A stretch of DNA of 62,553 nucleotides, counting the filler, from an uncultured bacterium (lineage in GTDB: Bacteria; DYJV01), in assembly GCA_964543655.1 (NCBI GenBank). It is 5 parts of 5 records of this genome, joined end to end, with 100 filler letters (N's around TTAATTAATTAA, not from the genome) between each part and the next. Parts side by side here need not be neighbours in the genome. Positions count along the whole stretch, not along the records: positions 1 to 21,454 come from CAZIZE010000029.1; 4 more parts are not named here. One strand, 5' to 3'. Below are positions 1 to 62,553 of this stretch, piece by piece. A program made the position numbers and the translations under genes. The first letter of the stretch is position 1. Every line of letters begins with the position of its first letter. Below the pieces are notes generated by a model. It ran no database searches and was not told where the DNA came from. It was given only the letters and a program-made list of their open reading frames with translations.

Positions 1-1
1 A

Positions 2-181
2 ATAGAAATTAGCAGTGATTTAAACAACAGACCTGGTGATATTAAAATCTATATTACAGATAATTCTAAAATTACAAAATTTACTGGCTGGGAACCAATA
101 TACCATGCAGAAAAAATTTTAACAGATATTTTTACCTGGCTCCAGGAAAATGAAACCATAATAAAACATTTAATTGTATAA
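2..181 (+). CDS. 3' end of an NAD-dependent nucleotide-sugar epimerase/dehydratase (CDP-paratose 2-epimerase-like), partial
   Basis: Manual translation from nt 2: IEISSDLNNRPGDIKIYITDNSKITKFTGWEP...LIV*. RPGD...D.SK...GW.P is the typical C-terminus of extended SDR epimerases. Confidence 0.7.
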   Translation: MEISSDLNNRPGDIKIYITDNSKITKFTGWEPIYHAEKILTDIFTWLQENETIIKHLIV

Positions 182-188
182 AAATAGT

Positions 189-1349
189 TCAAGTTCTATA
201 CTCAGCATTAATCTTCACATAATCGTAAGATATATCGCAGGTGAAATAATCCCAGAATTTATCTCCCTGATTTAAATCAACAATTATTTCAATTTCCCTA
301 TTTTCACGTAAATATTCAGCGCATTTTTTTTCAGAAAAGGTAATTGCTTCCATTCCATTTTCAACTATCTTATTTTCTCCAAGATAAATTATAATATTTT
401 CAGGATTAAAAATTTCGCCACTGTAACCAATTGCAGCTAAGATTCTTCCCCAGTTTGGGTCACCACCAAACATTGCTGTTTTCACAAGCAAAGAGTTTGC
501 AATGCTTTCACAAATTCTCCTGCACTGATCTTCTGATGCACCATTTTTTACTCTAATTTTAATTAATTTTGTAGCTCCTTCACCATCTTTAACTATCATT
601 TTTGCAAGATTAAAACAAACTTCCAAAATATCGTTTTCAAATTTTTCAATATCAATCTCTTTATTAATGCCTGTTGAAATAAAAAACACTGAATCATTGG
701 TGCTCATATCGCCATCAACTGTTATTGAGTTAAAAGTTTTATCTACTACATTTTTTAAAATTTTATCCATAATATCTTTTTCAACAAAAGCATCAGTTAA
801 TATAAAAGCAAGCATTGTTGCCATATCTGGATTAATCATACCAGCACCTTTAGCAATCCCACAAATTGTATAATTATCTTTTTTAACTGAATTAATTTTG
901 GGAAAAGAGTCAGTTGTCATTATTGCTCTGGCAGCAGATTCTATATTTTTTTTACTGAGTTTTTTAACCAGGTTCTCTGAGTTTTTGATAAAATTTAAAA
1001 TTGGAAGTTGTACCCCAATAACACCAGTTGAGGATATCAACACCTCATCCCTTGTTATTTTTAACTTTTCAGCAATATTATTACATATCTCTTTACATGC
1101 ATTTAATCCTTGCTCTCCTGTGCAGGCATTTGCATTACCGCTGTTAATAACTATTGCTTTAAATTTATTTCTACCCTTCAACAAATTTTTACAATAAATT
1201 ACAGGTGCTGCTTTTACCCTATTTTTAGTAAAGACAGCAGATACATTAGCACTATTTGGAAAAAAAATAAGAGCTAAATCATCTCTATTTTTATATTTTA
1301 TTTCAGCATTTATTGCTGAAAAAAGAAAACCTTCAGGGATATCATACAT
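189..1349 (-). CDS. argJ: Bifunctional glutamate N-acetyltransferase/ornithine acetyltransferase
   Basis: Motifs NSGNANACTG, SSTGVIG, KGAGMINPDMATML, DGDMSTND, DGEGATK, DPNWGRI; C-terminal YVKINAEYRT. Confidence 0.97.
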   Translation of the reverse strand: MYDIPEGFLFSAINAEIKYKNRDDLALIFFPNSANVSAVFTKNRVKAAPVIYCKNLLKGRNKFKAIVINSGNANACTGEQGLNACKEICNNIAEKLKITRDEVLISSTGVIGVQLPILNFIKNSENLVKKLSKKNIESAARAIMTTDSFPKINSVKKDNYTICGIAKGAGMINPDMATMLAFILTDAFVEKDIMDKILKNVVDKTFNSITVDGDMSTNDSVFFISTGINKEIDIEKFENDILEVCFNLAKMIVKDGEGATKLIKIRVKNGASEDQCRRICESIANSLLVKTAMFGGDPNWGRILAAIGYSGEIFNPENIIIYLGENKIVENGMEAITFSEKKCAEYLRENREIEIIVDLNQGDKFWDYFTCDISYDYVKINAEYRT

Positions 1350-1499
1350 TATACACTCCTTCTAAATTTTTTATCAATTTACCTTTTAATTATCATACAA
1401 AATATTTTTATTTTTTGCAGCAAATTTTTTATTGATAAATTATTAAAATTTATGTAATTAGATGTAGAAATGATTCTTATTAAAAAGTAAGGAGGTTTT

Positions 1500-2126
1500 A
1501 TGATTTTTGGCTCTCTTGTTGTTGGTCCATTACAGGTTAATTGTTATATACTTGGTTGTGAGAAAACTAAAGATGCAATTGTTATTGATGCTGGTGGCAA
1601 TGTAAATGATATTTTAAATGTTCTTGAAAAAAATAATCTAAATTTAAAATATATTTTATGTACTCATTCCCATTTTGACCATATTGCTGGGAACAAAGAG
1701 TTGAAAGATGCTACAAATGCCGAGATTATTATTCATTCAGCAGAAGCTGACTCTATTACAAATATTTCAAGTTCTGCAATGCTCTTTGGTTTGAATATTC
1801 ACAATTCTCCACCTGCTGATATTTTAATAGAAGATAAACATGTGATAAAAGTAGGAGAAGAGATCATTCTTGATACTCTTCACACACCAGGCCATTCAGC
1901 AGGCTCATGTTCTTTTATTTTAAGAGGAATGCCTATTGTATTTGTTGGTGATACTCTATTTGCAGGCTCCATTGGTAGAACAGACTTACCTGGTGGAGAT
2001 TATAACACATTAATAAATTCAGTTAGAACTAAATTATTTGTTTTACCAGACGAAACCAAAGCGCTACCAGGCCATGGCCCAGAAACAACCATTGGTTATG
2101 AAAAAAAATATAATCCTTTTTTTTAG
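1500..2126 (+). CDS. MBL-fold metallo-hydrolase (glyoxalase II/YcbL-like)
   Basis: THSHFDH, HTPGHS, GDTLFAGSIGRTDLPGG, PGHGPETTIG; AAGGAGG RBS. Confidence 0.9.
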   Translation: MIFGSLVVGPLQVNCYILGCEKTKDAIVIDAGGNVNDILNVLEKNNLNLKYILCTHSHFDHIAGNKELKDATNAEIIIHSAEADSITNISSSAMLFGLNIHNSPPADILIEDKHVIKVGEEIILDTLHTPGHSAGSCSFILRGMPIVFVGDTLFAGSIGRTDLPGGDYNTLINSVRTKLFVLPDETKALPGHGPETTIGYEKKYNPFF

Positions 2127-2135
2127 GGAGCAAAA

Positions 2136-2882
2136 ATGGAGATTAAAGAAGGCGTTTATGCCAAAAGTAGTGTTATTACAATAGGTACTGCTTCAACTTC
2201 AAAAAAAACCACCTCTGTAAATTACTATTTTGCTAAACCTCTTAATGAGAATACTGTTTTGGTTGATCTGCTTAACATAAAAAATGAGCCTGTTGGCTTT
2301 ACAGAAGAGGTACCAATTGAGCAATTTAAAAAAGAGTATGAATTTGTTGCAGATTTAAAAACATTTCAAAAAAAGCATGAGCAGGTATCTCCTGAAAAAA
2401 TTAAAGCAGAAGAGCATGTTAAGCGTGGAGATAAACATTTACAAAATAAAGAATATTTAAGTGCAGAATTTGAATATGGTACAGCTCTTAGATATGATAA
2501 GAAAAATTTAAAAGCTCATCATGGGCTCAGCAAAGTATATCTTGAAACAGGAGAAATAGACAAAGCCAAAGAATATCTTCACAAAATAGGTGAACTTGAT
2601 GACCTGTTTGCAAAAGAAAATAAACATATTTTCAATGAGGTTGCCATTAATCTTAGAAAACAAAAAATGTATGATGAAGCAATAAAAAATTATAAAAAAG
2701 CTATTATTGTGGATCCTGAAGATGAAGTTTTATACTACAACATGGCAAGAGCATACTATGAAAAGGGGGAGCTTGAAAACGCTTTAAAATATTTTAAAAA
2801 ATCTGTTGAGCTAAACCCGGATTTTAATGAAGGTAAAAAAGCTATACAATTTGTTGAAAAAAAATTAAATACAAGGAAGTAG
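2136..2882 (+). CDS. Tetratricopeptide repeat protein
   Basis: Several TPR units, e.g. FNEVAINLRKQKMYDEAIKNYKKA and LYYNMARAYYEKG. Confidence 0.85.
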   Translation: MEIKEGVYAKSSVITIGTASTSKKTTSVNYYFAKPLNENTVLVDLLNIKNEPVGFTEEVPIEQFKKEYEFVADLKTFQKKHEQVSPEKIKAEEHVKRGDKHLQNKEYLSAEFEYGTALRYDKKNLKAHHGLSKVYLETGEIDKAKEYLHKIGELDDLFAKENKHIFNEVAINLRKQKMYDEAIKNYKKAIIVDPEDEVLYYNMARAYYEKGELENALKYFKKSVELNPDFNEGKKAIQFVEKKLNTRK

Positions 2883-2884
2883 CC

Positions 2885-3517
2885 ATGGTTGACAATATAC
2901 ATTATATAAAAAAATTTTATGAAAAAATTTCCCAGATTGGGAAAGTTAAAGTCTTTCAAGAAGGTTCACCAATAATATTTGAAGGGGATTTAGGAAATAC
3001 AATATACTTCTTAATAGAGGGAGAAGTAAATGTTGTCACCTACAATGAATCTGGTAAAGAAATAATCTTAGCTACATTAAAAGCATTGAATTTTTTTGGA
3101 GAAATATCTCTTTTTGACGAGAGAAACAGAACTGCTACAATTGTTGCACATACTAAATGCAAGGTTGTTGAGCTTACCAAAAATGCTTTTTTTAATTTTA
3201 TAAAAAATGAAAATGAGATATTTTTTATTTTAATGGTTGAAATGGCAAAAAGGCTTAGAAAAGCCAATAGGAAAATCTATATTCTCACTTTAAATAAAGC
3301 ACATGATAGAATTAGATGCTATTTACAAGATAAATATGTTGAATACCTTGCTTTAAAAAAACCTTTTATACTTCAATCACATAGTGAAATTGGTAAAGAG
3401 CTTGGGCTCACAAGGGAAACTGTTACTAAAATACTTGGAGAATTTAAAGAAAAAGGTATAATTTCAGGAACCAAAGGTGAAATAACAGTAGAAGAGGAAT
3501 TACTTTTTAAATATTAG
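2885..3517 (+). CDS. Crp/Fnr family transcriptional regulator
   Basis: cNMP domain (FFGEISLFDERNRTAT) and C-terminal HTH (LGLTRETVTKIL). Confidence 0.92.
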   Translation: MVDNIHYIKKFYEKISQIGKVKVFQEGSPIIFEGDLGNTIYFLIEGEVNVVTYNESGKEIILATLKALNFFGEISLFDERNRTATIVAHTKCKVVELTKNAFFNFIKNENEIFFILMVEMAKRLRKANRKIYILTLNKAHDRIRCYLQDKYVEYLALKKPFILQSHSEIGKELGLTRETVTKILGEFKEKGIISGTKGEITVEEELLFKY

Positions 3518-4282
3518 TAAACTTATAAAATAGATAATTGTACCAGCAGTAACAATAGTTGCTCCAACTGGCAAATCAAATTCCCACGAAATACCAACAC
3601 CAGCAAAAAATATTACAATATTAAATAAAATGCTTACTAAAAATGCTTTTTTGTAATTTTTACAAATAAGAAAACTGAAAGTTCCTGGAAGAATCAAAAG
3701 GGCACTTACAAGTATAATTCCTATTAATTTCAAACTAATAACTATTACAGAAGAGAGAATTATTAAAAGTAGATTATCAAAAAATTCCACATTAATTCCT
3801 GAAACTTTTGCAACATCCTCATCAAAAGCAATAAAAACAAATTCTTTAAGAAAAATAAAAAGAAAAGTTGTTGAAACAAAGGAAACCAAAATTATCAAAA
3901 TTATATCAGAGTTAGAAATACCAAGAATTGAACCAAAAAGATAACCCATTACATCAAAGTTGTAATTTTTATTTAAATAGAGAAAAATAGCTCCAAGAGC
4001 CATTGTGAAAGAGAAAAACAAACCAATACTATTATCATAGTCAAGCTTGCCCATTTTTGTAGTTTTACCAATAAAAAATGCCACTACAAGACAGAAGGAA
4101 AGTGTTGTAATAAAAGGAGAAAAATTTAAAAGAAGAGCAAGGGCGATTCCTGCAAATGCAGCGTGTGAAATCCCAACTCCAAGGAAAGAAAGTTTTCTAA
4201 GTATTACAAAAACAGATAAAATACCAAAAACAATACTTAAAAAAAAACCAGAAATAGCAATATTTATTAAAATATCATTCAT
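3500..4282 (-). CDS. znuB: Zn/Mn ABC transporter permease (ZnuB-like)
   Basis: ISHAAFAG, YLFGSILGI, FDEDVAKVSG; highly hydrophobic. Confidence 0.85.
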   Translation of the reverse strand: MNDILINIAISGFFLSIVFGILSVFVILRKLSFLGVGISHAAFAGIALALLLNFSPFITTLSFCLVVAFFIGKTTKMGKLDYDNSIGLFFSFTMALGAIFLYLNKNYNFDVMGYLFGSILGISNSDIILIILVSFVSTTFLFIFLKEFVFIAFDEDVAKVSGINVEFFDNLLLIILSSVIVISLKLIGIILVSALLILPGTFSFLICKNYKKAFLVSILFNIVIFFAGVGISWEFDLPVGATIVTAGTIIYFISLLIFKK

Positions 4283-5063
4283 TTACTCTATCTTTGCATG
4301 TAAGGCATTCTCTATCATGTATAAGAAATACCACATCACTGCCAAAAACTTTTGAAATTACATCTGAGGAAATAATTTCTCCTGATTTACCATAATAATG
4401 AATAGTTTTATTCAAGCAAGCTATTTTATCAGCGTAACTTGTAATCACACCAATATCATGAGACACAACTATAACAGAAATTCCCTGATTTTTTAGATTA
4501 TTTAACAGGTCATATAGGTCTTTCTGGGCAATTATATCAAGACTGACTGAGGGCTCATCAAGAATCAGTAGCTTTGGTTCTGTAGATAGCGCTCTTGCAA
4601 TTAAAACCCTCTGCTTTTCACCACCAGAAAGTTGATGAAAATTTTTATCTTTTAAATGTTTTACATTAAGAAGTTCCAGGCAATTTTCCACTATTTCTGC
4701 ATCTTCTTCTTTAGGGAACTTGCAATATCCAATTAATGGATACCTGCCCATCATTACAACATCAAAGACCTTTGCCGGGAAATTGATATTTTGAGAATTA
4801 TGCTGCGGTAAGTATCCTATTAACCCTTTGGGATACTTACCATTTTTGTAACCAAAAATATTTACTATGCCTCTGGCTGGTTTAATAATGCCAAGTATTG
4901 TTTTTAAAAGGGTGGATTTCCCTGAACCATTTGGTCCAATAATTGTTAAAAACTCATTTGAAAATATTTTTAAATTTATATTTTCTAAAACAAAATGCTT
5001 ATTATACTTAACATAAATATTTTCAAGAAAACCTATTTCATTTTTATGCTGTAGCTTCTTCAC
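4275..5063 (-). CDS. znuC: Zn/Mn ABC transporter ATP-binding protein (ZnuC-like)
   Basis: [26 protein letters not shown]-terminal [11 protein letters not shown] start lies inside rpsT. Confidence 0.85.
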
Positions 5064-5340
5064 TTTGTTGTAATTCTGCTTTTAGTTTGTTAAGCCTGTG
5101 CGCAAGCCTTGAAACCTTTCTTGCAGCATTTCTCTTATGATATACACCTTTAGATTTTGCTTTGTAAATAACTTTTGTAGCTTGTCTAAATAATTCTTCT
5201 GCTGATTCAATATTTTTCTCTTCAATAGCTTTTAATACCTTTTTTATTGTGGTTTTTGTGAAAGACCTAATACTCTTATTTCTCAAACGTCTCTTCTCAT
5301 TCTGTCTCATCCTTTTTAATGCAGACTTATGATTTGGCAA
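5044..5340 (-). CDS. rpsT: 30S ribosomal protein S20
   Basis: [21 protein letters not shown]...[19 protein letters not shown] start with GGAGG RBS. Confidence 0.97.
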
Positions 5341-5519
5341 CTTTTCCTCCTTGTTAAAAAATTTTGATTAAACTAAGCGCTTGCTATTATAAGTTTTTTT
5401 CATTTATGTCAAGTGTTTTTCTAAAAAAACTCAATAAAATAAGTTTGCATTAAAAAAATTTTTATTATAAACTATTTTCTTCATACTATCTTCATATTAA
5501 TAATTTTATAATCTAAAAG

Positions 5520-6923
5520 ATGACTCAAGTTAAAAATTTTATTACCATTCTTTTTATAGCAATTTTAGTTGCTTTTGCCTTTCAAGGCAAAAGAGGACTA
5601 TACTCTCCTGATGAAGGCAGATACACTGAATGCGCCAGAGAAATGAACATTACTCACAATTATCTTCTTCCAGAGTTAAATAACCAATTACATATTTCAA
5701 AACCACCAATCACTTACTGGTTTTTAGCTATATCCTTAAAATTATTTGGGCATAATGAATTTGCCGCAAGATTCCCCAATAGTTTATTCTTTGTTTTAAC
5801 AGTTTTGCTAATATTTTTTATTGGAAAAAATATCTGGAATGAGGACATTGCTACACTATCTGCAGTTATATACTCAACTTCTATTTTTCCTTTTATTGGT
5901 TTAAATTTCATAACAACAGATACTATTTTAACCTTTTTCATTTGGCTTTATATATTTTTCTTTATAAAAGAAAATTATTTTCTAATGTGGCTTGCAATGG
6001 GTTTTGCATTTCTTACAAAAGGGCCACCTTCTTTGCTACCTTTTCTTGCTATTTTACTTTTTCTTTTATTTAAAAATAAAGAGAAAATTAAAAATATTTT
6101 AAATTTTAAGAATTTATTTATATTTTTGGTTGTTGGTTTGTCATGGTATATTATTGTAATTTTAAAATATCCTGCTGCATTTGATTATTTTATAAAAAAT
6201 GAATTAATTGGCAGGGTTCTTGGGCATCATCATAGAAATAGCGGTTTATTTGACTGGATTATTTACATCCCAGTATTACTCTTTGGGCTTTTGCCATGGA
6301 GCTTTTATTGGTACAAAATTAATTTTAAAAATTTAAAATTAGACAATTATGCTATTCTTCTACTCTATATAATTTTTATCCCTTTTATTATTTTCTGTAT
6401 TGTAAGAAGCCGATTGCCTCTTTATATTCTTCCACTTTTCCCTGCTATTTCTTTACTGAGCGCATATTTATTTCAGCAAATTAACTTAAAATTTTCAAAA
6501 AAGTTTCTTATACTTTCATTAGTGTTCTTAATATGTTTACGGATAATATTCTGCTACATCCCGGTTTCAAAAAATGAAAAATTAATTTATAAAGAAATTA
6601 AGCCTTTTATCCATGGAAATAATTACAAATTAAATTTAGTTGCTTCAAGAAATCATTTTGGATTAAATTTCTACTTTAATACAATTATTGAGCATCTCAA
6701 CCTTAATAATAAATCAAAATTAAATGAATACGCAAAAAATAGTATCACTGACAAACTAAAAAAATTGCAGTTAACAAATTATTTTATAATTTTTGATAAC
6801 TTCAAATTAAACTATTTTTTAAAATTATTAAAAGAAAAATATAACTATTCATTTAAAGTTTTTCATCCAGACAATATCTACATTGTAAGGGTTACTCCTG
6901 TTGCCGCTAATCAGAAGAAGTGA
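5520..6923 (+). CDS. ArnT/PMT-like membrane glycosyltransferase (GT-C fold)
   Basis: DEGRYTECAREM, KPPITYW, EFAARFP, FLTKGP; multi-pass membrane protein. Confidence 0.88.
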   Translation: MTQVKNFITILFIAILVAFAFQGKRGLYSPDEGRYTECAREMNITHNYLLPELNNQLHISKPPITYWFLAISLKLFGHNEFAARFPNSLFFVLTVLLIFFIGKNIWNEDIATLSAVIYSTSIFPFIGLNFITTDTILTFFIWLYIFFFIKENYFLMWLAMGFAFLTKGPPSLLPFLAILLFLLFKNKEKIKNILNFKNLFIFLVVGLSWYIIVILKYPAAFDYFIKNELIGRVLGHHHRNSGLFDWIIYIPVLLFGLLPWSFYWYKINFKNLKLDNYAILLLYIIFIPFIIFCIVRSRLPLYILPLFPAISLLSAYLFQQINLKFSKKFLILSLVFLICLRIIFCYIPVSKNEKLIYKEIKPFIHGNNYKLNLVASRNHFGLNFYFNTIIEHLNLNNKSKLNEYAKNSITDKLKKLQLTNYFIIFDNFKLNYFLKLLKEKYNYSFKVFHPDNIYIVRVTPVAANQKK

Positions 6924-7941
6924 GCTTTTGAATGTTTTTAAAAAAATCTTTAAAATTTTCAAAAACATACTCAGGGGTCAGCTCATATTGGCATTTAAGA
7001 TTTTTACATTTTTTATTTCTGCATGGATTACATCCAACATCAACTTTAACAACTCTGTTTAATTTTCCCCACGGTCTGTTTACTTCAGAATCAGATGGAC
7101 CAAAAAGAGCAAGAACAGGAATATTTAGAACAGATGCAAGATGCATTGGGCCAGTGTCGCCAGTAATGAAAACATCTAACTTTGAAATTAAAACAAGCAA
7201 CTCTTTCATATCAGTTTTTGGAGCAAGATAAATATTATCATCTCCTTTCAAAAATTTAACCTTCTCATATTCACCAGGTCCCCAGGTAATAATAAAGCAT
7301 ACTTCATTTTTACCAAAATATCTGGAAATATTTGAAATAAACTTTTTATAGTAAGGTAATGGCCATTCTTTGTATGAACCTGACCTGCTTGTGCATGGAT
7401 TAATTCCTATCTTAATTTTGTATTTACTCAGATTTTTAAAAAAATTGTCTATATATCTTTCTTTTTCATTATCAATGAAAAAATTGGTTTCTAATTTTTC
7501 TGGAATATTAAATTTTTCAATAATAGGCTTTAATAAATTAAAATTTTTTTCAATCCTTGTTACTTTTTCAGAAATCTCAGGAGCTTTAATATTGTTAAAA
7601 AGAAAATTAAATTCCTTGCAATTAACCTTTGAATATCCAATCCTTTTACGAACACCAGAAAAATAAGAGATTAAACCACTTTTAAGAATACCATGAAAAT
7701 CAAGTATATAGTCAAAATGCTCTTTTCTAATTTCCTTAAGTATTCCAAAAATTTTTCTATAATTTTTTCGTGGTACAATATATAGCTTATCTATGTCTGG
7801 GTGATTTTCAAGAAGATTGCACGCCCAATCCTCTGCAATCCAGGAAATAGATAAATTTTTTATTCTTTTTAAAAATAGAACAGCAGGGACTGTTCGTATT
7901 ATATCACCTACAGCACCTAATCTAATTACCAGAACTTTCAT
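6907..7941 (-). CDS. GT9 LPS heptosyltransferase (WaaC/WaaF-like)
   Basis: IRLGAVGDII, KEWP, GDTGPMHLAS, LFGPS. Confidence 0.92.
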   Translation of the reverse strand: MKVLVIRLGAVGDIIRTVPAVLFLKRIKNLSISWIAEDWACNLLENHPDIDKLYIVPRKNYRKIFGILKEIRKEHFDYILDFHGILKSGLISYFSGVRKRIGYSKVNCKEFNFLFNNIKAPEISEKVTRIEKNFNLLKPIIEKFNIPEKLETNFFIDNEKERYIDNFFKNLSKYKIKIGINPCTSRSGSYKEWPLPYYKKFISNISRYFGKNEVCFIITWGPGEYEKVKFLKGDDNIYLAPKTDMKELLVLISKLDVFITGDTGPMHLASVLNIPVLALFGPSDSEVNRPWGKLNRVVKVDVGCNPCRNKKCKNLKCQYELTPEYVFENFKDFFKNIQKLTSSD

Positions 7942-8551
7942 TAGATTTCCTACTTTTTCTGTAAAGAACAGGGTTTAATGTGGGATCATTATACATTTTA
8001 AATTGAAAATATATCTTATGCTTTTTCTTGCCACTTAAAATATCTTTTATAAGTTTTTCAAATGCAATTACAAGATCACTTCTCTGCTGTTTTAAAATTT
8101 CTAATTTTTCAATACATTTTTCTATATGTTCTTTTGATGCATCCTCTCTTTTAGTCTGCTCATCCATATGATAAATTTTAAGTGATAAAATAGTAATCCT
8201 GTCAATTATAGAGCCTGGTGTCTCAGAATTAAAATCATCAGTTGTTGCAATTATATTATTCTCATTTAAATGGTTATAAATAAGAATATCAAGCTTCTCA
8301 ATATTATCATTTCTATTCTGATTTTCTCTATCAATTTTTCTTTTAACATCTGCAATAATTTTATCATCTGCATTAATATCTCTTGCCAAATCTTCAAGAT
8401 GCCATAATTTATAATTGGAACACAAAATTTCAAGTGCCTGGTTAACAAATATGTTATTATGAGAAAAAGATATCTCATTATTTTTATGCCATAATTCTAC
8501 ATAGTTATCAAATAGAGCAATAATCTTTTTTAGATTTGTTAGATTTTTCAT
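7922..8551 (-). CDS. DUF4254-family protein
   Basis: LWHLEDLARD, KRKIDRENQNRND, ETPGSIIDRITILSLKIYHM, KIYFQFKMYND recalled as DUF4254; overlaps the GT9 start. Confidence 0.8.
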   Translation of the reverse strand: MKNLTNLKKIIALFDNYVELWHKNNEISFSHNNIFVNQALEILCSNYKLWHLEDLARDINADDKIIADVKRKIDRENQNRNDNIEKLDILIYNHLNENNIIATTDDFNSETPGSIIDRITILSLKIYHMDEQTKREDASKEHIEKCIEKLEILKQQRSDLVIAFEKLIKDILSGKKKHKIYFQFKMYNDPTLNPVLYRKSRKSNESSGN

Positions 8552-8649
8552 AAATTCCCCTTAAAATAAATTGACTAAAATGAAACTTTTATATATAGAG
8601 TATAACTGAATTAGTCAATAATAAATTACTTTTTTAAACAGAGGTTAGC

Positions 8650-10131
8650 ATGTTCGTATTTAACACCCTTTCAAATAAAAAAGAGGAATTAAAACCAATT
8701 AAATCAGGCTATATTGGAATGTATGCTTGCGGTGTTACTGTGTATGACCTTTGTCATATAGGGCATGCAAGAAGCCTGATTATTTTTGATATAATTTACA
8801 GATATTTATTGTTCAAAGGTTACAATGTAACATTTGTAAGGAATTTTACTGATATTGATGATAAAATTATTAAAAAAGCTAATGAAGAAGGTGTTGAATA
8901 TAAAGATGTTAGTGAAAAATATATTAAAGAATATTACAAAGATACATCAAAGTTAAACATAAAAAAACCCAATTTTGAACCAAAAGCTACTGACCATATT
9001 GACGATATGATAAATTTTATAAAAGTGCTTATTGATAAGGGGTTTGCTTATGAATCAGATGGTGATGTATATTACAATGTTAACAAATTCAAAGAATATG
9101 GTAAGCTTTCTAAAAAAAATATAGATGACCTTATAGCAGGTGCACGTATTGAAGTTGGTGATAAAAAGAAAAACCCACTTGACTTTGCATTATGGAAAAA
9201 AAGTAAAGATGGAGAACCTTTCTGGGAAAGCCCCTGGGGAAAAGGTAGACCTGGCTGGCATATTGAGTGCTCAGTAATGAGCATGAAATATCTTGGAGAG
9301 AGCTTCGATATTCATGGTGGTGGTAAGGATTTGATTTTTCCTCACCATGAAAATGAAATCGCACAATCTGAAGCTTTTTCTGGTAAACAATTTGCCAATT
9401 TCTGGATACATAATGGTTTTGTTAATATAAATAAAGAAAAAATGAGTAAATCTCTTGGGAATTTTTTTACAATTAGGGAGATTCTTGAAACTACCAAACC
9501 TGATGTTTTGAGATTCTTTTTACTTAACAGCCATTACCACAAACCAATAGATTTCTCAGAGGAAAATCTCCAAAATGCTAAATCTGGATATTTAAAATTG
9601 TGTTATACAATAGCAAGGCTTGATTCTATTCTTGAGAATTATAATGAAAAAATTGCAGAAATCAATGTAAATTCTTTGCCCAAATCTGGCAAAAAATTTT
9701 ACAATAAATTTAATCTTTTTAAAGAAAATTTTTTTAATGCAATGGATGATGATTTTAACACTGCAAAAGCTATTGGATTTTTATTTGACTTTGTTTCAGA
9801 AGTAAATAAAATAATATATAACCCTACACTCAAATTTAGTGACGCACAAATTAGCCTGCTGAATGAAGTTAAAAAATTTTTCTCAGATTTTTCTAAAATT
9901 ACAGGATTGTTCTCACTTAATCCAAAAGAGTTTATTGAATTCGAAAAGGAAAAATTTCTAAAAGAACACGGAATTGACGAAACTTACATTAATGAAAAAA
10001 TTGCTTTAAGAGAAAATTTTCGAAAAGAGAAGAAATGGGATGAAGCAGATAAAATTAGAAATGAATTACAGGAGCTTGGAATATACCTTGAGGATACCAC
10101 AACAGGTACAACATGGAAAATAGTTATTTAA
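8650..10131 (+). CDS. cysS: Cysteine--tRNA ligase
   Basis: CGVTVYD, HIGH, GRPGWHIECS, DIHGGG, KMSKS. Confidence 0.98.
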   Translation: MFVFNTLSNKKEELKPIKSGYIGMYACGVTVYDLCHIGHARSLIIFDIIYRYLLFKGYNVTFVRNFTDIDDKIIKKANEEGVEYKDVSEKYIKEYYKDTSKLNIKKPNFEPKATDHIDDMINFIKVLIDKGFAYESDGDVYYNVNKFKEYGKLSKKNIDDLIAGARIEVGDKKKNPLDFALWKKSKDGEPFWESPWGKGRPGWHIECSVMSMKYLGESFDIHGGGKDLIFPHHENEIAQSEAFSGKQFANFWIHNGFVNINKEKMSKSLGNFFTIREILETTKPDVLRFFLLNSHYHKPIDFSEENLQNAKSGYLKLCYTIARLDSILENYNEKIAEINVNSLPKSGKKFYNKFNLFKENFFNAMDDDFNTAKAIGFLFDFVSEVNKIIYNPTLKFSDAQISLLNEVKKFFSDFSKITGLFSLNPKEFIEFEKEKFLKEHGIDETYINEKIALRENFRKEKKWDEADKIRNELQELGIYLEDTTTGTTWKIVI

Positions 10132-10144
10132 AAAGGGGGTTCAA

Positions 10145-10612
10145 ATGGATGTTAAATATATTAATCCATTTTTAACTGCTACAATAAATGTTATAAAAAC
10201 CATGGCTTTTCTTGATCCAAAACCAGGAAAGCCTTTTATAAAAAAAGAGAGTAAAGCTCTTGGCGATGTTTCAGGAGTAATCGGGCTTTCTGGTGACCTA
10301 AAAGGCTCTCTCTCTATTACTTTTGAAGAAGATACTATTAAACATATTGTTTCAAATATGTTTGGTGAAGATATAAATGAGATTAATGATGAAGTTAGAG
10401 ATGCAGTTGGAGAACTGACCAATATGATTTCAGGAGATGCAAGAAGGCAATTGCAAAGTTTTGGAGTTAAAATTGATGCTGCAATCCCTTCTATTATCAC
10501 TGGAAAAAACCACACCATCACCCATATTGCCAAAGGTCCAATTGTAGCACTACCATTTGATACTGAAAAAGGAAAATTCATTGTTGAATTCACCATGGAA
10601 AAAACTAAATAA
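10145..10612 (+). CDS. cheX: Chemotaxis phosphatase CheX
   Basis: YINPFL, DVSGVIGLSG, GELTNMISG (ExxN motif). Confidence 0.9.
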   Translation: MDVKYINPFLTATINVIKTMAFLDPKPGKPFIKKESKALGDVSGVIGLSGDLKGSLSITFEEDTIKHIVSNMFGEDINEINDEVRDAVGELTNMISGDARRQLQSFGVKIDAAIPSIITGKNHTITHIAKGPIVALPFDTEKGKFIVEFTMEKTK

Positions 10613-10798
10613 CGCTATTTTATTTCCAATTTCAAATACCATTCTTTTATTAGAAATATCAAAAGAAACACCATTTGTTTATTTTTTATAATTCAAAAAT
10701 ATCCAAATAAAAGCAAGCAATTTTAAAATATTACTTGACAGAAATTTTCTATTTATGTTATTGCTCTGCGACTTTTAAAAGGGGTGAAACACGTTTAA

Positions 10799-11158
10799 AT
10801 GACAGACTATTTTATTTTTAGAAATAGCATACTTAAATATTGTTTAATATTGTCGACAATATTTATTACACTATTTTTTGTTTTAGGAGAAAATAGGCTT
10901 GCATACGGTTTTATCTTAGGTGCCATTATATCAACAATTAATTTTTACCTGATGAGTCTCTCAAATTTAAAACTTATTACAATCCAGCAAAGTAGTAGAG
11001 CTATTCTAAATTTCATAAGCAAAAATCTCCTTTTCAGATATATTTTAATTTTTCTCACTTTAATAATTGCTTTAAAATATCCTATAATTAGTTTTAGTGG
11101 TACTTTAATTGGGTTATTTGTTGTTCAAATGTCAATTATTTTTAAAAATTTTATATAA
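10799..11158 (+). CDS. atpI: ATP synthase protein I (AtpI/UncI)
   Basis: 119-aa protein with four hydrophobic segments directly upstream of atpB; RY in the third helix. Confidence 0.75.
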   Translation: MTDYFIFRNSILKYCLILSTIFITLFFVLGENRLAYGFILGAIISTINFYLMSLSNLKLITIQQSSRAILNFISKNLLFRYILIFLTLIIALKYPIISFSGTLIGLFVVQMSIIFKNFI

Positions 11159-11170
11159 TTAGAAGGGCAA

Positions 11171-11845
11171 ATGGGAGACATAGGCAAAATTTTACAGTTA
11201 CATTTTACTTTAATGGGTATGAATATTACCCTGAATATAAAAACTATTCTTATGTCCTGGCTGATAATGGCATCTCTTATAATATTTTCATTGCTTGTTA
11301 CAACAAAAATTAGGTTAGTTCCTACAGTTTTACAATCACTTGCAGAAACAATTGTTCAAGCCTTTGACAAATTAGTTGCAGATACTTTAGAATCAAATGA
11401 CAGAAAATATTTTCCATTTATAACCGCTCTTTTTATGTTTCTTCTTCTCTGCAATTACATAGGAGTAATCCCAGGCTGTGATGAGCCTACTAAAGATTTA
11501 AATACTCCTCTTGGACTTGCTATTCTTGGCTTTATTATAGCACACTACTCTGGAATTAGATATAAAGGTATTTTAAAATATGCCAAAGAATATCTTGAAC
11601 CATTTTTTATAATGGCACCACTTAATCTTATTGGTGAGCTTGCCAAAGTTATATCAATTTCTTTCAGGCTTTTTGGTAATATAATGGGTGGTTCTATTAT
11701 TATTATAGTTGTTTCCCATTTGGTTTATAGCTTGGTGCTGCCACCATTTTTATATGCTTTTTTTGGAATATTTGTTGGAACAGTACAGGCATTTGTTTTT
11801 ACAATGTTAAGCCTTGTTTATATTGCATTACAAATTAAAGAGTAG
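11171..11845 (+). CDS. atpB: F0 subunit a
   Basis: PTKDLNTPL, SISFRLFGNIMGG (essential Arg), VQAFVFTMLS. Confidence 0.96.
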   Translation: MGDIGKILQLHFTLMGMNITLNIKTILMSWLIMASLIIFSLLVTTKIRLVPTVLQSLAETIVQAFDKLVADTLESNDRKYFPFITALFMFLLLCNYIGVIPGCDEPTKDLNTPLGLAILGFIIAHYSGIRYKGILKYAKEYLEPFFIMAPLNLIGELAKVISISFRLFGNIMGGSIIIIVVSHLVYSLVLPPFLYAFFGIFVGTVQAFVFTMLSLVYIALQIKE

Positions 11846-11848
11846 ACA

Positions 11849-12577
11849 ATGAACATAGCACAAATTATTGATGCATCAGCCTTTTTTTCTGCTGGTATAT
11901 GTATGGGTACAGGAGCAGTAGGTGCTGCAATTGGTGAAGGATATGCAGCAGGAGAAGCTGTTAACAGTATTTCTATACAGCCAAAAGCTTCAGCAGAGAT
12001 ATTAAAAACAATGCTTGTAAGTATGGCTATAGCTGAATCTGCATCAATTTTTGCTCTTGTAGTTGCTATACTTTTACTTTTCCAAAATTTCACTGAAGGG
12101 AATCTCTACACTGCTATGGCTCTTATTTCAGCTGGAATAAGCATGGGTATTGGTGCATTTGGCGCAGGAGTGGGCTCTGGCTTTCCAGGTGGAACCGCAT
12201 GTAGAGGAATTGCTCGTAATCCTCGAGCTACTACTCAAATTTCTACCAATATGCTTGTTGGTCAGGCTGTTGCACAAACACCAGCTATTTTTGCTATGCT
12301 CGTTGCATTTATTTTAATGTATAAATCTTATCCTTCAACTATTACCATCACATATCTTGCTGCTATTTTAGGAGCTGGAATTTCTATGGGTTTTGGAGCT
12401 ATTGGTCCAGGTATTGGTGGCGGTATTGCAGCAGCTTCTGCTGCAGAAGGAGTTGCTAAAAATCCAGAAGTAAGTAACATACTTACAAGAATAATGTTAA
12501 TAGGACAAGCTGTTTCACAATCTACAAGTGTTTATGCACTTGTTATTTCATTTGTACTGTTATTTGTTGTAAAATAA
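11849..12577 (+). CDS. atpE: F0 subunit c, triplicated (three fused hairpins, only one carboxylate site)
   Basis: Three c-subunit repeats with loops IQP/RNP/KNP; helix-2 motifs AIAES, AVAQT, AVSQS. Confidence 0.92.
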   Translation: MNIAQIIDASAFFSAGICMGTGAVGAAIGEGYAAGEAVNSISIQPKASAEILKTMLVSMAIAESASIFALVVAILLLFQNFTEGNLYTAMALISAGISMGIGAFGAGVGSGFPGGTACRGIARNPRATTQISTNMLVGQAVAQTPAIFAMLVAFILMYKSYPSTITITYLAAILGAGISMGFGAIGPGIGGGIAAASAAEGVAKNPEVSNILTRIMLIGQAVSQSTSVYALVISFVLLFVVK

Positions 12578-12595
12578 ATTAATTGGAGGGGAGCC

Positions 12596-12844
12596 ATGGA
12601 TATAACAGGTGGTCAAATTATTAAAGCAGCTGCACTTTTAGGTGCAGGTATATGTATGGGTATTGGAGCTATTGGCCCAGGTATTGGTGAAGGTTTTGCT
12701 GCTGGCAAAGCTTGTGAAGGGGTATCACGTAATCCCAATGAAGCTGGCTTACTTACAAGAACAATGTTAGTTGGACAGGCTGTTTCAGAATCTACTGGTA
12801 TCTATGCATTAGTAATTGCGCTTTTATTAATATTTGTAGTATAA
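12596..12844 (+). CDS. atpE: F0 subunit c, single hairpin, Na+-binding signature
   Basis: [27 protein letters not shown]. Confidence 0.97.
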
Positions 12845-12864
12845 AAATCTAAAAGGAGAGTAAA

Positions 12865-13293
12865 GTGATAAATATCAATTTTACTATAATCATACAAGTG
12901 ATAAATTTCATTTTCCTAATGTGGTTTTTAAATAAGTATCTTTTTAAACCTGTTCTAAAGATGCTTGATGAAAGAGAGAATAAAATAGCTGGTGATTTTG
13001 AAAAAGCTGAAAAAATTAATCAAGAAGTTGATAAAGGTCTTGAGCAGTTAGAAAAAGAGTTTAAAGAAGTTAGGTTGGAAAGTAATAACTTGAAAAATAG
13101 CATTAAGAATGAAGGTGTTGAAATAGCCAATAAGAAGCTTGAAGAAGCCAAAGGAGAAGCTGGAAAATATCTTGAAAATTTTTACAAAGAATTAGAAACC
13201 ACAAAGAATAAAGTTAAGGAAAGCCTTGAAAAAGAAGCTGATTTAATGGCAAAATCAATTGCTTCAATGTTGCTTGATAAGGAAATATCTTAA
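12865..13293 (+). CDS. atpF: F0 subunit b'
   Basis: N-terminal TM helix, LFKPVLKMLDERE, coiled coil. Confidence 0.9.
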   Translation: MININFTIIIQVINFIFLMWFLNKYLFKPVLKMLDERENKIAGDFEKAEKINQEVDKGLEQLEKEFKEVRLESNNLKNSIKNEGVEIANKKLEEAKGEAGKYLENFYKELETTKNKVKESLEKEADLMAKSIASMLLDKEIS

Positions 13294-13308
13294 ATTAAGG
13301 AGAATCTT

Positions 13309-13884
13309 ATGAAAAAGATTTTATTTTTTATTTTAACAATTGTTTTTTTACTAATACTTAATTCATTTGGTTTTTGTGCAGAAGCAGCACATGGTGAGCA
13401 TGAGCTTAAAAGGCAGCTATGGGACTTTGTTTGGAGAATAATTAACTTTGGAATTCTTGTTTTTTTACTTTACAAAGTTGGTAAAAAGCCTTTTAAAGAA
13501 TTTCTGTTTTCACGAAAAGAAAAGATAGAAACTGCTATTATTGAAGCTGAAAATGCTCTAAAACTTGCTGAGGACAGAAAAAAAGAGTATGAAGAAAAAA
13601 TTAAAAATTTAGAAAAAGAGAAAAAAGCTATTTTAGAACAGTTTAGAAAAGAAGGTGAAATTGCAAAAGAAAGAATAATTGCAGATGCAGAAGAGAAAGC
13701 TAAAAAAATTATTCAGCAGGCTAAAGTTGCTGCTGAGCAGGAAATAGAAAAAGAGAAAGAGCTTATTAAACTTGAAACTGTTAACAAAGTTATTTCACTT
13801 GCTGAAGATATTATTAAGAAAAACATTACAGATGAAGATCATGACAAAATTATCAAAAAATCTATAGAAAGGATGGTGAGCTAA
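13309..13884 (+). CDS. atpF: F0 subunit b with N-terminal extension
   Basis: WRIINFGILV...KKPFKEFLFSRKEKI followed by a coiled coil. Confidence 0.9.
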   Translation: MKKILFFILTIVFLLILNSFGFCAEAAHGEHELKRQLWDFVWRIINFGILVFLLYKVGKKPFKEFLFSRKEKIETAIIEAENALKLAEDRKKEYEEKIKNLEKEKKAILEQFRKEGEIAKERIIADAEEKAKKIIQQAKVAAEQEIEKEKELIKLETVNKVISLAEDIIKKNITDEDHDKIIKKSIERMVS

Positions 13885-13886
13885 AA

Positions 13887-14429
13887 TTGATTAAATATAA
13901 AGTTGCTACCAAATATGCCAAAGCACTATTTTCACTTGCAAAAGATGAGAATTTAACAGAAAAAGTTTTAACTGACCTTTCCTTGATTACAGAGATATTT
14001 AAAATTAGCAAAGATTTTCAAATAGTAATGGTAGGTGCGATTGTTTCAAAAGAGGAGAAAAAGGAACTAATAGAAGATATTTCTAAAAAATATAAGTTCA
14101 ACAAAATAACAGAGAATTTTTTAAAGATTCTTATAGATAAAAGGAAAATAAAGTTCCTGCCATTTATTTTAGACAAATATCAAAAACTTTACAGAGATGA
14201 TATTGGAATAATGGTTGCAGAAATAATTTCTGCTATAAAACTTCAAAAAAGTAAGATTAATGAAATCAAGAAAAACCTTGAAAAGAAACTTAATAAAAAA
14301 CTTGAAATTAACAATAAAATTGATCCAGAAATTTTAGGTGGCATTATTGTAAAGACTGAAGGATTAACTTATGATAGCTCATTAAAAATGCAATTAACAA
14401 AAATTAAAGAAAATATATTAAAGGGGTAG
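13887..14429 (+). CDS. atpH: F1 subunit delta
   Basis: VATKYAKALF, IDPEILGGII, YDSSLKMQL. Confidence 0.93.
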   Translation: MIKYKVATKYAKALFSLAKDENLTEKVLTDLSLITEIFKISKDFQIVMVGAIVSKEEKKELIEDISKKYKFNKITENFLKILIDKRKIKFLPFILDKYQKLYRDDIGIMVAEIISAIKLQKSKINEIKKNLEKKLNKKLEINNKIDPEILGGIIVKTEGLTYDSSLKMQLTKIKENILKG

Positions 14430-14432
14430 AAA

Positions 14433-15947
14433 ATGCAAATAAGAGCAGATGAAATCAGTAGCGTTTTAAAGGAACACATTAAAAATTATGAGCAAAAGGT
14501 TGAAATTAGCGAAACAGGGACTGTTTTAAGTGTTGGTGATGGAATTGCAAGGGTATACGGTCTTGAAAAAGTTATGGCTGGTGAGCTTGTAGAATTTCCT
14601 GGTGGAATTTACGGACTTGCTTTAAACCTTGAGGAAGACAATGTTGGTATTGCTATTCTTGGTGAAGATGTGCATATTAAAGAAGGTGATGAAGTAAAAA
14701 GAACAGGTAGAATTTTTGAGGTTCCTGTTGGAAAAGCAATGCTTGGAAGGGTAGTTGACCCAGTTGGAACTCCACTTGATGGCAAAGGTCCAATTAAAAC
14801 TGATGAAACAAGAAAAGTTGAAATTAAAGCTCCAGGTATTGTTATGAGACAACCTGTTCATGAGCCTCTGCAAACAGGTCTCAAAGCTATTGACTCAATG
14901 ATTCCAATTGGTAGGGGACAAAGGGAGCTTATTATTGGTGATAGACAAACAGGTAAAACTGCTATTGCTATTGATACCATAATCAATCAGAAAGGAAAGA
15001 ATTGTTACTGTATTTACGTTGCTATTGGTCAGAAAAGGTCAACAGTTGCTCAAGTTGTTGCAACTCTTGAAGAACATGGTGCAATGGAATATACCACAAT
15101 AGTTGCTGCAACTGCAAGTGACCCTGCTCCTCTTCAATATATCGCCCCTTATGCTGGTGTTACAATGGGTGAATATTTTAGAGACAACGGTATGCATGCA
15201 GTTATTATTTACGATGACCTTTCTAAGCAAGCTACAGCTTATAGACAGCTTTCATTACTCCTCAGAAGACCTCCTGGAAGGGAAGCTTATCCTGGTGATA
15301 TTTTCTATACACACTCAAGATTGCTCGAAAGAGCAGCAAAGCTTAGTGATGATCAGGGAGCTGGTTCATTAACAGCGCTTCCTATAATTGAGACTCAGGC
15401 AGGTGATGTTTCTGCATATATTCCTACAAATGTTATCTCTATTACAGATGGTCAGATATACCTTGAAAGTGACCTGTTTTACTCAGGTGTTAGACCTGCT
15501 GTTAATGTTGGGCTATCTGTATCAAGGGTTGGTGGTAGTGCTCAAATTAAAGCTATGAAGCAGGTAGCTGGTAGTTTAAGGCTTGACCTTGCTCAATACA
15601 GGGAACTTGAAGCATTTGCGCAGTTTGGTAGTGACCTTGACAAAGCTACTCAAATGCAGTTAGCAAGAGGTGCAAGGCTTGTTGAAATTCTCAAGCAGGA
15701 TCAGTACAAGCCTTTACCAGTAGAGAAACAGGTGTTAATAATTTATGCAGGTACCAATGGTTATCTTGATAAATATCCTGTTGAATCTCTCAACAAGTAT
15801 GAAGAGGAATTATACAACTTTATTGAAAATAATTATCCTGATATTATTTCAAAATTAGAAACAGAAAAGCAGATAAATGATGAAATAAAAGCAAAATTAG
15901 ATGAAGCATTAAGCAAATTTGATGAAGTATTTGTAGCAGAAAAATAG
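14433..15947 (+). CDS. atpA: F1 subunit alpha
   Basis: [18 protein letters not shown]. Confidence 0.99.
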
Positions 15948-15956
15948 GAGAATAAA

Positions 15957-16811
15957 ATGGCTAACTTACGAGATATTAAAAAAAGAATTGCCAGTGTAAA
16001 AAATACACAGCAAATTACCAAAGCAATGTATATGGTTTCTGCTGCAAAGTTGAGAAGAGCAGAAGAGGCAATCAAAGCTGCGCTTCCATATTCAGAAAAG
16101 TTAAAAATGATAATGTCAAGTATCTTTGCTCGAATTGAGAACAAAGAGCATCCACTTCTTGTTGAAAGAGAGCCCAGAAATGTTTTAATTGTTGGTATTG
16201 CCTCTGACAGAGGTCTTTGCGGCAGTTTTAATAACCATTTGCTTAAAGAGATAAACAACTTCATGAATGAAAATAACTATAATTTTTCTGCAATAGCAAT
16301 AGGTAGAAAAGTGAGAGATTTTTTCAAAAAAAGAGATGTAAAGCTGATTTCTCAATATGAAGGTGTGGCAAATGCAGATTATTCTTCAGCTGCATCTATT
16401 AGTGACACTATCTGTAAACTTTACAAAGAAGAGGAAATAGATAGAGTTTATATTGTTTACAATCATTTTGTTTCAGCAATTTCCCAAAAGCTACAATTTG
16501 ATCAAATTTTACCAGTTGAGCCAGAGGATCTTGAAACTGAACAATATGTTGTAGAATACCTTACAGAGCCTTCTCTGAATGAAATTCTTGATGTTATTAT
16601 TCCAAAATATATAGCAAATGATATTTACACAGCATGGCTTGATTCTATTGCAAGTGAGCATGCAGCAAGGATGACTTCTATGGATAATGCTACTAAGAAT
16701 GCTTCTGAAATGATAGACAAGCTTACACTTCTTTTTAACAGAGTTAGACAGGCTACAATTACAAAAGAGCTTATGGAAATTATAGGTGGTAAAGAGGCTT
16801 TGGAAGGTTAA
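15957..16811 (+). CDS. atpG: F1 subunit gamma
   Basis: KNTQQITKAM, DRGLCGSFN, RQATITKELMEI. Confidence 0.98.
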   Translation: MANLRDIKKRIASVKNTQQITKAMYMVSAAKLRRAEEAIKAALPYSEKLKMIMSSIFARIENKEHPLLVEREPRNVLIVGIASDRGLCGSFNNHLLKEINNFMNENNYNFSAIAIGRKVRDFFKKRDVKLISQYEGVANADYSSAASISDTICKLYKEEEIDRVYIVYNHFVSAISQKLQFDQILPVEPEDLETEQYVVEYLTEPSLNEILDVIIPKYIANDIYTAWLDSIASEHAARMTSMDNATKNASEMIDKLTLLFNRVRQATITKELMEIIGGKEALEG

Positions 16812-16828
16812 ATTAAAAAATAAATTAA

Positions 16829-18256
<1,428 letters not shown>

Positions 18257-18267
18257 AGGAGCAATAA

Positions 18268-18666
18268 ATGAGATTTGAACTTGTTTCACCATCCAAGGTA
18301 ATTTTTGAAGGCACTGTTGAAGAAGTTAATGCACCAGGAATAGAAGGTGACTTTGGTGTTTTGCCCGGACATACACCATTTTTAACATTTTTAAATGTTG
18401 GTGAATTAATATATAAAGTAAATGGTAATGAAAAATATGTTGCTATAGATGGCGGTATAATAGAGGTTCTGCCAGCAAGAGTTATAGCTGTTGTTGATGA
18501 TGCATTACCAGCTGAAGAGATAGATTTAAAAGAAGCAGAAGAGATGAAAGCATCATCTGAGCAAAGACTCAGAGAGCTGTCAGAGGAAGATAAAGAGTAC
18601 ATTGTTGAAAAAGCAAAACTTGCAAAAGCTTTAAATCTTATAAAAGTTGCAGGAAGATTGAAATAG
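18268..18666 (+). CDS. atpC: F1 subunit epsilon
   Basis: ELVSP, EGDFGVLPGHTP. Confidence 0.95.
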   Translation: MRFELVSPSKVIFEGTVEEVNAPGIEGDFGVLPGHTPFLTFLNVGELIYKVNGNEKYVAIDGGIIEVLPARVIAVVDDALPAEEIDLKEAEEMKASSEQRLRELSEEDKEYIVEKAKLAKALNLIKVAGRLK

Positions 18667-18668
18667 TG

Positions 18669-18708
18669 TTGACATAGGAAAAATTTTATTGTATTTAGTG
18701 CGTCCCCT
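18669..18708 (+). promoter_or_regulatory. Putative sigma70 promoter of tRNA-Met with GC-rich discriminator
   Basis: TTGACA at 18669-18674, 17-bp spacer, weak -10 TATTTA, then GC-rich GTGCGTCCCCT just before the tRNA. Confidence 0.5.
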
Positions 18709-18782
18709 GGCGGCATAGCTCAGATGGTTAGAGCATGCGGCTCATATCCGCAGTGTCCGGGGTTCGATTCCCTGTGCCGCCA
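18709..18782 (+). tRNA. tRNA-Met(CAT), elongator type; CCA not encoded
   Basis: Cloverleaf: acceptor GGCGGCA/TGCCGCC, D stem GCTC/GAGC, anticodon stem TGCGG/CCGCA with loop CTCATAT, T loop TTCGATT; followed by CTA instead of CCA. Confidence 0.93.
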
Positions 18783-18787
18783 CTAAT

Positions 18788-18813
18788 AAAGCCAGCATTA
18801 CGCTGGCTTTTTT
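18788..18813 (+). terminator. Rho-independent terminator after tRNA-Met
   Basis: AAAGCCAGC-ATTAC-GCTGGCTTT followed by further T residues. Confidence 0.85.
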
Positions 18814-18855
18814 ATTTAGAAGCAACATCACCTATAAATAGATTTGGAGGAATAG

Positions 18856-20313
18856 ATGGATAACATTAGAGTAAGATTCGCACCAAGCCCCACAGGTAAG
18901 CTCCATATTGGCAATGCAAGAACAGCAATGTTTAATTACTTACTTGCAAAAAAATTTAATGGAAAATTTATTTTAAGAATTGAAGATACTGACTTTGAGC
19001 GTTCTACCAAAGAATCAGAAGAATCCATTCTTAAAGATTTAAAATGGCTTGGTTTAACTTGGGACGAGGGACCTGATGTTGGAGGTGAGTATGGTCCATA
19101 TAGACAATCAGAGAGATTTGATATTTATAAAAAATATACAGATAAGTTACTTAACGAAGGCAAAGCTTATAAATGCTTTTGTACTCCAGAAGAAATAGAG
19201 GAAATGAGAAAAGAGTGTATAAAAAATGGCAAACAACCACGATACAATGGCAGGTGTAGAAACCTCACATTAGAAGAGGTTGAAGAACTTGAAAAATCCG
19301 GGAAAAAATATTCAATTAGATTTAAAGTTAATGAAGGTATTAATGTAATTGTTAATGATATGATTAGAGGTAAGGTTGAATTTAATTCCTCAAATATTGG
19401 TGGTGATTTTATAATTGTAAGGTCAGATGGAGTTCCAGTGTATAATTACATTGTTGTAATTGATGATTATCTAATGAAGATAACCCATGTGGTACGTGGT
19501 GATGACCATCTTTCAAATACACCAAAGCAGATTTTAGTTGCAAAAGCTCTCAACATCCCATTACCCAAATATGCTCATCATGCTCTTATTCTTGGTCCAG
19601 ACAGGGCAAAACTAAGTAAACGTCATGGAATAACTTCTGTATCTAATTACAGAGAAGAGGGATACTTGCCTGAGGCATTATTTAACTATCTATCTCTACT
19701 TGGCTGGTCATCTGAATCTGGGGAAGAAATTCTATCAAAAGAGCAGCTCATTAAGGAGATTGATCTTTCCAGAGTTGGCAAAAGCGCTGCTATATTTGAT
19801 TTTAAAAAATTAAGATGGATAAATAGCCTATATATTAGAAAACTTGACAACGAAACTTTGCTAAATTTAACTAAAAGATTCATTGAAGATTCAGGGTATA
19901 ATTTAAAAAATTACAACAAAGAATGGTTGCTAAATTTTATTGATCTTATTAAAGGTAATCTTGAAATTTTAAGTGATATTAAAATGTGGCTACCAATGTT
20001 TTTTGATGATACTGTTGAATATTCAGAGGAATGCAATGAAATTATTCAAAATGATTTACCTGTGGAATTAATTAACAGTTTCAAAAAAAATGTAGAGTCA
20101 GTTGATGAAATAAATAACGAAACTTATGTTACAATAATGAAATCAGTAATGAAGGAAACTAAAGTTAAAGGGAAAAAATTGTTTATGCCAATTAGAGTTT
20201 TAGTTACAGGTAAAAATAGGGGACCTGATCTTGACAAAACATTGATATTGTTAGGTAAGGAAAAAATTTTGAAAAGAATAGAAAATTTTTTATCAAAAAT
20301 AGATGATGGATAA
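18856..20313 (+). CDS. gltX: Glutamate--tRNA ligase
   Basis: RFAPSPTG, HIGN, LRIEDTD, KLSKR. Confidence 0.97.
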   Translation: MDNIRVRFAPSPTGKLHIGNARTAMFNYLLAKKFNGKFILRIEDTDFERSTKESEESILKDLKWLGLTWDEGPDVGGEYGPYRQSERFDIYKKYTDKLLNEGKAYKCFCTPEEIEEMRKECIKNGKQPRYNGRCRNLTLEEVEELEKSGKKYSIRFKVNEGINVIVNDMIRGKVEFNSSNIGGDFIIVRSDGVPVYNYIVVIDDYLMKITHVVRGDDHLSNTPKQILVAKALNIPLPKYAHHALILGPDRAKLSKRHGITSVSNYREEGYLPEALFNYLSLLGWSSESGEEILSKEQLIKEIDLSRVGKSAAIFDFKKLRWINSLYIRKLDNETLLNLTKRFIEDSGYNLKNYNKEWLLNFIDLIKGNLEILSDIKMWLPMFFDDTVEYSEECNEIIQNDLPVELINSFKKNVESVDEINNETYVTIMKSVMKETKVKGKKLFMPIRVLVTGKNRGPDLDKTLILLGKEKILKRIENFLSKIDDG

Positions 20314-20896
20314 TCTATTTTTATTAACTGTTGATAAGTATTTTGAACATACTGAAATTAAAGAAAAAATTTTAGAAAAAAAAGAAAAATTTTTAGAATA
20401 TATTGAAATTGTCTCAAAATGGAAAGAGAAAATCAATATTACAGGTTTTTCCAGTGAAGATTTTCTTTTTAGGGGTACAGTTGAGCCATTACTGATTTTT
20501 ACAAAATATAAAGGAGTATTTTTTAAAGAAATTACAGACATAGGCTCTGGTGCTGGCATACCTGCCATTTCTTATGCTATATTTTTTGAGAATACTTCTG
20601 TGAACTGTATTGAGGTTAATAAAAAAAAAATTGCATTTCTAAATTTTATCAAATACTCTCTTAATCTGCACAATTTAAACATTTCTAAGAACATACCTCA
20701 AAAAAACTTCTGCATCACCTCTCGTGCTTTTATGAATTTTAATGATTTTTTAAAATTTTTAAGTGAAAAAAGAATAACTTACCGATATTTAATACATTTT
20801 TTTAAAGATAATTATAAAAATTCCAATGAATTAAAAATTGTTTCAAAAATAAAATACAACAACAAATATTTTCAGGTATTATATCAAAAAAATTAA
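20303..20896 (+). CDS. rsmG: 16S rRNA m7G methyltransferase RsmG/GidB-like, divergent
   Basis: W..KINITG, DIGSGAGIP, KKKIAFL, TSRAF. Confidence 0.75.
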   Translation: MMDNLFLLTVDKYFEHTEIKEKILEKKEKFLEYIEIVSKWKEKINITGFSSEDFLFRGTVEPLLIFTKYKGVFFKEITDIGSGAGIPAISYAIFFENTSVNCIEVNKKKIAFLNFIKYSLNLHNLNISKNIPQKNFCITSRAFMNFNDFLKFLSEKRITYRYLIHFFKDNYKNSNELKIVSKIKYNNKYFQVLYQKN

Positions 20897-21120
20897 TTTT
20901 TTTGATATTAGTTTAGTATAATTAACTACTAATACAACTTTCTGTTTGAAATGACATTTGTAATATTCTTTAATTGTAGTTATTTACGTGCTTTTTAACG
21001 TTGAACTATGAACTGTAAACTGGTATAATGCAAAAACAAATTTAAAACCCAACAAGCAGTTTTTTTTACAAGTATTCTTATAACCTTTTTAATTTGAAAT
21101 AAAATCTATAATATTTTAAA

Positions 21121-21160
21121 AACTTTAAACTAATAACTAATAACTGATAACTGATAACTA
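21121..21160. repeat. 7-bp tandem repeat (AACTRAT family)
   Basis: AACTTTA AACTAAT AACTAAT AACTGAT AACTGAT AACTA; related units at about 20997-21024 and 53361-53386. Confidence 0.8.
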
Positions 21161-21343
21161 TCATAGGAGCTTTAACCCGAAAAATCTCTTGCTTCAAGGT
21201 TATTTTTCTATAAGACCTTAGACAAAAAATTTTATTCTCAAAGCTGTTTTGTATAAATAATTATAACTAACTATAATTAAAAATTTTTAGAATTTATATC
21301 CATAAATTTTGATAAATTTATGGATTTATGATAGGTAATATTT

Positions 21344-21454
21344 ATGATTATTAAAAGAGCTTATAATCTTGAAAAATATATTCAAAAAAACAGAGTCCTC
21401 ATTATTTACGGAGCAAGGAGAGTGGGGAAAACCACTCTTTTAAAAGAATTTTTA
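21344..21454 (+). CDS. N-terminus of an AAA+ ATPase (AAA_14/DUF4143-type), cut by the contig end
   Basis: Manual translation MIIKRAYNLEKYIQKNRVLIIYGARRVGKTTLLKEFL, containing a Walker A motif. Confidence 0.75.
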
Positions 21455-21554
21455 NNNNNNNNNNNNNNNNNNNNNNNNNNNNNNNNNNNNNNNNNNNNTT
21501 AATTAATTAANNNNNNNNNNNNNNNNNNNNNNNNNNNNNNNNNNNNNNNNNNNN
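21455..21554. other. Artificial contig linker
   Basis: N44-TTAATTAATTAA-N44; the 12-mer carries stops in all six frames. Confidence 0.99.
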
Positions 21555-22308
21555 CTATATTTATTTTATTTGGATTATCTTTGTAAAAACCAACAGCTAC
21601 TCCTGCCAAAGGATAATCAATCGCATTTCTAATTCTAAACTTTTCATAAAATCCTTTCTTTTTGGAAAAATCTCTAATTATAACTTTTGTAACAATTTCC
21701 TCTGGCTCTAAAATATTTGGTTTCTTACCTTTGCCTGTATAGAAATCTTTTAATTTAATTATCTTAATATTATCAGAATTAAAAACTTCCACTTCTGCAT
21801 CAAGCGCAATTAAAAGAGGTGGCAGATCTGCAGAAAAAACAGCAAAGCATCTTTTAGCTCCTTTAACTGCATTACATACTTTGCCACCTGCTTTAAAACA
21901 AACTTCTCTAACCTTTCTCCATTCATGAGATTGGTTGTAATAAAGACATCTTGTATCAAGGCAGATATTCCCTCCAATAGTGGCTTTAGTCTGAATAGGA
22001 GGTGCAGCAATTAACCTTGCACACATTGATAAATCTGAATATTTTGAATTAATTATGTCAAAAAGAGTGGTTAAAGCACCTATTGTAAGAGTGTCAGTTT
22101 TTTTGCTATATTTAATAAATCTTAACTCTTCTAAATTTAAAAGGGATATTATAGTATCTGTATTGGGAAACAGTCTTTTTTTTAAATTGGGAATAATCTG
22201 AGTGCCTCCAGCAGAGATAATTGAAGTCCCTTTATATTTGTTTAGAAAAGTGCTTAACTCTGTAAGGTTTACAGGTGAAAGATGGTTAAATTTTGGTAGT
22301 CTGCCCAT
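21555..22308 (-). CDS. FAD/[4Fe-4S] subunit of a xanthine-oxidase-family molybdoenzyme, 4-hydroxybenzoyl-CoA reductase beta (HcrB)-like; 3' partial
   Basis: AGGTQ, TIGGNICLDTRC.YYNQS, and a four-Cys insertion C..CFKAGGKVC..RC characteristic of HcrB-type subunits. Confidence 0.8.
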
Positions 22309-22321
22309 AATCGCCCCTTGT

Positions 22322-22341
22322 TTTTTATGTATACATAAAAA
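22322..22341. promoter_or_regulatory. Candidate GntR-family operator 1 (perfect 20-bp palindrome)
   Basis: TTTTTATGTATACATAAAAA, located between the leftward promoter and the hcrB-like RBS. Confidence 0.65.
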
Positions 22342-22356
22342 TAAATATCTAAATAA

Positions 22357-22385
22357 AAAATAGCATTAAAAAAAAGTTTTGTCAA
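22357..22385 (-). promoter_or_regulatory. sigma70 promoter for the hcrB-like gene
   Basis: Minus strand TTGACA, 17 bp, TATTTT with an extended TGn motif. Confidence 0.6.
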
Positions 22386-22454
22386 ATAAAAAATTATAAA
22401 AATGTTTTAGTCAGTTTTTTCCTTGAAAAATAGATAAAAAATATCAAAAATTTC

Positions 22455-22491
22455 TTGACAAAAAATATTGTTTAAAATATATATGTATACA
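22455..22491 (+). promoter_or_regulatory. sigma70 promoter plus candidate operator 2 for the CoA-transferase operon
   Basis: TTGACA at 22455-22460, 17 bp, TATATA, immediately followed by TGTATACA at 22484-22491. Confidence 0.55.
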
Positions 22492-22556
22492 CAAAATAGA
22501 ATTTGTGGAGAGTGGTTTTAATTTTCAAGAAATACATCTTTATTTTAGGAGTTTAA

Positions 22557-23750
22557 ATGACTAAAAATCTATTTTCTAATATTACTATTCTTTCCCTTGA
22601 GCAGGCAATTGTTGTTCCTTATTTTACTTATAGAATGGTTCTTGAAGGTGCTAATGTTATTCGAATAGAGCATCCTGTTTATCATGACCCCAACAGGCTT
22701 GTTGGTGATAATGTTCTTGGTGAAGACAGGATGAACTCATATTATCTTACAATTAATTGCGGTAAAAAAGCAATAACATTAAATTTAAAAGAGGAAAAAG
22801 GCAAAGAGATTTTGTATAAATTAATAGAAAATCTTGATGTTGACATATTTGTTACAAATCAACTTCCTAAAAATTATAAAAAACTTGGCATTGATTATGA
22901 AACTCTTTCAAGTATTAAAAAGAACATAATATGGGTTGGTGTAACAGGATTTGGTCCTGAAAGCAATGAAGGTGCTTATGACCCAATACTTCAAGCGCGA
23001 GGAGCATTAATGGATCTCACTGGAGAGCCAGATGGAGAGCCTCAAGTGGTTGGAATCCCTTTGCCTGATATGGGAAGCAGTGAGCAGGTTTATGGTCTTG
23101 TTATGAAAGCACTTTACAAAAGAGCTGTTACTGGTGAGGGTAGTAAGATTGATTTTTCAATGTTTAGAAGCACAGTTAGCTGGCATGCTATTAATATTCC
23201 AATGGTTGCCACCTTTGGGAAAAAAATTAGCAGGAGAGGCAATACACATGAATTTTTTGCACCTGTGTCTGTTTATAAAACAAAAGATGGTTATGTGTAT
23301 TTAGCTGTTGGCAATAATAGACAGTGGAAAGATTTAGTTAATTTAGAACCTTTTAAATGTCTTGATAATCCTGCATATGAATATAATGAAGGAAGAATAA
23401 AAGATGTTAAGAACTTAAATGAAAAAATTAATAATATTACATCAAAAATTGAAACTGACAAACTTTTGGAAATGTTAAAATCAATTACTGTTCCTGCTTC
23501 AAAAATAAATTCCATAGATGATTTAATAAATGAACCTTTGCTGCAAAATAAATTTTTAAAAACAGAGGATAATAAAACTCAATATGAAATTACACTATGT
23601 CCACCACCTTTTGATAATGATTTTTTACAGCAAAATAAGAGAAAATTTTCTTTTCCACCACGATTAGGTGAGCATAACTTTGAAATTTATAATCAGATTG
23701 GGTATAGTAGCAATGATATAGAAAAATTAAAACAGGATGGAGTAATATGA
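22557..23750 (+). CDS. Family III CoA-transferase (CaiB/BaiF)
   Basis: GANVIRIEHP, NCGKKAITLNLK, GFGP..YDPILQARG, putative catalytic Asp in PLPDMG, PPRLGEH. Confidence 0.92.
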   Translation: MTKNLFSNITILSLEQAIVVPYFTYRMVLEGANVIRIEHPVYHDPNRLVGDNVLGEDRMNSYYLTINCGKKAITLNLKEEKGKEILYKLIENLDVDIFVTNQLPKNYKKLGIDYETLSSIKKNIIWVGVTGFGPESNEGAYDPILQARGALMDLTGEPDGEPQVVGIPLPDMGSSEQVYGLVMKALYKRAVTGEGSKIDFSMFRSTVSWHAINIPMVATFGKKISRRGNTHEFFAPVSVYKTKDGYVYLAVGNNRQWKDLVNLEPFKCLDNPAYEYNEGRIKDVKNLNEKINNITSKIETDKLLEMLKSITVPASKINSIDDLINEPLLQNKFLKTEDNKTQYEITLCPPPFDNDFLQQNKRKFSFPPRLGEHNFEIYNQIGYSSNDIEKLKQDGVI

Positions 23751-23773
23751 TATTAGTTCAATGTTAAAAAAAT

Positions 23774-23804
23774 TTTCAAATTTCGAGTTTACGATTTCGA
23801 ATTT
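23774..23804. repeat. Degenerate 7-bp tandem repeat (TTTCGAA family)
   Basis: TTTCAAA TTTCGAG TTTACGA TTTCGAA TTT. Confidence 0.55.
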
Positions 23805-23822
23805 ATAACTTTAGGATAATTT

Positions 23823-24698
23823 ATGGATAATTTAATTCAATTTATTATTGCAGGAATTACCACAGGTAGTATCTATGCTCTAATAGCAATGGGTTTTTCT
23901 GTTGTTCATAATGCTACAGGTATTGTAAATATTCTTCAATGTGAGTTTATAACTTATGGTGGAATGCTTACAGTTACATTTTATATTTTTTCAAAATTTC
24001 CTCTGCCAATAGCAATAATTTTATCAATTGTTGCTGTTTCTATTCTTGCTGGTTTGTTTGAGAAATTTGTAATTAGAAATTCAAAATCAAAAGATATTAT
24101 AATTTTAATTTTCATTACAATAGGTGCATCAATCTTTTTTAAAGGCATTGCTCTTGCTCTATGGGGCTCTGATCCTTTTACAATTCCATCATTTTCTGGT
24201 GATAAAGTTATCAAAATTTTTGGAGCATCAATAATTCCTCAAAATTTATGGGTTATTGGCATTACAATTTTAACTTTTCTTATACTTTATATTTTTTTTA
24301 AAAAAACATTGATAGGCAAAGCAATGAGAGCTGTTGCAATTAACAAAAAGGCAGCAGCAATTGTTGGGATTCAGATTAACAAAATGGTTTTTTACTCGTT
24401 TGTTTTAAGTGGTTTTCTTGGGTCTCTTGCAGGTATAATAATTGCACCTATTACCACAACATCTTATGATATTGGATTTATGATAGGCTTGAAAGGTTTT
24501 GCAGCGGCAATATTAGGTGGTTATGGTAGTATGGCAGGCTCTATTGTTGGTGGCTTTTTACTTGGAATTTTTGAAAGCCTTGGTGCAGGATTAATTTCTT
24601 CTGATTATAAAGATGTGATAGCTTTTGTTATTTTAATAGTGGTTCTATTTGTTAAGCCAAATGGTATTTTAGGACAAAAATATGTTGAAAAAGTTTAA
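23823..24698 (+). CDS. livH: HAAT-family ABC permease (LivH-like)
   Basis: GSIYALIAMGF, GKAMRAVA, LKGFAAAILGG, KPNGILG. Confidence 0.9.
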   Translation: MDNLIQFIIAGITTGSIYALIAMGFSVVHNATGIVNILQCEFITYGGMLTVTFYIFSKFPLPIAIILSIVAVSILAGLFEKFVIRNSKSKDIIILIFITIGASIFFKGIALALWGSDPFTIPSFSGDKVIKIFGASIIPQNLWVIGITILTFLILYIFFKKTLIGKAMRAVAINKKAAAIVGIQINKMVFYSFVLSGFLGSLAGIIIAPITTTSYDIGFMIGLKGFAAAILGGYGSMAGSIVGGFLLGIFESLGAGLISSDYKDVIAFVILIVVLFVKPNGILGQKYVEKV

Positions 24699-25614
24699 AT
24701 ATCAAATTCTTCTTCTTTCTATTTTATTATTAATTTTAGGATTTTTTTTAAAAAGCAGTTACTCTCTGTTGATTTTAAATGTAATTGGATTAAATACATT
24801 AATTGTAATAGGCATTAACTTACTTGTAGGGTATGCAGGTCAGATTTCTCTTGGCCATGCAGCTTTTTATGGAATAGGTGCCTATAGTTCTGCAATTTTA
24901 ACCACAATGTACAATGTTAACCCATGGTTGGCAATTTTAATTGCAGCAATTATTACGGCAATAGTAGCTTTTTTAATAGGCAAGCCATCGTTAAAATTAA
25001 AAGGCCATTATCTTGTGATGGCTACACTTGGATTTAATATAATTATTTCTGTTATCCTGGTACAGTGGGAAGATTTTACAGGGGGCCCCTCAGGTATTCC
25101 TGGTATTCCATACCTTGAAATTGGTGGCTTTTCATTTGATTCTGATAAAAAGATATTTTTTTTAATATGGTTTTTTGTGATAATTGCACTAATTTTAGCA
25201 TACAATCTTGTTAATTCAAGGGTTGGTAGAGCACTCAAATCATTGCATAGCAGTGAAATTGCAGCAGAATCACTTGGAATAGATGTGCCTATGTATAAGG
25301 TTAAAATTTTTGTTTTAAGTGCTGTTTTGGCAAGTATTGCTGGTAGTTTATATGCTCATTACGTAACTTTTATCAGTCCTAAATCTTTTGATATAATTTT
25401 TTCAATTAAAATAGTTATTATGTCAATTTTTGGTGGAATGTCAACTATTTTTGGAGCACTTATAGGAAGTGCATCTCTTACATTACTTGGTGAATTACTC
25501 ACAGTTGTTGAAGATTATAGCACCATAGTTCTTGGATTAATTCTTGTTTTAACTTTAATGTTTCTTCCAGAGGGAATTGTTGGTTTTTTTAAAAAATTAA
25601 AAAGTAGTAGTTAA
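24682..25614 (+). CDS. livM: HAAT-family ABC permease (LivM-like)
   Basis: GYAGQISLGHAAFYGIGAY, LKGHYLVMATLGF, PEGIVG. Confidence 0.9.
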   Translation: MLKKFKYQILLLSILLLILGFFLKSSYSLLILNVIGLNTLIVIGINLLVGYAGQISLGHAAFYGIGAYSSAILTTMYNVNPWLAILIAAIITAIVAFLIGKPSLKLKGHYLVMATLGFNIIISVILVQWEDFTGGPSGIPGIPYLEIGGFSFDSDKKIFFLIWFFVIIALILAYNLVNSRVGRALKSLHSSEIAAESLGIDVPMYKVKIFVLSAVLASIAGSLYAHYVTFISPKSFDIIFSIKIVIMSIFGGMSTIFGALIGSASLTLLGELLTVVEDYSTIVLGLILVLTLMFLPEGIVGFFKKLKSSS

Positions 25615-25620
25615 AAGTTA

Positions 25621-26391
25621 ATGAAAATTTTAAAAGTAGAAAATATTTTTAAAAGCTTTGGTGGGATTTTGGCTCTTGCTGATGTGAGCTTTACAGCAAC
25701 TGATGGATTAATAACTTCCATAATTGGTCCAAATGGAGCAGGAAAAACTACTCTTATTAATATTATTTCTGGTTTTTACAAGCCTGACAAAGGTAAAATT
25801 TTTCTTGATGATAAAGATATTACAGGGTTAAAACCTCATAAAATAATAAAATATGGTTTAAAAAGGACTTTTCAGAATATACAGACTTTTTCAAACTTAA
25901 CTGTTATTGAAAATGTAATGGTAGGATTTCATTTTGTAACAAAGTATGAATTTTTTAACTGCCTTTTAAACCTAACTTATGTAAAAAATCAGGATAAGAG
26001 AATTAAAGAGGCAAGTTTTGAAATTTTAAAAGATTTTGGACTTGATAAATATGCTAACAAATATGCAGCTTCACTTCCGTATGGAGAGCAGAAAAAACTT
26101 GAAATAGCAAGGACAGTAGCAGGTGAACCAGATATTATTCTCCTTGATGAGCCAGTTGCTGGACTGAATATTTCAGAAACTGGAGAGATTGCTGAAATAA
26201 TTTTAAATCTTAAAAAGCAAGGTAAAACTATTTTGCTAATAGAGCATGATATGAATATGGTTATGGATATTTCTGATAAGATTATTGTTTTAAACTTTGG
26301 GGAAAAGATAGCAGAAGGTGTCCCAGAAGAGATTCAAAAAAATAAAAGGGTTATTGAAGCATATTTGGGGACTGCTGATGTTGGAAATTAA
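25621..26391 (+). CDS. livG: ABC ATP-binding protein (LivG-like)
   Basis: GPNGAGKTT, LPYGEQKKLEIAR, EHDM, VIEAYLG. Confidence 0.92.
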   Translation: MKILKVENIFKSFGGILALADVSFTATDGLITSIIGPNGAGKTTLINIISGFYKPDKGKIFLDDKDITGLKPHKIIKYGLKRTFQNIQTFSNLTVIENVMVGFHFVTKYEFFNCLLNLTYVKNQDKRIKEASFEILKDFGLDKYANKYAASLPYGEQKKLEIARTVAGEPDIILLDEPVAGLNISETGEIAEIILNLKKQGKTILLIEHDMNMVMDISDKIIVLNFGEKIAEGVPEEIQKNKRVIEAYLGTADVGN

Positions 26392-27100
26392 CAATATTTC
26401 AACTTTTTATGGAAATATACAGGCATTAAATGATGTTTCTATTAATATTACTAAAGGGGATATAGTTGCAATAATTGGTAACAATGGTGCTGGTAAGACC
26501 ACTCTTATTAATACAATTACTGGTTTATTAAAACCAAAAAAGGGAAATATCCTTTTTGAAGGTAATGAAATTACAGGATTAGCTCCAGATAAAATAGTGG
26601 AACTTGGCATTATCCAGGTTCCAGAGGGCCGTGAAATATTTTTTGATTTAACTGTTAGGGAGAATCTTGAGTTAGGAGCATTTTCAAGGTTTAAAAAAGA
26701 AGATAAAGAAAAAATATATGAAACCCTTGAAGATATTTTCATGCTTTTTCCAATATTAAAAAAGAGGCAAAAGCAGGTAGCTGGCACATTAAGTGGTGGA
26801 GAGCAACAAATGCTTGCTATTGGCAGAGGGCTTATGTCAAAACCTAAATTAATGCTACTTGATGAACCCTCTCTTGGGCTTGCACCATTAATTGTAAAAG
26901 AAGTGTTTGATACAATAAGTGAGTTAAATAGAAATGGCACCACTTTTTTAATTGTAGAGCAAAATGCGTATGCTGCTCTCTCTTTTTCAAATAAAGCTTA
27001 TATTCTTGAGCTTGGTAAAATTGTAATGGAAGGGTTATCTAAAGACTTAATTAACAATGAAAAAGTTAAAGAGTGCTTTTTAGGTAAAAGAAAGAAGTAG
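26378..27100 (+). CDS. livF: ABC ATP-binding protein (LivF-like)
   Basis: Likely start MLEINNIS at 26378; GNNGAGKTT, VPEGR, LSGGEQQM, LDEPSLGLAP. Confidence 0.9.
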   Translation: MLEINNISTFYGNIQALNDVSINITKGDIVAIIGNNGAGKTTLINTITGLLKPKKGNILFEGNEITGLAPDKIVELGIIQVPEGREIFFDLTVRENLELGAFSRFKKEDKEKIYETLEDIFMLFPILKKRQKQVAGTLSGGEQQMLAIGRGLMSKPKLMLLDEPSLGLAPLIVKEVFDTISELNRNGTTFLIVEQNAYAALSFSNKAYILELGKIVMEGLSKDLINNEKVKECFLGKRKK

Positions 27101-27140
27101 CATAAATCAATTAGTATGAAGTCTGGTGTGCAGAGTAATG

Positions 27141-27251
27141 TTAGGATTTAGGATATAGTTGTTGGGATATAGGGATTAGGATTTAGTGTTTCTAAATATT
27201 TGCTAACGACTAATGACTAATTTATTTTTCAAATTTAGATATTAGAATTTT
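27141..27251. repeat. Mixed heptamer repeat tract (TAGGATT and GACTAAY families)
   Basis: TTAGGAT TTAGGAT ATAG...GGGATTAGGATTTAG...CTAACGACTAATGACTAA; the first family is the reverse complement of the AAATCCT array at about 53300. Confidence 0.6.
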
Positions 27252-27280
27252 TTATTTTATTTTAATGTATGGAGGTGAAA

Positions 27281-28408
27281 ATGGTAGAAGAATATAAAAT
27301 GTTTAGAGAAGCTGTGGCACGTTTTGTTGACGAAGAAATTAAGCCAGTTGCTCAAGAATATGAAGATAAAAAGGAATTTCCATATCCTCTTTTTAAAAAA
27401 ATAGGAGAGCTTGGTTATTTTGGTATAAGGTATCCTGAAGAGATAGGTGGGAGTAATGGTTCAAATACAATGTTTATCATTCTTTGTGAAGAATTAGCAC
27501 GAGGATATATGAGCCTTGCTGCAATTACAGCTATGCAATGTTTAATGGGTACAGATTTTATTTTTAGATATGGTACTAAGAGGCATTATGATGAATATCT
27601 TATTCCTGCTATAAAAGGAGAAAAAGTTGCTACTTTTGCTTTAACAGAGCCAGATGCTGGAAGTGACCTTAATAATATAAAAACAATTGCAGTAAAAAAG
27701 GGTGATAAATATGTAATTAATGGTAGTAAAACATGGATAACCAATTCCTCAATTGCAGATTTTTTTACTGTTTTATGTTTAACTGATAGGGAAAAAAGAC
27801 TGAAAGGAGCTAATTTTTTTCTTATTCCAAAAGATGCTCCTGGGGTAATGGTATCTAAAAAATTTAATAAACTTGGAACAAAAGCTTCAGAAAATTCTGA
27901 AGTGTTTTTTACAGATGTGGAAATTCCTCTTGAGAATAGACTTGGTAATGAAGGAGAAGGAATGAAAAATCTTCTCAAAATTCTTTCAATAATCAGGACA
28001 ATGACAGCTTCCCTCAGTCTTGGGTTGCTGCGAGCATGTTTTGATGAGAGCAAAAAATATTGTATGGAAAGGGTTCAATTTGGTAAACCTATTGGTAAGT
28101 TTCAGCTTATTCAGTCAAAAATAGCAAATATGGCAACTGATATAGAAGTGTCAAAGTGTTTTTTATACAAAGTATCTAAAATGATAGATGATGGTATAAA
28201 ATGCAATAAGGAAGCTGCAATGGCAAAGTATTTTATATCAGAGGCTGCTTGTAGAGCTGCGGACCAAACCACAAGAATTTTTGCAAGCTACGGTTATTCA
28301 ACTGAGTATCCTGTTTCAAGATTTTTTGCTGATACAAGATTTTTACTTTTTGGTGGGGGCACTTCAGAGATATTGCAAGTTAACATTGCAAGAGAAATTT
28401 TAAGTTAA
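27281..28408 (+). CDS. Acyl-CoA dehydrogenase
   Basis: FALTEPDAGSD, NGSKTWITN, ERVQFGKPI, GGGTSEI; GGAGG upstream of the ATG at 27281. Confidence 0.94.
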   Translation: MVEEYKMFREAVARFVDEEIKPVAQEYEDKKEFPYPLFKKIGELGYFGIRYPEEIGGSNGSNTMFIILCEELARGYMSLAAITAMQCLMGTDFIFRYGTKRHYDEYLIPAIKGEKVATFALTEPDAGSDLNNIKTIAVKKGDKYVINGSKTWITNSSIADFFTVLCLTDREKRLKGANFFLIPKDAPGVMVSKKFNKLGTKASENSEVFFTDVEIPLENRLGNEGEGMKNLLKILSIIRTMTASLSLGLLRACFDESKKYCMERVQFGKPIGKFQLIQSKIANMATDIEVSKCFLYKVSKMIDDGIKCNKEAAMAKYFISEAACRAADQTTRIFASYGYSTEYPVSRFFADTRFLLFGGGTSEILQVNIAREILS

Positions 28409-28409
28409 A

Positions 28410-29066
28410 ATGAATAAAAAAGAGTTTATTTACAAAGATTTAAAGAGAAAAATAATAGAGCTAAAAATAAAGAGCCATGATGTTTTAAAAGAGGAGGAAC
28501 TTGCTGAGAAATATAAAGTCAGCAGAACTCCTGTGCGAGAAGCATTGCAGTTACTTGAAAGAGAAGGTTTTTTAATAAAAGTGAAGAAAGTAGGCTTTAT
28601 TTTAAGACCACTTACAAAAAAGGATTTTAAAGAGATTGTTGAAATAAGGAGTATTTTGGAAAGTTATGCTGCAAAACTTGCAACTTTAAATCAAAGTAAA
28701 AATATAATTGAAAGATTAAAAAATATAAATGAAAAATCAAAAAAATATATTGAAAAAAATGATATAGAAAAATTTTTTAAAAGCAATTCAGAATTTCATA
28801 ATTTAATTTATAAATCAAGCAGAAATGAAAGATTAATTGGCTTGATTAATAATATTTATGATAGTTTTACCAGGTATAGAATGATGTTAATTCGAATCAG
28901 CAATATTCCAGAAAAATCGTATAATGATCATAAAATGATGATTAAATCAATGGAAGCAGGAGATGCTGATTATGTAGAAAAATTAGTAAAAGAGCATATT
29001 CTTGAAGGTGGAAAAATTTTGCTTGACAATCTTGAACGTGATGATTTAGGTATTATACAAATTTAA
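28410..29066 (+). CDS. GntR family (FCD) transcriptional regulator
   Basis: wHTH VSRTPVREAL; FCD domain NSEFH..I. Confidence 0.93.
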   Translation: MNKKEFIYKDLKRKIIELKIKSHDVLKEEELAEKYKVSRTPVREALQLLEREGFLIKVKKVGFILRPLTKKDFKEIVEIRSILESYAAKLATLNQSKNIIERLKNINEKSKKYIEKNDIEKFFKSNSEFHNLIYKSSRNERLIGLINNIYDSFTRYRMMLIRISNIPEKSYNDHKMMIKSMEAGDADYVEKLVKEHILEGGKILLDNLERDDLGIIQI

Positions 29067-29073
29067 ATATTTG

Positions 29074-30264
29074 TTAAATTTCATTTTTTCTCTTTTTTTC
29101 GAAAAAAGAAAGAGCTTTTGATGCTTCTTCAAATTTGGGATTAATTTTTAATGCTTTTTTCATGTACTCAATAGCTTTTTCAATATCACCTTTATCAAAA
29201 TAGCATCTTCCAATATTGTAATACACTCTTTCATCCTCTTTGTTGCCAAAAATTAGAGCTTTGTTATAGCTTTCAATAGCTTCATCAAATTTTTTCTGCT
29301 TTCTATAAGCAATGCCAAGTCTATTATAAACAACAAGATAATTAGGTAATTCATCTGCAAGTTTATTATAAAAATTGATTGCATCATCAGTAAGTTCATT
29401 TTCCAATAGAATATCACCAACTTTTAAAAGGAGCTCTTTATTGTTTTTGGCTTCTTTCTTTAAATTTTGAAAATACTCCTTTGCTTTAGAGTAATTTTTA
29501 ATTTTTATGTTTAAATTACCAAGATTAAAAGTACGCTCACTATTTTTGGGATTTAATGAGTATGCTTTTTCAAAGTATTCAATTGCCTTTTCAAAATTAT
29601 TTTTCTTTTCATAAATTTCACCTAAAAGGTGATAACCTTCAATGTAACTTTTATTAACTTTAATTGCTTCTTGTAGAACTTTTTCTGCTTTATCAAGTTG
29701 ATTATTTTCAATAAAAACTTTTGCCATACCTCCATATGCTTTTGAAAATTTGGGATCAATTTTAATGGCATCTTTGAAAAAATTTAAGGCTTCTTTATAA
29801 GATTTTGTTTCAAGGTATTTACAACCTTTTAAAAAGTGATATGTTGCTCTTGAGGGATTAATTAAAGAATCAATTACTTCTTTAATTTTGGTTTCCAAAG
29901 TTGTTACAAGGAATGGTTTTACAAGGTATCCATCAGCACCAATTTCAGCTGCATTTGCAATAATATCTTTATCATTTTCACCTGAAATAATAATAATGGG
30001 AACATATCTGTATTCTTTATCCTCTCGAACCTTTTTTATAAATTCTATGCCATCCATTACAGGCATATTTAGATCAGTTATTATAAAATTAATAGGATGA
30101 GTCTGGAGCTTTGCATATGCAAGGAGCCCATTCGGTGCTTCATAAAAATTTTTATATCCAATATATTTTAACATATTTTTAATGGTACGTCTCATATTTG
30201 ACATGTCATCAACAATTAAAAAGGAGATGTTTTTATCATCTATGCTTTTAATCTCTTTTCTCAT
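29074..30264 (-). CDS. Response regulator: CheY-like receiver plus TPR domain
   Basis: LIVDD, TDLNMPVMDG, VKPF followed by multiple TPRs. Confidence 0.9.
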   Translation of the reverse strand: MRKEIKSIDDKNISFLIVDDMSNMRRTIKNMLKYIGYKNFYEAPNGLLAYAKLQTHPINFIITDLNMPVMDGIEFIKKVREDKEYRYVPIIIISGENDKDIIANAAEIGADGYLVKPFLVTTLETKIKEVIDSLINPSRATYHFLKGCKYLETKSYKEALNFFKDAIKIDPKFSKAYGGMAKVFIENNQLDKAEKVLQEAIKVNKSYIEGYHLLGEIYEKKNNFEKAIEYFEKAYSLNPKNSERTFNLGNLNIKIKNYSKAKEYFQNLKKEAKNNKELLLKVGDILLENELTDDAINFYNKLADELPNYLVVYNRLGIAYRKQKKFDEAIESYNKALIFGNKEDERVYYNIGRCYFDKGDIEKAIEYMKKALKINPKFEEASKALSFFEKKRKNEI

Positions 30265-30265
30265 T

Positions 30266-31495
30266 TTATAACTCTAACTCCAAAATATCATTTGATGGTA
30301 ATTTTTCTGACTCATAAGGGAGTTGAATTTTAAAATTTGTCCATTCATTATCTTTGCTTGTAACAGAAATTTTTCCATTGTGTGCTTCAATTGCAAGCTT
30401 AACAAATGTCAGACCTAATCCAGAGTTTTCATGTTTTCTATAAAGTGAATAAAATTTTTCAAATATTTTTTTTATACTTTGCTTTGGGATGCCAACACCT
30501 GTATTTTTTATATTAATTAAAATTTTACTATTTTTAAACCTGGTTGATATGAAAATATTCTCATTTTCAGGTGAATATTTAATTGCATTATGAAGCAAAT
30601 TATAGAAAACTCTTTTTATAATCATTACATCAAATAGGCTATCAGGCATATTTTTGTCAAGTTTCAGGTATAGATTTTGATGTTTCTCTGTAATGAGACT
30701 GAAAAGATTGTGGCTTACTTCTTTTATTAAATTATTTATGTTAGCTGGCTCTTTGTCAAGAACAAATCTGTTCTGCTCAAATTTGTAAATATCAACAAGA
30801 TTTTGAACCATCCTCATTATATCATCGCATCCTTTAATGGCAGTATCAATAACATCAAAATATTTTTCTTTTATAATCTTATCTTTTTCAAGAATGTCAA
30901 GATTTGACATTACCTGACTAATTGGGCTTTTTAAGTCATGAATTATCATATGAGTCAATTCTTCCTGCAATTTCTGGGTGTTTTTTAAGTTTTTTAGAGT
31001 CTCTGATAGAGCAGCTCTTTCCTCCTTCAAACTTTCAGTTAGATAAAGATTCTCAATGAGTATTGAAATGTTATTAATAAAACGAGAGATAATTTTAATT
31101 TCTTTTTCAGTAAAATTAGTGTCTCCAAACTTTTCTGTAATATTGATAACTCCATAAACTTCATTTTTTACTTTTATTGGTATGATTAAAAAGCATTTGA
31201 ATTTGTTGTACTTATCCTTATTAAGATTTGACCTGGTATTTAATAATTCTCCAGACTTAAAGACATTTACAGCAGGAGAATTTTCATTTAGAGAAACTTT
31301 TATTCCAATAAGTTCTGGATTGGTTGAGGCAATAATTTCAAGAAAATTGTTTTTTTTAAGCATAATGGAGCCTCTTTTACAATTTATATGCTCCAAGATT
31401 ATTTTTAATGCTTTTTGAAGTTTTGTTTTATACTTAAATCTTTTGGAAAGAATTAATTTTGTAAGTTTGTTAAATATAAGAATATCCTGCTGCAT
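30266..31495 (-). CDS. Cytoplasmic GAF-domain sensor histidine kinase
   Basis: GAF domain (IPIKVKNEVYGVIN), H-box HDLKSP, N-box NAIKY, G boxes GVGI and GLGL. Confidence 0.9.
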   Translation of the reverse strand: MQQDILIFNKLTKLILSKRFKYKTKLQKALKIILEHINCKRGSIMLKKNNFLEIIASTNPELIGIKVSLNENSPAVNVFKSGELLNTRSNLNKDKYNKFKCFLIIPIKVKNEVYGVINITEKFGDTNFTEKEIKIISRFINNISILIENLYLTESLKEERAALSETLKNLKNTQKLQEELTHMIIHDLKSPISQVMSNLDILEKDKIIKEKYFDVIDTAIKGCDDIMRMVQNLVDIYKFEQNRFVLDKEPANINNLIKEVSHNLFSLITEKHQNLYLKLDKNMPDSLFDVMIIKRVFYNLLHNAIKYSPENENIFISTRFKNSKILINIKNTGVGIPKQSIKKIFEKFYSLYRKHENSGLGLTFVKLAIEAHNGKISVTSKDNEWTNFKIQLPYESEKLPSNDILELEL

Positions 31496-32581
31496 CTATA
31501 CTCTCCTGAATTCTGGATAACCTGAAATGTAAAAATCACTCCCTAATTTCTTTATTTTAAAATTCAATAAATTTAATGGATTTTTTAAAGAAAAAAGCTC
31601 TTCCCCATTATAAATTGGCATTGCATTTCCACATAGAATTTTATTAGAGTAAAAAATATATAGCTTATCAACTATTCTGTATTTCATTAGAAAATAGTTA
31701 AGTTTGCTGCCTCCTTCTGCAAATATATGGTAAATTTTATTTTTGTAAAGCTCTTTTGGTAAAGTTTTTAGATTAATGAAATTTTTCTCCTCTGGAAGAT
31801 AGATTGTACGAAATTCTTTTAAAAATGGATGATTATAGTTTTTAACAGAGGTAATTATTATAACTTTCTCTGGAATTTTAAAGACATTGTATGATTTATC
31901 AAAATTTAATGATTTTGAAATAATTATTTTAAATGGCTCTGAAATAACAGCCTCTCTTTTCCTAACATTAAGATAAGGGTTATCATTTCTAATAGTTTCA
32001 GCACCAACAAGAATAGCATCTGCAAAGTTTCTTAATTTATGGACAATTTGTCGAGATTTTTCAGAAGTAATCCATTTTGAATAACCACTATCCTCTGCGA
32101 TTTTTCCATCAAGAGTAGATGCTATTTTATGTGTAATAAAACTTTCTTTTTTTGTAATTAACTTTAAAAACACTTCATTTAATTCCCTGCATTTATCTTC
32201 TAAAATTCCAGTAATAACATTTATACCATGTTCTTTTAATTTTTTTATACCTTTTCCAGCAACAAGTGGATTGGGGTCAGTCATACCTATAAACACATTT
32301 TTAATTTTATTTTTAATAATTAAATCAGCACATGGTGGAGTTTTTCCATAATGAGAGCATGGTTCCAAATTTACATATAGAGATGCTCCTTCTGGAGTAA
32401 CTTTGCAATTATTAATAGCATTAACTTCTGCATGTGCAGAGCCAAATTTTTTATGATACCCTTCTCCTATAATTTCACCATTTTTTACAATTACCGCTCC
32501 AACAAGAGGATTTGGGTATGTTTTAGAGCCTGCTTTTTGAGCTAATTTAATAGCTCTTAACATTAATTTTTTATTTTGCAT
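31496..32581 (-). CDS. ribD: Riboflavin biosynthesis deaminase/reductase
   Basis: PNPLVGA, HAE, LEPCSHYGKTPPC, TLDGK, EGG. Confidence 0.97.
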   Translation of the reverse strand: MQNKKLMLRAIKLAQKAGSKTYPNPLVGAVIVKNGEIIGEGYHKKFGSAHAEVNAINNCKVTPEGASLYVNLEPCSHYGKTPPCADLIIKNKIKNVFIGMTDPNPLVAGKGIKKLKEHGINVITGILEDKCRELNEVFLKLITKKESFITHKIASTLDGKIAEDSGYSKWITSEKSRQIVHKLRNFADAILVGAETIRNDNPYLNVRKREAVISEPFKIIISKSLNFDKSYNVFKIPEKVIIITSVKNYNHPFLKEFRTIYLPEEKNFINLKTLPKELYKNKIYHIFAEGGSKLNYFLMKYRIVDKLYIFYSNKILCGNAMPIYNGEELFSLKNPLNLLNFKIKKLGSDFYISGYPEFRRV

Positions 32582-33338
32582 TTTTTTTATAAATGATTTT
32601 TAAACCTTCAAGAGTAAGGAATTCATCAACAAACTCTATTTCCTCTGATTCATTGGCAATTAGATTGGCAAGCCCACCAGTGGCAATTACTTTTGAATTT
32701 TCATCTGTTTCATTTTTCATCCTTTTGATAATTCCATCAACAAGTCCTGTATAACCAAAGTAAACACCAGCTTGAATAGCATTTATTGTGTTTGAAGCAA
32801 TTATTTTGTCAAGTTTTTTTAAATCAACATTTGGCAATTTACTTGTATTTTTAATTAAGGCACCAAGTGATACAGTAATTCCTGGGGCAATTGCACCTCC
32901 TTTGTAAACACCTCTGCTTGTAACAAAATCAAATGTAGTTGCAGTGCCAAAATCTACAACAATAACAGATGATTTAAACTTTTCATAAGCTGCAATTGCA
33001 TTAACAATTCTATCTGCACCAAGCTCTTTTGGATTATCCAGATGAATTGGCATACCAGTTTTAATACCAGGGGAAACAATTAAAGGTGAAATTTTAAAAT
33101 ATTTTTCACACATTTCTTTTATAATATGCTCAAGAGGAGGTACAACAGATGATATAATAATGCCTCTAATTTCTTCTCGTCTAATATTTGAGAAAAAGAA
33201 TATATTACAGAAATCAATACCATAGCTATCAATTGTTTTATTCAGGTCAGTAGGAAGACGCCAATGGCAATTAAGAATGTCGTTTAAAAAAGTGCCAAAA
33301 GTAATATTTGTATTTCCAATATCAATTACAAGCAACAT
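32571..33338 (-). CDS. coaX: Type III pantothenate kinase
   Basis: DIGNTN, LGADR, DFGTATT, ATGG. Confidence 0.97.
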   Translation of the reverse strand: MLLVIDIGNTNITFGTFLNDILNCHWRLPTDLNKTIDSYGIDFCNIFFFSNIRREEIRGIIISSVVPPLEHIIKEMCEKYFKISPLIVSPGIKTGMPIHLDNPKELGADRIVNAIAAYEKFKSSVIVVDFGTATTFDFVTSRGVYKGGAIAPGITVSLGALIKNTSKLPNVDLKKLDKIIASNTINAIQAGVYFGYTGLVDGIIKRMKNETDENSKVIATGGLANLIANESEEIEFVDEFLTLEGLKIIYKKNAK

Positions 33339-33441
33339 AGTTGTTATATATCATTATAATTTTAAAAATTCAATTGATAAAAATTTTAATGTTTGTTAAA
33401 CACTTAGATGATAGTGACTGGTTTAAAAGGAGGAGTAAGTT

Positions 33442-35511
33442 ATGAAAATTTTGGTGACAAGTGCCTTACCTTATGCAAATGGTCCAATACATATTGGGCA
33501 TTTAGTTGAATATATTCAGACAGATATTTATGTAAGATTTTTAAAATCCAAAGGAGAAGATGCTATTTATTGCTGTGCTGATGATACTCATGGCACTCCT
33601 ATTGAAATAAATGCTTCAACTCTTGGGGTTACCCCTGAGCAATTAATTGATAAGTATCATAAAGAGCATTATGAGGATTTTAAAACTTTTTTAGTAAATT
33701 TTGACAACTTTTACACAACAAATTCACCAGAGAACAAAGAGTTTAGCGATTTCTTTTTTACAACATTAAAAGCAAATGGTGATATTTATGAAAAAGAGGT
33801 TGAACTTACGTATTGTGAAAATTGTAAAAGATTTTTACCTGATAGATATGTTATTGGAACATGCCCTAAATGTAAAAGTGAAGAACAGTATGGTGATAAT
33901 TGTGAAAAGTGCAATGCCACATATGAGCCAGTTGAGCTGATTGACCCAAAGTGTATAATTTGCTCTCATACTCCTGTTAGAAAAAAATCAAGGCATTACT
34001 TTTTTAAATTATCCAACTATTCTGAAAAACTTAAACAATGGTTAACTCATAATAACAAACTACAAAAAGAAGTTAAAAATTATGTTCTCAATTGGATTAA
34101 TGAAGGTTTGAAAGATTGGGATATTACAAGAGATGCACCATATTTTGGATTTAAAATAGTAGGGGAGGAAGATAAGTATTACTATGTGTGGCTTGATGCA
34201 CCAATTGGGTATATTGCAAGCTGTAGAAATTACTGTGATAAAAATGGAATGGATTATAAAGAGTATTGGAAATCAGAAAATGGGAAAATAATACATTTTA
34301 TAGGTAAAGATATTATATATTTTCATTTTCTATTCTGGCCTGCAATGTTAATGGGAGTAGGTTTTAATCTTCCAGACAATATAGTGGTACATGGATTTTT
34401 AACCATAAATAATCAAAAGATGAGTAAATCAAGGGGGACTTTTATTACTGCAAAAGATTTTGCAAAAAAAGTTAATCCAGAGTATTTGAGATTTTATTAT
34501 GCTGCAATTCTTTCTCATTCTCTTAAAGATATTAATCTTGATACAGAAGATTTAAAAAATAGAATTAATTCAGAATTAATAGATAATTTTGGTAATCTTG
34601 CAAATAGGTGCCTTACTTTTCTATATAAAAATTTCAATGGAGAGCTTACAGAGTTCTCTTTTAAAGATTTAGAAAATAAAATTTTACAAATGGCAGATGA
34701 AGCAGTTAATTTCTATAATGAACTTGATTTAAATCAAACTGTGAGAAAAATAATGGAAATAGGGTTGGTTGCAAATAAATTTTTTCAAGATAGCGCACCT
34801 TGGAGCTTAATAAAAGAAAATAGGAAAAAAGCTCAGGAAGTATTATCATTTACAGTTAATGTTATAAAAATTATGGGTGCACTATTAAAGCCAATTGTAC
34901 CATTTGCTATTTCAAAACTTGAGAAAACTTTTGGTAATGCAGATTTTACCATAAAGGATAGTTTAAATTTTAACTTAAAAGAGGGAGCTATTTTAAAACC
35001 AAAAATATTATTTAGAAAATTGGAAGATGTGAATTTAATACAGCAGCCACCATCTGCAAAGCTTGTTTTAAGAGCAGGTAAAATAGTAGAGGTTAAAGAG
35101 CATCCTGATGCTGATAAATTGTACATTTTAAAAGTTGATTTCAAAGATGAAGCAAGGACAATAGTTTCTGGTATTAGAGAGTTTTATACAAAAGAAGAGC
35201 TTTTAAATAAAACAGCACTATTTGTTTACAATCTTAAGCCTGCAAAAATTAGAGGTGTTGAAAGTAATGGCATGATTTTGGCAGCTAAATCTGAAGGTAT
35301 GTTAGGTATTATTTTAACAGATGCACCTTATGGAGAGTATGCAGATATTGAAAGTATTGAAGTGGATAAAAATAGCAAAATAACCATAAAGGATTTTCAA
35401 AAAATAAAATTATATTCAGATGGGGAAAAGCTCTTTTCTGATTCCAATGAGATTTTTATTAAACTTTACAGAATTTTCCCCGATAAAGGCATAAAAGGTG
35501 AGGTTGGTTAA
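33442..35511 (+). CDS. metG: Methionine--tRNA ligase with C-terminal tRNA-binding (Trbp111-like) domain
   Basis: SALPYANG, HIGH, four CxxC pairs, YVWLDAPIGY, KMSKS, HPDADKL. Confidence 0.97.
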   Translation: MKILVTSALPYANGPIHIGHLVEYIQTDIYVRFLKSKGEDAIYCCADDTHGTPIEINASTLGVTPEQLIDKYHKEHYEDFKTFLVNFDNFYTTNSPENKEFSDFFFTTLKANGDIYEKEVELTYCENCKRFLPDRYVIGTCPKCKSEEQYGDNCEKCNATYEPVELIDPKCIICSHTPVRKKSRHYFFKLSNYSEKLKQWLTHNNKLQKEVKNYVLNWINEGLKDWDITRDAPYFGFKIVGEEDKYYYVWLDAPIGYIASCRNYCDKNGMDYKEYWKSENGKIIHFIGKDIIYFHFLFWPAMLMGVGFNLPDNIVVHGFLTINNQKMSKSRGTFITAKDFAKKVNPEYLRFYYAAILSHSLKDINLDTEDLKNRINSELIDNFGNLANRCLTFLYKNFNGELTEFSFKDLENKILQMADEAVNFYNELDLNQTVRKIMEIGLVANKFFQDSAPWSLIKENRKKAQEVLSFTVNVIKIMGALLKPIVPFAISKLEKTFGNADFTIKDSLNFNLKEGAILKPKILFRKLEDVNLIQQPPSAKLVLRAGKIVEVKEHPDADKLYILKVDFKDEARTIVSGIREFYTKEELLNKTALFVYNLKPAKIRGVESNGMILAAKSEGMLGIILTDAPYGEYADIESIEVDKNSKITIKDFQKIKLYSDGEKLFSDSNEIFIKLYRIFPDKGIKGEVG

Positions 35512-36143
35512 TGCTTAAATTTGATAACAATCAACTGATCAATGTGTCAAAAACCTTCAGGGGAGAAAACTTTTATGCTAATATTCTTGCAAATGTAAAT
35601 AACACATTGATAATAACCCGTCCATATAAAGAGGTAGAACCCGGTAAATTTCGATATTTAGAATATTTAGCTCCTCGAAGTATGCTGTATGGTGATTATG
35701 AGTTTGATGGTGTGCATTACTATTTTAGGACAATAGTAATTAAAAGTAGTTATACCCCTTTTCCCCATGTAATTTTAAAAGAGCCAGAAAAAAATGATAT
35801 TAAAACAAAGATTTTAAGAAAAGCTTCAAGATACAAAACAATATTACCTTTGAGAATTTCAGAAACAGATGAAGAATCTCATGTTGAGTTTGAAGAGGTT
35901 TATTCACTTGACATTTCTTTAACAGGTATAGGGATACTTTCATACTCTGATTTGCCCAATAGATTTAATGCTAAATTCTTTTCTGGTATCAAGGATATTC
36001 AATTAACCTGTGAAGTAAAGAAGAAAAAGAAGAATATATTTGATAATTTTAACTTGTATGGTTGTGAAATAGTGGAGATTTCAGATAAAAATTTTTTTGA
36101 AAGATTTATTAATAATTTAAGAATCATAATGGAAACAAAATAG
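35511..36143 (+). CDS. PilZ-domain (YcgR/flagellar brake-like) c-di-GMP receptor
   Basis: RKASR (RxxxR) and DISLTG (DxSxxG) motifs after an N-terminal beta-rich domain. Confidence 0.7.
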   Translation: MLKFDNNQLINVSKTFRGENFYANILANVNNTLIITRPYKEVEPGKFRYLEYLAPRSMLYGDYEFDGVHYYFRTIVIKSSYTPFPHVILKEPEKNDIKTKILRKASRYKTILPLRISETDEESHVEFEEVYSLDISLTGIGILSYSDLPNRFNAKFFSGIKDIQLTCEVKKKKKNIFDNFNLYGCEIVEISDKNFFERFINNLRIIMETK

Positions 36144-37076
36144 ATATTCATTGTCAGATATTTTTATCTTAGGTGGAGCCTTTTCTTTGCAAATATTAGA
36201 GGCATTTTTGCATCTATTATAAAATCTGCAGCCCTTCCCAAATGAGAAAATATCAGGTATTGTGCCTTCAATTGTGGTTAATCTTGAAACCTTTTTATTT
36301 ATTGGTGGAAAAGCTTTAATTAACCCTTTTGAGTAAGGATGTAAAGGATTAGTCAATATATTTCTTTTTTCCCTTTTTTCTATTATTTTTCCACCATACA
36401 TTACAATTACCTCATCAGCAATTTCAGCAACAATTCTAAAATCATGAGTTATAAATATAACAGAGAGATTATGTTCTCTTGCTAACTCCTTAATCAATTC
36501 AATTATCTCTTTCTGTATGGAAACATCAAGAGCAGTTGTAGGCTCATCTGCAATTAATATTTCAGGATTACAGCAGAGAGCTATTGCAATCATAACCCTT
36601 TGTCTCATGCCACCACTGAGTTGATGAGGGTACATGTTAAAAATTTTTTCAGGTTTTGGTAGCATTGCTTTTTTGAAGAAATTGATGCCAATATCTTTTG
36701 CTTCATTTTTAGGTATATTTTTGTGAGTTAGAATTGTTTCAACTATCTGCTCTCCAACTGAGAACACAGGATTAAGAGAATTTAATGGATCCTGAAAAAT
36801 AATAGATATTTTTGAGCCTCTAATTTTTCTTATTTGATTGGAGTGAAGTTTTAATAAATCAGAATTATTGAAAATTATTTTTCCTGATACAATTTTACCA
36901 GGAAATTCTATTAATCTCAAAATAGAATATGCAGTAACACTTTTTCCAGAACCAGATTCTCCAACAATTGTAACAATTTTCCCTTCCGGGACATTAAAAG
37001 AAATACCATCAACAGCCTTTCCTATGCCTCTGTTTGTGAAAAAATAGGTTTTAAGATTCTCAACTCTAAGTTTCAT
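36117..37076 (-). CDS. Oligopeptide/dipeptide ABC ATP-binding protein (OppD/DppD)
   Basis: GESGSGKS, YPHQLSGGMRQRV, HPYSKGL, C-terminal GCRFYNRC. Confidence 0.93.
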   Translation of the reverse strand: MKLRVENLKTYFFTNRGIGKAVDGISFNVPEGKIVTIVGESGSGKSVTAYSILRLIEFPGKIVSGKIIFNNSDLLKLHSNQIRKIRGSKISIIFQDPLNSLNPVFSVGEQIVETILTHKNIPKNEAKDIGINFFKKAMLPKPEKIFNMYPHQLSGGMRQRVMIAIALCCNPEILIADEPTTALDVSIQKEIIELIKELAREHNLSVIFITHDFRIVAEIADEVIVMYGGKIIEKREKRNILTNPLHPYSKGLIKAFPPINKKVSRLTTIEGTIPDIFSFGKGCRFYNRCKNASNICKEKAPPKIKISDNEYLFCFHYDS

Positions 37077-37188
37077 TAAAAGTTTTATTATAAGATTTTA
37101 ATTTAAAAATCAAACCATAAATATTCCTTGATTTTAAAAAAAAAATAGTATAGTTTCAAAAATCATTAATTTTTGAGCTGGAGGTGTT

Positions 37189-38667
37189 ATGAATACTGAA
37201 AATCAATTGAGAAAACAGAGACTTGAAAAATTAAATAAGTTAGATGAAAAATATCCTAATGATTTTAAACCAGATAGCTATAGTAATGAAATTATTGAAA
37301 AATACTCAGAAACTCCAAAAGATGAGTTAGAAAAAATTAATAAGAAATTTAAATTAGCTGGAAGATTAATGGCTATAAGAGATTTTGGGAAAGCCTCATT
37401 TGCAGTTTTACAAGATTTCAAAGGGAAAATTCAACTTTATTTTCATAAAAAGGTTTTAAAAGAGCAATATGATTTTTTTAAAGATGTGGTTGATATTGGT
37501 GATATTATTGGAGTGGAGGGTTCTATTTTTAAAACCAAAACAGGTGAGTTGACAATTCTTGTTGAGAATTTTAAAGTTTTGACAAAGAGTCTACGACCTT
37601 TACCAGAGAAATGGCATGGACTAACTGATAAAGAGAAGCGATATAGACAGAGATACGTTGATTTAATAATAAATCAAGATGTAAAAAATGTTTTTTTAAT
37701 GAGAAATAAGATAATTAAATTAATAAGAGAATTTTTTGATAATAGAGATTTTATTGAAGTTGAAACTCCTATGATGCATCCAATTGCTGGTGGTGCAACA
37801 GCGAAACCTTTTGAAACTTATCACAATGCTTTAAATATGAAGCTTTATCTTAGAATAGCACCAGAGCTTTATTTGAAAAGACTTGTTGTAGGTGGTTTTG
37901 ATAGAGTTTATGAGATTAACAGAAATTTCAGGAATGAAGGCATTTCCATTCAACATAATCCAGAATTTACCATGGTAGAATTTTATATGGCTTATGCTAC
38001 TTTTCTTGATTTAATGTCCTTTACTGAGGAGCTTTTTAGTTTCCTTGCAGAAAGTTTATTTGGCTCAAAAAAAATAGTTTACCTTGATGAAGAGATTGAC
38101 TTTACACCACCCTGGGATCATCTAACAGTTAAAGAAGCAATTGTTAAATATTCTGATGGTTATGTTGAGGAAGAGGAACAACTTGATAATATAGATTTTT
38201 TAAAAGAGTATGCAAAAAAGTTGGAACTTGATTTAAAGGGTAATGAGCCAAAAGGAAAGATTTTAACAGAGATATTTGAAGAAGTTGCAGAGAAAAAGCT
38301 TATCCAGCCAACATTTATTACAGAGTTTCCAGTTGAAGTATCTCCTCTTGCAAGAAAAAATGTTGAAGAGCCTGAGGTTGTTGATAGGTTTGAGCTCTAT
38401 ATTTATGGAAGGGAAATTGCCAATGCCTTTAGTGAGTTAAATGATCCTATTGACCAAAAAGAGAGGTTCCTAAAACAGCTTGAAGAGAAAAAGAAAGGGG
38501 ATGAAGAAGCACATAGCATGGATGAAGATTATATTAGGGCTTTAGAGTATGGATTGCCACCAACTGCAGGAGAAGGTATAGGAATAGATAGACTTGTTAT
38601 GCTTTTTACAAATCAACCATCAATTAGGGATGTAATCTTGTTTCCTCATTTGAGACCAGAGAAATAG
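37189..38667 (+). CDS. lysS: Lysine--tRNA ligase, class II
   Basis: [38 protein letters not shown]. Confidence 0.98.
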
Positions 38668-38702
38668 TTGGTTGACTACTGCTAAAATTTTTATAAAAGC
38701 AT

Positions 38703-39935
38703 ATGAATTTATTAAAAAATTATAAATTAGCAACAGCAATTAAATACCTTAAATCTAAGAGAAGAGAGAAATTTATCTCTTTTATTACAATTATCTCCAT
38801 ATTTGGTGTTATCCTTGGCGTAATGACTCTTATTATTGTAATTTCAGTAATGAATGGATTTGAGAGTCAGTTAAGAAATAAAATTTTAGGTGTTAATTCT
38901 GATATTGTGATTTTAAAATTTGGTGATAATATTGAAAATTTTAAGCCATTAATAAAAAAAATTATTAAAATTAAAGGAGTTAAAGGTGTTACTCCTTTTA
39001 TATACAAACAGGCTATGCTTTCTTCCAGAGGGGCCGTTTCAGGAGTGGTTGTTAGAGGTGTAGATCTTAAATATGATCAAAAAGTAACCATATTCACCAA
39101 GTCGATTATTCGTGGTAGTAGTAAATGTCTATTAAAACAAAATTCAAATTGTATAATTATTGGGAAAGAACTTGCAAATATTCTTGGAGTTGGTGTTGGA
39201 GATAAAATTAATATGGTTTCACCTTTTGGAAGAATGACCCCAATGGGTATGATTCCCAAAATGAAAAAATTTGTAGTAGGTGGTATTTTTACAACAGGTA
39301 TGTATGATTATGATTCAAGTTTATCGTATATATCCATGAAAAGTGCGCAGAATTTTTTCAATATGGGTAAAAAAATAACAGGACTTGAAATAAAAGTTAA
39401 AGATATTTACAAAGTTAAAGAAATAGCCAAAAAAATAAAAGTAGCCCTTGGATATCCATATTGGGTGAGAGATTGGATGGAGATGAACAGGAACCTGTTT
39501 TCAGCATTAAAACTTGAGCAGGTGACAATGTTTATTATTTTGACACTTATAATATTTGTAGCAGCTTTTAATATAGCAAGTACACTTATAATGATGGTAA
39601 TGGAAAAAAATAAAGATATTGCTATATTAAAAACTGTCGGTGCCAAGAGCAAAGATATTATGCATATTTTTATCTATGAAGGTTTGATTATTGGTGTTGT
39701 TGGCACATTCATAGGAGCTTTGCTTGGCATTTTTACATGCTTTTTATTAAAAAAATATAAGTTTATTTCTCTACCAAAAGATGTATATTATATTTCTACT
39801 TTACCTGTTGAAATAAATATGTTAAAAATATTTATAATAATTTTAGCATCTATTTTAATCTGTTTTTTAGCTACAATTTATCCTGCATGGCAGGCAGCAA
39901 GACTAAAACCATCAGAAATTTTGAGGTATGAATAA
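38703..39935 (+). CDS. lolE: Lipoprotein-releasing ABC permease (LolC/E)
   Basis: SVMNGF, WMEMNRNLFSALKLE, EKNKDIAILK, PSEILRYE. Confidence 0.92.
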   Translation: MNLLKNYKLATAIKYLKSKRREKFISFITIISIFGVILGVMTLIIVISVMNGFESQLRNKILGVNSDIVILKFGDNIENFKPLIKKIIKIKGVKGVTPFIYKQAMLSSRGAVSGVVVRGVDLKYDQKVTIFTKSIIRGSSKCLLKQNSNCIIIGKELANILGVGVGDKINMVSPFGRMTPMGMIPKMKKFVVGGIFTTGMYDYDSSLSYISMKSAQNFFNMGKKITGLEIKVKDIYKVKEIAKKIKVALGYPYWVRDWMEMNRNLFSALKLEQVTMFIILTLIIFVAAFNIASTLIMMVMEKNKDIAILKTVGAKSKDIMHIFIYEGLIIGVVGTFIGALLGIFTCFLLKKYKFISLPKDVYYISTLPVEINMLKIFIIILASILICFLATIYPAWQAARLKPSEILRYE

Positions 39936-41086
39936 TGTTGAAAAGCAATTATGGTTTTAAATTAAGAAATGAAAAAGATTATATTGCTCAGCTTAGATTA
40001 AATCCAGATAATATTCATGCAAGGTTAAGATTAGCTGATCTATATTTGAGAAAAAAGAAGAAGCAGAAGGCTCTTGAGCAGTATAAAACAGTTGCTGAAA
40101 AATTACAGATGATTGGTAAAACTCATAGTGCATTTGCTATATTTAAATTGATATACAATATTGATCCTCATTGGCAAGATATAGAAGAACTGTTATTTCA
40201 AAAGAAAGCCAATCACAAACTATTATCAACTGAGAAATTTTGTGAAAGTGAATTGAAAAAAATTTTAAAACAGGTTGAGTTATTTAAGGGGCTTAATGAT
40301 TCTGATATAGAGCAACTTTGTGGTACTGTTGAGATTAGAAAATTTTTACCTGGTGAAACTATTATCAGACAGGGAGAAGAAGGTGACTCTATCTTTATAA
40401 TTTTACAGGGTTCTGTAAAAGTTTATTACAATGATGAAATAGGAAAAATACTTGAACTTAGCTATTTAACAAAAGGTGATTTTTTTGGTGAGATGGGTTT
40501 TTTTGGAAATAATATTCGTAGAGCATCAGTTGATTCAGTTGATGAATCAATAATCATTGAATTAAAGAAAGCAGATGTTGATAATCTTATTAAGAAACAT
40601 AGAAATATAGAAGAAATATTATTAAAATTTTATAAAGAAAGAATTCTTGACCTAATTGTTGCAACTACGCCTATTTTTTATCCTCTTGATGTTGATGTGA
40701 GGAAGGAATTAGTTAAAAATTTTAATTTAAAAAAGTATCGAAAAGGTGAATTTATTATAAAAGAAGGTGAATCAAGTGATGCAATGTTTATTATAAAATC
40801 TGGTAAAGTTGCAGTGGAGAAAAATGGACAGTCTCTTGCAGAGCTTGGACCAAGTGATTTCTTTGGAGAAATAGGGCTTGTAACAGGGCAGAAAAGAACA
40901 GCAGACATTATTGCATTAACAGATGTTGAGTTAATGGAGTTAAAGAAAAGTGATGTTGATGTGATTATCAGTAAATATCCGGAAGTTCTTGAAATCTTGA
41001 AAGATTTTATCCATCAGAGAACATCTGATACCTTTTCAAAATTAATGGAACTAAAAAGATTATCAGCCAAAAAAGGGTTAGTATAA
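39935..41086 (+). CDS. Protein with N-terminal TPR and two cyclic-nucleotide-binding domains
   Basis: FFGEMGFFGNNIRRAS and FFGEIGLVTGQKRTAD cassettes; TPR-like N-terminus; no HTH. Confidence 0.85.
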   Translation: MLKSNYGFKLRNEKDYIAQLRLNPDNIHARLRLADLYLRKKKKQKALEQYKTVAEKLQMIGKTHSAFAIFKLIYNIDPHWQDIEELLFQKKANHKLLSTEKFCESELKKILKQVELFKGLNDSDIEQLCGTVEIRKFLPGETIIRQGEEGDSIFIILQGSVKVYYNDEIGKILELSYLTKGDFFGEMGFFGNNIRRASVDSVDESIIIELKKADVDNLIKKHRNIEEILLKFYKERILDLIVATTPIFYPLDVDVRKELVKNFNLKKYRKGEFIIKEGESSDAMFIIKSGKVAVEKNGQSLAELGPSDFFGEIGLVTGQKRTADIIALTDVELMELKKSDVDVIISKYPEVLEILKDFIHQRTSDTFSKLMELKRLSAKKGLV

Positions 41087-41088
41087 TT

Positions 41089-41772
41089 TTGGAGTTATTA
41101 ATAGAAACCAGAAATTTATATAAAAATTTTCGAAAAGATTCACAAAGTATTGATGTTTTAAAAAATATAAATCTTAAAATATTTAAAGGAGACAAAGTTG
41201 CAATAGTAGGTAAATCTGGTGCTGGTAAAACAACGTTGTTGCATATTATGGGAACTTTAGAGTTACCCTCAGAGGGAGAAATATTTTTTAAAAATAGAGA
41301 TATAACCAACCTGTCTGAAAATCAATTAGCTTCTCTTAGGGGTAAAAATATAGGATTTGTTTTTCAGTTTCATTATCTGATAAATGAATTTACTGCAATA
41401 GAGAATGTTGTTCTTCCAGCAGTAGTAAATGGATTTAAAGATAAAAATATATATGAAAGAGCAAATTTTTTATTGGATAAATTAGGACTTGGTAAAAGAA
41501 AAAAGCATAAACCTTCAGAATTATCTGGAGGAGAACAACAGAGACTTGCAATTGCAAGGGCATTAATAAATAATCCTGAAATTTTGCTTGCTGATGAACC
41601 TACAGGAAATCTTGATACACAAACATCACAGGAGACATTTGATCTATTAGATGAAATTTATAATGAAATAGAAATGACTATTGTAATTGTTACTCATAAC
41701 AGAGAATTAGCAGATAGATTTGAAAGAAAAATTATTTTAGAAGATGGTTATGTCAAAGCAGAAATTAATTAA
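41089..41772 (+). CDS. lolD: Lipoprotein-releasing ABC ATP-binding protein
   Basis: GKSGAGKTT, GFVFQFHYL, LSGGEQQR, ADEPTGNLD. Confidence 0.93.
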   Translation: MELLIETRNLYKNFRKDSQSIDVLKNINLKIFKGDKVAIVGKSGAGKTTLLHIMGTLELPSEGEIFFKNRDITNLSENQLASLRGKNIGFVFQFHYLINEFTAIENVVLPAVVNGFKDKNIYERANFLLDKLGLGKRKKHKPSELSGGEQQRLAIARALINNPEILLADEPTGNLDTQTSQETFDLLDEIYNEIEMTIVIVTHNRELADRFERKIILEDGYVKAEIN

Positions 41773-44017
41773 AATTTGTATAATAATATTTTTGTTTTTA
41801 GTTGTTAACACATTATTTGCAGAGAATAACAGAATATTTAGGATTAATATATTAGGTAATGAAAAAATAGAAAAAGATGCTATAATGCCATTTATTTCAT
41901 CAAAAGTTGGCGATGTTTTTTCACCTGATAAAGTTAAACAAGATGTTAAATCAATATATAGAATGGGTTATTTTGAAAATGTAATGGTAAACTATAATAA
42001 GCTAAAACAGGGAGTTGAGCTTACCTTTATTGTAGTTGAGAAGCCATATATAAAATTAGTAAAATTTGTTGGAATAAAAAAATTAAAGAAGAGTGAAGTT
42101 ACCAAAGAGTTAGAGACAAAACCTTTTACAATTATAAATGAGGATAAAATAAAGAAAGACGTTGAAAAAATTACAGATATTTATCAGGAAAAAGGATATT
42201 ATGGAGTAAAGGTAACCTATAAAATTTCAAAACCTGTTAATCATAAAGTAGTTGTAACATTTTATATTCATGAAGGTATAAAATCCAAGATAGATCATGT
42301 TTATATAAAGGGTAATAAATTTTTAAGTGCAAGAAGGATTAGAAAAGCAATATATACCAAACCTTACAGCTTTTTACTATCATGGATTACAGGAACTGGT
42401 TATTTGAAAAAATCTGAACTTGAAAAGGATGTGAAAAGAATAGAGAATCTTTATCATACATATGGATTTGTAAGAGTTAAAGTTTTTGAGCCTGTGGTAA
42501 AAGTAAAAGATAAGGGAAAGTATTTAGATGTAACATTTACCCTGGAAGAAGGGAAAAGATACAAATTTGACAAAGTAAAAATCACTGATCCCCAGGCAAC
42601 ACCAAAGTTAATTAAAAAGTTGTTAAAAACTTTAAAATGTAAGCCCAATGATTATTTTAATAACCTTTATATTCATGATGATATAGGTAAATTAACTGAT
42701 GAATATGCTGATATGGGTTACGCATTTGCAGATGTTTCTCCTAAAACTCTTGTTGATGATAAAAATTTGACAGTTGATTTAAATTTTATAATTGACAGAG
42801 GTAGATTATATAAATTTGGTGAAATTTCAATAGAAGGAAATACTGTTACAAGAGATAAAGTAATTAGAAGAGAATTAAGGGTTTATGAGCAGGAGAAGTA
42901 TAATGCCACTGGCTTAAAAAGAAGTCGTGCAAATTTGAAAAGAACAGGTTATTTCAGCGAAGTTGATATTACCACAAAAAAGGTAAATCAAGACACAATA
43001 GATGTTCATGTTAAAGTAAAAGAGACTCCTACAGGGACATTAAGCTTTGGTGGTGGTTACAGCTCTTCTGAGTCTTTTATTTTAACTGGTCAAATATCAC
43101 AGAACAATCTTTTTGGAAAAGGCTATAAATTAAAACTTGATGCAGCATTAAGTGGAATTTCTCAGAGGTATAATATTAATTTTACTGACCCTGCTATTTT
43201 AGATACAAATGTGAGTTTTGGATTTTCATTGTATGAGCTTGATTATGAATATGACAACTATGATACTTTAAAAAAAGGATTTGGCATTAGTCTTGGTAGA
43301 AGAATTTCTGATTTTACAAGGTGGGATGCAAGTTACTATTATGAGTCTGTTAAAGTTTACAATGTTGATGAAGATGCAGCTGATTACATTAAAGATGAAG
43401 AGGGCAAAACAAGAGTAGCATCAGTTAGCTTTTCTCTTTCAAAAGACACAAGAGATGATTATTTTTATCCATTAACTGGTGTAAAGCAGAAAATTTATAC
43501 TGAAATAAGCACCCAGTTTCTTGGTGGAGATGAAGATTATTATAAAATAATTGGTGAAAGCATATGGTTTCATCCAATTAATAGAAGAAAAAAATGGGTT
43601 TTTGATTTTAGAATTAGACTTGGATACATTGGTAAACTTGGGAGTAAAGAGATACCTGCATGGGAGAGGTTTTATGTTGGAGGTTTAAAAACTTTGAGAG
43701 GTTTTAAATATGGAAAGGCTGGGCCAAGGGATGAAAGTGGTGATGTAAAAGGTGGTGTTAAAGAGATTATTACCAATACAGAGATTAGATTTCCTTTAAT
43801 AGAAGAAATTGGTATTAATGGGGATATTTTCTTTGATGCTGGAAGGGCTTTTGATGACAATGAACCAATTAGTTTAAATTTAAGAAAAAGTGTGGGATTT
43901 GGGCTTAGCTGGCGTTCACCATTTGGTTTAATAAGAATAGAGTATGGTATTAACCTATCACCCAAATCAGATGAAAAAGCAGGAGTTTGGGGTTTTTCCA
44001 TGGGAACAATGTTTTAG
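41744..44017 (+). CDS. bamA: Outer membrane protein assembly factor
   Basis: Signal peptide, POTRA repeats (GNTVTRDKVIRRE), LRGF, WRSPFG, terminal F. Confidence 0.96.
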   Translation: MVMSKQKLIKICIIIFLFLVVNTLFAENNRIFRINILGNEKIEKDAIMPFISSKVGDVFSPDKVKQDVKSIYRMGYFENVMVNYNKLKQGVELTFIVVEKPYIKLVKFVGIKKLKKSEVTKELETKPFTIINEDKIKKDVEKITDIYQEKGYYGVKVTYKISKPVNHKVVVTFYIHEGIKSKIDHVYIKGNKFLSARRIRKAIYTKPYSFLLSWITGTGYLKKSELEKDVKRIENLYHTYGFVRVKVFEPVVKVKDKGKYLDVTFTLEEGKRYKFDKVKITDPQATPKLIKKLLKTLKCKPNDYFNNLYIHDDIGKLTDEYADMGYAFADVSPKTLVDDKNLTVDLNFIIDRGRLYKFGEISIEGNTVTRDKVIRRELRVYEQEKYNATGLKRSRANLKRTGYFSEVDITTKKVNQDTIDVHVKVKETPTGTLSFGGGYSSSESFILTGQISQNNLFGKGYKLKLDAALSGISQRYNINFTDPAILDTNVSFGFSLYELDYEYDNYDTLKKGFGISLGRRISDFTRWDASYYYESVKVYNVDEDAADYIKDEEGKTRVASVSFSLSKDTRDDYFYPLTGVKQKIYTEISTQFLGGDEDYYKIIGESIWFHPINRRKKWVFDFRIRLGYIGKLGSKEIPAWERFYVGGLKTLRGFKYGKAGPRDESGDVKGGVKEIITNTEIRFPLIEEIGINGDIFFDAGRAFDDNEPISLNLRKSVGFGLSWRSPFGLIRIEYGINLSPKSDEKAGVWGFSMGTMF

Positions 44018-44062
44018 CTTGAAAAATAATAATCATAAAAACAAAATTTAAGGAGGAAAATT

Positions 44063-44587
44063 ATGAAAAAGAGAACAGTGAGTTTTATATTATTTTTTTT
44101 GCTTTTTGCAACATTATCATTTGCAGCAAATAAGATAGGGGTTTTTGATATGCAAGTGGTAATGGTTAAATCTACAGCCGGGATGGATATTAAAAATGAA
44201 TTAAATAAAAAAAAGGAGTATTATACTGCGGAAATAAAAAAAAGGGAAAAAGCTTTAAAACAGATGAGAGATGAGATTGAAAAAAAAGCAATGATGCTAT
44301 CTCAAGAAGCAAGAGATGAGCAGGAGAAAGCGTATCAAAAAAAGCTTAGAGATTTAAAACTTTATGCAAATGATTCAGAAACTGATCTTAAAACAATGTA
44401 TCGTGATAAAACTCAAAAGCTTATACATGATATATTACTTGTTGCAAGAAATTATGCCAAAAAAAATAATTTCTCAATAGTTATAGAGAAACAGGAAGGT
44501 GGGGTTGTTTTTGCTGATAAGGCAATTGATATTACAGAGCAAATTTTAAAGGCATTTAATGAATATTATTTAAAAAATAAAAAGTAG
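44063..44587 (+). CDS. skp: OmpH/Skp periplasmic chaperone
   Basis: Signal peptide, KIGVFDMQ, coiled coil, DITEQIL; located between bamA and lpxD. Confidence 0.9.
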   Translation: MKKRTVSFILFFLLFATLSFAANKIGVFDMQVVMVKSTAGMDIKNELNKKKEYYTAEIKKREKALKQMRDEIEKKAMMLSQEARDEQEKAYQKKLRDLKLYANDSETDLKTMYRDKTQKLIHDILLVARNYAKKNNFSIVIEKQEGGVVFADKAIDITEQILKAFNEYYLKNKK

Positions 44588-44595
44588 GATTAAAA

Positions 44596-45627
44596 ATGGA
44601 AGTGACAGTAAAATTTATTGCTGATTTAATAGATGCAGAAATTTTTGGTGATGAGAATGCAAAAGTTTCCAATATAGCCACCATAGAATCAGCGAAAAAG
44701 GGTGACCTTACTTTTATTGCAAATAAAAAGTACCTTAAATATATAAATTCCACAGGTGCTACAGCGGTTATTTTAGAGAAATATATTGAAGGTAGCAATG
44801 TTACTCAGCTTGTTACACCTAATCCATATCTTGCATATGCAAAAATTTTAACATTTTTTACAAAAAGAGAAGTAAAACATTGTGGGATTAACAGTGGTGC
44901 TGTTATTGCTGAAAATACAAAATTTAAAAATAGAGATAATGTTACTATATATCCATTTGTTTTTATTGATGAAAATGTTTCAATTGGTGAAAATGTAATA
45001 ATTTATCCAAATGTTTTCATAGGGAGAGATTCTGTTTTAGGAGATAATTGCATAATATATTCCAATGTTTCTATATATCACAACACTAAGATTGGCAACA
45101 ATGTTACTATTCATAGTGGCACTGTTGTTGGCAGTGATGGGTTCGGTTATGCAAAAGATGGTGAAAAATATTTTAAAATACCTCAAATTGGTAATGTGGT
45201 AATTGAAGATGATGTGGAGATTGGTGCGGGATGCACAATAGATAGAGGTGCCTTGAATTCAACAATTATAAAAAAAGGCACCAAAATAGACAACCTTGTT
45301 CAAATAGCACATAATGTAGAGATAGGGGAAAATTCAGCAATTGTTGCTCAGGTGGGAATTTCAGGAAGTTCAAAATTAGGTAAAAATGTTGTTCTTGCTG
45401 GACAGGTAGGTGTAGCAGGCCATCTTAAAATTGGTAACAATGTTACGGTGGGTGCACAAAGTGGTATAGGTAAATCAGTGCCTGATAATAAAATTTTATC
45501 AGGTTCACCTGCAATTGAGCATTCGAAATGGCTTAAATGGGCAATAACTTATAAAGATTTACCAGATTTAATAAAAAGGGTTAGGAAATTAGAAAAACTT
45601 TTAGGAGATAAAAATGATAAAAATTAA
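44596..45627 (+). CDS. lpxD: UDP-3-O-acylglucosamine N-acyltransferase
   Basis: Hexapeptide repeats, [19 protein letters not shown]. Confidence 0.97.
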
Positions 45628-46051
45628 TGAAATTTTAAAACTTTTACCTCATAGATACCCTTTTTTGCTTGTTGATAAAATTTTGGAACTGAAAGTTGGA
45701 GAATATATTAAAGCTGTGAAAAATGTAACCTTTAATGAGCCTTTTTTTACCGGGCATTTCCCAGAGCTTCCGGTAATGCCTGGAGTTTTAATAGTAGAAG
45801 CAATGGCTCAAACAGCTGGAATTTTAGCAATAAAGACAGACAATATAAAGCTGGACAATAAAGTTGTTTATTTTGCTGGTATTGATAAATGTAGATTTAG
45901 AAATCCAGTTGTGCCTGGAGATACTTTAATTCTTGAAGGAAAAAATGTTAAACATAAAGGTCCTGTATGGAAGGTTGACTGTACGGCATCTGTAGATGAT
46001 AAAATTGTTACAGAAGCTGTTTTAACAGCTACAATAGCAGAAGCAAAATAA
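45614..46051 (+). CDS. fabZ: 3-hydroxyacyl-ACP dehydratase
   Basis: [29 protein letters not shown]. Confidence 0.98.
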
Positions 46052-46066
46052 AGGAGGTTTTTTTAT

Positions 46067-46846
46067 ATGGCGGTTCACCCAACAGCTATTATTGATAAAA
46101 GTGTTGAGTTAGACAATGATGTTGAAATAGAATCATATGTAGTGATTAAGGGGAAAGTTGTTATTGGTAAGGGTACTAAAATTTCTTCACATGCAGTAAT
46201 TGAAGGTCCAACAGAAATAGGGGAAAATAACACTATATTTCAATTTGCCTCTATAGGTACTCCTCCACAAGACCTTAAATACAATGGAGAAGACACCAAG
46301 CTTATAATTGGTAATAATAATGTATTTAGAGAATTTGTTACTATTAACAGAGGTACAATGGATGGTAGAGGCTGTACCACAATTGGAAATAATAATTTTT
46401 TTATGGCTTATTGCCATGTTGCTCATGATTGTATTGTAAAAGATAATGTTATACTTGCAAATAATGCAACTCTTGCAGGACATATTTTTGTTGATAACAA
46501 TGCTATTATTGGTGGTTTAAGTGCTGTTCATCAATTTGCAAGGATTGGAAAATATGCAATGATTGCTGGAAAAACAGGTGTAGTTAAAGATATACCACCT
46601 TTTATGCTTGCTTCTGGCTCAAGAGCTAAATTATTTGGGCCAAATATTGTTGGCCTTGAAAGAAATGGTTTTTCAAAAGAGAGAATAGATACCATTAAAA
46701 AATTGTATCATATATTATTTAAGCGAAAATACAAATTTTCAGATGCTGTTGAAAGAGTTAAAAATGAATTCTCAAGCTCTGATGATGCAAAAGAGATTAT
46801 TGAATTTATTACTTCAGGCACAAAAAGAGGTATTACGCTTGGGTAA
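46067..46846 (+). CDS. lpxA: UDP-N-acetylglucosamine O-acyltransferase
   Basis: PQDLKY, HVAHDC, LAGH, VHQF. Confidence 0.98.
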   Translation: MAVHPTAIIDKSVELDNDVEIESYVVIKGKVVIGKGTKISSHAVIEGPTEIGENNTIFQFASIGTPPQDLKYNGEDTKLIIGNNNVFREFVTINRGTMDGRGCTTIGNNNFFMAYCHVAHDCIVKDNVILANNATLAGHIFVDNNAIIGGLSAVHQFARIGKYAMIAGKTGVVKDIPPFMLASGSRAKLFGPNIVGLERNGFSKERIDTIKKLYHILFKRKYKFSDAVERVKNEFSSSDDAKEIIEFITSGTKRGITLG

Positions 46847-46849
46847 TTT

Positions 46850-46927
46850 TTAGTTGTTAGTTGTTGGTGGTTTGTTGTTAGTCATCAGCCACTAAGCACT
46901 ATCCTAACCCTCCCAAATCACTAACAA
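46850..46927. repeat. Degenerate heptamer repeat tract (TTAGTTG/CACTAAC-like)
   Basis: TTAGTTG TTAGTTG TTGGTGG TTTGTTG TTAGTCA ... CACTAAG CACTATC. Confidence 0.55.
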
Positions 46928-47071
46928 TTAATCGTTGAGCATAAAATCATACTCCGTTATATTCCTCTCTTTACTATCAAAATTTATACCTATAAGATAT
47001 ATCTTCTTATTTTCATTTAAATATTTCTCATAATATCTCTTCTCTTTTATCTGCTTTATCGGCTCTTCCTT
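46928..47071 (-). CDS. C-terminus of a PD-(D/E)XK nuclease-domain protein (AAA-ATPase_like + PDDEXK_9 type), 5' partial
   Basis: Manual translation KEEPIKQIKEKRYYEKYLNENKKIYLIGINFDSKERNITEY...; homologous to 57887-58198. Confidence 0.8.
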   Translation of the reverse strand, partial: KEEPIKQIKEKRYYEKYLNENKKIYLIGINFDSKERNITEYDFMLND

Positions 47072-47171
47072 NNNNNNNNNNNNNNNNNNNNNNNNNNNNN
47101 NNNNNNNNNNNNNNNTTAATTAATTAANNNNNNNNNNNNNNNNNNNNNNNNNNNNNNNNNNNNNNNNNNNN
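47072..47171. other. Artificial contig linker
   Basis: N-run, TTAATTAATTAA, N-run. Confidence 0.99.
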
Positions 47172-47357
47172 AACCTTTATTCCACCCTTTTTATTAACAG
47201 CTTCCTGCCAGTAAGTGTAAGCATCCTTTACAAGGTTACCTGCTTTGCCAAATTTACCAGTAAGGGCAACTGCAACACCAATCTTAAATTCTTTTGCCTG
47301 CAATGTTGAAAAGATAAGGAAAAAACCCATAAAAAAGATAAATAAAATTTTTTTCAT
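47172..47357 (-). CDS. N-terminus of an amino-acid/HAAT ABC substrate-binding protein, 3' partial
   Basis: Signal peptide followed by FKIGVAVALTGKFG...VNKKGGIKV; GGAGG RBS. Confidence 0.8.
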
Positions 47358-47617
47358 AACAACCTCCTAAAATTTTTTAAAAGCTTGGCGGTGTTACACA
47401 AATTTCTATTGTAAATCTCTTCCTAAAAAAACATTTATTTTTATGGGGAATTATGTAAAATTATTAAATTCACTTTTCTATAAATAGTAATTTTACATTA
47501 AAAATTTTTTAATTTTGTAAATATCACGATTATAAAAAAGTCAAGTAGAAAAAACTTTTGTTGACTTTTTTTTTATTATTTTATAATTTCTTTTTGAAAT
47601 TTATAAGGCAGGTTCCT

Positions 47618-48286
47618 ATGAGATTCCAGATTTCCGTTATCCTTACTGATGGCTCCAAATTCTTTTTAGAAAAGATCAATGTAACCAAAAAAGATGTTAA
47701 AGATATGAGGGAAAAGTATAAAATTCCTGAGTATTATCAGAATAAAGCTGTCTATATAGCTAAGTTGTTCAACGAATATGAAGTAAAAATAGTTTCTGAT
47801 TTTCTTTTTAAAAATGATTATATGAAATCATACACCATAACCAAAATTAATCCATTTATGCTTGAAGATGATGTTATTTCATACTCTAAAATTGTTAGGA
47901 CAAATTCGCAAGGCTCAAAATGGGAGACAATTTCCTTAGGTCAGGTAAATCATATGTTTATAATGGGTTACGGGTTAATTGAAGAGAATGCCAAGCTGAG
48001 AAGGCAGGAAAGAGATTATCAGGGCTGCCTGATACTACTTGAGCTTGTTGATGCAGAAAGGACTATAAAAAATATAGACACCTTACAATATTACTTAGTT
48101 AATGTAAAAAAGATAGAGGATATTTACGAATTTGCAAATAAAGTTTTAAATTCAAAGCCCTACAACGTTCAGAAATATGCAGATGAAATTAGAAAACTTC
48201 TTTTTCCTAATAAAAGCAGCAGTGAATCTAATCAGCAGTTAAATACCAAAATTATCAAAATACCAAAAGATAACTGGCAAAATTAA
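47618..48286 (+). CDS. Hypothetical protein (222 aa)
   Basis: Long ORF filling the gap up to rplI; ATG at 47618 preferred over the upstream GTG/TTG; no recognisable motif. Confidence 0.65.
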   Translation: MRFQISVILTDGSKFFLEKINVTKKDVKDMREKYKIPEYYQNKAVYIAKLFNEYEVKIVSDFLFKNDYMKSYTITKINPFMLEDDVISYSKIVRTNSQGSKWETISLGQVNHMFIMGYGLIEENAKLRRQERDYQGCLILLELVDAERTIKNIDTLQYYLVNVKKIEDIYEFANKVLNSKPYNVQKYADEIRKLLFPNKSSSESNQQLNTKIIKIPKDNWQN

Positions 48287-48771
48287 TTGCCAGCTACCTC
48301 TTCTTTTTTCTCCTCTTTTCCTTCTTCCTCTTCTGAAATTACATTTACTTTTAATTTTGCAATTACTTCTGGATGAAGCTTAATGTCAATTTCAAAATTT
48401 CCAAGAGTTTTTATAGGCTCTTTTAAAAGAATTTTTTTCCTATCAATATCAAACCCAAGTTTGCTTAATTCTTTTTCTATTATAAGTGAAGTTACTGAGC
48501 CAAAAAGTTTTCCACTTTTTCCAAGCCTCTGCTTGATATTTAATTCTACTTCTTCAAGTTTTGCTTTTAATTCCTCAGCATGAATTTTAACTTTATTTAA
48601 TTTTCTTTCAATCATTCTCTTATGGTGTTCAAACTCTTTAAGATTTTTCTCATTAGCTCTCACAGCCAAACCTTTAGGAATAAGATAGTTTCTTGCATAG
48701 CCATCTTTAACAGTAACAATATCACCTATACTGCCAAGTGCTTTAACATCTTCTTTAAGTATTATTTTCAT
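48283..48771 (-). CDS. rplI: 50S ribosomal protein L9
   Basis: [33 protein letters not shown]. Confidence 0.98.
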   Translation of the reverse strand: MKIILKEDVKALGSIGDIVTVKDGYARNYLIPKGLAVRANEKNLKEFEHHKRMIERKLNKVKIHAEELKAKLEEVELNIKQRLGKSGKLFGSVTSLIIEKELSKLGFDIDRKKILLKEPIKTLGNFEIDIKLHPEVIAKLKVNVISEEEEGKEEKKEEVAGN

Positions 48772-49699
48772 TGGTGCCTCCTCTATTCATTATTTTTCTA
48801 AAATCAAACCAGTTGTCAAACAATCCGATTATCGCAACTGATATTAATAAAAACTGTGAAAAAAGTATTAAAATGTAAAAAAGATTTTTCATAAATTTTG
48901 AAAATTTAATCTTCTCAAACCAGCATTCTGTAACTGAAAAACCTTGAATTAAAAAAACAAAAGAGCATATTATAAATATGTTTAAAACTATCCACCAGAT
49001 TAAACTCTTTTTAAGAAAAAAAACACCAAATCCACTTATTATAAACAACCATACAAAGTGAAAAGGGTATTTATAATTTTTAAAATCAAAATTTCTAATC
49101 TTAACTTTTGCCAATCTCTCTGCAATAGGGAGATTTACTAAAAAGATACTTGTATAAAACATTACCATTAATGCTGGCAAAACTCTTACAAGTGTATAGC
49201 TTAATACTTTTAAATTAGTTGAAATCTGCTTAATCTCCTCTTCTGTAAAACCAAATTTTCTGTAGCTTTTAAGCACAGCTTGAAAATTAGAGTTTAAAAA
49301 ATTTGTCAACCAATCTAAAATATGGCTATAATTAAATCCAGCAAAATATAAAACTCCAATTGCAAAGAGAAATATCATTATAAGTGATGATAAAAAAACA
49401 GCTTTTCCAACTTCCACTTCCCTATTATACAATTCAAAGAACAGATAAAATGGGAATCCATACTGAATCAAATATAAAATAACACTTATTCTGCCACCAG
49501 CAAAAAAAACAATTAAGCATGTTAAAAGCAAACATGCAACAAGCTTATTTTTATTTTGTTTAAGCCCAATATATCCAAGTGGAATAGGAGCAAAGAAACT
49601 GATTATTCCACCAATTAAAGGCATAATTGATGATAATAAGTAGAGAAAAGCTCCTATTACAGCTCCTAAAAGTATGGGCTTATACTCAGATGAATTCAT
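48755..49699 (-). CDS. YybS/DUF2232 membrane protein
   Basis: Multi-pass membrane protein with QGFSV and [11 protein letters not shown]; located between rpsR and rplI. Confidence 0.85.
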
Positions 49700-49953
49700 T
49701 TCCTTTTATATTCATTTGCAGTTGTAAATGGTAATAGCGCCATTATTCTTGCTCTTTTAATCTCTTTTGCAAGTGCCCTTTGATGAAATGCACAGGTGCC
49801 AGTAATTCTACTTGGCAAAATTTTGCCTCTGTCTGTAATAAACCTTTTTAATAGGTTAAAATTTTTATAATTTAGCTCAGCATCTTTATGTGTGCAAAAG
49901 TAGCAAACTTTTTTTCTTGGAAACCTTCTCATAAATTGTCTCTCATTAGCCAT
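49696..49953 (-). CDS. rpsR: 30S ribosomal protein S18 (Zn-binding C+ type)
   Basis: [30 protein letters not shown]. Confidence 0.98.
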
Positions 49954-50265
49954 TTATTTTTCCTCCTTTTTTTCTATGTGGTGCACTTTTTCAGCAATAA
50001 TTTCAACACTTCTTCTCTTTTCTCCTGATTTAATTGTGTAAGTTGAAAATTTTAGCTTACCTTCTATTACTATTTTAGAATCTTTCTTTAATTTATTTCC
50101 ACAAAATTCTGCAAGTTTTCCAAAAACAACAACATTGAAAAAATTAATCCTGTTGTTATCCCTAACAATAATGTTCATTCTACAAACAGGATTATTGGAC
50201 AGAGTATATGAGAGCTCAGGCTCTCTGGTTAGAGTCCCTGAAATAAAAACTCTGTTAATATCCAT
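49954..50265 (-). CDS. Single-stranded DNA-binding OB-fold protein without acidic tail (SSB/PriB-like)
   Basis: NRVFISGTLTREPEL, FFNVVVFGKLAE, IEGKL; 103 aa; located between rpsF and rpsR. Confidence 0.85.
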   Translation of the reverse strand: MDINRVFISGTLTREPELSYTLSNNPVCRMNIIVRDNNRINFFNVVVFGKLAEFCGNKLKKDSKIVIEGKLKFSTYTIKSGEKRRSVEIIAEKVHHIEKKEEK

Positions 50266-50576
50266 TATTCTTCAGTTGTTTTAATCTTTCTGGAATCTAA
50301 CTTGACAAATAGATAACGGAATAGGTTCTCATTGATTCTGAAAATTCTTTCTAATTCTTTCAGAAGCTGATAATCAATTTCAAGCAAAAGAACATAGTAA
50401 TAACCGCTGTTTTTCTTTTTAATAGGATAGGCAAATCTCTTTAAGCCCCAGCTGTCAACTTTTAAAATTTTCCCATTGCCATTTTCAATAGCCTGTTGAA
50501 TTTTTTCAAACTCAGCATTTGCATCTTCCTGGGATAATTCTCCATTGATAATTATCATTAATTCATAATGTTTCAT
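50265..50576 (-). CDS. rpsF: 30S ribosomal protein S6
   Basis: MKHYELM, WGLKRFAYPIKK..GYY. Confidence 0.97.
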   Translation of the reverse strand: MKHYELMIIINGELSQEDANAEFEKIQQAIENGNGKILKVDSWGLKRFAYPIKKKNSGYYYVLLLEIDYQLLKELERIFRINENLFRYLFVKLDSRKIKTTEE

Positions 50577-50580
50577 ATTA

Positions 50581-50622
50581 CCTCCTTATGGTTTATTAGC
50601 CCTATATTTTGAGGGCAAGGAG
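50581..50622 (-). ncRNA. S6:S18 ribosomal-protein leader (cis-regulatory RNA)
   Basis: mRNA reads CUCCUU-GCCCU-loop-AGGGC-UAAUAAA-CCA-U-AAGGAGG: outer stem sequesters the SD, inner stem present, CCR motif unpaired. Confidence 0.75.
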
Positions 50623-50709
50623 AAAAGAGTTTGCTCTGTTATAATAAAAAAATATAAAAATCAAGTATTTTTTTCTTGATTTTTTCTAAAAATTTTATAA
50701 AATTATTTT

Positions 50710-51456
50710 ATGATTTTTGATGCACATGTACATTGCGGGCTCACACTTAAATATGAAAATGTTAAGCAAGAATGGGATAAAGCTAATATTGACGGTGGAG
50801 TGCTTTTTTCTCCAGTGGAAGAGATTTACAATAGATATGATCCTTCTTTTACAGATTCTGAGTATTACATTGATTCAAGGAGTAAGGTTCACAAATATTT
50901 ATGTAAATTAAAAAAATCAAATAGCAATTTATTCATATACTATTTTGTGTGGAATGATTTTAAATTACCAGATAATAACTTTTCAGGTATAAAGTGGCAC
51001 AGACATGCAAATGAGCCTATTTACAACTATTCATCAGATGAATGCAAAGAATTTATTGATTTTATTTGTAAAAAGAAATTGCCTGTTATTATAGAAGAGG
51101 AATTTTCAAATTGCATTAATTTCATAAAATTAATAAATGGCAGGACTTCCATTATTATCCCCCATCTTGGGTTTTTAAATGGTGGTTATGAACAATTAAA
51201 AGCAGAGGGAATATTTGCAGAGGATAATATCTATGCTGATTCTGCACTTGCTGATGAGTATGAAATAGTTGATTTTTGTAAAAATTTTGGTGTTAACAAA
51301 CTTTTCTTTGGAAGCGATTATCCATTTGGTTCCCCCTACTTTGAGCTTCAAAAGATAAAAAAACTATTTTCAGGGAAAGATTTCTCCATGATAACAATTG
51401 AAAATATTAAAAAATTACTTTCTCAATGTAGCAACCAATCTGCTTCTGTTAAGTAG
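50710..51456 (+). CDS. Amidohydrolase-family (TIM-barrel) protein
   Basis: DAHVH, GIKWH, PHLG, LFFGSDYPF. Confidence 0.85.
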   Translation: MIFDAHVHCGLTLKYENVKQEWDKANIDGGVLFSPVEEIYNRYDPSFTDSEYYIDSRSKVHKYLCKLKKSNSNLFIYYFVWNDFKLPDNNFSGIKWHRHANEPIYNYSSDECKEFIDFICKKKLPVIIEEEFSNCINFIKLINGRTSIIIPHLGFLNGGYEQLKAEGIFAEDNIYADSALADEYEIVDFCKNFGVNKLFFGSDYPFGSPYFELQKIKKLFSGKDFSMITIENIKKLLSQCSNQSASVK

Positions 51457-51885
51457 CAAATCAATTGCATGTTCAATATTTTTTACACAAATATCAGCAT
51501 TTACAACTGCTTCAACACATAACCCTTCATCTCCTATTACAGCTATTCCAAGTTTTGCAGTTTTTAACATTTTTACATCATTAAAGCCATTTCCAAAAGC
51601 AACACACTTTTCTGCTCCTAATTTTTCAATAAATTCAAGCTTGCTATCTTGGCCATTGTTTTTATCAACAATAGTTAACTCCACTGGTAAAGACTTGAAT
51701 ACCTCTTTTGCTTTTCCAAATGTATCTGCAGTTAAAACAAATAATTTTAGCTGTTTTGATAGAGCTATTAACTTCTCTTTAACATTTGATGATAATACTC
51801 CATCAACAGTTAAAGTGCCATTCATATCAAATATTGCATATTCAAATAAAAATGAATCTCTCCCTGGAATTTGAACTTTAATCAT
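51415..51885 (-). CDS. HAD-family hydrolase (soluble P-type ATPase-like)
   Basis: DMNGTL, LTADTFG, GNGFND; GGAG RBS favours the start MIKVQIPG. Confidence 0.85.
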   Translation of the reverse strand: MIKVQIPGRDSFLFEYAIFDMNGTLTVDGVLSSNVKEKLIALSKQLKLFVLTADTFGKAKEVFKSLPVELTIVDKNNGQDSKLEFIEKLGAEKCVAFGNGFNDVKMLKTAKLGIAVIGDEGLCVEAVVNADICVKNIEHAIDLLLNRSRLVATLRK

Positions 51886-51926
51886 TGTAAACTCCATAAA
51901 AAAATTTTACAAAAACCAATTATTAG

Positions 51927-52718
51927 TTAAATTTCAAGAACTGCTCCAACAGATGCAAAGAAAAACCTTTCTTTTAAAATAGAAAAAAGAGTAGCACTAA
52001 TTGCCATTCCTGTACAATGTGAAACTCCAAGTTTTTCTATTTTATATTTATCAAGAGTTGCAAGTGTATTCTCAATCTGTTCTGGTGATGCAAATCCAAG
52101 ATGAGTTCCACCAAGAACAGCATAAATTTTATCTTTTCCAGTTTTTTCAATAAAATGATTTAAAATATTCACCAGTCCTGCATGAGCGCATCCAAGTATT
52201 ACCACCAAGCCTTTTGGAGTGTCTATTGCAAGAGAAAAATCATCTTTTAAATTATCCTGCTCAAATTCTCCACCGGGTTTTAAAACTTTCATATTAGCAT
52301 CAACTTTTTCAAAATCGGTTTTCATAGGAATTTCTCCGCTTAAAAAAATCCCTTTCTCAATTTCAAAAAAATCCTTCACAAATTTAAAATTTGCTCCTAT
52401 AGATTCAAGGTATTCTCTTTTATATGGGATGCCAATATATTTTGGTGGCATATTGCCCTGAATCCAGTATCTGTTTAAAAATATATCTGGATGAGCATAA
52501 ATATCAAGAGGAGCTTTCATTGATAAAACCTGTGGAATACCAAGAGTGTGATCATAATGACCATGAGAAAGAACAAGGTATTTTATATTTGCCAAATCTT
52601 TTTTAAGAACAATACTGTTTTGCAAAATTCCTTTGCCCTGACCGGTATCAAAGAGAAAATTGCCGTTAGGTGTTTCTATATAAGCTGCAAAGCCATGCTC
52701 CCCAACAACTCCAAAGGG
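51927..52718 (-). CDS. MBL-fold metallo-hydrolase (DHPS-like MBL family), 5' partial
   Basis: Frame stays open to the linker: EHGFAAYI, FDTGQ, SHGHYDH, GCAHAG, GGTH, HCTG. Confidence 0.85.
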   Translation of the reverse strand, partial: PFGVVGEHGFAAYIETPNGNFLFDTGQGKGILQNSIVLKKDLANIKYLVLSHGHYDHTLGIPQVLSMKAPLDIYAHPDIFLNRYWIQGNMPPKYIGIPYKREYLESIGANFKFVKDFFEIEKGIFLSGEIPMKTDFEKVDANMKVLKPGGEFEQDNLKDDFSLAIDTPKGLVVILGCAHAGLVNILNHFIEKTGKDKIYAVLGGTHLGFASPEQIENTLATLDKYKIEKLGVSHCTGMAISATLFSILKERFFFASVGAVLEI

Positions 52719-52818
52719 NNNNNNNNNNNNNNNNNNNNNNNNNNNNNNNNNNNNNNNNNNNNTTAATTAATTAANNNNNNNNNNNNNNNNNNNNNNNNNN
52801 NNNNNNNNNNNNNNNNNN
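52719..52818. other. Artificial contig linker
   Basis: N44-TTAATTAATTAA-N44. Confidence 0.99.
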
Positions 52819-52819
52819 A

Positions 52820-53074
52820 TATTTTAAAGAAAAGCTTGCATTAACAGGAGAATATTCAGAAATAGGTTCATACTGGGAAAAAGGCAATAAAAATGAAATA
52901 GACATAGTAGCAATTAATAAATTGGATAAAAAGGTCTTAATTGCAGATGTAAAATTAAAACAAAATAAAATCAATATAGATTTTTTAAAGAAAAAAGCTG
53001 AAAATCTCGTTGCCTCAAATTTTAAAAATTATAAAGTAGAATATAGAGGCTATTCACTTGAGGAGATATTTTAA
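52820..53074 (+). CDS. C-terminus of an ATPase with DUF234 (PD-(D/E)XK-like) domain, 5' partial
   Basis: Manual translation YFKEKLAL..IGSYWEKGNKNEIDIVAI..ADVK..YSLEEIF*; paralog of 61824-62553. Confidence 0.8.
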   Translation, partial: YFKEKLALTGEYSEIGSYWEKGNKNEIDIVAINKLDKKVLIADVKLKQNKINIDFLKKKAENLVASNFKNYKVEYRGYSLEEIF

Positions 53075-53089
53075 AAAAGTAGTATACTA

Positions 53090-53432
53090 CTAATACAAAA
53101 CCAACCTTAAATCAAGAGATTTTTCGAGCTGAAGCCCTTAAAATAACAGCTTTTATGGCAAATAGGAGAAAATATTTTTATTTACAAATACAAGTTTACG
53201 GTTCAACGTTTATTGTTCAACGCTGAAAAATACGTTAAAAACAACGAGTAGAAAATTGTAAAATACAATTTTCAATGAAAAATGAAATAATGAATTACTA
53301 AATCCTAATCCCCAAATCCTAAATCCCAAATCCCAAATCCCAAATCCTAAATCCTAATTTAACTTTGAACTGATAACTGTAAACTATTTAAGGGTTCCAG
53401 TCCAAAAAATCTCAAGATTGGCTTTGTATTAG
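53090..53432. mobile_element. MITE-like element with 19-bp imperfect terminal inverted repeats
   Basis: CTAATACAAAACCAACCTT at 53090-53108 and AAGATTGGCTTTGTATTAG at 53414-53432 (2 mismatches); the left about 75 bp recurs inverted at 57628-57702. Confidence 0.55.
53298..53357. repeat. 7-bp tandem repeat AAATCC(C/T), about 8 copies
   Basis: CTAAATCCTAATCCCCAAATCCTAAATCCCAAATCCCAAATCCCAAATCCTAAATCCTAA. Confidence 0.9.
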
Positions 53433-53520
53433 CTTTCAATTGTAAAGCATAAAACAGCTCAAAACTGGATATTGTTTAAGAGGCTACAAAAATTTTATAA
53501 CCTGCTAAATTAATTCACTG

Positions 53521-54669
53521 TTAATTCTGTAAAAATTCAAGCTCTTTTAATCCTATTTCTTTTAGTTTTGCTTTAGTTGTGGTGCTATCAAATTTATCTG
53601 TAATAAAATTATAGATGGTCTCGAGTTTTGCTTTTTGAATTTGTATAAATTTTTCATCTATTTTTGGTGGTTCTGGAAATTTTTTTGATAAATACTCCTG
53701 AAAAGGTTTTCCTGTTTGCTTTGATAGCTCTTTGGCTCTGTTAATTTCCTCCACCCAATTAGAGTGAAATTTTATGTAATAATCTCTAATTGCCTGTTTG
53801 TTAAAATGTATGTAATTATTTTCTATTTTCATTGTAACCCTAATGGAATCTGTATCAATTGTATCAACTACCACAAGGTTATCTCCATCTTTTGCAAATT
53901 CCCACTTTAAGTCCCACAAATCAAGCCCAATTTGTGCAAAAAAAGCTTTAACAAACCTTGAGCATAATTTTGTTAACTCAAAAAGTTTGCCATAAAACTC
54001 CCCTGTTAATCCAGAAATGTAAAGAGCCTCTTGATATGAGAGAGCTCTATCTTCAGGCTCATATTTAGTGGTGAAGTCAACTTTTGGCTCTTTGAAAAAA
54101 GTCCATGGAGTTATATTTTTTTCTCCATATTCCTTGAGAAATTTACTCTTTTCCTCCTCTGTCATTTTAAGGAATTTCTTATATATTGATGAACTTGGAG
54201 TTATACCAAATCTTACAATATTCTCAAGAGGTATTACATATTTATCTTTGTTCCAAATATTAGAATAATCCCACAAACGAAGATTATTTACTTTTATTTG
54301 CACAGGCTTTATAACATTATACCTTTTTACAACATTGAATCTACTAATATTTTCAGGAAAATCATTTGAAATAACTTCACCACTTTTATTATCCACCATT
54401 CCTATGTGGTGTGTTATTAAATTCTCTGGAATTACACCTATAAGCCTTTTCCATTCATCTTTATTTCCAAGAGAGGAGTATATTTTATGTCTTAATGCTG
54501 CTCTGTAAATATCACTATCAGGGATGTGAAAAATTGTGCCCACATCAAATACAGAACCGCCTGTGGTTGTTTCGCATATCATAAATTCAGGATTATCCTT
54601 TAAAAAGTATATATTTTGTACAGAGCCAACATAATCAGGTTTTGTTAAGTTTTTTAAATTGATTTTCAT
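53521..54669 (-). CDS. purC: Divergent SAICAR synthetase (PurC-like)
   Basis: GSV, SVFD, IPLE.IVR, FTTKYE, DLKWEF, VDT, KQAIRDY; located directly downstream of purB. Confidence 0.7.
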   Translation of the reverse strand: MKINLKNLTKPDYVGSVQNIYFLKDNPEFMICETTTGGSVFDVGTIFHIPDSDIYRAALRHKIYSSLGNKDEWKRLIGVIPENLITHHIGMVDNKSGEVISNDFPENISRFNVVKRYNVIKPVQIKVNNLRLWDYSNIWNKDKYVIPLENIVRFGITPSSSIYKKFLKMTEEEKSKFLKEYGEKNITPWTFFKEPKVDFTTKYEPEDRALSYQEALYISGLTGEFYGKLFELTKLCSRFVKAFFAQIGLDLWDLKWEFAKDGDNLVVVDTIDTDSIRVTMKIENNYIHFNKQAIRDYYIKFHSNWVEEINRAKELSKQTGKPFQEYLSKKFPEPPKIDEKFIQIQKAKLETIYNFITDKFDSTTTKAKLKEIGLKELEFLQN

Positions 54670-54679
54670 AATAGCTCCT

Positions 54680-55969
54680 TTAAAATATCCTCTTAAAAAT
54701 ATAATCTATATTTTTGAAATGATAATTTAAATCAAAAATCTCTTCTAATTCATCTTTTGTTAAATATTTGCAAATTTCATCATCTTGTTCAAGTAATTTT
54801 TTGAAATCTAACTTCTTTTCCCAAACTTTCATTGCATTTTTTTGCACCATTCTGTATGCATCTTCCCTTGTAACACCTTTTTCAGTAAGTGCAAGAAGAA
54901 CTCTCTGTGAAAAAATAAGGCCATTGGTTAAGTTTATATTTTTTAACATATTATTTTCATAAACAATAAGATTTTTAATTATTCCAGTAAACCTGTTTAT
55001 TAAAAAATCAAGGTTGGTTGTAGCATCTGGTCCAATAACCCTTTCAACTGAAGAATGGCTGATATCTCTTTCATGCCAGAGTGCAACATTTTCCATTGCT
55101 GCAATTGAATAACTCCTAACAAGCCTTGCAAGACCTGTAACATTTTCAGAAAGTACAGGGTTTCTTTTATGTGGCATTGCTGATGAACCTTTCTGACCTT
55201 TTGAAAAGAATTCTTCTGCTTCTAACACTTCAGTTCTTTGAAGGTGTCTTATTTCAACTGAAAATTTTTCAAAACTTGAAGCAATAACAGCAAGAGTTGT
55301 AAAAAATTCTGCATGTCTATCTCTCTGCACTATCTGAGTTGAAACTGGTGCAGGAGTGAGGCCTAATTTTTTACAAACATACTCTTCAACAAAAGGGTCG
55401 ATATTTGCAAAAGTACCAACAGCACCTGATATTTTACCAACAGAAATTGTTTTTATAGCATTTTTTAATCTATTGATATTTCTTGAAGTTTCATCATACC
55501 ATAGAGCCATTTTCAATCCAAAAGTAATAGGTTCAGCATGAATGCCATGTGATCTACCTATCATTGGAACAAGTTTGTATTTAAAAGCTTTTTCTTTTAA
55601 TACCTCTTTTAAATTTTCAAGATCTTCCAACAGCACCTCTCCTGCTTCTTTAAGCAACAGATTGTATGCTGTGTCAAGAACATCTGATGAAGTCATACCT
55701 TTATGTATGAATCTTGAATCTTCTCCAACATATTCAGCAACACTGGTTAAAAATGCAATAACATCGTGCTTAACCTCTTTTTCTATTTCATTAATACGCT
55801 TTATGTTAAAATCAGCTTTTTTGAGAATATTTTCTATAGATTTGTCAGGAATAACACCAAGCTTATTCCATGCTTCGCATGCAGCAAGTTCCACATCAAG
55901 CCATTTTCTAAATTTATTCTCCTCGCTCCAGATTTTTTTCATAATTTCCCTTGAATATCGTTCTATCAT
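54680..55969 (-). CDS. purB: Adenylosuccinate lyase
   Basis: MIERYS, HDVIAF, GRSHGIHAEP, GSSAMPHKRNP, HERDISHS. Confidence 0.98.
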   Translation of the reverse strand: MIERYSREIMKKIWSEENKFRKWLDVELAACEAWNKLGVIPDKSIENILKKADFNIKRINEIEKEVKHDVIAFLTSVAEYVGEDSRFIHKGMTSSDVLDTAYNLLLKEAGEVLLEDLENLKEVLKEKAFKYKLVPMIGRSHGIHAEPITFGLKMALWYDETSRNINRLKNAIKTISVGKISGAVGTFANIDPFVEEYVCKKLGLTPAPVSTQIVQRDRHAEFFTTLAVIASSFEKFSVEIRHLQRTEVLEAEEFFSKGQKGSSAMPHKRNPVLSENVTGLARLVRSYSIAAMENVALWHERDISHSSVERVIGPDATTNLDFLINRFTGIIKNLIVYENNMLKNINLTNGLIFSQRVLLALTEKGVTREDAYRMVQKNAMKVWEKKLDFKKLLEQDDEICKYLTKDELEEIFDLNYHFKNIDYIFKRIF

Positions 55970-55970
55970 A

Positions 55971-56714
55971 TTAGCTCCTTTTTAATAATACTTTGCTCAC
56001 TTTATGTTGATATGTAAAGAAAAAATTTTTATTAGTAATATTTTCAATATGTTTAAAAATTTTCTCTTCTGAATTGTTCTCCTCGCTAATGTGAGATATA
56101 AAAATATTTTCAGCTTCTATATCTTTTAAAATTTCAAGTGCCTGACTATTTGATAGATGGCCTATGTTACTTTTGATTCTCTGTTTTAGCTCCCATGGAT
56201 ATGAGCCATTAATTAGCATATCTTCATCATGATTAAATTCAAGAAAAACAGTATCACAATCTCTAAGAGTTTCTTTAATTAAATATGTTGGTTTCCCAAT
56301 ATCAGTTGAAACACCAATAGAATGCTCTTTGTACAAAATTTTAAACCCTACTGGATCAAGAGCATCATGTGGAATAGAAAAAGTTTTTATTTTAAATTTT
56401 TTAAAATCTATTGTATCTCCAGGGTTAAAAAAAATAATATTTTTTAAATCTTCATATTTTGGGCAATATGAATTTTTGGAAATAAAAATAGGAATATTAA
56501 ACCTCTTATTAATTACTTTTAACCCAGCAATATGGTCACTGTGTTCATGAGTTATAAAAATTGCATTAATTTCAGATAAACTTTCCTCAATTTTATTTAA
56601 TCGTAGTTCAATCTGCTTGCAACTAACACCTACATCAATAAGTATTTTACAATTTTCATTTCCAATAAATATGGAATTACCTTTGCTACCACTTGCAAGA
56701 GTGCAAACTTTCAT
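55971..56714 (-). CDS. MBL-fold hydrolase, YycJ/WalJ-like
   Basis: LASGSKGNS, THEHSDH, HDA, EFNHD, GHLSN, HISEENN. Confidence 0.9.
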   Translation of the reverse strand: MKVCTLASGSKGNSIFIGNENCKILIDVGVSCKQIELRLNKIEESLSEINAIFITHEHSDHIAGLKVINKRFNIPIFISKNSYCPKYEDLKNIIFFNPGDTIDFKKFKIKTFSIPHDALDPVGFKILYKEHSIGVSTDIGKPTYLIKETLRDCDTVFLEFNHDEDMLINGSYPWELKQRIKSNIGHLSNSQALEILKDIEAENIFISHISEENNSEEKIFKHIENITNKNFFFTYQHKVSKVLLKRS

Positions 56715-56723
56715 AAAACTCCT

Positions 56724-57251
56724 TTAAATTAGCATATTTATATAATCTGGATTGAAACCAATTTTGCTGAAAATCTCTTTTTCTATTTTTTGTGCATTTT
56801 TAAACCCATTTTTAATTAAAATCTGGGAAAATTTTGACTTACCATATCTATTTAATAGGTCATTATATCTTGTTTCAAGAGATACTATTTTATCGTGCAT
56901 TACTCTTTTATCTGAATAAAAAACAATTTTTTTTTCAAGCAAAAAGGTTTTGCTATTTTTTATAACAATGTGGTTTTCAACTATTTCAGCAATATTGCTG
57001 TAACCAAGCTTTCTTAAAAAAATTCCACCAGTTTCTGCATGATCTTCACCCTTGTTGATAATTGCATCATATTTTGTAATATCATGTAGCAATGAGGAAT
57101 AAAGAACAAGGTCAATATCAACTTTGATATTTTTGCTTGCAAGCTCATTGCTAATAATCCATGAAACCTTTGTAACTTTGTAAGAATGAGCAATAATATG
57201 TTCAGGTAAATTGTATGTTAATAAAATTTTTAATGCTTTGGTTAAGTTCAT
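56724..57251 (-). CDS. HD-domain metal-dependent phosphohydrolase
   Basis: HIIAHS, LLHDI, DHAETG, YSDKRV. Confidence 0.88.
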   Translation of the reverse strand: MNLTKALKILLTYNLPEHIIAHSYKVTKVSWIISNELASKNIKVDIDLVLYSSLLHDITKYDAIINKGEDHAETGGIFLRKLGYSNIAEIVENHIVIKNSKTFLLEKKIVFYSDKRVMHDKIVSLETRYNDLLNRYGKSKFSQILIKNGFKNAQKIEKEIFSKIGFNPDYINMLI

Positions 57252-57323
57252 AATAAATTATAAAATTTTGCACAATGTTTTTAATTGTAGCCTAAAATTT
57301 TTTATATTAGGAATTTTTATAAC

Positions 57324-57542
57324 TTAAGACTTTTGCACAGTAAAAAATGGTAAAAATTAATCCAATAGATTAGTAAATAAAAGCAACTATTTATAATGGA
57401 TTCTTCCCCTTCACTTTGCTGAAGGGTCAGAATGACTTTTTGAGGTCATTCTGAAGGAGCGTAGCAACTGAAGATTCCATAAGTTATTGTTATCAAATAA
57501 AAATTTTAGCATATTACTAAAAATACTGTGCAAAGGTCTTAA
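57324..57542. mobile_element. Non-autonomous IS5-like MITE (211 bp) with TTAA target duplication
   Basis: TTAA-GACTTTTGCACAGTA (57324-57342) and TACTGTGCAAAGGTC-TTAA (57524-57542), 1 mismatch; no transposase inside. Confidence 0.7.
57399..57479. repeat. Inverted pair of GTCATTCTGA-type REP-like palindromic repeats
   Basis: TCAGAATGAC (57427-57436) and GTCATTCTGA (57445-57454); the left unit recurs inverted at 57823-57859. Confidence 0.7.
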
Positions 57543-57646
57543 CTTATATAAAACAGATCATGAATCAAAAGTTTTTTGAAATTTATACCAAACAAATGTA
57601 AAATACAACAACATTTTTTACAAGTGCTTCTATTTACCATAAAAGC

Positions 57647-57859
57647 TGTCATTTTGAGGGCTTTAGCCCGAAAAATCTCTTGCTTTAAAGTTGGTTTTGT
57701 ATAATTTCATTCAAAATTATCAAATCCTAAATCCCGTAAGGGCAATTCATGAATTGCCCCTACCAAATCCTAAATCCCTTATAGACTCTTCGGGCTAAAG
57801 CCCTCAGAGTGACAACAACGCTGTCATTCTGACCCTGAGCTGCGCGAAGGGGAAGAATA
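57647..57859. repeat. Composite REP cluster: TGTC-type inverted units, a GTAG-type REP and heptamer flanks
   Basis: 57647-57678 and 57783-57814 are inverted copies (4 mismatches in 32); GTAAGGGCAATTCATGAATTGCCCCTAC at 57736-57763 is flanked by exact CAAATCCTAAATCCC direct repeats. Confidence 0.8.
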
Positions 57860-57886
57860 CACTTTTCATTAACTATTGTCTAACGA

Positions 57887-58198
57887 CTAATTTGTTTCGG
57901 ATTTAATTATCTCATATTTGTATTCTGAAATATTCCTGCTATCTGTATCAAAATTTATCCCTACAATATACAACTGCTTCCGTGATAGGTGAGACGTAAA
58001 ACGTGACACGTATTTATCTTTTATCTGATTAATCGCTTTTTCCGCATTTTGATTGCACTTAAACTCCATTATGTATATCTTATCCCTCGTCATTACAACC
58101 ATATCTATCCTGCCGTCACTTGTTAATATCTCCATATCTGCCGGGGTGCCGCCGGCATTTACCATTAAATAAAATATTGTGTGAAAATTTGCTTCATT
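57887..58198 (-). CDS. C-terminus of an AAA-ATPase_like + PDDEXK_9 nuclease-domain protein, 5' partial
   Basis: Frame stays open to the linker: NEANFHTIFYL...GRIDMVV...IMEFK...AINQIK...IVGINFD. Confidence 0.82.
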   Translation of the reverse strand, partial: NEANFHTIFYLMVNAGGTPADMEILTSDGRIDMVVMTRDKIYIMEFKCNQNAEKAINQIKDKYVSRFTSHLSRKQLYIVGINFDTDSRNISEYKYEIIKSETN

Positions 58199-58298
58199 NN
58201 NNNNNNNNNNNNNNNNNNNNNNNNNNNNNNNNNNNNNNNNNNTTAATTAATTAANNNNNNNNNNNNNNNNNNNNNNNNNNNNNNNNNNNNNNNNNNNN
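58199..58298. other. Artificial contig linker
   Basis: N44-TTAATTAATTAA-N44. Confidence 0.99.
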
Positions 58299-59627
58299 AA
58301 TATTATCATTTAATGGTTGATATGTGCTTCTGAAACTACCACCAAGCATATAATTTACATATTCGTGAGAAATACCATGAATTCCAAGCTTTTTATTTTT
58401 AGGAATTTCAATTTTAGCTTTTCTACCATTTTTAAATCTTTCAATTGCCATTTCAACTATTTTGTCAACACACTCTCTTGGGTTATCTTCTTTTAATTCA
58501 ACATGGATAGCACCTTCAATATGTGCTCTTGGATTGGTAGTAACAAATTTGGTGCCGTAACACTCTGAGAGAGGAGCCAATGCTTGCTTGATACACTGAA
58601 CATCAACTGCCATTGCATCAACTGCTCCTGTAACAATTATTGTCTCTGTAGACATAAAGTTACCAGCATGAGGGATTCCATGTCTCATAAGAACTTCTGC
58701 ACCTGAACAGCACATACCTAAAAGATTAAGCCCCTCAGCTCCTGCTGCTTTAGCTTTTTCTATATTTTTAGGATCATTTACTGCATCAATCATTGATTCA
58801 AAAAGATTTGGCTCATGACCATGAACTATAATATTAACTTTGTTTTCTTCAAGATAGCCCATATCAACACCAGCTACAATAGCTTTTGGTGTGCCATAAA
58901 GAATATCAGAAATTTCTGTTGCAACCATTGAACCACCCCAACCATCTGATAGAGCTGTTCTACAAGCTTGTCTGATAATATTTTCAAACTGCTGATCAAC
59001 ACCCATATGTGTTCTATGCATCATTTCCATAATTTCTCTCATAGAACCTCTTGGTACAATGCCAAGTTCTCTCCACTTTTCAAGTGTTTTTTCAGGAACT
59101 CTTTTTGCAAATGGAATTTCACCTTCTACCTGAGTATATGTTTTTTCAAGTTCATGGTAGAGATCCATAGCAAGATCTTTAATATCTCTTGGCTTTGCAT
59201 CATCACCTTCACCTTCATAAAGAGGAATACCAACTTCTTCACAAACATATTTTAACTTAACTTCATCTTTTATTTCATAATCAGTAATTTTCCCTTCAAC
59301 AACTTCTCTAAATAGGTCAAGCATAGCCATACCATGATCAGTATGAGCTGCTGCACCTGCCACAACCATTCTTGCAAAATTTCTTGCAGCTATTGTATCA
59401 TATGTAGCACCACATACCCCCACCTTTTCATAAGGATTCTTAGGGCTTAATCTACATGGACCCATTGAGCAGTTTTTACAGCATGCTGCATCACCGCCAA
59501 TAGGACAAGGTTTCATATCATTTGCTCTGTGAAATGCAGTTTGTACACCTTCTGCTTCAGCTTTTTTGAGCATTTGAGCTGTTGACTCACAAATTGTTGC
59601 TTCTTCAATGTTTAATGGTTTTGCCAT
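58299..59627 (-). CDS. cooS: Anaerobic Ni,Fe carbon-monoxide dehydrogenase catalytic subunit (CooS/AcsA), 3' partial
   Basis: D/B-cluster cysteines CPIGGDAACCKNCSMGPC..GVCG; HRTHMG; C-cluster ligands HGHEP, GMCCSG, DVQC. Confidence 0.95.
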
Positions 59628-59665
59628 TTTTTCCTCCTTCTTGGATTAATTATAATTTTTATTGA

Positions 59666-59682
59666 ATCAAATTATATGCCAA
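59666..59682 (-). promoter_or_regulatory. Candidate sigma54 (-24/-12) promoter of cooS
   Basis: Minus strand TTGGCATATAATTTGAT; GG and GA are 12 nt apart; about 40 nt upstream of the start codon. Confidence 0.55.
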
Positions 59683-59741
59683 TAATAGATTTGATTAAAA
59701 TTAACTAATTTCAATCTTTTATGAATTTATATTTATTAACA

Positions 59742-59778
59742 ACTGCTATTTTGCGAATAAATTTCGTATTTTTGCGAA
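59742..59778. promoter_or_regulatory. Candidate tandem upstream activator sites for a sigma54 enhancer-binding protein
   Basis: TTTTGCGAA repeated 21 bp apart; TTCGTA-TTTT-TGCGAA near-palindrome at 59763-59778. Confidence 0.4.
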
Positions 59779-59788
59779 AAAATTTTGT

Positions 59789-61654
59789 TTATAACAATAC
59801 CTTTTGATTAATTTTTATCTCACTCTTTTCTCTTAATTTCTTAACAAGCATATTTAATCTGTATTGTAATTTTTGTTTTTTTATTGCGTTAACATACTTT
59901 GGTTTATCCTGTTGAAACTTCACTTTATCAAATTTTTGAAACTCTTTAATTCCAACAATATATGCATCTTGTTTGCCTGTAAGAACTTTTTTCAGTAGTT
60001 CTCCCTCTTTTTTTAATTTGCTTATTCCTGATAGGTTAACATCAGATAATTTTAAAGATTCAGGAGAATAAAAACGAATAAAATCTGTTTCATCGTAATA
60101 ATATTGGCTGTTTTTTAAATCAGTGACATTTTTAAATTGTTTTAATAAGGTTTTTCCCTTTTCTATTGCCAATTTTTTTGCTTGGGCTTCTTTATAAAAA
60201 GTAGCAACTTTTTCTTTTATTTTGTCAAATGAAGGAATGTATGATTTTTTAATTTCAGTAACTTTAAAAATAAAAATTGGAAGTAATATATTTCCTTGAA
60301 CTATATTATTTTTATCTTTTAATGCTTTAAATAATGCATTTGTGAGGTTAAAAGGTAACTCTCTATCATTTTTTGTAATATTATGTTTTGAAATTATTTT
60401 TAAATTCAAATCTTTTGCAAGTTCTTCTAAAGATTTATTAGGTACAATTTTTTTATATTTTTCAAAAAATTCCTTCATCTTTTCTGATGCATATTTATTT
60501 TCTAATTTTTTTTCTATCTCTTTTTTAGCCTGATTAAAGGTTTTTGTATGAGCTTTTTTAATATCTATTACCTTGATTATATGGTAGCCAAACTGAGTTT
60601 TTACAATGCCTGATATTTCGCCTTTTTTTAATGAAAATGCTGCTTTATCAAAAGCTGGAACCATCTGGCCTTTGGTAAAATATCCTAAATCACCACCATT
60701 TTTTGCAGATGGGCCTTCAGAATATTTCTTGGCCATTTCAACAAAATTTGCACCATTTTTTAATTTTTTCAAAATTTCTTCAGCTTTTTTAAGTGCTTTT
60801 TTATCATGTTCTTTGTTCCCATTTGTTCTTATTAAAATATGTCTTGCTCTAATTTTTATTGGAACTTTAAATTCAGAAATATGATTTTTGTAATAATCTT
60901 TTAATTCTTTTTCTGGTATTTTGTAATTTTTTAAAAAGTAACCTTTGCTGATTTCAATATATTCAACGCTTCTTTTTTCAGGAACTCTAAATTTTTCCTT
61001 ATTTTTTTCATAGAATGATTTTAAGTCGTTATCATTATATTTAACTTTATCAATAAAATCTTTATAAGGAATTTTTATGAAACCTAATTTTACTTTCTTA
61101 TTAAAAGTTTCATACATTTGCTTTACTTCTTCATCTGTAACTATTATACCATTAGCAAGACTGTTTTCAAATTTGGCCATTGTAAGATCAAATCTTACTT
61201 TGTTTTCAAAATCAGCTGGCTTAATTCTATTGTATCTGAGCACGTCGTTGTATCTTCTTTTGCTAAAAACACCATTAACTTTAAAAGCAGGAATTGTAAT
61301 AATGAAATCTCTAACTTCGTCATCGCTAACTCTAATACCAGCTTTTTTAGCTTCCTGAAAGAGTAAGATTCTATTAATGAGAGAGTTAAGCACCTGCTCT
61401 TTAATATGAAATTGTTTAATTGTTTGCCTGTCAATTTTAATATTGTATTGCTTTTCATAATTTTTAATATAGTTGTCAAACTCTCTGTAAAAATCTTGAA
61501 TAGTTATACGCTCATTATTTACAATAGCTGCATAATTTTGCACATTTTTTCTGCCAAAACTTCCAACTCCCCAGAAAACAAAAACCAGTGCAACTATGCC
61601 AAGAATAATTTTAATAAAAAGAGATGACGCATTTTTTCTCAGATATTCAAACAT
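59789..61654 (-). CDS. ppiD: PpiD-like periplasmic chaperone (SurA N-domain + parvulin PPIase)
   Basis: MFEYLRK, TM helix, FVFWG; RARHILI, SAKNGGDLGYF, TQFGYHII. Confidence 0.88.
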   Translation of the reverse strand: MFEYLRKNASSLFIKIILGIVALVFVFWGVGSFGRKNVQNYAAIVNNERITIQDFYREFDNYIKNYEKQYNIKIDRQTIKQFHIKEQVLNSLINRILLFQEAKKAGIRVSDDEVRDFIITIPAFKVNGVFSKRRYNDVLRYNRIKPADFENKVRFDLTMAKFENSLANGIIVTDEEVKQMYETFNKKVKLGFIKIPYKDFIDKVKYNDNDLKSFYEKNKEKFRVPEKRSVEYIEISKGYFLKNYKIPEKELKDYYKNHISEFKVPIKIRARHILIRTNGNKEHDKKALKKAEEILKKLKNGANFVEMAKKYSEGPSAKNGGDLGYFTKGQMVPAFDKAAFSLKKGEISGIVKTQFGYHIIKVIDIKKAHTKTFNQAKKEIEKKLENKYASEKMKEFFEKYKKIVPNKSLEELAKDLNLKIISKHNITKNDRELPFNLTNALFKALKDKNNIVQGNILLPIFIFKVTEIKKSYIPSFDKIKEKVATFYKEAQAKKLAIEKGKTLLKQFKNVTDLKNSQYYYDETDFIRFYSPESLKLSDVNLSGISKLKKEGELLKKVLTGKQDAYIVGIKEFQKFDKVKFQQDKPKYVNAIKKQKLQYRLNMLVKKLREKSEIKINQKVLL

Positions 61655-61823
61655 TTTAACTCCTTTGAAATTTATGGAGCAATGCTTTTATTACAATTTT
61701 TTTTAAAATGCAACTATTTTGTTGTAATTTTAATTGAATTTAAATTAATTTGAATATTTTTAACTTTTATTTTATTATAAAAATTATTGATCTATCCCTG
61801 TGTGCATCTTATGAAACGCTTTT

Positions 61824-62553
61824 TCAATTTAAATGAATATCTTTTAAAGACAAAATCTTAAAATCTATATTATAATCTGAAAATTGATTAATCAATTTTT
61901 GAGATTTTAAAATCAATTTATTTTTGTTTAATCTTTCTTGGTTTAACTTTATTTCTACGATTACAATTTTTTTATTAATTTCGTCAATTGCAACTAAATC
62001 TATTTCATTTTTATTTCCTCTTTCCCAGTATCTACCTATTTTTGTCCATTTGCCTGATAATCTAAATAATTCATGATACATTTTTTCTAAAAACTTGCCT
62101 TTATGCAAAGAAAAATCCCTTAAAATAATCTGCCTCAATCCATTAAAATTTTCTGACTCTATAAGTGATTGATATTTATAGATAAATCTAAACCAAAAAT
62201 TCAGAAAATTATCTTCTATTTCATATTTTTGGAGCTTTGAATTGGGTTTTGAATTAATAGGTTTTAGGGGTTTTATAATATTGTAATCTTTTTCAAGTCT
62301 ATCAAGATAACCTGAAATATTTTTTTTCAAAATGCTTTCTATTTCCGATCTTGAAGTTTTTGATGATGCAATTAATGAAAGTATTGAAAAATATGTTGTG
62401 TATTCTTTGCCAAATTCTTCAATAGTCTATTTTTGCCTTCATCTAAAAATAGTGAATAAGGAGAAACTGTTTTTTTAATAATGTTTTTTAAATCAAAAGC
62501 TTCATAAAGCACAAATAATTCTATATACTTTGCAACTCCACCTGTAATTGTGT
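61824..62553 (-). pseudogene. Frameshifted ATPase + DUF234 gene (5' end beyond the window)
   Basis: Upstream frame TGGVAKYIE..FLDEGKNRL shifts by 1 nt at about 62424 into IEEFGKEYTTYFSIL..DNFLNFWFRF..YWERGNKNEIDLVA..EIK. Confidence 0.75.

Follow-up and report, generated by a model that had tools for sequence, protein, structure and literature searches.

A three-hairpin c subunit with one predicted Na+ site, encoded next to an ordinary c subunit in an F-type ATP synthase operon of an uncultured bacterium

To our knowledge, the only F-type enzyme that lowers its ion/ATP ratio by means of a hairpin devoid of an ion site is that of Acetobacterium woodii, in which one position is blank. Multiplication of hairpins followed by loss of ion sites, which we describe below for a bacterial F-type protein (designated c3), is also a feature of the c subunits of archaeal A1AO and V-type enzymes (Enterococcus hirae NtpK, eukaryotic c). 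Of its three sites, Methanocaldococcus jannaschii retains two. The archaeal A1AO proteolipids comprise 1, 2, 3 or 13 hairpins with a reduced number of sites, while the c-ring of A. woodii combines c1 and c2/3 subunits at a ratio of 1:9 (PDB 4BEM; PMC9171764). The A. woodii enzyme has been produced heterologously in an E. coli host with its atp genes deleted (PMC9171764). The pattern of hairpin activity in A. woodii c1, where the first hairpin is active and the later one has Glu replaced by Gln (PMC7911925), served for comparison with c3. The geometry of the site itself is illustrated by the c11 ring of Fusobacterium nucleatum, which is reported to be Na+-coupled and in which one subunit contributes E32 and E65, and its neighbour the backbone oxygen of V63 and S66 (with Y70 and T67) (PMC3692424).

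The analyzed window, i.e., the whole stretch of 62,553 nucleotides (filler included) from the assembly GCA_964543655.1 of an uncultured bacterium, contains a complete F-type operon on the plus strand with the gene order atpI-a-c3-c-b'-b-delta-alpha-gamma-beta-epsilon, as was revealed by a Pfam profile search. The first gene, atpI (10799-11158; ATP-synt_I, E 3e-10), encodes an assembly factor and is followed by the Fo a subunit (11171-11845; ATP-synt_A, E 6e-51), whose lineage is the one invariably found beside multi-hairpin c subunits. The c3 gene, an open reading frame for 242 amino acids (11849-12577), starts after a gap of 3 nt from the a-subunit stop codon and has a weak Shine-Dalgarno site. 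The next gene (12596-12844) encodes an ordinary one-hairpin c subunit of 82 amino acids with a single PF00137 match (E 3.3e-19) and has a strong Shine-Dalgarno site. Downstream lie the genes of b' (12865-13293; ATP-synt_B, E 3e-22), b (13309-13884; ATP-synt_B, E 1.6e-18), delta, or OSCP (13887-14429; OSCP, E 7.5e-47), alpha (14433-15947; ATP-synt_ab plus the N- and C-terminal domains), gamma (15957-16811; ATP-synt, E 4.2e-102), beta (16844-18256; Pfam match) and, as the last gene of the operon, epsilon (18268-18666; ATP-synt_DE_N and ATP-synt_DE). The closest named relatives of the beta subunit, 82-85% identical to it, belong to Deltaproteobacteria, Thermodesulfobacteriota and Deferrisoma.

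Flanked by the a gene upstream and the b genes downstream, c3 has the place of a c gene in an F-type operon, and delta/OSCP is part of that operon. N-ATPases have no delta subunit and a different gene order with atpQ and atpR; such an identity was rejected, as delta/OSCP is present and the gene order is canonical. The A- and V-type enzymes lack delta/OSCP and differ in their a subunit, in contrast to the canonical F-type operon of the window, and an origin of c3 from an archaeal A1AO multi-hairpin proteolipid was rejected as well, since every neighbouring gene is of the F type.

The search with the Pfam profile ATP-synt_C (PF00137) recognized three stretches in c3 (E 6.6e-40, 135.6 bits at a cut-off of 24), which in the alignment are 50, 45 and 59% identical, from the first to the third, to the single c of the window. 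The AlphaFold2 model (pLDDT 96.2, pTM 0.89) consists of six long helices forming three hairpins, with inter-hairpin loops at residues 79-85 and 159-166, and single-hairpin c chains superpose on it at an rmsd of 1.0-1.2 Å; the initial annotation of the 242-aa frame as three fused c hairpins is confirmed. At the positions equivalent to 32/65/66/67/70, hairpin 1 (11849-12088) carries E30/E63/S64/A65/F68 and is the sole carboxylate-bearing one. Its two glutamates and the replacement of Thr and Tyr by Ala and Phe are as initially annotated, with the nuance that Ser at position 66 (S64) is retained. The alignment likewise reproduced the annotated loss of both carboxylates and of Tyr in the blank hairpin 2 (12089-12328; S110/Q143/T144/P145/F148), and the loss of the carboxylates together with the retention of S225/T226/Y229 in hairpin 3 (12329-12577, stop codon included; G191/Q224/S225/T226/Y229). 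The carboxylate of the C-terminal helix is hence not found in every hairpin of c3: it is present as E63 in hairpin 1, and Q143 and Q224 occupy its place in the other two. The Ser/Thr/Tyr face, which completes the site of a neighbour, is kept in hairpin 3 only; T226 and Y229 are nearly invariant among 31 three-hairpin proteins.

Among solved proteins, A. woodii c1 comes closest to c3 in sequence (E 2e-26) and also in fold (TM 0.78 on the target, with V-type c chains next), although the superposition extends over no more than 158 alignment columns for the 242 residues of the model. In both organisms the F-type operon has the multi-hairpin c gene directly ahead of the gene for a one-hairpin c, Phe occupies position 70 of the first hairpin, which has kept its carboxylate, and the last hairpin (hairpin 2 of c1) has Gln for Glu, accompanied by T/T/Y in c1 and S/T/Y in c3. 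This shared pattern bears out the two-hairpin c1 as the precedent that had been proposed. The differences concern the size and the type of the site: c1 comprises two hairpins (four helices, 'V-type like'), whereas c3 comprises three (six helices) and so has two consecutive blank positions; the class of its middle hairpin (x..QTPF) has no counterpart in c1; and position 32 is Glu in c3, which is of the two-carboxylate type, and Gln in c1. We place c3 with the hybrid rotors of the A. woodii type, as a longer form of c1.

The repeat structure is in itself the only feature that could raise a suspicion of an assembly artefact or of a decaying duplicate without function. The DNA-level identity among the hairpins is, however, 50-69%, so that c3 is neither a recent tandem copy nor an assembly stutter. 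In comparison with a 91%-identical relative (L001), the dN/dS ratios are 0.036, 0.074 and 0.084 for hairpins 1-3 (0.04-0.10 in each; 0.017 for the single c), which points to strong purifying selection on all three hairpins. The architecture is also found in 80 independently assembled loci. Finally, near-identical contigs of an independent study (X2) cover positions 11276-12170, 12164-12345 and 12407-12594, spanning the a/c3 and hairpin 1/2 junctions and falling 31 letters short of bridging hairpins 2 and 3. On this sequence evidence, misassembly, which the initial annotation had already thought improbable, was rejected, and the probability of an artefact or a non-functional relic is practically negligible. 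A second dataset (X1) yielded two short matching pieces only (index share 0.97).

The single c has E/E/S/T/Y at positions 32/65/66/67/70 and coincides with the F. nucleatum c subunit (PDB 3ZK1) at all seven site positions (E32, Q61, V63, E65, S66, T67 and Y70). The two-carboxylate Na+ motif, complete in this subunit, is divided in c3 between hairpin 1, which shares both glutamates with F. nucleatum, and hairpin 3 with its S225/T226/Y229. Unlike the F. nucleatum ring, which is built of 11 one-hairpin c subunits of one kind (the PDB entries contain one c sequence, in accordance with the corresponding paper), the window encodes two kinds. Judging from the residues, Na+ is the probable coupling ion. 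A proton is also bound in the two-carboxylate site (PMC3692424), and the motif might mislead if the rotor were proton-coupled; but the identity of seven site positions with those of a Na+-coupled ring, and the occurrence of an RnfD/NqrB-family gene in 5/5 carrier genomes searched versus 4/14 control genomes, make this very unlikely.

With a probability of roughly three in four, we consider c3 a functional F-type rotor subunit of three joined hairpins, which binds one Na+ and forms a mixed ring with the single c. In solved Na+ c-rings, each ion site lies between two hairpins: one provides residues 32 and 65, and the one preceding it in the ring contributes the side chains of 66, 67 and 70 together with the backbone of residue 63. 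Both glutamates would be supplied by hairpin 1 and none by hairpins 2 and 3, while hairpin 3 alone would offer Ser/Thr/Tyr to the next hairpin in the ring. With the carboxylates confined to hairpin 1, c3 would fill three ring positions and carry one Na+, leaving two consecutive blanks, and at each outer edge it could form a normal site together with the ordinary c subunit. Such live outer and dead inner interfaces, as initially annotated, are in line with the published F. nucleatum geometry, with A. woodii c1, with the distribution of Tyr70 in the family (21 of 22 pairs, see below) and with a predicted complex. In the latter, c3 and two single c subunits scored 0.70 (0.00 for the best control), a level that 58 of 80 solved complexes attained, as against 2 of 110 mismatched pairs; between runs at least 96% of the contacts agreed, with a partner pLDDT of at least 83. 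The singles docked in the expected register on the outer edges, i.e., on hairpins 1 and 3, so that the Ser/Thr/Tyr face of hairpin 3 opposes the Glu face of one single c (Y229 touching its residue 72) and the Glu face of hairpin 1 opposes the Ser/Thr/Tyr face of the other. Of the modelling of the ring that had been suggested, this covers c3 with two single c subunits; and because a like complex, PDB 4BEM, has already been solved, the predictor may have learned it, and the score shows likeness only.

That covalently joined hairpins give a working F-type rotor is known from the engineered fused c-ring of Bacillus PS3, in which two impaired sites were less harmful when adjacent than apart (PMC8809890), an effect that fits the blanks being kept contiguous in one polypeptide. 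On the other hand, a single E56Q replacement in fused c10 abolished ATP synthesis (Mitome 2004, cited in PMC8809890), which indicates that blanks are not tolerated by every F-type enzyme and that two in a row may cost speed. Unlike c3, the PS3 fused ring is artificial and H+-coupled.

The search proposed in the initial annotation, for genomes with a multiple ATP-synt_C gene beside a single atpE, revealed 80 related loci, which together with the window make a set of 81 operons encoding proteins of 2 to 6 hairpins. The multi-hairpin gene precedes the single-c gene in 78 of them, and the single c comes first in the other three. The first hairpin combines E65 with F70 in 75/77 cases, the last hairpin ahead of the single-c gene reads [S/T]-T-Y in 76/77, and the downstream single c reads E..E[S/T]TY in 76/77; in locus L033 the last hairpin ends with QSPF. 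Among 212 pairs of neighbouring hairpins within a chain, E65 follows a hairpin with Tyr70 in 21/22 cases and a hairpin without it in 20/190; as the sequences are related, these counts do not represent independent events. Viewed from the other side, 20 of the 41 E65 hairpins follow one lacking Tyr70; these exceptions comprise 12 proteins of the Marinamargulisbacteria type, five four-hairpin proteins with 'QTPL', and those of loci L006, L010 and L053. Across the loci, best matches connect first hairpins with first (78/80), dead middle ones with dead middle ones (127/129) and single c with single c (80/80), hairpin 2 of the window belonging to the dead middle class. There are also four-hairpin fusions (e.g., L003, L034 and L075), in which the first three hairpins resemble those of the window and the fourth is active and c-like, and six-hairpin relatives with up to five blank hairpins in a row.

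The most likely assembly would be a mixed ring, in which one or a few triples are set among numerous single c subunits in the manner of A. woodii (c1 plus c2/c3), and which would translocate fewer Na+ per turn, and hence per ATP, than a ring of the same size made of single c. Purely by analogy, a ring of 11 hairpins with one triple and eight singles would bind 9 Na+, or 3.0 Na+/ATP. Expression, co-assembly, ring size and stoichiometry are inferred. The residue pattern fits several triples per ring, or triples only, equally as well as the combination of one and eight. A ring of this composition, for instance four triples with 12 hairpins and four sites, is nonetheless distinctly unlikely: the hairpin 3 face would complete hairpin 1 of another copy equally well, but a single-c gene is present beside the multi-hairpin gene in 81/81 operons, and the ratio in the A. 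woodii precedent is 9:1 (PMC9171764). Moreover, when Shine-Dalgarno pairing was compared in 30 three-hairpin operons at start codons picked by rule, it was stronger for the single c in 28 (medians of -10.2 kcal/mol for the single c and -6.25 for the triple), which fits many singles per triple.

The initial annotation regarded a three-hairpin, one-site c as at least rare; on the contrary, the family proved to be common in uncultured anaerobes. In one phylum, 17 of the 201 genomes sampled encode such a protein, and there is at least one cultured carrier, Desulfacinum hydrothermale DSM 13146 (L013), with two a/c modules and one gamma. What had been overlooked is that the module represents a separate Fo lineage, which in this phylum occurs beside a second, ordinary a/c pair. 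In the a-subunit tree, the a of the window groups with 15/15 a subunits adjoining multi-hairpin c (support 99/92): these a subunits form a lineage of their own, of separate descent. In the second c' of genomes G003 and G004 the residues are Gln32-Glu65-Ser66, without Thr67.

These observations bear on the presumed main role of the enzyme, ATP synthesis or Na+ pumping. The module could work chiefly as a Na+ pump powered by ATP (a 'V-ATPase-like gear') and not as an ATP synthase, with ATP synthesis left to the ordinary a'/c' pair in genomes that have two Fo modules. A rotor driven by F1 would simply drag the blank hairpins past the a subunit, and a low ion/ATP ratio would let the enzyme build a steeper Na+ gradient; five blanks in a row, as in the six-hairpin relatives, would presumably be hard to pass against load in the direction of synthesis, and the classical view takes site loss as the sign of a switch to ATPases (PMC9171764). 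A second, ordinary a gene is present in 17/17 carriers of the sampled phylum, with a single gamma gene in 15/17, and the close relative G001 possesses a second a'/c' pair with Ile at position 32 of c'. However, A. woodii with its one blank synthesizes ATP, and the same is true of an A-type enzyme whose c is of the V type (PMC9171764); all F1 genes seen in the window are co-linear with the module; and this Fo supplies the only a gene found in the Marinamargulisbacteria genome G005, albeit in a 1.5-Mb single-cell assembly. We therefore regard a predominantly pumping role as rather unlikely. Somewhat more plausible, albeit still tentative, is the idea that a, the multi-hairpin c and the single c (often with b'/b) constitute a separate transferable Fo module, a second membrane motor for one F1, with its lower gear fixed genetically.

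In the searched literature, no description of a bacterial F-type c subunit with three or more hairpins was found. A review preprint of October 2026 names A. woodii alone for F-type enzymes, and a 2026 Desulfatiglans paper mentions 'two to four atpE copies' and describes no fused hairpins.

The ion/ATP ratio sets how little energy supports a cell. As rotor subunits with one Na+ in a mixed ring, c3 and its relatives would extend the hybrid principle to two consecutive blanks and, in the relatives, up to five, raising the questions of how an F-type a subunit passes a run of uncharged positions, what the lowest possible ion/ATP ratio is, and whether two different Fo sectors can serve one F1. If the module is indeed a second motor, the Na+/ATP ratio would be fixed in steps by the number of fused hairpins (2-6, with 1-5 consecutive blanks), perhaps reaching as little as ~2, and the organisms that keep an ordinary a'/c' pair could choose between two Fo motors for one F1.

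The window carries a complete F-type ATP synthase operon at positions 10799–18666 (+), every gene of which was confirmed by Pfam, in the order atpI, a, 242-aa c, 82-aa c, b', b, delta/OSCP, alpha, gamma, beta, epsilon. A gene for a CheX-family chemotaxis phosphatase lies just 5' of it (10145–10612, +), wholly overlapped by a 151-aa ORF on the opposite strand (10141–10596, −) which is probably a shadow ORF, and a tRNA gene, the sole Rfam match in the window, is located 43 bases 3' of the epsilon gene (18709–18782, +). DNA nearly identical to positions 11171–13293 is present in run X1, labelled as a hydrothermal vent metagenome (index share 0.97) and possibly the source of the window, and in run X2 of a second study (0.66). 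The 242-aa c protein (11849–12577, +; hereafter the triple) was matched three times by ATP-synt_C (E 6.6e-40), and the adjoining 82-aa c protein (12596–12844, +; the single c) once. The three-hairpin c is real; contigs from X2, an independent study, cover 11276–12170, 12164–12345 and 12407–12594 with 0–1 differences, and the DNA identity among the three hairpins and the single c is only 50–69%.

In the protein alignment, hairpins 1, 2 and 3 of the triple share 50, 45 and 59% identity with the single c. At positions 32/65/66/67/70 (single-c numbering) the single c possesses E/E/S/T/Y, hairpin 1 E/E/S/A/F, hairpin 2 S/Q/T/P/F and hairpin 3 G/Q/S/T/Y, so that all hairpin residues named in the initial annotation proved correct. 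The AlphaFold2 model of the triple (31 relatives, pLDDT 96.2) consists of six long helices, that is three hairpins, linked by short loops at residues 79–85 and 159–166. In the c11 ring of F. nucleatum, as described in the accessible text of PMC3692424, Na+ is liganded by Glu32 and Glu65 of one subunit together with Val63:O and Ser66 of the adjacent one, Glu65 being hydrogen-bonded by Tyr70 and Ser66, while Thr67 holds water. The single c of the window is identical to F. nucleatum c at E32, Q61, V63, E65, S66, T67 and Y70. The closest solved structure to the triple, both in sequence (E 2e-26) and in fold (TM 0.78 on target, rmsd 1.7 Å), is A. woodii c1 (4bem_J); the fold search returned no solved chain spanning all three hairpins (TM on query ≤0.59). 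The alignment gave Q..E-T-S..F for hairpin 1 of c1 and Q..Q-T-T..Y for hairpin 2, a pattern that the available part of the C. aceticum paper gives for both C. aceticum and A. woodii (PMC7911925). As in the triple, the active hairpin of c1 comes first and has lost its Tyr, and the blank hairpin, devoid of the ion-site carboxylates, comes last and retains Thr/Thr/Tyr for the next subunit; thus, the one natural precedent follows exactly the logic of the triple. The earlier idea that the triple keeps only the residues needed at its outer interfaces with ordinary c subunits therefore agrees with both the F. nucleatum site geometry and the c1 pattern, and the structural interpretation is well supported.

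When the triple was modelled together with two single c subunits, the complex scored 0.70 (0.69–0.73 in three runs; best of three controls, 0.00). This mark was attained by 58 of 80 solved complexes and also by 2 of 110 mismatched pairs; because 4BEM is solved, the pass may reflect model memory, and it speaks of likeness, not binding. At least 96% of contacts were shared between runs, and partner pLDDT was at least 83. One single c docks on hairpin 3, its 61/65/68/72 face being opposed to residues 222–227, 229–230 and 233–234, with Y229 against residue 72, and the other on hairpin 1, its 63–68/70–71/74–75 face being opposed to residues 59, 63, 66 and 70. This modelled register is the one which the interpretation needs: the preceding subunit would complete the hairpin 1 site, and hairpin 3 would complete the site of the following subunit. 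We infer that the triple enters the ring together with the single c.

The triple belongs to a family. Numerous proteins annotated 'ATP synthase F0 subunit C', with lengths near 242, 324 and 404 aa, were recovered in a search at 133–424 aa; the search at 425–2000 aa yielded 30 clusters, 29 at 481–490 aa (six hairpins) and one at 434 aa, with no c protein exceeding 490 aa. The six-hairpin proteins (L029, L040 and L045, and proteins P0244–P0273) combine one E65 site with five consecutive blank hairpins. When each species was represented by one genome, a relative was encoded in 336 of the 435 candidate stretches, and the best 80 of these loci were analyzed; they belong to Thermodesulfobacteriota, including Desulfobacterales, Syntrophobacteraceae and the cultured Desulfacinum hydrothermale DSM 13146, as well as to Marinamargulisbacteria, Brocadiaceae/Planctomycetota and several unnamed phyla. 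The multi-hairpin gene precedes the single-c gene in 78 of 81 operons (80 loci and the window) and follows it in 3. After splitting of the 81 proteins into hairpins by HMM and reading of the site positions, one E65 was found in 3 two-hairpin, 13 three-hairpin (the window included), 13 four-hairpin, 7 five-hairpin and 3 six-hairpin proteins, two in 3 two-hairpin, 18 three-hairpin and 20 four-hairpin proteins, and none in a single three-hairpin protein from a truncated gene. The best match in another locus (identity ≤80%) was of the same class for 78/80 first hairpins, 127/129 dead middle hairpins, 35/42 dead last hairpins and 80/80 single c; the hairpin classes are orthologous across loci, and therefore the architecture was inherited, not re-made from the local single c.

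The residue pattern obeys a complementarity rule, its counts coming from related sequences and not from independent events. Where the multi-hairpin gene comes first (77 operons), E65 and F70 occur together in the first hairpin of 75, [S/T]-T-Y in the last hairpin of 76, and E..E[S/T]TY in the following single c of 76, the 77th single c being cut by a contig end. Among 212 within-chain neighbour pairs, Tyr70 in one hairpin was followed by E65 in the next in 21 of 22 cases, versus 20 of 190 when Tyr70 was absent. The rule is kept in unlike architectures, e.g., ESAF-QTSY-ETPF-QSTY in L054 and L065. As to exceptions, of 41 E65 hairpins preceded by another hairpin, 20 come after Phe or Leu (in 12 proteins of the Marinamargulisbacteria type, in five of the 'QTPL' kind, and in those of L006, L010 and L053), the last hairpin of L033 is QSPF, and in L019 one Tyr70 precedes a blank hairpin. 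The Marinamargulisbacteria-type three-hairpin proteins (L018, L020, L027, L032, L037, L038, L044, L046, L049, L050, L059 and L074) carry sites in hairpins 1 and 3, with Asp or Ser at position 32 of hairpin 3, and break the Tyr rule in that the blank hairpin 2, with Phe70, precedes an active one.

In comparison with L001, the 91%-identical relative, hairpins 1–3 had dN/dS values of 0.036, 0.074 and 0.084 and the single c had 0.017, and against L002, another relative, the three hairpins had 0.059, 0.044 and 0.102; the blank hairpins are therefore strongly constrained. In the window, the triple starts 3 bases past the stop codon of the a subunit with a weak Shine-Dalgarno sequence, and that of the single c is strong. 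With start codons assigned by rule and two truncated loci excluded, anti-Shine-Dalgarno pairing was better for the single c in 28 of 30 three-hairpin operons (medians −10.2 vs −6.25 kcal/mol for the triple), a difference which agrees with, but only hints at, a greater output of single c than of triple.

The multi-hairpin module comes with an a subunit of its own and often represents a second Fo. In an even sample of the phylum of G003, a genome with a complete chromosome, 17 of 201 genomes carry a multi-hairpin c (E ≤ 1e-30). All 17 have at least two matches to the a subunit (in G113, one of three lies under the cut-off), compared with at most one in each of the 20 non-carriers checked. Fifteen of the 17 encode one gamma subunit and G065 encodes two, with no gamma match in G105; G001 (the genome of the 91% relative), G002, G004 and G005 likewise encode one. 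A tree of 47 a subunits comprised both copies of 10 of the 17 carriers and of G001, G003 and G004, the window copy, the G005 copy and 19 sole copies of non-carriers (carriers G065, G079, G105, G153, G170 and G177 lay outside it). All 15 a subunits encoded beside a multi-hairpin c fell on one side of a branch with support 99/92, and the 13 second copies were intermixed with the sole copies of non-carriers.

On the G003 chromosome the module reads atpZ-atpI-a-c4-c-b'-b, followed by an integrase-family gene, and a second set reads atpZ-atpI-a'-c'. This module (L084:2486–7377), some 32 kb away from the F1 genes, forms an Fo cassette in its own right; the phage-integrase-family gene after it lies on the opposite strand and hints at mobility. 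The alpha-subunit match in the same chromosome (C1:2170943–2171170) spans only profile positions 140–213 in a 250-aa open frame and may reflect a frameshift or an assembly error. Downstream sequence of 3.8 kb or more was available for 57 loci, of which 24 run on from b into delta-alpha-gamma-beta as in the window, 30 end after b, and 3 have no detected b. G001 has a second partial Fo set, atpZ-x-a'-c', at L081:6696–8395 (−), far from the main operon and beside the gene of a NapC/NirT multihaem cytochrome. Its genes are ATPase_gene1 (atpZ), a 140-aa ORF without a Pfam match, and those for another a subunit and for a 104-aa c' that has a signal-like N-terminus, Ile32 and E-S-C..Y at 65–67 and 70. 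In the 12.5-Mb genome G006 (L035), the a subunit is matched four times and there are several sets of alpha/beta, with C3:382316 and C3:425937 scoring identically; this genome may be a mixed bin or hold an extensive duplication. An RnfD/NqrB-family gene was found in 5/5 carrier genomes searched vs 4/14 control genomes.

A ring that includes one triple would have N−2 sites for its N hairpins. The rings of I. tartaricus, F. nucleatum and A. woodii have N = 11. If this holds here, 9 Na+ would pass per turn, i.e., 3.0 per ATP instead of 3.67, by the arithmetic of the initial annotation; the stoichiometry of the mixed ring is speculative. Two blank steps would have to be made against the F1 load, the cost being met by elastic storage or thermal motion. 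Contiguous blanks make sense, since adjacency lessened the harm done by two impaired sites in fused PS3 rings, according to the accessible text of PMC8809890. In the same H+ enzyme a single E56Q abolished synthesis (PMC8809890), and it may therefore be the dedicated lineage of a subunits that lets uncharged hairpins pass. As passage of the five blanks of the six-hairpin relatives looks hard in the synthesis direction, the multi-hairpin enzyme might, though less probably, act instead as an 'ATP-driven Na+ pump'.

Our literature search, outside which lay the specialist hybrid-rotor review and the paper on the A. woodii structure, yielded no account of a bacterial F-type c of at least three hairpins; the accessible part of a broad review preprint (October 2026) names only A. 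woodii. The triple represents a further form of hybrid rotor of the A. woodii type, and seen against its whole family it is of greater interest than an isolated odd gene.
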